DNA from: a virus
Lineage: Duplodnaviria; Caudoviricetes
Length of the DNA: 34,212 nucleotides
Strand: one strand, 5' to 3'
Virus record (IMG/VR): IMGVR_UViG_3300017716_000389
Span: 1-34,212 of that record
Shown: one piece after another, positions 1 through 34,212 of the stretch
Layout: every line of letters begins with the position of its first letter
Position numbering within the stretch: position 1 is the stretch's first letter
Made by a program: the position numbers and the translations under genes
Notes under the pieces: generated by a model
Databases searched by the model: none
Told to the model about the DNA's origin: nothing
The model's input: the letters and a program-made list of their open reading frames with translations, nothing else

Positions 1-95
1 AGAGAAAACAGCCGAGGGGACACTCTTCCGCAGGGAGAGTTAAAAGAGAGGGGGATTAAGGTTTTACCAACCCCATGTTATTAACTTTTACGGAC

Positions 96-104
96 TGTGG
101 ATAA
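96..104 (-). promoter_or_regulatory. DnaA box (TTATCCACA)
   Basis: TGTGGATAA on + strand, perfect consensus; clusters with three boxes at 34117-34149 across the junction. Confidence 0.6.
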
Positions 105-142
105 CTTTTCTCCAATATTAAAAAAAACTATCAAATAAAAAA

Positions 143-619
143 ATGGCAACCAACAACAAACTACCTGCTGAAGTTCATGCGGTTCATGGCAGTCGAGGAA
201 TGAATGCGGGAATCCTAATTCCTGAAAAATTAAAAAACAGAATTCCCTTTGCTGAATGGGCAAAAAATCCTGCGTCATTTAGCAAGCAAAGATTTGTAGA
301 TGAAACGGCACAATATCTTTTTGACATCTACGGAATTGGCACAGACCAAGATCGTCACACGCTAACAATGTTGGCAGATCAAATGCAGACATACATCGAT
401 GCAAGATCAGAGCAAGACAAACAACCGTTAGTAGTTGAAATAAATAACGGCAAAACATTGTGCGCCAATCCTTATATCGGCATTGCAAATAAAGCAATGG
501 AGAATTGCATCAAGCTAATGAACGAATTAGGGCTAACGCCTAAATCAAGATTAGCGGCAAACAAGTTAGAAGATAGTTCACCACTGGCTGACTTTCTTAA
601 AGGTTGGCAACCACAATGA
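143..619 (+). CDS. terS: Terminase small subunit (P27 family)
   Basis: NPYIGIANKA...ELGLTPKSR C-terminal motif typical of P27-type TerS; directly upstream of TerL. Confidence 0.92.
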   Translation: MATNNKLPAEVHAVHGSRGMNAGILIPEKLKNRIPFAEWAKNPASFSKQRFVDETAQYLFDIYGIGTDQDRHTLTMLADQMQTYIDARSEQDKQPLVVEINNGKTLCANPYIGIANKAMENCIKLMNELGLTPKSRLAANKLEDSSPLADFLKGWQPQ

Positions 620-2277
620 AATGGCAAGATGGCGTTATCTACGCCACACAAGTAGTGAAGGGTGAAATACTAGTTTGTCGTAATGTATTGCTTGCGTGTC
701 AACGGTTCTTAAACCAAATAGAAAACAAGGAATGGGAATGGGAGTTTCAACCTGCGGCAGTTGACCATTTCCTGCAATTTGCATCTTTACTTAAACACGC
801 TAAAGGTGCGGATGCAGGCAAACCACTTTTACTTGAACCATTTCAAATCCTACTAATCTGCGGCATCTATGGCTTTTGGTCTAAGAAGGATAAGACAAAG
901 CGCATGGTGTCGGATGTGATTGTTTTCATTCCTCGCAAGGCAGGCAAATCTACTTTGATTGCTGTCATTGGTCTTTATGAATTAATGTTTGGTGAAAAAG
1001 GTTCTGAGGTATATACACTAGCGACAAGCAGAGATCAGGCAAGCATTGTATTTACTAGCGCATTAGGTTTGATTGAATCAATGCCTCAAGAAGTACAGAA
1101 ATTGTATAACGTACAAAAACACCACATTACAAAGATAGGCGATTCGCAATCAATGTTTAAAGCATTGTCGCGTGATACTAAAAAAAGTGGCGATGGTTTA
1201 AATCCATCATGCGCTATTGTTGATGAAGCTGCACAGATTATAGATAGAAACTCAATTGAGGTTTTGCATTCAGGTATGGTTGCGCGAAAGAACCCACTAC
1301 GCATTTACATTACCACTGCCAGTTTTACTAAAGATACAAAGTTTCATGAAGATATGTTGATGTTGCAAACCATGCTATCCGGCGAAGCACCAGACAACCC
1401 TAAGTGGTTTGGTTTGTTGTATGGCTTAGACCCGCAAGATGATTGGCAGAATCCTACGATATGGGCAAAGGCAAACCCTATGCATGGCATATCTGTATTT
1501 GAAGAAGCTATTGTTGCAAGGGCGAATGAAGCTAAATTTAAACCTGCAACCCTAAATGAATTTCTTTGTAAAACTCTTAATGTATTTGTAAGCGCAAACT
1601 CTGCATGGCTTGATCGTACCCATTGGGATGAATGCACAAAAGCAAAAGAAGATAGAGAACCTGAAGCTGTGTTTATTGGTTTTGACTTAGCAGCAACGCG
1701 AGATTTAAATGCAGTTTGTACATTGAAACGATTTGGTGAAGATGATTACTTTGCAGAGTTTAAATTTTTCTTACCTGAAGAAGCATTAAACCATGTGCCG
1801 CAGCATTATCACGATATATTTAGAAACGCTAAAGATTCAGGAATATTGCATTTGACACAAGGCAATGTAATGGATGATCGAGAGATTAGCGAATACATTA
1901 AACAGCAAGCAGGTAAGTATGATGTTAAAGAGATTGGTTACGATGCCTACAATGCAGCAAGTTTGATTGCACGATTACACGATCAAGCAATGCCAGTTAA
2001 AAAAGTTGGGCAGGGCATGGCGGTATTAAGCAACCCGTCAAAGCATTTAGAAAAGTTAATTTTAAGCAAGAATGTTAAACATGATGGCAACCCATTCTTA
2101 GGTTGGCAGCTAGGAAATTGCGAAGTGTATGAAGATGTCAACGGAAACATAAAGATTCGTAAGAATGAAGCAGATAAATCTGCGAAAGTTGATGGTATTA
2201 TTGCGCTAATTATTGCCATGCATTGTTCATTAGATCATCCAGTAGATCATGGCGGGTATGGATTCAGAACATTTTGA
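616..2277 (+). CDS. terL: Terminase large subunit
   Basis: LEPFQ motif, Walker A IPRKAGKS, Walker B AIVDE, nuclease GFDLA and KVDGIIALI; ATG at 616 overlaps terS stop (ATGA). Confidence 0.97.
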   Translation: MKWQDGVIYATQVVKGEILVCRNVLLACQRFLNQIENKEWEWEFQPAAVDHFLQFASLLKHAKGADAGKPLLLEPFQILLICGIYGFWSKKDKTKRMVSDVIVFIPRKAGKSTLIAVIGLYELMFGEKGSEVYTLATSRDQASIVFTSALGLIESMPQEVQKLYNVQKHHITKIGDSQSMFKALSRDTKKSGDGLNPSCAIVDEAAQIIDRNSIEVLHSGMVARKNPLRIYITTASFTKDTKFHEDMLMLQTMLSGEAPDNPKWFGLLYGLDPQDDWQNPTIWAKANPMHGISVFEEAIVARANEAKFKPATLNEFLCKTLNVFVSANSAWLDRTHWDECTKAKEDREPEAVFIGFDLAATRDLNAVCTLKRFGEDDYFAEFKFFLPEEALNHVPQHYHDIFRNAKDSGILHLTQGNVMDDREISEYIKQQAGKYDVKEIGYDAYNAASLIARLHDQAMPVKKVGQGMAVLSNPSKHLEKLILSKNVKHDGNPFLGWQLGNCEVYEDVNGNIKIRKNEADKSAKVDGIIALIIAMHCSLDHPVDHGGYGFRTF

Positions 2278-2287
2278 GGGTTAAATC

Positions 2288-3688
2288 ATGGCTTTATTAG
2301 ATATTTTTAACAGAAAAAATAAGAACCAAAAAGAATCTAATACGTTATTTGGGCAAACTGCGCTTGGTAATAATGTGCTGCGTAATACAGGTTCAGCACA
2401 AGCACTACAGCAAATGCTGTATGTGACCACATCTAGTGCAACGCAAGCAGGGCGCATTGTCGATATGTCGGTGCTGTCACGCAATAGTACGGTCATGGCT
2501 TGTTTAGCAGTTAAGGCAAGAGCATTATCACAGTTGCCAATACAGATAATGACTTATGACAAAGATGATAATTACGTTAATGCTTGTCATGATTCTACAA
2601 CTCCAAGAGATAAAATTAAGGCGCGGCAAGTTTATAGTTTACTGACCAACCCAAACAACTTCCAAAGCCAATACGAATTTTGGTATCAGTTCTCGATGTG
2701 GTTAGATATGGCAGGCGAATGCTACACAGTGCTGTGGCGTAAAGACCAAACCAAATCAGATCAAACGCCATTAGAGATGTATGTATTAGATGCAACTTTA
2801 ATCACTACACAGTTAACAGAAACACGTTACCCAATGTATGTGCTGTCATCACCAAGCTATGGGTTCTCAAAGAATCAACCGCTAGATTATTGGCAAGTAA
2901 TTCATTTAATGGAAATGGGTTGGCAAGGTTCAGGCGGTTGGAATAAAGGAACATTGCTTGCGGAGTTGGTCGGCTTAGATCAAGACATTGATTTATATGC
3001 AAACTACGTTATGCAAAACGGCGCAAAGCCAAGCGGTTTGTTTGTCACAGATCAAGTTATTCCTGATTCAAAATATAAAGAGATTGCCGCACGATTAAAA
3101 GAAGGTTGGTCACAGTTAACAGGTTCAAGACCAACTGACCCATCAAAACCCGGTCAAGGTATGTTGCTAGACAATGGCATGAAGTATATGCCTGTCGATA
3201 TGCTTTCAATTCAGGATGCAGATTTAGCTGCGTTGAAAGAACAAACTATGAAACGAATTTGCGGCGTGTTTGGTGTACCGCCACAAATGATTAGTGTTGG
3301 TGAAGGTAAGTTTAACAATACACAATCAATGCTAGATGAATTCTATAAAAGCACAATGTCACCATTGCTGACTAACATAGAACAAAAATTAAAAATGAGT
3401 TTGTTACAAGGATTTCCAAACTTATACATTCAATTCCAAACCGAAAACTTTTTAAAGGGTGCGCCACTTGACCAAATGAATTATTCTGTGGCGGGTGTCA
3501 ACGCAGGAATTTTTACGCCTAATGAAGCAAGAAAGTATTTGGGGCTTGCAGAAATTGATGATAGTATTGCCAACAGTTTAAATAAATCTAGCAGCAAACA
3601 AGAACCCTTTGCAGGTTCACCACAAGATACAGGCGGCGGCGGCAATACCAGTGCAGTTGGTAAAACTGGCAGAGCAGGCAAAGCATGA
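2288..3688 (+). CDS. Portal protein, HK97 family
   Basis: NPNNFQSQYEFW, NGAKPSG, ICGVFGVPP, GIFTPNEARKYLGL motifs; follows TerL; GAGG upstream. Confidence 0.95.
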   Translation: MALLDIFNRKNKNQKESNTLFGQTALGNNVLRNTGSAQALQQMLYVTTSSATQAGRIVDMSVLSRNSTVMACLAVKARALSQLPIQIMTYDKDDNYVNACHDSTTPRDKIKARQVYSLLTNPNNFQSQYEFWYQFSMWLDMAGECYTVLWRKDQTKSDQTPLEMYVLDATLITTQLTETRYPMYVLSSPSYGFSKNQPLDYWQVIHLMEMGWQGSGGWNKGTLLAELVGLDQDIDLYANYVMQNGAKPSGLFVTDQVIPDSKYKEIAARLKEGWSQLTGSRPTDPSKPGQGMLLDNGMKYMPVDMLSIQDADLAALKEQTMKRICGVFGVPPQMISVGEGKFNNTQSMLDEFYKSTMSPLLTNIEQKLKMSLLQGFPNLYIQFQTENFLKGAPLDQMNYSVAGVNAGIFTPNEARKYLGLAEIDDSIANSLNKSSSKQEPFAGSPQDTGGGGNTSAVGKTGRAGKA

Positions 3689-3816
3689 AACCAAATCAAT
3701 CGCAATCAAAGCAAAAACAGATTGCCGACAAAATAAAACAAGCTGCGGACAAGCGAGTTAAAAAGCCAATGCAGGCAAATGGCATGAAACAAAAAAAGGT
3801 GATTTTCCATGACTAA
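3685..3816 (+). CDS. Small basic hypothetical protein (43 aa), not in ORF track
   Basis: MKPNQSQSKQKQIADKIKQAADKRVKKPMQANGMKQKKVIFHD; ATGA overlap with portal stop and overlaps protease start. Confidence 0.55.
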   Translation: MKPNQSQSKQKQIADKIKQAADKRVKKPMQANGMKQKKVIFHD

Positions 3817-4606
3817 AAATGTCACATTTATTTTTGAATCCCAAGTTGCGCTTGGCATATCTGCCGATGAATCAATGGATTCAATGGGCAAGATTGAAGC
3901 AATGCTTACCACTTGGGGTGCGCGAGAAGGTGCAGACGGTCGCAAGTTTAACTATCAGCCTGAAGCATTTAAACAGTGGGCAAAAGAATTTGCTGCAATG
4001 GGTAAACCACTGCCAATGTATTTCCAACATAACGATCAATCAATGCCTGTTGGTCAATGGGATGAGTTTGAATTTACCGATGACGGTATGATTGGCAAAG
4101 GCAATATCTTTGTTAATACAAGCGCAGGAAAAGATTTATACACGATCATGAAAGAATCGCCAATGATGGTTGGTGGTGTTTCTGTTGGCGCATATGCAGA
4201 CGAATATGAAATGGTAGATGCTGAAGGTAATATGCTTCAAGCAGGCATTGATGCCGATGAAGATGGTTATTTCAGCATTACTAAAGGTGGATTGGCTGAA
4301 GTGTCAATCGTCATGAACCCAAACAACCCGATGGCAAATATTAGCAAGCTAGAATATTTCCGCGAAGATGGTTCATTTAATTTAAAAGTATTTGAGAAAG
4401 CTCTGCGCGAAGCGGGGATTTCGAAAAAAGATGCGACTATTGCCGCGTCTATTTTTGGCAAGGCAACCGCAAAACGTGATGTTGAAACGGTTAATGTCGA
4501 ACCGACTACCGAAATGCGCGATGCTGAATCGGATGCGGCAAAAGAGTTTTTAGAGTATCTTGAACAAAGAGATTTGCTCAAGGCTTTAGAAACACGCTTA
4601 TCTTAA
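3809..4606 (+). CDS. Prohead maturation protease (HK97/S78 type)
   Basis: PMYFQHN (His), GGVSVG (Ser), LAEVSIVMNPNNPMA; C-terminal FEKALREAGISK. Confidence 0.92.
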   Translation: MTKNVTFIFESQVALGISADESMDSMGKIEAMLTTWGAREGADGRKFNYQPEAFKQWAKEFAAMGKPLPMYFQHNDQSMPVGQWDEFEFTDDGMIGKGNIFVNTSAGKDLYTIMKESPMMVGGVSVGAYADEYEMVDAEGNMLQAGIDADEDGYFSITKGGLAEVSIVMNPNNPMANISKLEYFREDGSFNLKVFEKALREAGISKKDATIAASIFGKATAKRDVETVNVEPTTEMRDAESDAAKEFLEYLEQRDLLKALETRLS

Positions 4607-4624
4607 TTTTTAATAGGAATAATC

Positions 4625-5980
4625 ATGTTAGATAAAATCACTGAAAAGCTAGATTCAATTGAATCTAAAGTTAAAGCAGAAACCGAAGCAATGGTTACTG
4701 AAAAAATCGCTGAAGCAACTGCACAAGTTGAAGCTGCTAAAGCAGAGTTCGCTGAAAAAGTTTCCGCACTAGAAGCAAAGGTTTCCCAAGTTGGTACGCC
4801 TTCAATCATTCGTGCAAATGCAGGCGTAATGGTTGACGTAAATCGTAAAGTTGCAGAACAACTTTCCGCATTTTACAAATCTAATGCTCGCATGGAAAAA
4901 GAAGTTAAGTTGTTTGAAGATGCTGCACAGTATGATGCTTTCCAAAAAGAAGCATCTGCACTGACAGGCGGCGGTAACAATCAAGGTGGTCGTACTGCTT
5001 ATGACCCTGTATTCGCACCACTGCGTTTGGCTAACCCAATGCGCGGCGTATCACGCGAAGTTGCAACCGATGGTTCTTCATATCAATTTCGTAGCAAAAT
5101 TGGCAACAGTGGCGCGGCATGGGGGTACTCTATTCAAAACAATGGTGCAGCTACAACCGAAGACACAACCATATGGCAATTAGTGCTGCAAGATTTGAAC
5201 GTACAGTTCCCAATTCGTACCGCAGCATTGGATGATATTGATGGTTTAGAAGCTAATGTTGTTTCAGATATGCTTGTTGAGTTTTCACAATCACAGGCAC
5301 TTTCAATGATCCAGAATAATGATCAGGCTGCACAATCTGTTTCTAATCCTTATGGTGGCACAAATGGTTTACGTGGACTTGATAGTTATGCGGGTGCGGC
5401 AGCTACTTATGCAGGCGGTTCAGTTACTACTGCTGCCTTTGGTACTTCTGGCACTGGCTCTAGTAGTGGTTTGCATTCGCTTGCTACTTATGACCAACTC
5501 ACTACCAACGCTAACACTGTCGGCGCGGCGAACATTACTTACAAAGACGTTATAAATTTTGTATATTCACTGCCACAGGAATATTGGACACCAACAACCA
5601 AGTTTGTAATTAATCCAGTATTGCTGCAACAGATTCGCGGTTTAACTGACGATCAAAAACGCCCAATCTATGTTGATGGCTTGGCTCGCAATGACGGTAT
5701 TGTTGGTACATTGCTTGGCTTTGATGTTGTTGTTAATAAGTATCTTGACACACCATCACAATTAACAACTGGCGCGGCAGGTACAAACAGTTTATATCCA
5801 ATGTATTTTGCTGATTGGTCACGTTTCCACACTATCGTAGATCGTTTAAGCATGGTTCTGCGTAGATATGACCAGACCCTTCCCGGTTTTATAACTTTCT
5901 TTGGCGAAACTCGTCTAGCATCCAGTGTAGTTAACCCTTTTTCGGGTGTACGTTATCGTTCAACTGGCACATCAACCTAA
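4625..5980 (+). CDS. Major capsid protein 1, HK97 fold with N-terminal coiled-coil scaffold (delta) domain
   Basis: ~105-aa E/K/A-rich helical N-terminus; FVINP..LQQIRGLTD, GTLLGFDVV, FADWSRF..IVDR motifs; AGGA RBS; follows protease. Confidence 0.93.
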   Translation: MLDKITEKLDSIESKVKAETEAMVTEKIAEATAQVEAAKAEFAEKVSALEAKVSQVGTPSIIRANAGVMVDVNRKVAEQLSAFYKSNARMEKEVKLFEDAAQYDAFQKEASALTGGGNNQGGRTAYDPVFAPLRLANPMRGVSREVATDGSSYQFRSKIGNSGAAWGYSIQNNGAATTEDTTIWQLVLQDLNVQFPIRTAALDDIDGLEANVVSDMLVEFSQSQALSMIQNNDQAAQSVSNPYGGTNGLRGLDSYAGAAATYAGGSVTTAAFGTSGTGSSSGLHSLATYDQLTTNANTVGAANITYKDVINFVYSLPQEYWTPTTKFVINPVLLQQIRGLTDDQKRPIYVDGLARNDGIVGTLLGFDVVVNKYLDTPSQLTTGAAGTNSLYPMYFADWSRFHTIVDRLSMVLRRYDQTLPGFITFFGETRLASSVVNPFSGVRYRSTGTST

Positions 5981-5990
5981 CTTTTGGTTG

Positions 5991-6023
5991 CCCCTATCAG
6001 AATGTACTGGTAGGGGTTTTTTT
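5991..6023 (+). terminator. Rho-independent terminator between the two capsid genes
   Basis: CCCCTATCAG-aatgta-CTGGTAGGGG stem (one G-U) followed by TTTTTTT. Confidence 0.85.
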
Positions 6024-6040
6024 GTTTAGGAATGGAAAAT

Positions 6041-7078
6041 ATGAAAGCCAACGAAAAAATCCTTTCAGGTATTAAACAGACGCTAGAAACTGGCGATAAG
6101 ATCACCATTGACTTGCGCGAAGCATCTGCGCTTACTGGAAGCGGTAACAATGTTGGTGGTCGTACTTTATTTGATGATGCTTTTGCTGCAATGCGATTTG
6201 CAAATCCAATTCGTCAAAAAGCAAGAATAGTAAAAAGAGCGGGTCAAAGTGCTATTCAATTTGTAGCTAAAACTGGTAACGCAGCTAATCAAACAAATCC
6301 GTTTGGATACACGTTTACCGCAGATAGCGGAACGCCAAACACAAACACAACAATCTGGCAATTGCCAACGCGAGTTATTACCGCACAACTTCCAGTTCGT
6401 AGCGCGGTCTTGTCGGATGTAAACTATTTAGATGAAACATTAGTTGCTGATTTAATGGCTGAATTTGGTGCTATTGAAGCGCAGTCAATGATTATCAATA
6501 ATGACCAAGCAGGTTCAACAACCACAAGCACAGGCGGCACAAACGGTTTGCGCGGTTTAAATATGTACACTAGTGCGGCTTCTTCTGCTTATGGCACAAG
6601 CGGCACAGCAATCACTAATGGTATTCACAGCATTGCAACTTACACTCAAGCGGCGGCGGCAGTTTCTTATTCTGACATTACAGATTTAACTCGTTTATTT
6701 CCTGCACAATATTGGAACACGCCAAGCACCGCATGGATGATGCACCCACAAACTATTCATGAATTGCGAAATTTAACTGCTACTGGCGGTAATCTTACAA
6801 GGCAATTTACTGAAAATGGTGATGCTTTTGGTGGCGCAGTAACTCATATTTTTGGATTCCCTGTAATACCAAATCCATACATGGAAACAACTGGTGCAGG
6901 TAAATTTAATATTTACTTAGCGTCATGGGAAAATTTTGTAACGATTGCTGACGTTGAAGAAATGACGATACAAGCATTTGAACAAACTGCGCCCGGTTTT
7001 ATTACACTGTATGCAGAACGCCGTTTAGCAAGCACAGTTCGTGACCCGTTTGCAGGTATTCGCTTAGTAGGTGTTTAA
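6041..7078 (+). CDS. Capsid protein 2 (HK97-fold paralogue with short propeptide)
   Basis: Collinear with capsid 1 from EASALTG onward (NND, GGTNGLRGL, HS.ATY.Q, WMMHP, IFGFPV, QT.PGFIT); start 6041 or 6032. Confidence 0.9.
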   Translation: MKANEKILSGIKQTLETGDKITIDLREASALTGSGNNVGGRTLFDDAFAAMRFANPIRQKARIVKRAGQSAIQFVAKTGNAANQTNPFGYTFTADSGTPNTNTTIWQLPTRVITAQLPVRSAVLSDVNYLDETLVADLMAEFGAIEAQSMIINNDQAGSTTTSTGGTNGLRGLNMYTSAASSAYGTSGTAITNGIHSIATYTQAAAAVSYSDITDLTRLFPAQYWNTPSTAWMMHPQTIHELRNLTATGGNLTRQFTENGDAFGGAVTHIFGFPVIPNPYMETTGAGKFNIYLASWENFVTIADVEEMTIQAFEQTAPGFITLYAERRLASTVRDPFAGIRLVGV

Positions 7079-7080
7079 TT

Positions 7081-7740
7081 ATGCCAGTTCAAGAAACAGG
7101 TTTAGGATTTGTTCAACTTGCGCCTACTCGCAATCCGTTCAATTATGATTGGTTTGAACAGACCAACCGTAATATTGCGACTGCGTGGTTAACGCTTACT
7201 GAAATTAGAAATCAATTAAACCTGTATTCTGACACTAGCCAAGACACATATTTAACTGCATTGGAATTAGCAATACGAATGGCGATTGAAGATTATTTAG
7301 GTCTTGCAATTACTAGCGTTCAATACAAAGTTTATTATGGTGCATCTGCTTTATATGGCTCACCACTGTCACTTGATTTGCCTGAAACATCACAAGGCGG
7401 CGTGACAATTAATTCAGTTGCTTATTACAACGATGCAACGCCAACAGTATTAACTACGGTAAACCAAGCTAATTATTATTATGACCCTACAGGGCAAAAG
7501 ATAATTGTTACAGATTTGCCGACATCAATTAATCCGCAAATGACTTCACCTGTCATTGCTACTTATACGCTTGCGGCATCATCATTAGCAACTTACCCAG
7601 TTATAAAACAAGCGGGTTTATTGTGGTTTACGCATTTATACAATAACCGTTCCGCAGTTGGTGATACGGTTGGGCAATTGGCACAGATACCATTAGGTGT
7701 GGATACATTGCTTAGACCATATAAACCATTGGTGATGTGA
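7081..7740 (+). CDS. Head-tail connector/adaptor (HK97 gp6/SPP1 gp15-like)
   Basis: LTLTEIRNQL..DTYL..L; IKQAGLLWFTHLYNNR..V; IPLGVDTLLRPYK. Confidence 0.88.
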   Translation: MPVQETGLGFVQLAPTRNPFNYDWFEQTNRNIATAWLTLTEIRNQLNLYSDTSQDTYLTALELAIRMAIEDYLGLAITSVQYKVYYGASALYGSPLSLDLPETSQGGVTINSVAYYNDATPTVLTTVNQANYYYDPTGQKIIVTDLPTSINPQMTSPVIATYTLAASSLATYPVIKQAGLLWFTHLYNNRSAVGDTVGQLAQIPLGVDTLLRPYKPLVM

Positions 7741-8081
7741 TGGTTAAAAGATATGAAGATGTGAATGTTTATGACCTTACATTTACCACAAATGAATATG
7801 GCGAAGCAGTCACAACTAAAACTTTAAAATTTAATAGCAAAGCTGAAGTTAAAGAAGTTAAAAACGATTTAAAGATTACTGATAAATATCGCGTTTATAC
7901 TGGCATGATTAATTTTGTTTTTAATTTTACGCCGTACACACGCGACATTTACGATAATCAAAACTTGTATTCAATCACATGGCGCAACTTAGATTGGCGC
8001 ATTGATAGCGCAATTGAATCAAATGATAGGATGCACGTTACATTTTTGTGTTACCACAATGACCCATCAACGGCGATTTAA
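7740..8081 (+). CDS. Head closure / head-tail joining protein (SPP1 gp16-like)
   Basis: NEYGE N-terminal motif, ITWRNLDWRI; size and position. Confidence 0.75.
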   Translation: MVKRYEDVNVYDLTFTTNEYGEAVTTKTLKFNSKAEVKEVKNDLKITDKYRVYTGMINFVFNFTPYTRDIYDNQNLYSITWRNLDWRIDSAIESNDRMHVTFLCYHNDPSTAI

Positions 8082-8083
8082 TT

Positions 8084-8500
8084 ATGGCTACACAAAATAA
8101 TGTTTTAGATTATGCAAAGGCGATACAAGCACAGCTAACCACAACTGCAAACCCTGTGCCAGTGTATGGTTCTTTCAACAGAAATTTTGCTTCACAACAA
8201 AAGTTTATAACATGGAATTTGCGTAATGTGCATCAAGATGTTTACACAGGCACAACGCAATCGGTGAAGGGTATAGACAGACCTATATTCCAAACCAATA
8301 TATATGCAGGCACATTGCAAGATGCGTTTGGCATAGCAAACACGATAATACAAGCATTGCATGGATACAGTGGGCAGTTTGGTGGGGTAACTGGTTTTTA
8401 TATTAGTAAACTTGATATTGATTTTCTTTATAATACATATGAGAACGATATAAATTTACATTCCATTTACCTTGATTGCACAATGGATATTCCGACATAA
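8084..8500 (+). CDS. Tail terminator/completion protein (DUF3168-like)
   Basis: FQTNIYA...A..IA..I..ALHGY pattern; immediately before tail tube genes. Confidence 0.75.
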   Translation: MATQNNVLDYAKAIQAQLTTTANPVPVYGSFNRNFASQQKFITWNLRNVHQDVYTGTTQSVKGIDRPIFQTNIYAGTLQDAFGIANTIIQALHGYSGQFGGVTGFYISKLDIDFLYNTYENDINLHSIYLDCTMDIPT

Positions 8501-8531
8501 GACAGACTTTTAACTTTTTCGAGGATAAATC

Positions 8532-9026
8532 ATGGCATTACCAAATAGAGTTCTTCCCGGATTTGCTGCGATACTTTACGCACAACCTTCGGCAACCCCT
8601 ACTGCATTAACGCTTGCTCAATTATCGACATTAGCTAACGTAGCTGCAATTGCTATTAGCGGCAATCAATTACCAGTTGAATCTATTCCTGCATTCGGAC
8701 AGGATGACGGTGTTGTAAATTACGCAGTTGCAGGTTCGCGTCAATCTGACAAGATACCAGTGCAATCAGCACCAACATCTTTATCCGTTACTGCCGCATG
8801 GAATCCTTCTGATTCAATGTTGTTATTAATGCGTGGCGATGCTTATAGTGGAATTGTAGATCGCACATTTGTTATTGCTGCGGTAGATGGCGCAAACATT
8901 GTTTATTATGCATTCAATGGTCGTGTTTCTGAATTCCAAATACAAAGTGATCCCAGTGCTGAAGCTAAGTGCGTTTTCACAATTCATCCTCGCGGCAACC
9001 AATACGGTTGGTCAAATAACGTATAA
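8532..9026 (+). CDS. Tail tube (major tail) protein, copy 1
   Basis: Position; IPAFG...V.Y, SLSVTAAWNP, YAFNGRVSEFQ beta-sandwich pattern; GAGGA RBS. Confidence 0.85.
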   Translation: MALPNRVLPGFAAILYAQPSATPTALTLAQLSTLANVAAIAISGNQLPVESIPAFGQDDGVVNYAVAGSRQSDKIPVQSAPTSLSVTAAWNPSDSMLLLMRGDAYSGIVDRTFVIAAVDGANIVYYAFNGRVSEFQIQSDPSAEAKCVFTIHPRGNQYGWSNNV

Positions 9027-9038
9027 AGGAAATTTATC

Positions 9039-9557
9039 ATGGCTATACCTAATAGAGTTCTACCCGGATTTGCTGCTTCGTTATTTATGCAAACAGGCGC
9101 AACCCCAACAACATTAACAACTGCAAATTTATCTGTATGGTCTGCACAAGTTGCAACTATTGTTGGCACTAGCGCAGGCGGCACAGGCGCGGCGGGTACA
9201 TTAGTTCCTGTTGAAAGCATACCCGCATTCGGACAGGATGATGGCGTAGTTAACTATTCGGTCGCGGGTTCACGCCAATCCGATAAGATTCCAGTACAGT
9301 CTGCACCAACTTCTTTGTCGGTAACGGCTGCGTGGAATCCTTCTGATGCTGCATTGTTGCTGATTCGTGGTGATGCTTATAGCGGCATTGTTGATCGCAC
9401 TTTTGTAGTTGCTGCGGTGGATGGTGCAAACACAATTGCTTATGCTTTTAATGGTCGTGTTTCTGAATTTCAGATTCAATCTGATCCCGGCGCAGAAGCT
9501 AAATGTGTCTTTACGATACATCCGCGTGGCAACCAATACGGTTGGTCGAACAACTAA
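9039..9557 (+). CDS. Tail tube (major tail) protein, copy 2
   Basis: Paralogue of 8532-9026, 9 differences over the C-terminal 116 aa by hand alignment; AAGGA RBS. Confidence 0.85.
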   Translation: MAIPNRVLPGFAASLFMQTGATPTTLTTANLSVWSAQVATIVGTSAGGTGAAGTLVPVESIPAFGQDDGVVNYSVAGSRQSDKIPVQSAPTSLSVTAAWNPSDAALLLIRGDAYSGIVDRTFVVAAVDGANTIAYAFNGRVSEFQIQSDPGAEAKCVFTIHPRGNQYGWSNN

Positions 9558-9563
9558 AACAAT

Positions 9564-9583
9564 GCCCCTTCGGGGGCTTTTTT
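9564..9583 (+). terminator. Rho-independent terminator after tail tube genes
   Basis: GCCCC-TTCG-GGGGC followed by TTTTTT; cUUCGg tetraloop. Confidence 0.9.
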
Positions 9584-9595
9584 ACATTAAAATAT

Positions 9596-9823
9596 ATGAC
9601 AACAAACATTCAATCAAGTAATGATTTATTAGGTTATTTATTAGAGCAATCATTAACTGCGCCTAAAAGTTGGTTTGGTTTTCCGCAACAAAAGCTGACA
9701 GGTATTGCACTGGCTCATTCCATTGCTGCCAATCACGCTGACAAGATGACACCACAAGAAATAGTCGATTATGTAGTCCGACTAAACAATGAAATTTATA
9801 CAGGCATTATTAAAAAAGGATAA
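9596..9823 (+). CDS. Hypothetical protein (75 aa) in tail module
   Basis: ATG at 9596 after terminator; ends 3 nt before chaperone gene; ORF-track start 9503 overlaps tail tube gene. Confidence 0.7.
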   Translation: MTTNIQSSNDLLGYLLEQSLTAPKSWFGFPQQKLTGIALAHSIAANHADKMTPQEIVDYVVRLNNEIYTGIIKKG

Positions 9824-9826
9824 GAC

Positions 9827-10288
9827 ATGAAACTTTCTTCCGCATTAAATATAAATTTAGACAACATTCGCATTCGTGAATTCACAATGGCAGGGCAAAA
9901 ACTGCGTGTTAGAGTTCCGCTTGCATCCGAAATGGAAGCAATTACAAAAGCGGTTGATGAAGTTGATTGGTCAAAAAAATATGAAGAAATGTCGGCATCA
10001 TTTATAAAAGACAGGGCAGAAATTGAAGGCGATGAAATAAAATTTTTAGATGATGATATTGTTGTTGATGGTAAATCTATAAAAGAAATATCTATTCTTA
10101 CCGCAAAAACGGAAGAAAGAATTACGCAAATGATTCGTTTGTTAGTGCCTACAAATGAAGCAGATAGTATGGATACGATTACTTATGCGGATATAGATGA
10201 AGCATTCCCATTTGCTGTGCAGATGGAAGTAATGAAAAAGATTATTGAAGTTATATCTCCCGGCTACGAGGAAACAAGAAAAAACTAA
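9827..10288 (+). CDS. Tail assembly chaperone (gpG-like)
   Basis: Acidic 153 aa between tail tube and tape measure, ends in slippery A AAA AAC before TAA. Confidence 0.85.
   Translation: MKLSSALNINLDNIRIREFTMAGQKLRVRVPLASEMEAITKAVDEVDWSKKYEEMSASFIKDRAEIEGDEIKFLDDDIVVDGKSIKEISILTAKTEERITQMIRLLVPTNEADSMDTITYADIDEAFPFAVQMEVMKKIIEVISPGYEETRKN
10279..10285 (+). other. -1 programmed ribosomal frameshift site A AAA AAC
   Basis: X XXY YYZ heptamer in correct phase; -1 frame (AAA CTA ATA GGC TCA TTG CGA...) is open into ORF ending 10641. Confidence 0.85.
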
Positions 10289-10641
10289 TAGGCTCATTGC
10301 GACTACAAGCGCGAGCATATATGTTGGCGCATGGTGCTAACCCTGACGCAATGGGCGAAGATGATTACCAGTTGGTTATGATTGCTTTAAATGATGGATT
10401 ATTTGGTAACAAAGTATTAGCAAACGTAAATGGCTTATTAACTACTGGTGTTTTTAATTACATTAGAAATGCAAATTCTAGAGCATATAGTTTGCAAGAT
10501 GTTTTAGGAATATTCCACAAATACATTTATCAACCATTAACTGAAGAACAAAGCAAGAATGCAGTAAATGAAAAGTTATTAGCGTTTATGTCAATGAACC
10601 CAAATTCACATAAATTTTTAAAGCCAAAAAATGAGAATTGA
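10282..10641 (+). CDS. Tail assembly chaperone gpT portion (expressed as gpGT fusion)
   Basis: -1 frame relative to 9827; only a TTG start at 10297 with no evident RBS. Confidence 0.8.
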   Translation, partial: KLIGSLRLQARAYMLAHGANPDAMGEDDYQLVMIALNDGLFGNKVLANVNGLLTTGVFNYIRNANSRAYSLQDVLGIFHKYIYQPLTEEQSKNAVNEKLLAFMSMNPNSHKFLKPKNEN

Positions 10642-11077
10642 AACTTTTGGATTTGATGATTTTGATAAAACCTTAACGCAGATGGGCGAGGAATTTGGCT
10701 ACACAGACGTAAATAAAAAAGTATTAGTGCCTGCATTAAGAGCAGCAATGATGGCTGCATTGCCAACAGCAAAATCACTGGCAAGAGCAGATACAGGTGA
10801 AATGAAAAACAGTATAAAAGTTGATGCTCGCAGACCAACAGACAGAGATCAAGAATCTAAATATGTTTATCCTTCTGATGCGGCAATTGCAATTTTATCT
10901 GTTAAACAATCTAAAGTTTCATTAAGTGAGGAATTTGGAACGGCAGATAAAGCAGCACATCCATTTATTAGACCTGCTTTAGAATCAAATCAATCAAGCA
11001 TTTTAAATACATTAAATCAACAATTAAAAGCAAAGATTGACAAATATCAAGCAAGAAAAAGTAAGGATACATTATGA
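10631..11077 (+). CDS. HK97 gp10-like neck/tail component
   Basis: G.DDF.K.L; DTGEMKNSI; EFGT....AHPFIRPALE signature. Confidence 0.88.
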   Translation: MRIETFGFDDFDKTLTQMGEEFGYTDVNKKVLVPALRAAMMAALPTAKSLARADTGEMKNSIKVDARRPTDRDQESKYVYPSDAAIAILSVKQSKVSLSEEFGTADKAAHPFIRPALESNQSSILNTLNQQLKAKIDKYQARKSKDTL

Positions 11078-13056
11078 GTAGTTACATAGCAAGACTTGGT
11101 GCAATCCTATCTCTTGATACAAAAGAATTTGTCAAAGGCGTTGATGCTGCTCAATTAAAAAGCAAACAATTTAAGCAAAATTTAAGAGAAACTCAACAAA
11201 TATTAGATGGCGTTAAAACTGCCGCTAATGCAACTGCGCTTGCTATGTTGGCGTTTGGCGCAATTGCAGCAAAAACTGCCGATGAAATATCAGATTTAGC
11301 GGATGCTAATGAAACCACTGTTGGTAAAGTTCTTGAATTAAAAAAGGCATTAGTTTCTTCAGGTGGTGATGCAGGAAAAATATCTCAATTATTTTCTTCA
11401 TTTACAAACGCAGTAGATGGTGCAGCACAAGGCAGTGATAAATTAAGAGATTCTTTTAAAAAAGTTGGTGTTTCAACTAAAGATTTAGGTTTTTTGTCTA
11501 GTGATGAATTAAGACAAAAAACAATCAAAGGATTGGCACAAATTCAAGATGGCATTACAAGAAATGCTCTTGGTATGGAATTGTTTGGCAAAGCGGCAAA
11601 AGGCGTTGACTTTGTAAAACTTGGCGATGAAGCAGATAAAGCTGCGGGCAAATATGATAAACAAGCGCAAGCAATTAAATCGGCTGCCGATGCTGCACAA
11701 AAATTAGAATTGTTTTTTGGTGATATGAAAATTGCCGCAATACAAGCAATGAAACCAGTTTCTGATTTAATTAATTTATTGCCTTCTGAAAGCCGTATAG
11801 AAGCAATGACTAAAGGTTTTCAAGTTTTAGGTGTCACGCTTGCTATTGCATTTGGTGTTAAGGCAGTTCGTGGTGTTGTGCAATTAGCTAACGCCATACG
11901 AATGATTGCAATTACAAATCCTTGGTTACTTGCATTAACTGCGGCGGCAACTGTTGGAGCATATGTTTTTGCTGACCAATTAAATCCAATGCCGGATGAT
12001 GAAGAATATCCAAAAACACAAGGCGCAACTGGTGGTGCTGCAGGTCGGAGCATGGAACAAAGTGCTCGTGACAAAATGATTGAAAAATATAAAATAGAAA
12101 CAGCAGAAGTAAAAAAATTATATGAAGCAAAGTATTATGCGGCGCATTGGGAATATTCTAATTCACAAAAAATGCTTGAATTAGAAGGTAAAAGATTTTC
12201 AATGCGGGCTGAAGATTATAACCGCGAAAAATTGAATATAGATATTGCTAAAGAACGAATGGCAATAATACAAAAAAAATCTCAAGCAGAAGCAGAAGCA
12301 TTAAGCCAATTAGAACGAACATCCGCAGAAGAACAAAAATATGCAAAACGATTATATGATGAAAAAATTAGAGGTATTAACACGCTATATTTTGCTGAAA
12401 TGGATTTTCAAAATAAATTAGAAGAAATGAGAAGATCAAATTTTGAAGCTGAAGTTGCAAGACAAAAATCATGGTCGGCAGGTTGGGCTGAAGCCATGAA
12501 GGAATATACAGAAACGGCAGCAAGGGCATCTGATAGAGGTAAAGCAGCATTTCAATCTGTAATGTCTAACATGGAAGGCGCATTAAGAAAGTTTGTTGAT
12601 ACTGGTAAATTTTCTTTTAGTGAATTAACTGGAAGCATAATAAAAGATTTAATGTATATGGAATTAAGAGCGCAAGCATCAGCAATATTTTCTATGGCGT
12701 TTAGTTCTTTTAGGTCTGCAATTGGTGGTTCTAGTGGTTCGGCAGGAAGTATTATTGGTGATTTATTTGGCGGGAAAAAAGCAGCAGCAGGTGGTGCAAT
12801 TAATTCACCTACTCTTGTTGGCGAAAATGGCGCAGAATTATTTATACCAAGCACACCGGGAACAGTTATTCCGCATGGCTCATGGCAACAAATGGCGGCG
12901 GCAGGTAGCAATAGCGGCATGACAATTAACGGTAATTACATTGCCAACATGAGTGCAATAGATACGCAATCAGGCATGGCGTTTTTGGCTAAAAATAAAG
13001 ATACGATTTGGGCAGCATATCAATCGGCAAATCGTAGTGTTCCAATTTCACGATAG
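11074..13056 (+). CDS. Tape measure protein
   Basis: IARLGAILSLDTKEF N-terminus, Ala-rich helical body, lambda-type C-terminal GW..AM..Y...FV.TGKFSF, VGENGAELFIP. Confidence 0.93.
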   Translation: MSSYIARLGAILSLDTKEFVKGVDAAQLKSKQFKQNLRETQQILDGVKTAANATALAMLAFGAIAAKTADEISDLADANETTVGKVLELKKALVSSGGDAGKISQLFSSFTNAVDGAAQGSDKLRDSFKKVGVSTKDLGFLSSDELRQKTIKGLAQIQDGITRNALGMELFGKAAKGVDFVKLGDEADKAAGKYDKQAQAIKSAADAAQKLELFFGDMKIAAIQAMKPVSDLINLLPSESRIEAMTKGFQVLGVTLAIAFGVKAVRGVVQLANAIRMIAITNPWLLALTAAATVGAYVFADQLNPMPDDEEYPKTQGATGGAAGRSMEQSARDKMIEKYKIETAEVKKLYEAKYYAAHWEYSNSQKMLELEGKRFSMRAEDYNREKLNIDIAKERMAIIQKKSQAEAEALSQLERTSAEEQKYAKRLYDEKIRGINTLYFAEMDFQNKLEEMRRSNFEAEVARQKSWSAGWAEAMKEYTETAARASDRGKAAFQSVMSNMEGALRKFVDTGKFSFSELTGSIIKDLMYMELRAQASAIFSMAFSSFRSAIGGSSGSAGSIIGDLFGGKKAAAGGAINSPTLVGENGAELFIPSTPGTVIPHGSWQQMAAAGSNSGMTINGNYIANMSAIDTQSGMAFLAKNKDTIWAAYQSANRSVPISR

Positions 13057-13065
13057 AGGTAAAGC

Positions 13066-13551
13066 ATGGCAGTTCCATATACATTCGCAACAGCAACATC
13101 AAATTTACCGTTATCACAATTAGATAGTAATTTTGCGGTATGTTTAGTTAGTGGTGACCCATTGGGTACGCCTGCAAGCGGAACATTAAGTAATTGTACG
13201 GTTGATGGTACTGACTCGGTTGGTTTTAAAAACGTACCAATCAATTCACAATCGGCTGCTTATACTGCGGTTCTTGCTGATTCGGGCAAAGCAATTTTTC
13301 ATCCGTCAACGGATGCTAACGCAAGAACATTTACCATTCCCGCTAATGCTTCTGTTGCATATCCATTAGGCACAGTATTAACTTTTCTTAATATGACTTC
13401 ACAAGTTGTATCAATTGCGATTACAACTGACACAATGTATTTAGCAGGCACAGGCACAACTGGCACAAGATCACTTGCTCAATATGGCATGGCTTCAGCA
13501 ATTAAAATGACTGCAACAACTTGGCTTATTTCTGGTAACGGATTAACGTAA
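13066..13551 (+). CDS. Putative tail fibre/virion appendage protein
   Basis: T/S/A-rich beta protein; NSQSAAYTAVLAD.GK, TFTIPANASVAYP.GT, WLISG.GL. Confidence 0.65.
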   Translation: MAVPYTFATATSNLPLSQLDSNFAVCLVSGDPLGTPASGTLSNCTVDGTDSVGFKNVPINSQSAAYTAVLADSGKAIFHPSTDANARTFTIPANASVAYPLGTVLTFLNMTSQVVSIAITTDTMYLAGTGTTGTRSLAQYGMASAIKMTATTWLISGNGLT

Positions 13552-14453
13552 TGAGTGGCGTATTAGGATTCATTGCAGGCGCGATTGCTCGTTCATCTAA
13601 TGGCGGAAGCGGCGTTCCTCCTACAGTTGAAACTTTTATAGTCGGCGGTGCAGGCGGCGGCGGCACACAAGGCGGTGGTGGCGGTGCGGGCGGGTATCGA
13701 TTTGACACAGCGTTTGCTGTAACTGCAAGCACTGCATATACAACTACAGTTGGCGCAGGCGGCGCAGCAAATGCAAGCGGCAGTAATTCTGTATTTTCAA
13801 CCATTACTTCCACAGGCGGCGGGCGTGGCGGCGGGGCTTCAGGCGGTGGTCTATCCGCAGCTACAGGCGGTTCAGGCGGTGGCGCACAAGTGGCGGCAGC
13901 TACTATTACAGGCGCGGCAGGTAATACGCCAAGCACATCACCATCGCAAGGCAGTGCAGGCGGCAACAACGCAGGCAACGTGGCGCAATATGGTGGCGGT
14001 GGCGGCGGTGGTTATGGAAATGTAGGCGGCAACGGAACTAGCACACAAGGCGGCAACGGCGGTGCTGTAGGGATTAGAACAATTACTGGCTTACCTATTG
14101 CTTATGCAGGCGGCGGCGGTGCGGGTATTTTTTCTGCTTCAGGATGCACAGCAGGAACAGGTGCTAGTGGAATTGGTGGTAGTGGTATAGCAGGCGGTTC
14201 AGGCACAGCAGGTTCTGGTGTAGTTAATACAGGTTCAGGCGGAGGTGGTTCAGGTACAAGCTCAAGTGTTGCAGGCGCAGGCGGTTCAGGAATTGTTGTT
14301 ATTGCTTACCCTAACACATACGCTAATTTAGTAAGTGTAAGCGCGGGACTTACTTGCAATGGTAGCGCAGGCAATACCACACCAGATACAACATCAAGAT
14401 CAGGGTATAAAGTTTATAAATTTACCGCAGGCACAGGTACAATTTCTTGGTAA
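13551..14453 (+). CDS. Glycine-rich virion/fibre protein
   Basis: VGGAGGGG..GGGGAGG, GAGGSGIVVIAYP, YKVYKFT pattern of phage Gly-rich domains; TAATG coupling. Confidence 0.8.
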   Translation: MSGVLGFIAGAIARSSNGGSGVPPTVETFIVGGAGGGGTQGGGGGAGGYRFDTAFAVTASTAYTTTVGAGGAANASGSNSVFSTITSTGGGRGGGASGGGLSAATGGSGGGAQVAAATITGAAGNTPSTSPSQGSAGGNNAGNVAQYGGGGGGGYGNVGGNGTSTQGGNGGAVGIRTITGLPIAYAGGGGAGIFSASGCTAGTGASGIGGSGIAGGSGTAGSGVVNTGSGGGGSGTSSSVAGAGGSGIVVIAYPNTYANLVSVSAGLTCNGSAGNTTPDTTSRSGYKVYKFTAGTGTISW

Positions 14454-14458
14454 ACAAT

Positions 14459-14809
14459 ATGGCACACTACGCATTTTTAGATTCTAATAATATTGTCACG
14501 CAAGTAATTGTCGGCAATGATGGCGATGAATGGGAAGCATTTTATTCGCAAGAAATAGGTCAAGTTTGTAAGCGCACAAGTTACAATAGCTACGGTGGGC
14601 AGCACAAAAATGGCGGCATTGCATACAGAAAAAACTATGCAGGAATTGGTTATAAATATGATGAAATAAGGGATGCGTTTATTCCTCCGCAACCTTACCC
14701 ATCATGGTCATTAGATGAAGATTCTTGCTTATGGCAACCGCCAATTCCACAGCCATTAGATGCCGTTAATGTTTGGGATGAAGCGCAGCAAAATTGGGTT
14801 TACTTATGA
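14459..14809 (+). CDS. Conserved hypothetical partner of Gly-rich protein (possible fibre chaperone)
   Basis: MAHYAFLD.NNIV..VIV; RTSYN; RKNYAGIGY.YD..RDAFIPPQPYPSW. Confidence 0.75.
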   Translation: MAHYAFLDSNNIVTQVIVGNDGDEWEAFYSQEIGQVCKRTSYNSYGGQHKNGGIAYRKNYAGIGYKYDEIRDAFIPPQPYPSWSLDEDSCLWQPPIPQPLDAVNVWDEAQQNWVYL

Positions 14810-15486
14810 GTTTACAAACAATACTTTCTGTTGCTGAATCGGTTGGAATAAATGACCATAGGTTTATTGGTCAAATGTTGTCGCGCAATATGCGCTTAAA
14901 TACATCCGAAATTTTAACTGTACAGCCATTTGAGTTTGAAATAAAGCCAATGAATTACCTGCTTTATTCTCAAAATCGTGCAGTATTATCTGCGCTTAGA
15001 GCAGTAGATAAACAATATGAAAGCTACTTAAACTTTGGTTTAACTGGATGGCTTAACTATATAAATTATCAAGGCGACATGACACCATTGCAGGCGGCTG
15101 CTTGTCAAATTGAAATAGCAAGCGCAAATAAAACAATTGTTCTAGGTTCATTGCCTTCAATAAGCTCGACTGCGTTTATAGTTAAGACAGGTGATTTTAT
15201 TCAGATTGATCGTTATGCTTACATAGCAACGGCAAACGTATTGCGCGGTGCTAGTTCAACTGTAAGCATTCCAGTTCACCGAACCATCATGACAACATTA
15301 GTTTCACCTATAGGGGCTGTCATTGGTCAATACGGCACTACAGTTAGTCTTGGTGGAAGCACTTATACTGGTGTCACTTTTCCTGTGACTATGCGCGATT
15401 ATCCAACCTACACTTTAATTCCTATGACTAATGATTCATTCATTCAATGGAGTGGTGGATTTAAAGCAATTGAGGTCGTGCTGTGA
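14806..15486 (+). CDS. Distal tail (Dit)-like protein
   Basis: Position before hub and tip genes; K.GDFIQI insertion domain; ATGA overlap at 14806. Confidence 0.65.
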   Translation: MSLQTILSVAESVGINDHRFIGQMLSRNMRLNTSEILTVQPFEFEIKPMNYLLYSQNRAVLSALRAVDKQYESYLNFGLTGWLNYINYQGDMTPLQAAACQIEIASANKTIVLGSLPSISSTAFIVKTGDFIQIDRYAYIATANVLRGASSTVSIPVHRTIMTTLVSPIGAVIGQYGTTVSLGGSTYTGVTFPVTMRDYPTYTLIPMTNDSFIQWSGGFKAIEVVL

Positions 15487-16088
15487 ACGTAATTGCTCCA
15501 GTTGATAATACAAACAATATTCGCTATGCCGATTTTGTTCGCATTACTACGCCAAGCGCAACATATAGATTTTCTACCGCGCCAACATCTATAACAGTTT
15601 CCGCAGTTGATGTTTTACCATTTTCAGGTTTAGGTCAACTTGTTAGCGTTGGCAATGCAACCCGCGACATTAAATCAACAGCAAATGAAACAACAATTAC
15701 TTTAGTTGGTATTGATACAACAATGCTCTCATTAGTTTTAGGCTCTGATATTAAAGGGTCTGAATTAGAAATGTGGCATGGTTTTTTTAATACAAATAAT
15801 GAGTTAATTACTGCGGGCGGCACAGGTGGTTTGTATCAATTCTTTAATGGTTACATAAATTCATTTGCTATTAATGAAGAATGGAATGAAGAATTAAGAA
15901 CATTTATTGGCACTGTTAATGTTTCAGGTTCATCAATACAATTAGTTCTACAAAACAGAGTAGCAGGAAGATATACAAATAATAATTCATGGCAATTTTA
16001 TAATTCTGCCGACACTTCAATGAATCGAGTAAATTATATTTCAACCATTAATTATTTCTTTGGAAAAGATGCGCCAATGAATTCATAA
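15483..16088 (+). CDS. Tail tip/hub protein (lambda gpL-like)
   Basis: FSGLGQLVSV, TITLVGID, FFNGYI, RYTN..WQ; GTGA overlap. Confidence 0.7.
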   Translation: MNVIAPVDNTNNIRYADFVRITTPSATYRFSTAPTSITVSAVDVLPFSGLGQLVSVGNATRDIKSTANETTITLVGIDTTMLSLVLGSDIKGSELEMWHGFFNTNNELITAGGTGGLYQFFNGYINSFAINEEWNEELRTFIGTVNVSGSSIQLVLQNRVAGRYTNNNSWQFYNSADTSMNRVNYISTINYFFGKDAPMNS

Positions 16089-16098
16089 AGGATAAAAC

Positions 16099-16545
16099 AT
16101 GATAAGACAAGCAAACAAATTTGACATACCAAAAATTATTGATATGTTAAAAAATTTTAGAAGTGTTGCGCCAATAGAAGTTTTAAGACAAGCAGACGAC
16201 CAAGAATATATAGAAAAACTTCTTACTGAAATTATTGTAGGTTCGGGATTTATTTTATTAGCGGAAAAAGATAGCACTGTTGTTGGCATGATTATTGGCG
16301 GCATAATTACTAATGTATGGAATCCAAAAGTTAAACAATGTAGTGAAATAGCGTATTGGGTAGAACCAGAATTTAGAGGTGGCACTATTGCACATAGACT
16401 TTTAAAGGCTTATTTTGCAGAGTGCGACAAGATGATGAAATCAGGCAAGATTCAAATGTACACAATGAGCAAAATGATTAGTTCGCCTGATTTAAATTAT
16501 AAAAAATTTGGTTTAAGCAAACTGGAAGAAACTTGGGTTAAATAA
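16099..16545 (+). CDS. GNAT-family acetyltransferase
   Basis: MIRQA..D start, WVEPEFRGGTIAHRLL (motif A), YKKFGL (motif B); AAGGA RBS. Confidence 0.85.
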   Translation: MIRQANKFDIPKIIDMLKNFRSVAPIEVLRQADDQEYIEKLLTEIIVGSGFILLAEKDSTVVGMIIGGIITNVWNPKVKQCSEIAYWVEPEFRGGTIAHRLLKAYFAECDKMMKSGKIQMYTMSKMISSPDLNYKKFGLSKLEETWVK

Positions 16546-16546
16546 A

Positions 16547-19500
16547 ATGGTTGCATCATTAATACTTACCGCAGCATATATGGCAACTCTTCAAGGTGCA
16601 ATTGTAGCGTTTGCCATTAATCTTGTTGCGTCTGCCGTTATTGCAAGAGTATTTGCGCCTGATGCGCCTTCATTTAGTAACGGTATGGGCAGTGTTCCAA
16701 ATCCCGGCAATCGTGTAACAGTGCCGCCTGCCGCAGATAATAAATTGCCTATTGTTTACGGTACTGCTTGGGTTGGTGGCGCAATAACCGATATGACTAT
16801 TACAAGCAACAATCAACAAATTTATTATGTAATTTCTTTATCGGAAGTAACAAATACTGAAACAGGTGGAACGCCTGATACTTTTACTTTTGGCGATATA
16901 TTTTATTCAGGCAAAAAAGTAATATTTGATGGTACTGATTTAACAAAAGTAAATGCCTTGCGTGATATGTCAACTGGCTTAGATGACACAACAGTAAACG
17001 GTAAAATTAATATTTATCTTTATAGAAATGGTAGTAGCAATCCTGTAAACACAGCAAACAGCGCAATTAATGTTTTGTCTGATCCCAATTTAGTTTATAA
17101 ATGGGATGCTACAAAATTAATGTCAAACACTGTGTTTGCTATTGTACGTTTAACTTATAGCGTTACAGCAAATGTGCGTGGTTTAGATCAAATAAGATTT
17201 CAAATTACAAATTCACGCAAAGCACCCGGCGATTGTTTCTTAGATTATTTAACATCAACTAGATACGGCGCAGCATTAACTACGGCGCAAGTAAACACTG
17301 CATCATTAACTGATTTAAATACTTATTCAAATGCTTTAATTAATTACATAGATTTTGATGGATTTTCTCAAACATTAAAACGGTTTCAATTTGATGGGTC
17401 ATTAGACACTAATCAACCCATTATGACAAACTTACAGTTAATGGCATCAAGTTGTGATTGTTTAGTTAAATATAATGAAATAACAGCACAATGGGGCGTT
17501 ATTGTTCAGCAACCAACTTATACGGTTGCAATGGCATTAGATAATTCAAATATTGTTTCTGGCATTCAAATTTCACCTACAGACATTAGCAATTCTTTTA
17601 ATATTGCAGAAGTTAAATTTCCTGATGGTGCAGAGCAAGATTCTTTTGCATCGGTAACTTTTGATCTTGCTGTAATTAATCCTTCTTTGCTTTACCCTAA
17701 TGAACCAGTAAACAAACAACAAATTACATTGCAGTTAGTGAATGGAAATGTAAGGGCGCAATTGCTTGCAAATAGATTTTTAGAATCTTGTCGAGAAGAT
17801 TTGCAAGTACAACTTACAATTAATTTTTCAGGCATTCAACTCGAAGCAGGCGATATTGTAACCGTCACAAGTTCTAATTATGGATGGACTTCCAAACTAT
17901 TTAGGATTGCAAAAGTCACTGAAAAATTTGGTGATGATGGTTCGGTTACTGCGGCATTATCATTACTTGAATTTAATCCTGCGGTTTATGATGATGCAAA
18001 CATTACACAATTTGCGCCTGCGCCTAATACTGGTTTAGGTAGTCCGACAACATTTGGAACAATTCCTGCGCCTGTTATTGGGGGGGCTTTGCCTTCTGCG
18101 CCTAACCCATCATTTCAAGTTACTGTTACAACTAGTACCGCAGGAATAGTTCAGTATGCAGAAATTTGGTATTCTGCTTTTGCAACGCCAACTGCGGCAC
18201 AAAGAATATTTGCAGGAACAACTGCTATTCAATCTAACGGTAATCCGTATAGCCAATCAACAGCAATGCCAGTGGTTACACTTACCGACATTCCATCGGG
18301 CAATTGGTATTTCTTTTCAAGAATGGTTAATCAGATTGCATCTAGTGATTTTTCTGCGGCATCATCATTGCTACAATGGCGACCAACAACATTCACTTAT
18401 GCAGAAAAGTATTTAATTGTTGCTTATGCAAATGACATAATTGGAACAGGGCTTTCAGCATCACCAACAGGAAAATCTTATTATGGTTTGTACAATTCAA
18501 CAAATCAGACTTTTAGTTCTAATCCAAATGATTACACATGGTATTTAGCACAACCTACATTCGGCACAGTTTATTTTCTTGCTTATACAAATAGAGGTGG
18601 CAGAACTTTTAGTTTTGGTATTGCTCCTGCTACACAGGCGGCAGGTACAGGCGCATTTGTTCCAACAACAACTTATGATGCTTCAATATGGGCGGCATTA
18701 GCAGGCACAATTAATTTTATTGATTTGGATTTAAGAACAGGACAAGTAACAAAGACAGCAACTACAACCACAGGCGGTGGTCAACTTGTTATTACAAACA
18801 ATAATGACGGCACAATGGTTGGCGGCTTACAGCCAATTTTGGATTTTGGCGGTGCATCAAGTTTTACAGGCGCAGGCACAACAATTACAATTGATATTTA
18901 TGGTCGCGTTCTTGGGCTTATATTGCCTGATGATTTTAATTATACAAGTCAAGAATTTACCGCAACCGCAGGGCAAACTGTATTTACTCCAACAAGAGCA
19001 GCACAAACTATTGCATGGGTAAATAATTCTTCTGCCGTTATTGCATGGCAAAACAATACTCCAGTAGTTATTTCTTGGTTAGGTTCTAAATTTATTGTTG
19101 GTCAAAATTGGGTGTTTAGAAATGGTTTATTGTTAGACCCAATAAGCGACTACACAGAAACAAGCGCATCAATCACAATGAATAATGCTTGCGTAGTTGG
19201 CGAAGAAGTTGCAATTTTTTCTTTTGTTCCAGTTGCTAATTCAGCCACTTATGCAAATTTAGGAATTGTTTATTCAAGTGGTTCAGGTACTTCAACTCTT
19301 ACATATTCTAATTTAACGCACCAACTTATTTATGCGGGCGACAAAATAACTTTTGCCGATACTGGCTCACCTACTCAATACACTGTTGCATCGGTTAATT
19401 ATGCGACAAGCCAAATTACATTTACTGGAACATTTACAGCAACCGCAGGCGATAGTATTTACCGTTATCGTGCAGTGGGTTCTGCATATCCTGCGTTTTC

Positions 19501-19930
19501 AAGATTTTCTGATACTGTTTCTAGTGTTCCAACTTACACGCCGACACAATGGCAATTTGTTTCTGGCTCAGAAGTAATTTTTTGTAATGGCGTAATTGTT
19601 AATGACCAAGATTTTGATTTGGTCGGTAATACTTTAAGTAATTTTCCATCGGTAGTTACAGGCAATTTACAAATATTTCAATTTACGCCTAACAATCAGG
19701 GATTGCCTGCGGGCTTGCCTTCTTTATCTACAATTAACACTGCAATTGGTGTTTCTTCTTACAATTATTCTTATGACGTTAATGCTTTTGAATTGTACAA
19801 TAATGGTTGTTTGTTAAAAACTCCAACTGATTACACTACATCTACAGGCACTTACACTTTAACAACAGCTCCAACATCAAACGTGAACGTACTTAATCAA
19901 CAAACATTTGACAGGACAGGTGCAGCATGA
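16547..19930 (+). CDS. Tail tip attachment / central fibre protein (gpJ-like)
   Basis: LPIVYG, DYLTSTRYGA, LEAGDIVTV..FRI motifs; beta-rich C-terminal domains with repeated NG.LL...DY/F. Confidence 0.88.
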   Translation: MVASLILTAAYMATLQGAIVAFAINLVASAVIARVFAPDAPSFSNGMGSVPNPGNRVTVPPAADNKLPIVYGTAWVGGAITDMTITSNNQQIYYVISLSEVTNTETGGTPDTFTFGDIFYSGKKVIFDGTDLTKVNALRDMSTGLDDTTVNGKINIYLYRNGSSNPVNTANSAINVLSDPNLVYKWDATKLMSNTVFAIVRLTYSVTANVRGLDQIRFQITNSRKAPGDCFLDYLTSTRYGAALTTAQVNTASLTDLNTYSNALINYIDFDGFSQTLKRFQFDGSLDTNQPIMTNLQLMASSCDCLVKYNEITAQWGVIVQQPTYTVAMALDNSNIVSGIQISPTDISNSFNIAEVKFPDGAEQDSFASVTFDLAVINPSLLYPNEPVNKQQITLQLVNGNVRAQLLANRFLESCREDLQVQLTINFSGIQLEAGDIVTVTSSNYGWTSKLFRIAKVTEKFGDDGSVTAALSLLEFNPAVYDDANITQFAPAPNTGLGSPTTFGTIPAPVIGGALPSAPNPSFQVTVTTSTAGIVQYAEIWYSAFATPTAAQRIFAGTTAIQSNGNPYSQSTAMPVVTLTDIPSGNWYFFSRMVNQIASSDFSAASSLLQWRPTTFTYAEKYLIVAYANDIIGTGLSASPTGKSYYGLYNSTNQTFSSNPNDYTWYLAQPTFGTVYFLAYTNRGGRTFSFGIAPATQAAGTGAFVPTTTYDASIWAALAGTINFIDLDLRTGQVTKTATTTTGGGQLVITNNNDGTMVGGLQPILDFGGASSFTGAGTTITIDIYGRVLGLILPDDFNYTSQEFTATAGQTVFTPTRAAQTIAWVNNSSAVIAWQNNTPVVISWLGSKFIVGQNWVFRNGLLLDPISDYTETSASITMNNACVVGEEVAIFSFVPVANSATYANLGIVYSSGSGTSTLTYSNLTHQLIYAGDKITFADTGSPTQYTVASVNYATSQITFTGTFTATAGDSIYRYRAVGSAYPAFSRFSDTVSSVPTYTPTQWQFVSGSEVIFCNGVIVNDQDFDLVGNTLSNFPSVVTGNLQIFQFTPNNQGLPAGLPSLSTINTAIGVSSYNYSYDVNAFELYNNGCLLKTPTDYTTSTGTYTLTTAPTSNVNVLNQQTFDRTGAA

Positions 19931-20766
19931 CGCAAGCATTTAATTTAGGACAGTTAGCTAACAAGGTAAACACTTCAGGGCAACTTGATGCAAGCACAGG
20001 GCTAGTTAATAGTGCGGCAGTTGTTAATGGTGGCACAGGCAGAGCAACATTAGACACAGGTAAGGTATTGCTTGGCGCAGGCACATCACAAGTCAATATG
20101 TTTGCAGGCACAACCACAAACGATGCTCTTATATGGAATGGCTCTGCATGGACATCAAGCCCTATTTCGGTTGCAGGCGGTGGTGGTGGTTATGCTTTAG
20201 CTGCTTATACTTCACCTAGTTCATATACAAAACCCGCATCATTGAAAGCAATTAAAGTTACTGTTGTTGGTGCAGGCGGTAATGGCGGGAATGCGGCATC
20301 AAATCCGGCGGCAGGTAACAGTGGGGGCGGCGGTGGCGGTGGCGGCGCAGCAATTTATTATGCACTCGCGCCTGCATTACCTGCTAGTGCTATTGCAGTC
20401 ACGGCAGGCGCAGGTACTAATTCGTTTGGCGCAATTGCAAGCGCAACTGCGGGTGGCGGTGGTGGTGGTCCTGCTGCACAAACGGCAGGCGGCGCAGGTG
20501 GGGTTGGTAGTGGTGGCTCTTTAAATATTGGCGGCGATGGCGGCGGATCGGGTAGTGCCATTTCGGGTAGTATTCTATTTGGTGGAAAAGGTGGCAGTTC
20601 AATAATGGGTGGTGGCGGCAATGGCGTAGCTGGTAGTTCTGGTGGTGCTGCGGGTAGAAGTTATGGCGGTGGTGGAGGAGGAGCATCAAGACCATTGGGC
20701 ACTTCAGGCACACACACAGGCGGCGCAGGCGCAACTGGCGTGGTTATTATTGAGGAGTTTTTCTAA
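19927..20766 (+). CDS. Glycine-rich tail fibre protein
   Basis: NGGTG repeat, YTKPA.LKAIKVTVVGAGG.GG, GATGVVIIEEF. Confidence 0.8.
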   Translation: MTQAFNLGQLANKVNTSGQLDASTGLVNSAAVVNGGTGRATLDTGKVLLGAGTSQVNMFAGTTTNDALIWNGSAWTSSPISVAGGGGGYALAAYTSPSSYTKPASLKAIKVTVVGAGGNGGNAASNPAAGNSGGGGGGGGAAIYYALAPALPASAIAVTAGAGTNSFGAIASATAGGGGGGPAAQTAGGAGGVGSGGSLNIGGDGGGSGSAISGSILFGGKGGSSIMGGGGNGVAGSSGGAAGRSYGGGGGGASRPLGTSGTHTGGAGATGVVIIEEFF

Positions 20767-20981
20767 TGTTGGCTTTAATATCACCAATGGAAAAAGTTAT
20801 AGATTACTTAGGCAATGAAGGTGTCAGAATTTGCCAAGTTGAATCAGTATCTTTTGAAGTTGCACAACCTTTGTTTTGGACTGCTTGTCAAGATGATTGC
20901 ATAGCAGATCAATGGTATTACATACAAGAGCAATGCAGACCAATACCGCAACAACCAATAGTTGAAGAAATAATAGAATAG
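20766..20981 (+). CDS. Small hypothetical partner of fibre
   Basis: ALISP.E, RICQV, FEVAQPLFW..C.D; TAATG coupling to fibre. Confidence 0.7.
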   Translation: MLALISPMEKVIDYLGNEGVRICQVESVSFEVAQPLFWTACQDDCIADQWYYIQEQCRPIPQQPIVEEIIE

Positions 20982-20989
20982 GATAATAA

Positions 20990-22099
20990 ATGTGCGACAA
21001 GATAAGACAATTTGAAGTTGATCAATATGTGCATTTGAAAGATTTTTTGCACAAAGATTCATGTTTTGAATTAACGCAACAACTTAAATTATTGGTTGAG
21101 CAACAACAAACAACAAAAGATACACAATGCCCATTATCAGATGCGGTTCATGGCGCATCTATATTTGACAAATTACTTGTAGATTTATTGCCACATTTTG
21201 AATTAGCATCTGGTAAAAAATTATATCCAACTTATTCTTATGCGCGTTTATATGCGCCTAATGATGAATTGGTTATTCATACAGACAGGGAATCGTGCGA
21301 AATAAGCGCAACCATTACTTTAGGTTTTGAAGGTGATGTATGGTCTATTTATATGGGCGATGCAGACAAACAAAACGCAAGCAAAATTGATATGGAAATT
21401 GGTGATGCCGTTTTATATCATGGCATGACTAAGCATCACTGGCGTGAAAAATACACTGAAGGCAAATGGCAAGCGCAAGTGTTTTTACATTATGTAGATG
21501 CAAACGGTAAATATGCTGATTGGAAGTTTGATAAAAGAGAAAAGTTAAACTTACCATCAACAGAAATAAATCAGTGGATTTACACAGACATATTAAATGA
21601 TGATGCTTGCACTAAATTAATAGCATCATACGATAAAGAAATTATAGAAAAACAATTGCCTTATATTGGCGATGGCGCAGTTAATACAAACATTAGAAAT
21701 GTTGAACGTATCATACTGTCAACATATAAAGACATTGGCGGCAGGTTAGCTGCGGCAGGATTAGCAGCAAATCATCAAGCATGGAAGTTTGATATTACGC
21801 ATTCTAATCAAGCAGAGTTTTTAAAGTATCCGGCAGGCGGTCGCTATACAACTCATGTGGATACATTCTTAGACCCAACCGCACAAGATTGCCGCAAACT
21901 TACGGTTCTTGCATTTTTAAATGATGACTTTGAAGGTGGGAAATTTTATTTCATGCAAGGACATGAAAAGGTCTATCCATTGCAGAAAAAAGGTACAATA
22001 ATTGTATTTCCTTCATTCATTCCGCATGGAGTTGAGGATATAATTTCGGGAACACGATATTCCGTAGTTTGTTGGATGGTCGGAAAATTCTTTAGGTAA
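20990..22099 (+). CDS. Tandem two-domain 2OG-Fe(II) oxygenase
   Basis: Domain 1 PTYSYARLY, HTD, HWRE, FLHYV; domain 2 HVD, KLTVLAFLNDDFEGG, FPSFIPHGV, RYSVVCW. Confidence 0.88.
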   Translation: MCDKIRQFEVDQYVHLKDFLHKDSCFELTQQLKLLVEQQQTTKDTQCPLSDAVHGASIFDKLLVDLLPHFELASGKKLYPTYSYARLYAPNDELVIHTDRESCEISATITLGFEGDVWSIYMGDADKQNASKIDMEIGDAVLYHGMTKHHWREKYTEGKWQAQVFLHYVDANGKYADWKFDKREKLNLPSTEINQWIYTDILNDDACTKLIASYDKEIIEKQLPYIGDGAVNTNIRNVERIILSTYKDIGGRLAAAGLAANHQAWKFDITHSNQAEFLKYPAGGRYTTHVDTFLDPTAQDCRKLTVLAFLNDDFEGGKFYFMQGHEKVYPLQKKGTIIVFPSFIPHGVEDIISGTRYSVVCWMVGKFFR

Positions 22100-22104
22100 A
22101 TATT

Positions 22105-22287
22105 ATGGCAACGGTGAATGAAGTGGAAGCAAAAGTTAATTCTCACATCGACATTTGCAGCGTTAGATATGAAGGCATAGAACGTGAAATGCGTGGCGTT
22201 AATGCCCGATTAAAAAGATTAGAAACAATTATGATTGGCGGGGCAGGAACAATCATAATTTTATTAATTAATCTGCTTGCAAGATAA
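22105..22287 (+). CDS. Small coiled-coil membrane protein (XhlA/holin-like)
   Basis: H..IC..RY....NARLKRLE followed by single C-terminal TM helix. Confidence 0.65.
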   Translation: MATVNEVEAKVNSHIDICSVRYEGIEREMRGVNARLKRLETIMIGGAGTIIILLINLLAR

Positions 22288-22325
22288 GACACCATAGAAA
22301 CAAAAGGGTAATGCAATGGTGATTT

Positions 22326-22946
22326 ATGATCGAATTAGCGGCAGTAGGGTTGGCGATTCAAGGCGCAAAATTAGCGATTGAAGGCATTAAACAAACCGCA
22401 GAATTAATGCGTGGCACATTTGATGAGATAAACAAATGTGTTAATTCCGGCAAAGAATTATCTGCGTCAATGAAACCCATCACTAAGTTTTTTTCATTGG
22501 CAGGCACATACGAAATAAACAAAACAAAACTAGAAGAAGCAAAACATACTCAAGATATTGCCTTAGAGCAAGGCATGACACTAGAAAACCCTATAAGCGA
22601 TGCTGAATACGTCATAGAAATGATGGCGATTGATAGGGAAATAAAACAATACTATGATCAAATAAAACATTACTTCATTTATCATTTTGATGAAGCAGGT
22701 TTATGGGATGAATTTTGGTCACGCCTAAGTAAACTTAGGGCAGATCGTGAAGCTAAAGCGGAAGAAAAGCGCAGGGCAGAAACAGAAAAGAGATTGCAAA
22801 TTGCTGCCGAGAAAATGAAGGCAAAGCGCAAGCGGCAAAAGATTTATGATTTTTGTTATACGGTTACTGGCGCAATAGTTATAACTGCAATTCTTTATGG
22901 TTTTATTGCTGCAATGATTTGGATGTTAAATCAAGGGGGTTATTGA
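22326..22946 (+). CDS. Hypothetical coiled-coil protein with C-terminal TM helix
   Basis: 206-aa ORF; charged helix followed by VTGAIVITAILYGFIAAMIWML. Confidence 0.75.
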   Translation: MIELAAVGLAIQGAKLAIEGIKQTAELMRGTFDEINKCVNSGKELSASMKPITKFFSLAGTYEINKTKLEEAKHTQDIALEQGMTLENPISDAEYVIEMMAIDREIKQYYDQIKHYFIYHFDEAGLWDEFWSRLSKLRADREAKAEEKRRAETEKRLQIAAEKMKAKRKRQKIYDFCYTVTGAIVITAILYGFIAAMIWMLNQGGY

Positions 22947-23446
22947 TGTTGCCATTACTCGTGCCAATATTAACGCAACTTGCAGGCGCAGGTATGCAAA
23001 AGGTTGTTGATTCCGTACTGGATAAAGGTGTTGCTCATGTTGAAGAAAAATTAGGCATCACATTAACGCCTGATTCTGATGGCAAACTTTCTGATGAAAA
23101 GCTATCGTCATTAAAAGAAGCTGCCATGAAGCATGAAGAATTCATGTTTGAGCAAGAGGTAAAAGATCGAGGTAATGCAAGAGCAATGCATTTAGAGATT
23201 GCAACCAATCCGGCAGTGCATATTGTTGAAAAACTTGTTATGCCTATTCTTGCTTTAGGAATTGTATCAATAGCATTTTTATTGGTTGGCGTTTTAATGT
23301 TTATAAATATTCCTGATTCACAAGAGAACATAGTTATATATGCTTTAGGCTTTCTTACTAGTGCTGCTACTCAAGTGATTTCGTTTTATTTTGGTAGTTC
23401 GCAAGGTAGCAAAGACAAAGCAGATTTATTAGCGACTAAAAAATGA
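22946..23446 (+). CDS. Putative holin
   Basis: ATG 22946 (TGATG coupling); DRGNARAM, two TM helices, SFYFGSS.GSK.K; precedes endolysin. Confidence 0.75.
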   Translation: MLPLLVPILTQLAGAGMQKVVDSVLDKGVAHVEEKLGITLTPDSDGKLSDEKLSSLKEAAMKHEEFMFEQEVKDRGNARAMHLEIATNPAVHIVEKLVMPILALGIVSIAFLLVGVLMFINIPDSQENIVIYALGFLTSAATQVISFYFGSSQGSKDKADLLATKK

Positions 23447-23895
23447 ACCTATCCGAAAACTTCACGCTAGAAGAAATGATTGCCAGTGAAACGGCTGCGC
23501 GTCATCACATTGACCAAACACCATCTAATGAAGTTTTGATGAACCTGCGCCGTTTGGCATTGTTTCTAGAGGATGTACGAAAAGTTTTAGATAAGCCAAT
23601 ACAGATCAGTAGTGCCTATCGTAGTCCATTAGCGAATGAAGCAGTGGGTGGAAAAAAAACCTCACAACATTGTCGTGGGGCTGCCGCAGATATAAAAGTT
23701 AAAGGCATGACACCAGACCAAGTGGTACGAGCAATCATTAAATCCGGCTTGGCTTATGACCAAGTAATTCGTGAATTTTCAGACCCAATTAAAGGCGGCG
23801 GTTGGACTCATGTAAGCATTCCAAATGGCAAAGACCTTGCCCCAAGAAAGCAGGCGTTAATCATCGACAGTAAAGGTTCTAGGGCGTTTGCTTAA
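23443..23895 (+). CDS. Endolysin, peptidase M15A family
   Basis: LSENFTLEE, SAYRSP..N..VGG...SQH..G.AAD, WTHVS zinc ligands. Confidence 0.92.
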   Translation: MNLSENFTLEEMIASETAARHHIDQTPSNEVLMNLRRLALFLEDVRKVLDKPIQISSAYRSPLANEAVGGKKTSQHCRGAAADIKVKGMTPDQVVRAIIKSGLAYDQVIREFSDPIKGGGWTHVSIPNGKDLAPRKQALIIDSKGSRAFA

Positions 23896-24046
23896 ACTTT
23901 AAATCGTAACAGGCTTTGCAAACCCAACGCCTTGATTTGCGGTTATCTGCTATTTTCCAATAACCATTCATTGATGGGCGTGTCATTGTGCAGTTAGTAC
24001 AATATCTGAATGCTTCCATGCTTGTACTTGCTAATTCATAAAGCAT
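23879..24046 (-). CDS. Small CxxC-CxxC zinc-finger protein (55 aa), not in ORF track
   Basis: MLYELASTSMEAFRYCTNCTMTRPSMNGYWKIADNRKSRRWVCKACYDLKFKQTP; TAATG coupling to upstream ORF. Confidence 0.7.
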   Translation of the reverse strand: MLYELASTSMEAFRYCTNCTMTRPSMNGYWKIADNRKSRRWVCKACYDLKFKQTP

Positions 24047-24153
24047 TACTTATCCCTAAAAATATAAACAATCGCAACCGCGCAACCTATTGCGGTTAAT
24101 GATATACCAAAAAATATGCCAGATAAAACGTATATTGATTTAATCCATTCCAT
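24046..24153 (-). CDS. Small single-TM protein (35 aa), not in ORF track
   Basis: MEWIKSIYVLSGIFFGISLTAIGCAVAIVYIFRDK; abuts ORFs on both sides. Confidence 0.6.
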   Translation of the reverse strand: MEWIKSIYVLSGIFFGISLTAIGCAVAIVYIFRDK

Positions 24154-24603
24154 TTATCGATGCCTATTTCTAATTGTTTTTATGGTTGTTTTTGGTGTCA
24201 TTGCTAATTTTTGTTCTAATGAATTGTTTCTTAAATATTCATTTAATTTTTTTTCTTTTTTAACTGTGTACATTGCAGATTTTCTTTCATTTATATCTAA
24301 ACGAGTTGTATTTTCACATTTTAATTTGCTACTACCTAACCAATTTAATATTTTAATGTCATCTTCAGGCTTTCCATCAAATAATTTATCACTTAATGGT
24401 TTTAATTGAATACCTATAAATCTTGCTACCCTTTGTTGAATATAAGAAGTTGTGCGGATTAAATCTTTGTCCAAAATGCAAATATTATATGGTCTTAACC
24501 ACAATCGTAATCTTTCAATTGTTACATCTTTGCGCCATGCTCGAATCAACATGGCATCATAAATTCTTTGCTTTTCTTCTTTGCTTAAAATTTTATTAGG
24601 CAT
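24154..24603 (-). CDS. Basic hypothetical protein
   Basis: ATG at 24603 with AAGGA upstream; K/R-rich. Confidence 0.7.
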   Translation of the reverse strand: MPNKILSKEEKQRIYDAMLIRAWRKDVTIERLRLWLRPYNICILDKDLIRTTSYIQQRVARFIGIQLKPLSDKLFDGKPEDDIKILNWLGSSKLKCENTTRLDINERKSAMYTVKKEKKLNEYLRNNSLEQKLAMTPKTTIKTIRNRHR

Positions 24604-24781
24604 CAAATTTCCTTTGCGATATAGCATTATAAGAATGCAATTCGTCTGCCCAAATTGATTCTTGCATAGCACGAGAACCTGCAACATAACCTAATTCATA
24701 ACTGGAAATTAATAGTTTTTTTTCTGCTTCGCCAAATCCTTTTAAATCTTCAATCAATTTAATAAAATTTTCTTTGTTCAT
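24596..24781 (-). CDS. Hypothetical protein
   Basis: 61 aa; ATGA overlap with upstream gene; YELGYVAG motif common in small phage proteins. Confidence 0.7.
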   Translation of the reverse strand: MNKENFIKLIEDLKGFGEAEKKLLISSYELGYVAGSRAMQESIWADELHSYNAISQRKFDA

Positions 24782-25107
24782 GGTTCACCTATCATTTTTT
24801 TAGTATTAAATAATGTTTGATGTGCGGGATAAGTTTTTTGCCATAACCTTGCATAAAACGCGATAAAGTTATTGCATATTTTAAATTCTTTACCAGTTGT
24901 AACCATATAAACTTCCCAACGAATACGATTAATAATTAACCAATGGCTAATTTTTTTGCGTTTTTTGGCTATGGCTTCAAATGTAAATTTTTGAAAGTAT
25001 TGCCAGACCATAGGATTTTCGCGGTGATAATCTTCCCATTCTGCCAATCGTGCATTGTAAATAGCACGCTCCATTGTTTCTTGTATATCTAATTCTTCTT
25101 GTATCAT
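24778..25107 (-). CDS. Conserved phage hypothetical protein
   Basis: YH.ENP.VW..F; IINRIRWE; FKI.NN..AFYAR. Confidence 0.8.
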   Translation of the reverse strand: MIQEELDIQETMERAIYNARLAEWEDYHRENPMVWQYFQKFTFEAIAKKRKKISHWLIINRIRWEVYMVTTGKEFKICNNFIAFYARLWQKTYPAHQTLFNTKKMIGEP

Positions 25108-25442
25108 TGTAATTTTCCTTCACCTCGTCTATTGGCGTTATAAGTGCGCCATGCTTCAATAGTTGATGTTGCTGCAACCATGCCCCATCGATTTAATTCG
25201 TCTTGATATACGGCATCTTTAAGGGCTTCCAAATGTGTTTTATAATTTTGATGAGTGTAAGCATAAGATTCTTTTTCTAAAATTGTCATGTTTACGCATC
25301 TAACAATCAAATCTGCTTTGACAACTTTTCGATATTCTTCCATGTAAACTTTGTTCGCCCTTGCTTGCGCTGCTTTTGGTGCATTGGTACGCAAATAATC
25401 AAGGGCTTTTTGTACATCTTCATCTGTAATGATTTCTTTCAT
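25104..25442 (-). CDS. Helical hypothetical protein beside ssb (possibly UvsY-like mediator)
   Basis: 112 aa helical; IEAWRT..AN.R; start-associated motif upstream; function is inference. Confidence 0.75.
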   Translation of the reverse strand: MKEIITDEDVQKALDYLRTNAPKAAQARANKVYMEEYRKVVKADLIVRCVNMTILEKESYAYTHQNYKTHLEALKDAVYQDELNRWGMVAATSTIEAWRTYNANRRGEGKLQ

Positions 25443-25463
25443 ATTTCCTCACATTGAATAAGG

Positions 25464-25503
25464 TGGGCTACTCGCTGCACCTTTCGGCATCCGCTTTTGC
25501 CCA
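25464..25503 (-). ncRNA. Candidate structured RNA hairpin with GNRA loop and loop-E-like internal loop
   Basis: TGGGC-AAAAGCGGATGCC-GAAA-GGTGCAGCGAGTA-GCCCA in the intergenic gap after ssb. Confidence 0.45.
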
Positions 25504-25508
25504 TAAAA

Positions 25509-25919
25509 CTAAAATGGAATTTCTGAATCCTGAAAATCATCCGCAGGCTTTGCATTTTGTTTTGGTACTGGTTTATCTGCCGATAATTTACCGCCTAACA
25601 TTTGGAAATTTTCACAGGTGATTTCAAATGCAGTGCGTTCGATGCCTTGTTTATCGGTGTATTTTTTAGATTTGATTTTGCCTTCCACATACACTGCGCT
25701 GCCTTTATGCAAGTATTGTCCGGCAACTTCGGCTGCTTTACCAAAAATGCTAACTCTATGCCATTCGGTTTCCTCTTTCATTTGCCCACTGGCTTTATCT
25801 TTCCACTTGCTTGTTGTTGCAAGGCTAAGATTAACCACAGCATCACCATTGGTTGCATAACGCACTTCAGGTTCTTGCCCAAGATTACCCACTAAAATCA
25901 CTTTGTTTACGGATGCCAT
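25509..25919 (-). CDS. ssb: Single-stranded DNA-binding protein
   Basis: MASVNKVILVGNLG, ETEWHRV, YLHKGSAVYVEGK, C-terminal DSEIPF. Confidence 0.97.
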   Translation of the reverse strand: MASVNKVILVGNLGQEPEVRYATNGDAVVNLSLATTSKWKDKASGQMKEETEWHRVSIFGKAAEVAGQYLHKGSAVYVEGKIKSKKYTDKQGIERTAFEITCENFQMLGGKLSADKPVPKQNAKPADDFQDSEIPF

Positions 25920-26548
25920 TATTTGTTTTCCTCTTTAAATTTTTTGATTGCGCTGCGGATTTTTGAATCTAACTGTGACCATAATGCACTAGTCCAATCA
26001 GCATCTAGTTCAAGGCTTTTGACATACTCAACGCATCCGGCAATGTCATCTTTTGCTGCCATAGCAATTACTTCAACGGCAAAGCTGCGAATTTGGTCTT
26101 GGTCTGCAAGCGGCATTTTGTCGAATACATCTTGCGTCACAGATTTGGCTGCGGCAGGTTTAGGTGCAGATTTGGTTGCTGCATTACCATCATCATCTTC
26201 TGGCGCAATGCCACAGGCTGCCATAAGGCTATATCTACGAGCATAGGTTAATGCGCTGCCGTAACCTTGTGCATCATGTTTAATAGCGGGAACATATAAT
26301 TTACCACTGGTTAATTTTTCGCCTGATTCATGTATAAATATTGTTTCAATACAAACACCATTTTCTGCTTCATGTGAATATTGCATCATAGAAATGCAAT
26401 TATTATTAAGGGCATCTATTACTGCTTCAACGCAGGCAGCAAGATCAGCATATCTTGATCGGAAATGCGGATTAGTTGATGTTTTAAGCGCAGCACCAAA
26501 TTGGCTTTGGGCTTTTACAAATGCTGAACAAATTTTTGTATTACTCAT
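25919..26548 (-). CDS. erf: ERF-family single-strand annealing recombinase
   Basis: NPHFRSRYADL; QGYGSALTYARRYSL..ACGIAPEDDDG. Confidence 0.95.
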   Translation of the reverse strand: MSNTKICSAFVKAQSQFGAALKTSTNPHFRSRYADLAACVEAVIDALNNNCISMMQYSHEAENGVCIETIFIHESGEKLTSGKLYVPAIKHDAQGYGSALTYARRYSLMAACGIAPEDDDGNAATKSAPKPAAAKSVTQDVFDKMPLADQDQIRSFAVEVIAMAAKDDIAGCVEYVKSLELDADWTSALWSQLDSKIRSAIKKFKEENK

Positions 26549-26745
26549 GTGTTTTCCTTCACTTTGATTTTGTTAGGGTCTTTTAAACTTTCAATGCCTT
26601 TGATGCTCAACGTGCGTACTTCTGCCCATTTTTTTTGAATTTCAGGGTTTTCCGATGGTGGTATCCATCCATATAACAACTTCCATCTAATTGTTATATC
26701 GGTAGATGCTCCTGTCCAAATAAATTCACTTGACTTTGTAACCAT
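26545..26745 (-). CDS. Hypothetical protein
   Basis: ATG 26745 with GGAG upstream; STDI..RW...GWIPPSE. Confidence 0.7.
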   Translation of the reverse strand: MVTKSSEFIWTGASTDITIRWKLLYGWIPPSENPEIQKKWAEVRTLSIKGIESLKDPNKIKVKENT

Positions 26746-26750
26746 TATTT

Positions 26751-26963
26751 TTATCTCCCAATTTTTCTTTCTCGCATCATTGCATCGGCTACTGTGTAAG
26801 CATAATCTGCAACCCAAAAATCAACTTCTGCAATTGATAAATCTTTTTGATCAGAATTACTAATAATTGCTTGCATTGCTTTGGCTGCAAAGTAATCGCG
26901 CAAATCCATACCATCTTGATTTTCTGAATGACCATTGTCTGTACTTGTTGGGAATGCTTTCAT
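26751..26963 (-). CDS. Conserved phage protein (GM.LRDYFAAKAMQ family)
   Basis: AFP...GMDLRDYFAAKAMQ...AYTVADAMM; AAGGA RBS. Confidence 0.85.
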   Translation of the reverse strand: MKAFPTSTDNGHSENQDGMDLRDYFAAKAMQAIISNSDQKDLSIAEVDFWVADYAYTVADAMMRERKIGR

Positions 26964-26965
26964 AA

Positions 26966-27076
26966 TTAATTTCCTTCCATATATGCAATTACTAAAAAAC
27001 ATAAAGCAATTACTGCAAATAAAACTTTAGGGTGCTGCGCCAACCAATCATTAGGATTTAATAATTTGTTTAGCAT
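26966..27076 (-). CDS. Small single-TM protein (36 aa), not in ORF track
   Basis: MLNKLLNPNDWLAQHPKVLFAVIALCFLVIAYMEGN; fills gap between neighbours. Confidence 0.6.
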   Translation of the reverse strand: MLNKLLNPNDWLAQHPKVLFAVIALCFLVIAYMEGN

Positions 27077-27483
27077 GGGAATTTCTCCAATGTAAACAGG
27101 TTGCAAAGAACATTGTGCGGGTCATAAATAGACCAGATATTGTAATGGTGGCTGCCTTTGTAATCCCAAATAGCGCATTCATGCCCATCAACCATGAATG
27201 CCCATGAATTGACAACTTTTTCTTCATCATCTTGAATATTAGGTTCAAAACCTAGAATCTCGATAATTTGTTTTTTGGTGTATTTGGAAAGAGTGCCAGT
27301 GCGGTAACTGCCTGACATTTGGATTGGGATAATTTGTATCTCTGCAAACGCTTTATCTGCCCAACTAACTATTTTTGAAACTTCTGTTTGATAGTCTTTT
27401 TGCGTTATTTTATTTGATACTAAATCTTGCGCCAAATTTTGCATTTGTGCTAAAAAAGTTCTTTTGATTTCTGCTTTATTCAT
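27070..27483 (-). CDS. Hypothetical early protein
   Basis: 137 aa; LGFEPN...KV...W...AIWDYK; start-associated motif upstream. Confidence 0.8.
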   Translation of the reverse strand: MNKAEIKRTFLAQMQNLAQDLVSNKITQKDYQTEVSKIVSWADKAFAEIQIIPIQMSGSYRTGTLSKYTKKQIIEILGFEPNIQDDEEKVVNSWAFMVDGHECAIWDYKGSHHYNIWSIYDPHNVLCNLFTLEKFPC

Positions 27484-27512
27484 TTTATTTCCTCACATTG
27501 AATGTTGCTTAA

Positions 27513-27659
27513 TTAATATGGCGCAGTAGCAAATTTAGATAGATCAATTTTAGTTTTGCGTTTGCGTGGTACTTTGCGGGTAATGTGCGGATAGGTTGGT
27601 TTAACCCAAACCCATCGCACAACATTACCTTCATCATCAAGAATGCCGTATTGAATCAT
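27513..27659 (-). CDS. Small basic hypothetical protein (48 aa), not in ORF track
   Basis: MIQYGILDDEGNVVRWVWVKPTYPHITRKVPRKRKTKIDLSKFATAPY; ATGA coupling. Confidence 0.65.
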   Translation of the reverse strand: MIQYGILDDEGNVVRWVWVKPTYPHITRKVPRKRKTKIDLSKFATAPY

Positions 27660-27871
27660 GAGAAATCATAAAATTTATGATAATGCACATCATCATTTTC
27701 GGTAATTTCTTGAACAATAACACCAATAAAAAAGGTGTTATCTTCATTTTCTTCGGCTATACGATCAACGCAATTTTCGGCATCTTGAATATTATCAAAA
27801 GTGCCTTCAACCCATTGGCTGCCAGATTGCACAAAAATAACTTGAAATGTTGTTTTAGCTACTAAGATCAT
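27656..27871 (-). CDS. Acidic hypothetical early protein
   Basis: 71 aa; start-associated motif upstream. Confidence 0.75.
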   Translation of the reverse strand: MILVAKTTFQVIFVQSGSQWVEGTFDNIQDAENCVDRIAEENEDNTFFIGVIVQEITENDDVHYHKFYDFS

Positions 27872-27913
27872 ATTATTTCCTTCACATTGAATGCCCCTTT
27901 CGGGGCGGGTTAA

Positions 27914-28222
27914 TTAAAAATTGTAGTCGTAGAATTTAATTGGCTCATTGTCTAAAACAAATCTGCGCCCATGTGCATCTTTCCAACCTTTTTTGCCTTT
28001 GCGGATGCGAACCACACGATTGTTTTCATTGCTGCTAATTGTCCATTTTTGTTCGTTTTGGTTTGAACAATGTGCGCTGAAACCGCCAACGTGAAATTCA
28101 AGTTTAACTGAATCATCACGCACTGCATCCATTTCACGAATTTCTAAAGTTTGTTCGCTAATAACACGAATGACTTCGAATGGTTCTACGTCTGAATAGC
28201 CGATGTGGTTTGCATATTTCAT
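27914..28222 (-). CDS. Hypothetical early protein
   Basis: YSDVEPFEVI...GGFSAHC..Q..Q.W...KFYDYNF; start-associated motif upstream. Confidence 0.8.
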   Translation of the reverse strand: MKYANHIGYSDVEPFEVIRVISEQTLEIREMDAVRDDSVKLEFHVGGFSAHCSNQNEQKWTISSNENNRVVRIRKGKKGWKDAHGRRFVLDNEPIKFYDYNF

Positions 28223-28244
28223 TTTATGTTTCCTTCACTTTGAA

Positions 28245-28487
28245 TTAATAAATTACTTTATTTAATAATTTGTTGATGTCAAAACCTGCTTCTGCTGCCC
28301 TAGTTCCTGCTGCATTGCAAGCTACTGAATAAAGATCAGCATATTGTTCATTTGTATAATCAAATGATGTTGCTTTCCATTCAACATTTTCTAAATCAAC
28401 AGATTGATCAGCTAAATATAAATTATGCTTTTTTTCTAATTTTGCTAAATTTGCTTGTAATTCGTAGTATTTTGCTTTGTTATCCAT
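28245..28487 (-). CDS. Hypothetical protein, first gene of leftward operon
   Basis: 80 aa; start-associated motif and sigma70 promoter upstream. Confidence 0.75.
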   Translation of the reverse strand: MDNKAKYYELQANLAKLEKKHNLYLADQSVDLENVEWKATSFDYTNEQYADLYSVACNAAGTRAAEAGFDINKLLNKVIY

Positions 28488-28535
28488 TTTATTTCCTTCA
28501 CATTGAACCCGCTAAGTTGCTGCGGTATGAATAGA

Positions 28536-28564
28536 AATATATAGATAAATTGTATTCTGTGCAA
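28536..28564 (-). promoter_or_regulatory. Leftward sigma70-type promoter
   Basis: TTGCAC-N17-TATATT on - strand in the divergent AT-rich gap. Confidence 0.65.
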
Positions 28565-28681
28565 GCAATATTGATTAATTTTGTACATTTTTTTAAATAT
28601 TACAAAAATACTTGCTATTTTGATGGGAATTGCACAATAATTGTTTTTGAATCATTTATTTGTTGATAAAAAGGAAACAAA

Positions 28682-29053
28682 ATGTCAAGAATTATGCCCC
28701 GAAGAAGCATGAAAATGTTTACATTATTGGAATGCATTTACGAATTAGGCGGTGCAACTTATGCCGATGTAATTGCTGAAATTGGCAACATAAGCAGCAG
28801 AAACAGCACAGCAGAAATGAATAAATTTTTTAACAATGCGTTGAATAATGGTTACGTTTACATGGTGGGCGATAAGTACAAGGTTTTGCCGGATGTAGCA
28901 GCACACATTGATTCGGTTTTAAAAATGGAAGGCAGTTATAAACAGAAAGATTTAGTGAAACCTGCTTATCGCAATATCTTTACGTCTGAGATGAAGGTTT
29001 ATGAATCGAAACTTTTTAAAAATAAGAGAGGTTATGAAAATGGATTTAAATGA
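28682..29053 (+). CDS. Hypothetical protein, possible winged helix
   Basis: AAGGA RBS; LLECIYELGGATYADV...NGYVYMVGDKYKV pattern. Confidence 0.7.
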   Translation: MSRIMPRRSMKMFTLLECIYELGGATYADVIAEIGNISSRNSTAEMNKFFNNALNNGYVYMVGDKYKVLPDVAAHIDSVLKMEGSYKQKDLVKPAYRNIFTSEMKVYESKLFKNKRGYENGFK

Positions 29054-29273
29054 ATTTCTTAAAGAGCATGGCGCAGCAAAACGATTGGCAGATAAATCAG
29101 GTATTTCACCGCCTGAAATATCACGCCTGCGTACTGGCAAAAAGAAAATCACGTTTGCTACGGCTGCGGCAATTGAATTTGGTAGTGATGGTGCAATCAA
29201 GATGGAATCGCTGTTAGAAGATCAGCACGATAGAACCATTGCAGGCTTTATTCGTGCCAATGTATCGCAGTAA
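29040..29273 (+). CDS. Cro/YdaS-like HTH regulator
   Basis: MDLNEFL..GAAKRLADKSGISPPEISRL.TG...AAAIE..SDGAI; GAGAGG RBS. Confidence 0.85.
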   Translation: MDLNEFLKEHGAAKRLADKSGISPPEISRLRTGKKKITFATAAAIEFGSDGAIKMESLLEDQHDRTIAGFIRANVSQ

Positions 29274-29559
29274 TAAGCTGTTAAAGGCGGCAAAAGGGCA
29301 GTCATGCATGGTTCAGATACCCAACGTATGCAATCGGGATAATGAAACAACTGTGGCTGCCCATAGCAACCAATTAAAGCATGGCAAAGGCATGGGCATA
29401 AAAGCGCATGATTGCTTTATTGCTTGGGTTTGTTCTGATTGTCACCGAGAAATAGATCAAGGAAAAATGAGTAAAGAAGAAAGAAACTTTTACTGGCAAC
29501 AAGGATTTGAACGTACTTTGCTTGCCATGTTTATGCTTGGTATAGTTTTAGTTGCTTGA
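29260..29559 (+). CDS. DUF1364/YbcO-like zinc-binding putative nuclease
   Basis: AKGQSC...P..C...ETTVAAH...GKGMGIKA.D...AW.CSDCH..ID. Confidence 0.85.
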   Translation: MYRSNKLLKAAKGQSCMVQIPNVCNRDNETTVAAHSNQLKHGKGMGIKAHDCFIAWVCSDCHREIDQGKMSKEERNFYWQQGFERTLLAMFMLGIVLVA

Positions 29560-29565
29560 TATAAT
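29537..29565 (+). promoter_or_regulatory. Sigma70 promoter with extended -10
   Basis: TTGGTA-N17-TATAAT with TG at 29557-29558 (TGnTATAAT). Confidence 0.75.
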
Positions 29566-29572
29566 CGTGATG

Positions 29573-29621
29573 AAGGCTAGGGAGTGCAACCCGAAAAGGC
29601 GATTTCTCACCGCCCTGCCTT
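29573..29621 (+). ncRNA. Three-way-junction leader RNA, C4-antisense-like
   Basis: AAGGC/GCCTT closing stem, GGG/CCC and GGCG/CGCC hairpins; loop TTTCTCA complementary to TGAGAAA at 29657-29663 beside the initiator RBS. Confidence 0.55.
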
Positions 29622-29670
29622 GATTTATTTTGTGAGTGCCGGAATTGACAATTCCATGAGAAAGGCATAA

Positions 29671-30426
29671 ATGCATTACTACAAATTTGAGATTGCCGTA
29701 TGGCATCTTCATACTTCCCATTTATCGTTAATAGAAGAAGCGGTTTATTTCCGGCTTATAAATTTTTATTACGATACAGAATCACCTATCCCAACAGAAA
29801 CCCATTCGGTTATTCGTAGGTTACGACTTACAGAATATAGTGAAATAGTCACGCAAATTCTTAATGAGTTTTTTGAATTGCATGATGATGGTTGGCATCA
29901 AAAGCATTGCGATACCAAAATAATCGAGTATCACGCCAAAGGAAATATCAATAAAAACAATGGTAAGAAGGGCGGCAGACCAAAGAAAGCAAAAGAAACC
30001 CATTCGGTTATTTCTGATAACCCAGACATAACCCTAATAACTAATAAAGAATTAAGAATTAATAATAATAAATTAGGAATTAAGAATAATAATAATAAAG
30101 ATACTTTTTTAGGGTTTGAAGATTTTTGGTCTGCATACGATCATAAAAAATCAAAACCATTAGCGCAAAAAGCATGGAAGCAAATCGGTGTTGATGATGG
30201 GTTGCTTACAACAATACTTCATGCGGTTCATGCTTATGTACGAAATACGCCTGATAAAAAATATCGAAAACATCCGGCAACATGGCTTAATCAAAAATGT
30301 TGGGAAGATGAAATTACTGAATCAAAGCCAGTAGAAACAGAAAAAGAACGTAAGACAAGGGAATTTTACGAGCAAATTTATGGAAAGGGCGTTAAAGATG
30401 AGCAATTTACAATCGATGCAGAATAA
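29671..30426 (+). CDS. Replication initiator (DUF1376/YdaU, lambda O-like)
   Basis: MHYYKF.I......HLS..EEAVY.RLI..YY; NGKKGGRP; FEDFWSAY..K..K..A.KAW; HPATWLN...WEDE. Confidence 0.88.
   Translation: MHYYKFEIAVWHLHTSHLSLIEEAVYFRLINFYYDTESPIPTETHSVIRRLRLTEYSEIVTQILNEFFELHDDGWHQKHCDTKIIEYHAKGNINKNNGKKGGRPKKAKETHSVISDNPDITLITNKELRINNNKLGIKNNNNKDTFLGFEDFWSAYDHKKSKPLAQKAWKQIGVDDGLLTTILHAVHAYVRNTPDKKYRKHPATWLNQKCWEDEITESKPVETEKERKTREFYEQIYGKGVKDEQFTIDAE
29994..30100. other. Putative replication origin inside initiator gene
   Basis: 19-bp AGAAACCCATTCGGTTATT (second copy at 29796-29814), ATAACCC x2, then A/T tract with GAATTAAGAAT x2. Confidence 0.6.
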
Positions 30427-31087
30427 TCAAATACCTACATCATGGATTGATGCCCTATTCATAAAGATGGCTAATTTCTATGGCAACAAATTTAAGTTGA
30501 TGTGGGGCGATTCAGACATTAATCATGTAAAGGCAGTATGGACACAGGAATTGTCTAAACTATCTCGTGATGAAATTGCAAAAGGCGCAAATTCATTAGT
30601 CAATCAGGAATATTGCCCATCACTACCGCAGTTTATAAAGTTATGCCGGACAGATATTGATGCGGTTGCTGCTTACTATGAAGCATTGAATGGTGTAATT
30701 GCTCGTGAGAAAGGCGAAATGGGCGAGTGGTCACATCCGGCTATATTTTGGGCAACCACTAAGATTGGTTCATTTGATTTGAAGAACCAGACGTACAGCA
30801 ACATCAAGGCAAGGTGGGAACGTGCCTTAAATGAAGAAATAAACAATGGTCAATGGGCAGATATACCCAAAGCTCAGATCGCCTTGCCTGCGCCTTCTGT
30901 GCAAGCGACAAAGGATGTTGCCGACAAGTATCTGGCAGAAACACAGATCATAAAAAAACAGGAATCAAAAACAGATCATAAGCTATGGGCTAAAAAGATA
31001 ATGCAACGTCATCATGATGGCGATAAGACACTAACCCACATTCAATTAAGCATGGCAAATGATGCGTTAGCTGCAAAGGATTATTAA
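30398..31087 (+). CDS. Replication protein P-like / helicase loader
   Basis: Overlaps initiator; LF..M...YG.KF..MW, W...L, PSLPQFIKLCR, WSHPAIFWA. Confidence 0.7.
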   Translation: MSNLQSMQNNQIPTSWIDALFIKMANFYGNKFKLMWGDSDINHVKAVWTQELSKLSRDEIAKGANSLVNQEYCPSLPQFIKLCRTDIDAVAAYYEALNGVIAREKGEMGEWSHPAIFWATTKIGSFDLKNQTYSNIKARWERALNEEINNGQWADIPKAQIALPAPSVQATKDVADKYLAETQIIKKQESKTDHKLWAKKIMQRHHDGDKTLTHIQLSMANDALAAKDY

Positions 31088-31096
31088 GGTGATGAA

Positions 31097-31324
31097 ATGA
31101 ATGATTTGTTTGATGAATACCCTGAATGGGTTGGTATGCCTGAATTTGTACAAGAAAAGAAAGAACCGTTCAAAGAATTAATTATTAGATTTGAAACAGA
31201 GGATGATTATTTAGATTTTCAAAAACGTATTGAACAAAAGTTAACAAACAAAACTAAAAGCATTTGGCATCCTTTTAAATCCCATTGGGGTTTAGAAAGG
31301 AAGGTTTATAAAGATGCAACCTAG
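31097..31324 (+). CDS. Small conserved partner of glycosyltransferase
   Basis: EWVGMPEF.QE...IIRF....D..DF...I.Q..T.KTKSIW.P; overlaps next gene. Confidence 0.8.
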   Translation: MNDLFDEYPEWVGMPEFVQEKKEPFKELIIRFETEDDYLDFQKRIEQKLTNKTKSIWHPFKSHWGLERKVYKDAT

Positions 31325-32177
31325 TTTTCCTGTTTATATCGTTTCAAAAGGTAGATTTGATAACGGTTTAACTACTCGTGCATTGCATGAAATGAATGTG
31401 CCGCATTACATCGTTGTTGAAGAAAGTGAATTTGATTTATATAAAAATGGGCGATGTTTTGGTGAATTAATAATATTGCCTGAAAGATATAAAACAGAAT
31501 ATGAAGTTTGTGATGATTTAGGATTGTCCAAAAGTGTAGGTGCAGGCGCAGCAAGGAATTTCTGCATTGACCATTCTTTAGCTAATGGCTTTGCTCGTCA
31601 TTGGGTAATGGATGACAACATAGATGCATTTCATTACTTAAATAGAAATCAGAAATTTGAAGTTAGAACAGGCAGCACATTAAAAGCGGCAGAGGATTTT
31701 GTTTGTCGATATGCAAATGTGCCTGTATCTGGTTTAAATTATTATTCATTTTGCAAAAAAACAGATAAGGTTGCGCCATACATTTTAAACACACGCATTT
31801 ATTCATGTTTGCTAATTGATAATCATTCTGGTTATAGGTGGCGTGGTAGATACAATGAGGATACTGATTTATCTTTAAGAGTTTTAAAAGATGGTCTATG
31901 CACTATTCAATTTAATGCATTCTTATGCGGAAAAATAACTACTCAAAGGATGCGTGGTGGTAACAGTGCAGAATTTTATAATGATGAAGGCACTTACCCT
32001 AAAAGCAAAATGCTTGCAGATATGCACCCAGATGTTGCAGAGGTAGTTTTCAAGTTTGGGAGATGGCATCATTACGTTGACTACACGCCATTTAAAAAAA
32101 ACAGGTTGATAAAAGTTGTGAATACTGAAAAAATGCCTAAAGTTAACAATTATGGATTGGAATTATGCAATGCATAA
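31314..32177 (+). CDS. TET-associated/GREB1-like glycosyltransferase (GT-A fold), putative DNA base modifier
   Basis: PVYIVSKGR, GAGAARN, HWVMDDNI (DxD-like), RIYSCLLI, RYNEDTDLSLRVL, MRGGN. Confidence 0.8.
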   Translation: MQPSFPVYIVSKGRFDNGLTTRALHEMNVPHYIVVEESEFDLYKNGRCFGELIILPERYKTEYEVCDDLGLSKSVGAGAARNFCIDHSLANGFARHWVMDDNIDAFHYLNRNQKFEVRTGSTLKAAEDFVCRYANVPVSGLNYYSFCKKTDKVAPYILNTRIYSCLLIDNHSGYRWRGRYNEDTDLSLRVLKDGLCTIQFNAFLCGKITTQRMRGGNSAEFYNDEGTYPKSKMLADMHPDVAEVVFKFGRWHHYVDYTPFKKNRLIKVVNTEKMPKVNNYGLELCNA

Positions 32178-32365
32178 AGTGCCAACATATATCAATCAAG
32201 GCTTATCCAATCCATGCAAAGGTTGGATTAGGTAGATGTATGAAAGAAAAATTCACTACGTTTTACGCACTAATTAAAGATCACGCCTGCCAAATGTACT
32301 TAGAAACGGAACAGGAAAAGATCGAAAAAAGGATAAAATGGTATGAGAATCGCCCGAATAGATGA
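32165..32365 (+). CDS. Small Cys-rich hypothetical protein
   Basis: CIKCQH...GRC...C; overlaps both neighbours. Confidence 0.7.
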   Translation: MQCIKCQHISIKAYPIHAKVGLGRCMKEKFTTFYALIKDHACQMYLETEQEKIEKRIKWYENRPNR

Positions 32366-32633
32366 CAACCAAAAGCAAATTGTGCGATTTTTGCGTGATA
32401 AAGGCGTGTCTGTGAGCATAACAAGTGCCACAGGCAAAGGTTTTCCTGATTTGGTATGCGGTTATCGGGGCAAAAACGTACTTTTGGAATTAAAAGATGG
32501 GGCAAAACCGTTATCAGCGCAAAATTTAACACCAGAGCAAAGGATTTGGCATTATGATTGGCGTGGGCAAGTTGCTGTGGTAAATTCGCCTGAATCTGCA
32601 TGGTTAGAAATACTGAATCAAACAAAGGATTGA
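32343..32633 (+). CDS. VRR-NUC / PD-(D/E)xK nuclease (possible resolvase)
   Basis: DDNQ..IV..LR..G; GFPDLVCG; LLELKDG; LTPEQ. Confidence 0.85.
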   Translation: MRIARIDDNQKQIVRFLRDKGVSVSITSATGKGFPDLVCGYRGKNVLLELKDGAKPLSAQNLTPEQRIWHYDWRGQVAVVNSPESAWLEILNQTKD

Positions 32634-32634
32634 T

Positions 32635-33036
32635 ATGGTCACGTTTAAAATTGGTGAACAACCTGAAGAAAAGGAAACGCTAACCGATTTGGTAATGTGT
32701 TTGCTGCATAGCGCAACTGTTACTCACATCATGCACTGGCAGACAGAATCCTATGCTGCACATCAAGCATTGGGTGAATATTATTCAGAAATTCCTGAAT
32801 TGATAGATCAAACAATTGAAGCATATCAAGGCAAAACAGGAATCATATTGCGTGATTTCCCAATTGAAATGGAATCATACGAACAAATGACACCACTTGC
32901 TTACATGGAATATTTAAGCATGGAATTAACCGAAGGCAGAGCATTGTTTGGTACTGACCCAGAAATTCAAAATTTAGTTGATGCGATTGCTGATTTAATC
33001 GACTCGACAATGTACAAACTTAGACGTTTTAAATAA
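32635..33036 (+). CDS. Ferritin/Dps-like four-helix protein (DUF5856-like)
   Basis: HIMHWQT.SYA.H.ALGEYY.....ID...EAYQGK; IQNLVDAI......TMYKL. Confidence 0.8.
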   Translation: MVTFKIGEQPEEKETLTDLVMCLLHSATVTHIMHWQTESYAAHQALGEYYSEIPELIDQTIEAYQGKTGIILRDFPIEMESYEQMTPLAYMEYLSMELTEGRALFGTDPEIQNLVDAIADLIDSTMYKLRRFK

Positions 33037-33045
33037 GGAATTATT

Positions 33046-33297
33046 ATGAGCAAACAATTAGATGATGCTATTGAGCATTTAACAACTACTTATCAATCAT
33101 TAGCACAAGCGGCTGCCGGATACATAAACACATTAGACGTTAAAGAAGTTGCTGCCGCATTGAAGAAAGCAAAACCAGATACGGCTGAGTATGTTGCGCT
33201 AGAGCAATTAAACAACCTAATGCAGCTAAAGAACACAGCACCAGTTGAGGTAATAAATGAAACTGTTGTCACTGATACTGAAGCACATACCGAATAA
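33046..33297 (+). CDS. Hypothetical protein
   Basis: 83 aa; TAAGGA RBS. Confidence 0.7.
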   Translation: MSKQLDDAIEHLTTTYQSLAQAAAGYINTLDVKEVAAALKKAKPDTAEYVALEQLNNLMQLKNTAPVEVINETVVTDTEAHTE

Positions 33298-33322
33298 AAC
33301 AAAAGACAATACAAGACAAGAT

Positions 33323-33532
33323 ATGATATTTACATCATGGTTTGATGGCAGGATTAAACCTGTCCATATTGGCGTGTATGAGAGGAAATCATCATTTGGT
33401 TTTTCTCATTACAGCTATTGGGATGGCGATGTATGGAAGCTAATATCATCCACACCACATAAAGCGCATGAAGCAAGATCGGATGATGATAGTCATTTCC
33501 AACATCTTGAATGGCGGGGATTAATCAAGTAG
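33323..33532 (+). CDS. Conserved phage hypothetical protein
   Basis: TSWF....KPVHIGVYER..YSYWDG..W...Q..EWRGL. Confidence 0.7.
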   Translation: MIFTSWFDGRIKPVHIGVYERKSSFGFSHYSYWDGDVWKLISSTPHKAHEARSDDDSHFQHLEWRGLIK

Positions 33533-33644
33533 CGTCAAGACACATGGACATTGTAACGCTGACCAAAGTGGCGGTCGGTAGCCCTACGGTTAAACCGTAT
33601 CTCATAAAAGGCAATGTCCAGTTGTGTTGGCGTTATAGCGTCAA
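33530..33644 (+). ncRNA. Candidate multibranch structured RNA upstream of HNH gene
   Basis: TGGACATTG/CAATGTCCA 9-bp stem plus outer stem and two inner hairpins; bounded by TAGCGTCAA direct repeat. Confidence 0.5.
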
Positions 33645-33662
33645 CCATTACAAGATAGTGAT

Positions 33663-34082
33663 ATGCCAATTGCACCACTGAATACTGAATGTAAAGAGTA
33701 TGGATGCCGCAATAAAAAGACAGGCAGATCATCATTCTGTTTACAACATGGTGGTGGCATAAGCGAGAAGGGTAAAGCTAATGCAAGGTTATATAACCTA
33801 GAAGCATGGAACAGTATAAGAGCAAGGCAACTTAGTCGTGAACCACTGTGCGTTAGATGTAAGCATGAAGGCAAGATAACCGCAGCACAACAGGTTGATC
33901 ATGTGTTCCCACACAATAGAGATATTGACAGATTTAAAACAAATATCTTTCAGAGTTTGTGCCAATCATGTCACACATTAAAAGGACAAGATGAACGCAA
34001 GGGTAAATACAATCATTACACAGCACATGGAGTGATTATTTATTATGATTCTGACTATACACGCATCATGCAAAAGAGATAA
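33663..34082 (+). CDS. HNH endonuclease (HK97 gp74-like terminase cofactor)
   Basis: W..IR..QL..EPLCVRC; VDHVFPH; N.FQSLCQSCH..K; adjacent to terS across junction. Confidence 0.92.
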   Translation: MPIAPLNTECKEYGCRNKKTGRSSFCLQHGGGISEKGKANARLYNLEAWNSIRARQLSREPLCVRCKHEGKITAAQQVDHVFPHNRDIDRFKTNIFQSLCQSCHTLKGQDERKGKYNHYTAHGVIIYYDSDYTRIMQKR

Positions 34083-34116
34083 CATGATAGGCTTAAACTA
34101 TTATAAAAAACCATAC

Positions 34117-34149
34117 TTATACACAGGGCTGTGGATAACCTGTGGATAA
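34117..34149. promoter_or_regulatory. Cluster of three DnaA boxes
   Basis: TTATACACA (34117-34125), TGTGGATAA (34130-34138), TGTGGATAA (34141-34149). Confidence 0.7.
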
Positions 34150-34212
34150 CTCGATTTTTTGTCAATAACTTAAAATGTTTCTAATTTGACAAGAGCAGCC
34201 GAGGGTCCCTTC

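Follow-up and report, generated by a model that had tools for sequence, protein, structure and literature searches.

The window analysed here is a 34,212-nt stretch of viral DNA (Caudoviricetes; IMG/VR record IMGVR_UViG_3300017716_000389), and it raises the question of why a small siphophage should encode two capsid proteins of the same fold next to each other. CP1 (4625..5980; all features described here lie on the plus strand) encodes an HK97-fold major capsid protein of 451 aa that likely forms the hexons, while CP2 (6041..7078) encodes a 345-aa HK97-fold paralogue that lacks the coiled coil and is likely the penton protein. A split between hexon and penton proteins is known from few solved phages, at approximately 20–24% identity where reported. 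The CP1/CP2 family is likely an independent split at 40% identity, and it offers hundreds of natural pairs as well as natural allele swaps.

Gene anatomy and fold

The initial annotation described two intact HK97-fold capsid genes that align from a shared motif to the C-terminus, and sequence comparison, family profiles and structural models agree with this description. The two proteins share 138 of 344 positions in BLASTP (40%; E 2e-74), from K108 of CP1 and R26 of CP2 to the C-terminus. Both exceed the curated cut-offs of PF05065 and TIGR01554 (24.2 and 27.5 bits), CP1 with 84.3 and 90.8 bits and CP2 with 75.8 and 68 bits. Their AlphaFold2 models (mean pLDDT 88; for CP1, of the part after residue 108) match solved HK97-fold capsids, and the N-arm, E-loop, spine helix, P-domain and A-domain of this fold are found in each by the models and fold searches. 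The top solved match of both models is the RcGTA capsid (E 2e-19 and 5e-19); the same solved capsids ranked first for CP1 and CP2, and these searches did not separate hexon from penton. The insertion said to be kept by both proteins was recovered as a common GGTNGLRGL..Y..GTSGT..G.HS.ATY block. CP1 and CP2 are intact HK97-fold paralogues.

A second in-frame ATG for CP2 at 6032 would give a product of 348 aa; because it abuts the AGGA at 6028–6031, 6041 is the likelier start. CP2 lies within a full terminase-portal-protease-capsid-neck-tail operon, and the head-tail adaptor gene Ad1 (7081..7740; phrog_40) follows directly in the same post-terminator segment. The gap between CP2 and Ad1 is −1 to 14 nt across 274 loci, and a head-tail adaptor adjoins CP2 in every locus with room for it. 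In phage T7, gp10B is a minor capsid form made by frameshift from the major capsid gene. A product of this type was ruled out for CP2, which has a gene and a start of its own and comprises a complete second fold.

Leaders, EAS motif and prohead protease

The prohead protease gene (Peptidase S78; 3809..4606) scores above the PF04586 cut-off and below that of TIGR01543, is assigned to phrog_80, and encodes the presumed trimmer of both capsid proteins. The N-terminal extension of CP1 (residues 1–108; 4625..4948) precedes the PF05065 match and is read as a putative delta domain, that is, a built-in scaffold. The family profile aligns this region with the N-terminal part of the RcGTA and HK97 precursors. 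The leader of CP2 comprises 26 residues (6041..6118) compared with 108 in CP1. It has a predicted helix at residues 3–17, aligns with the end of the delta region in CP1 and in outgroup P0133, and is likely the distal stump of a delta domain.

Both proteins had been credited with a (K/R)EASALTG motif serving as the protease cleavage site. The glutamate of EAS is kept in 199/212 CP1 and 222/224 CP2 sequences, whereas the preceding residue is K or R in only 155/212 and 156/224, respectively, and was dropped from the motif. In CP1, the EASALTG...GGR stretch begins at E109 (4949..4993), the predicted mature start, which lines up with the beginning of the solved, mature RcGTA chain. Since the EAS motif sits where that mature chain begins, it is a plausible maturation site. 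A second EAS-type site, which would have corroborated the specificity of the protease, was sought in the portal, protease, adaptor and tail-tube proteins, with 0 found in all five sets. The whole fold, leader and EAS motif are retained in 214 of 225 CP2 sequences.

Regions in which CP1 and CP2 differ

CP1 and CP2 are most alike in the N-arm (identity 0.59), followed by the P-loop block (0.54), and least alike in the A-domain (0.30). At the sequence level, the A-domain has 23 CP1-only columns compared with 2 CP2-only columns, and fixed differences are enriched there (10/25 conserved columns vs 14/79; Fisher p 0.03). However, A-domains diverge fast anyway, since the outgroups are also just 0.26–0.37 identical in this region. 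Two CP1-only A-domain loops were located by alignment at approximately residues 293–301 (5501..5527) and 379–387 (5759..5785). A 9-residue loop of CP1 within the P-domain insertion (approximately residues 259–268; 5399..5428) is lacking in CP2 as well as in the outgroups P0133 and P0171; the ends of all these loops are approximate. CP1 also extends 4–6 residues beyond CP2 at the C-terminus. The most CP2-specific stretch is A-domain segment 244–272 (6770..6856), where outgroup P0133 is 52% identical to CP1 and 21% to CP2, the segment having been picked after the alignment was viewed. None of the 34 shared N-arm columns is missing from CP2, and its E-loop is three columns longer than that of CP1.

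The hairpin between the two genes

A predicted intrinsic-terminator-like hairpin with a T run (5990..6023) separates CP1 from CP2. Its stem (5990–6017) has 11 pairs, six of them G-C, and seven T are found at 6017–6023. It had been described as a strong terminator (5991–6023); the hairpin is present and conserved as a structure in relatives, but the window's own copy, taken by itself, is modest (z −2.55), with 6 of 200 shuffles folding equally well. A scan of the window for such sites returned 14, compared with 12.0 in shuffles. Across 176 distinct spacers of at least 45 nt, the median MFE is −20 kcal/mol and the median z −2.8, with z below −2 in 147. It is this conservation across the spacers of relatives that makes the hairpin more than chance. 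The letters of the stem vary between lineages, and the T run comprises just 2–3 T in 11/178 spacers.

The hairpin precedes every neck and tail gene, that of the tail tube among them. With the tail genes behind the same gate, little read-through is not an option, and the earlier figure of 55 vs 360 copies, given for a T=7 head, cannot be derived from the hairpin. Pieces of CP1 and of CP2 are present in contigs of 4/4 freshwater RNA runs, although such contigs can neither rank genes nor prove transcription; among the pieces listed, none spans the hairpin.

Conservation of the pair in relatives

Of 168 locus rows anchored on CP1 (not deduplicated), 157 have CP2 directly after it, complete in 139 and cut off by the contig edge in 18. 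In the remaining 11, the contig breaks off within CP1 or no more than 112 nt past its stop. The initial annotation had named two checks, loss of CP2 in relatives and the existence of two deep clades. No loss was seen in the 157 rows with room to see it, and in a quick tree CP2 forms a clade separate from CP1, with a stem support of 100. A split CP2 occurs in 1 of 58 CP2-anchored metagenome rows (L454, a 1-kb contig). Median dN/dS values of 0.10 for CP2 (419 pairs) and 0.12 for CP1 (537 pairs), calculated from non-independent pairs, indicate purifying selection on both genes. Chance, a recent duplication and a decaying copy were ruled out by the separate clades, the lack of loss in the 157 rows and the dN/dS of approximately 0.1. 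The median identity among relatives is 59% for CP2 and 70% for CP1. For the deepest relatives, P0139 and P0166, no locus was retrieved in the search for IMG/VR context. The pair is old and conserved in a widespread family of lake phages.

The codon bias of CP2 is that of low-copy genes, with a median of 0.33 compared with 0.34 for the protease, 0.38 for the adaptor and 0.52 for CP1. The bias of CP1 is the greater in 159 of 173 relatives, although the window's own difference is small (0.33 vs 0.27).

Allele exchange and domain insertions in CP2

Among CP1, CP2, protease and adaptor, CP2 alone has been swapped whole between close relatives, an observation that is new here. Where the three neighbours are at least 88% identical, CP2 drops to the identity seen between lineages in 16 of 302 pairs (3 of 26 groups), and the same test returned 0/276 pairs for the protease, 0/252 for CP1 and 0/290 for the adaptor. 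CP2 alleles that are just 64% identical are found next to near-identical CP1, protease and adaptor genes. Domain insertions in the E-loop and at the N-terminus, also new here, were observed in CP2 alone. A tail-fibre-like domain (phrog_38233; E 1e-9) in the E-loop, found in 10 of 58 metagenome rows, fits an outer-surface position of CP2, and some CP2 proteins carry an N-terminal domain insertion. Tentatively, CP2 might be a plug-in vertex module, a self-contained penton exchanged as a unit and used as a platform. Some lineages could then show tail-fibre-like adhesin domains on the head corners, and others could carry an N-terminal cargo domain into the head, where it would be cut free. The swaps and insertions could reveal the contacts on which a vertex protein depends, and whether the corners of the head are exchangeable display sites.

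The role of CP2

CP1 probably builds the hexameric capsomers, and CP2 the eleven pentameric vertices of the same head. This explanation builds on the gene order, folds, conservation, two clades and purifying selection observed here. Many late transcripts would stop at the hairpin after CP1, which would reduce CP2 output to that of the neck genes. Shell assembly would be driven by CP1, which has the full delta domain, while CP2, without the coiled coil, would join via its 26-residue stump and the N-arm and P-domain surfaces common to both proteins, and the S78 protease would trim both proteins at the EAS motif. After the duplication, CP1 may have acquired loops in the A-domain and an extended C-terminus that suit the six-fold centre, CP2 may have remodelled a different A-domain segment for the five-fold centre, and the two would have become mutually dependent. 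A homo-pentamer would carry its own subunit contacts, so that CP2 could be replaced whole and could bear extra domains. Four solved phage cases with a pair of homologous capsid genes were found, and in each of them the two proteins segregate into hexons and pentons. The hexon/penton division first proposed for this locus is partly supported, by the gene anatomy, which matches solved pairs, and by the clades, selection and codon bias, but the read-through ratio is not. Against it, the N-arm and E-loop are complete in CP2 and lost or shortened in the Nocturne116 vertex protein, and at 40% identity CP1 and CP2 are less diverged than the solved pairs. A randomly mixed minor subunit would be equally consistent with the surface insertions and the low expression.

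Such a low-copy subunit, placed at random in hexons and pentons beside CP1, as with T7 gp10B or a two-component encapsulin, and displaying domains or tuning stability, is the main rival, although a rather unlikely one. The 40% identity and the full N-arm and E-loop would keep CP2 compatible with CP1, its low-expression slot, codon bias and surface and N-terminal insertions suit a minor component, and mixed HK97-fold shells exist: two paralogues mix irregularly and in variable proportions in a Streptomyces encapsulin of the family 2B type (PMC11071501). However, CP2 alleles of 64% identity beside near-identical CP1 are harder to accommodate if each CP2 subunit has to match a CP1 neighbour on either side. 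Divergence is greatest in the A-domain, the part that makes the within-capsomer contacts, and an optional subunit would not be expected to be retained in all 157 informative rows.

An improbable alternative is that CP2 takes another fixed place or assembly role, in the capsomers surrounding the portal, as a nucleating capsomer, or as a Ccm-like curvature determinant of head size or shape. The constant adjacency of the head-tail adaptor would agree with this, Ccm is a capsid homologue that alters head size and shape (PMC8569155), and the Nocturne116 authors speculate likewise on their vertex protein (PMC13595954). Ccm, however, exerts this effect from the pentons, which places the known case within the hexon/penton reading. 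We know of no solved portal-ring capsid paralogue. Least probable of all is a CP2 that stays inside the cell and outside the mature virion, where it might serve as a decoy for capsid-sensing defences or interfere with satellites or rival phages. Whole-gene swapping and faster long-term divergence than CP1 are traits of conflict genes, but the low dN/dS, the retention of the fold, leader and EAS motif and the fixed place in the head operon all speak against such a role, and a tail-fibre-like domain in the E-loop would be expected on the outside of a particle.

Comparison with known systems

The closest known system is that of Methylophilaceae phage P19250A (KX815270), a cultured siphovirus of freshwater LD28 (10.1101/2020.04.27.064238), which belongs to the same family and has the same gene order. 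Its gp5 (APC43890) is 63% identical to CP1 and its gp6 (APC43891) 52% to CP2, with a 77-nt gap between them and the adaptor next. P19250A has one tail-tube gene and the window two. Even in this cultured member, the second capsid gene, gp6, is still annotated as a 'hypothetical protein'. Neither a structure or virion proteome of P19250A nor a paper on two capsid genes in its family was found in the open-access literature searched; the accessible parts of 10.1101/2022.09.09.507160, PMC7150772 and 10.1101/2025.11.23.690004 contain nothing on dual capsid genes.

Lactococcus phage Nocturne116 is likewise a small siphophage with an adjacent downstream HK97-fold paralogue lacking a scaffold domain, and its vertex protein (VP) has a shorter A-domain tip loop than the MCP; 50 hexamers and 11 VP pentamers form its head (PMC13595954). 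Unlike the phage described here, it has a prolate head, isopeptide cross-links and an MCP-VP identity of 24%, and the VP has a nearly absent N-arm and a small E-loop, both of which CP2 keeps (PMC13595954). A c2-like vertex protein in the narrow sense was ruled out for CP2, in which the N-arm is complete and the E-loop not shortened. No close sequence link between the two pairs was found, which makes a separate duplication likely. In mycobacteriophage Jabs, an icosahedral siphophage, the 594-aa MCPh (ORF72) adjoins the 257-aa MCPp (ORF73), the axial domain of the penton protein is reduced and a C-terminal extension is present in the hexon protein alone, as with CP1 and CP2; its T=9 head, disulfide links and actinobacterial host differ, and the fold is shared (bioRxiv 10.64898/2026.07.24.740622).

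In T4, the prohead protease shortens both gp23 and gp24 (by 65 and 10 residues). Its vertex protein is essential, and gp24-bypass mutations map partly to the A-domain interface, but T4 is a large prolate myovirus with a separate scaffold core and a gp23/gp24 identity of approximately 20% (PMC9958956). SaPIbov5 Ccm and the phi12 capsid protein are of the HK97 delta-domain type and both cleaved, and the homologue with the shorter delta, Ccm, fills the pentamers, comparable to CP2 with its short leader (PMC8569155). Ccm is satellite-encoded and redirects a helper phage, whereas CP1 and CP2 both lie in one phage's head operon (PMC8569155). A satellite capsid-redirecting protein was ruled out for CP2 by the full terminase-to-tail operon around it. 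The nearest solved structure of both proteins is the RcGTA major capsid protein (PDB 6tb9; Foldseek E ~1e-19; 17–18% identity), to which the CP2 model compares with a VIA Z of 25.8 and an rmsd of 4.0 over 278 residues. Unlike CP1/CP2, RcGTA uses one protein for both capsomers, and separate spike proteins decorate its pentamers (PMC7296036). CP2 has three traits of the known vertex paralogues, namely a separate HK97-fold gene, a shorter leader and, at the sequence level, a smaller A-domain. The T4 comparison, the only one drawn initially, fits, but the arrangement is less unusual than it implied, as Jabs, Nocturne116 and SaPIbov5 have also been solved.

Tandem paralogous capsid genes

The 34,212-base virus record is 91% complete and is laid out like a lambdoid siphophage: genes for the small and large terminase subunits, an HK97-type portal and an S78 prohead protease precede two capsid genes and an adaptor, which are followed by two tail-tube genes, the tape measure, the tail tip, and lysis and replication genes. 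The capsid genes encode CP1 (4625–5980; 451 aa) and CP2 (6041–7078; 345 aa), which share 40% identity over 344 columns (E 2e-74) and both pass the PF05065 and TIGR01554 profiles. Their structural models (mean pLDDT 88 for CP2 and for CP1 from residue 109) match HK97-fold capsids, the capsid protein of RcGTA being the best match. A hairpin with seven T directly behind it lies between them (5990–6017). The paralogy and the intervening terminator-like hairpin reported in the initial annotation are both borne out.

The tail-tube genes also form a tandem pair (8532–9026 and 9039–9557; 78% identical), with a hairpin and T run 3′ of the second copy (9564–9577). Of 200 loci that extend far enough past the last copy, 102 have two copies and 98 have one, as does phage P19250A; this duplication is younger than the capsid pair. 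A GNAT acetyltransferase gene (16099–16545) lies amid the tail-tip genes, immediately 5′ of the large tail protein gene. Genes for a 2OG-Fe(II) oxygenase (20990–22099; PF13640) and a TET-associated glycosyltransferase (31314–32177; PF20691) have a possible role in DNA or virion modification.

Methylophilaceae phage P19250A is the sole relative among 50,697 deposited phages. The order of the two genes is kept there, gp5 sharing 63% identity with CP1 and gp6, annotated as ‘hypothetical’, 52% with CP2. A preprint describes P19250A as a siphovirus of freshwater LD28 (10.1101/2020.04.27.064238). Literature searches, which did not extend to supplements or to the paper that first described P19250A, turned up no description of paired capsid genes for this family. 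Another CP1–CP2 pair (L161:5998–8425) is located in a Burkholderiaceae MAG, on a contig of 229 kb; if this is a prophage, as is possible, it would extend the host range past Methylophilaceae.

Retention and divergence of the pair

Scans of IMG/VR returned 240 stretches resembling CP2 and 565 resembling CP1, and the best 80 of each set were taken on; distant family members served as queries in further scans. CP1 is followed by CP2 in 304 of the 322 locus rows examined, and one row (L267) has a split CP1 ahead of CP2; in the 17 rows with a single capsid gene, the contig ends there. The fair direction for detecting loss is from CP1, for which 168 rows were available, not deduplicated (the best 80 of 565 CP1-like stretches, plus 80 and 8/9 from two further scans). 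CP2 follows in 157 of them (139 complete, none split), while the other 11 stop within CP1 or at most 112 nt past its stop codon. Frequent loss or pseudogenisation of CP2 in relatives, named in the initial annotation as evidence against a hexon/penton division, is not seen in these CP1-anchored rows. The 58 CP2-anchored metagenome rows include one split CP2 (L454) and one shortened CP1 (L405), the contig being short in both cases. Over sequence pairs that share ancestry and so are not independent, the median dN/dS is 0.10 for both CP2 (419 pairs) and the adaptor, 0.12 for CP1 and 0.15 for the protease. The pair is real, conserved and under selection.

In a quick tree of 73 rows, the 20 CP1 rows are confined to one side of a branch, as are the 20 CP2 rows, whose clade has a support of 100 and a long stem, in keeping with the two deep clades anticipated. 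Deeper long and short forms emerged from a profile search across 1.84 billion representatives. The longest contigs are of equal size in three long/short pairs (P0139/P0144, 47,074; P0137/P0135, 3,708; P0398/P0127, 10,230), so that each pair likely shares a contig, to judge by this size. Two deep relatives, P0133 and P0171, have a delta domain yet short, CP2-like loops, and are candidates for the ancestral single-gene type.

The two families are most alike in the N-arm (identity 0.59) and the P-loop block (0.54), less so in the E-loop, the spine and the strands of the P-domain (0.41–0.45), and least in the A-domain (0.30). Three loops of 8–10 residues and a short C-terminal extension are found only in CP1, and are considered CP1 gains because P0133 and P0171 are without them. 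In A-domain segment 244–272, picked after inspection, identity to P0133 is 52% for CP1 and 21% for CP2; CP2 is the derived copy here. The A-domain is enriched in fixed CP1/CP2 differences (Fisher p 0.03), which is modest evidence since the outgroups are also distant there. Such a pattern, in which capsomers share their mutual contacts and the A-domains are separate, would be expected of two kinds of homo-capsomer.

Processing and expression

The motif (K/R)EASALTG.GNN.GGRT had been proposed as the protease cleavage site. Its conserved core is E-A-S-x-(L/I)-T-x-x-G, with the E present in 199/212 CP1 and 222/224 CP2 sequences. The family profile pairs EASAL with EGKAL of RcGTA, whose solved chain contains 297 of 386 residues and so starts near the motif. 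The motif likely marks the mature N-terminus of both proteins, the predicted cut being either just after the E or two residues later, at the bond equivalent to that of RcGTA. The basic residue is not part of the conserved core: K or R precedes the E in just 155/212 CP1 and 156/224 CP2 sequences. A helix is predicted at residues 3–17 of the CP2 leader, which aligns where the delta regions of CP1 and the outgroup P0133 end; CP2 likely lost the coiled coil and retained the stump.

Under a strict stem rule, a perfect G-C-rich stem precedes at least five T in 135 of 178 distinct CP1–CP2 spacers, four T in 21 and two or three in 11; the 11 uncalled spacers mostly have bulged stems. Folding z is below −2 in 147 of 176 spacers. 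One lineage (L101, L248–L256, L262, L263 and L276) keeps the G-C hairpin with just 2–3 T behind it, and termination there may be weaker. The protease–CP1 and CP2–adaptor gaps are <20 nt, in contrast to the hairpin-bearing spacer, and CP2 therefore belongs to the post-terminator segment, which also includes the tail-tube genes. Codons ending in C, whose use roughly tracks high expression, are more frequent in CP1 than in CP2 in 159/173 loci, CP2 resembling the protease and adaptor. The suggestion that terminator read-through makes CP2 a minor component is supported as to its low level, but the hairpin gives no copy ratio, because tail-tube proteins, needed in many copies, are also encoded behind it and terminators 3′ of the major capsid gene are common in phages.

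Exchange of CP2 and insertions

Swaps were sought among 173 distinct four-gene loci, in pairs whose other three genes are at least 88% identical. CP2 is at between-lineage distance in 16/302 pairs (3/26 groups); the same test on its neighbours gave 0/276 for the protease, 0/252 for CP1 and 0/290 for the adaptor. Between the window and locus L087, DNA identity is 79–97% in CP1, 59–71% in most of CP2 and 96–99% in the adaptor.

A 100-residue domain (phrog_2859, unknown function) is fused in frame 5′ of the CP2 leader in 6/305 loci (L312:4692–4988; also L297, L313, L314, L317 and L318); it would sit within the procapsid and then be cleaved off. An E-loop insert of ~70 residues matches tail-fibre family phrog_38233 (E 1e-9) and occurs in 10/58 metagenome rows, a share that is not a frequency, the query having been selected for carrying the insert; CP1 and the hairpin are visible upstream in 8 of the 10. 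In four deeper proteins of the CP2 clade, the P-loop holds a beta-rich insert. Beta-rich inserts, either tail-fibre-like in the E-loop or of no named family in the P-loop, are found in L398:3983–5251 (P0126) and in P0134, P0143, P0144 and P0145. None of 212 CP1 sequences is longer than 462 residues. CP2 behaves as a module, and its swaps and insertions are what is new here.

Predicted roles and comparison with known systems

CP1 and CP2 are likely a hexon/penton pair. The arrangement we favour, with some reserve, is that CP1 would form the hexons, its delta domain driving assembly, and CP2, at a lower level, the 11 pentons. The protease would trim both, and the A-domains would have specialised in turn, which would be why neither gene is lost. 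A swapped homo-pentamer would bring its own contacts along, with room for added domains. Genomes of 34–39 kb presumably point to a T=7 head, in which case there would be 360 copies of CP1 and 55 of CP2, the numbers first proposed.

A minor CP2 could instead be mixed at random through the capsomers, and an encapsulin does show irregular mixing (PMC11071501); we regard random mixing as rather unlikely here. It is more doubtful still that CP2 occupies another fixed place or determines head size, and a role outside the virion seems the most improbable. The cultured P19250A offers a system for testing the pair.

Hexon/penton splits of HK97-fold homologues are solved for T4 gp23/gp24 (PMC9958956), SaPIbov5 Ccm (PMC8569155), Lactococcus phage Nocturne116 (PMC13595954) and mycobacteriophage Jabs (10.64898/2026.07.24.740622). 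CP2 differs from the c2-like type in its narrow feature, a lost N-arm, and the pair is without the satellite feature of SaPIbov5 Ccm; the nearest solved relative is the single capsid protein of RcGTA. CP1/CP2 is thus likely a separate duplication, predicted most likely to work as the pairs of T4, Ccm, Nocturne116 and Jabs do.
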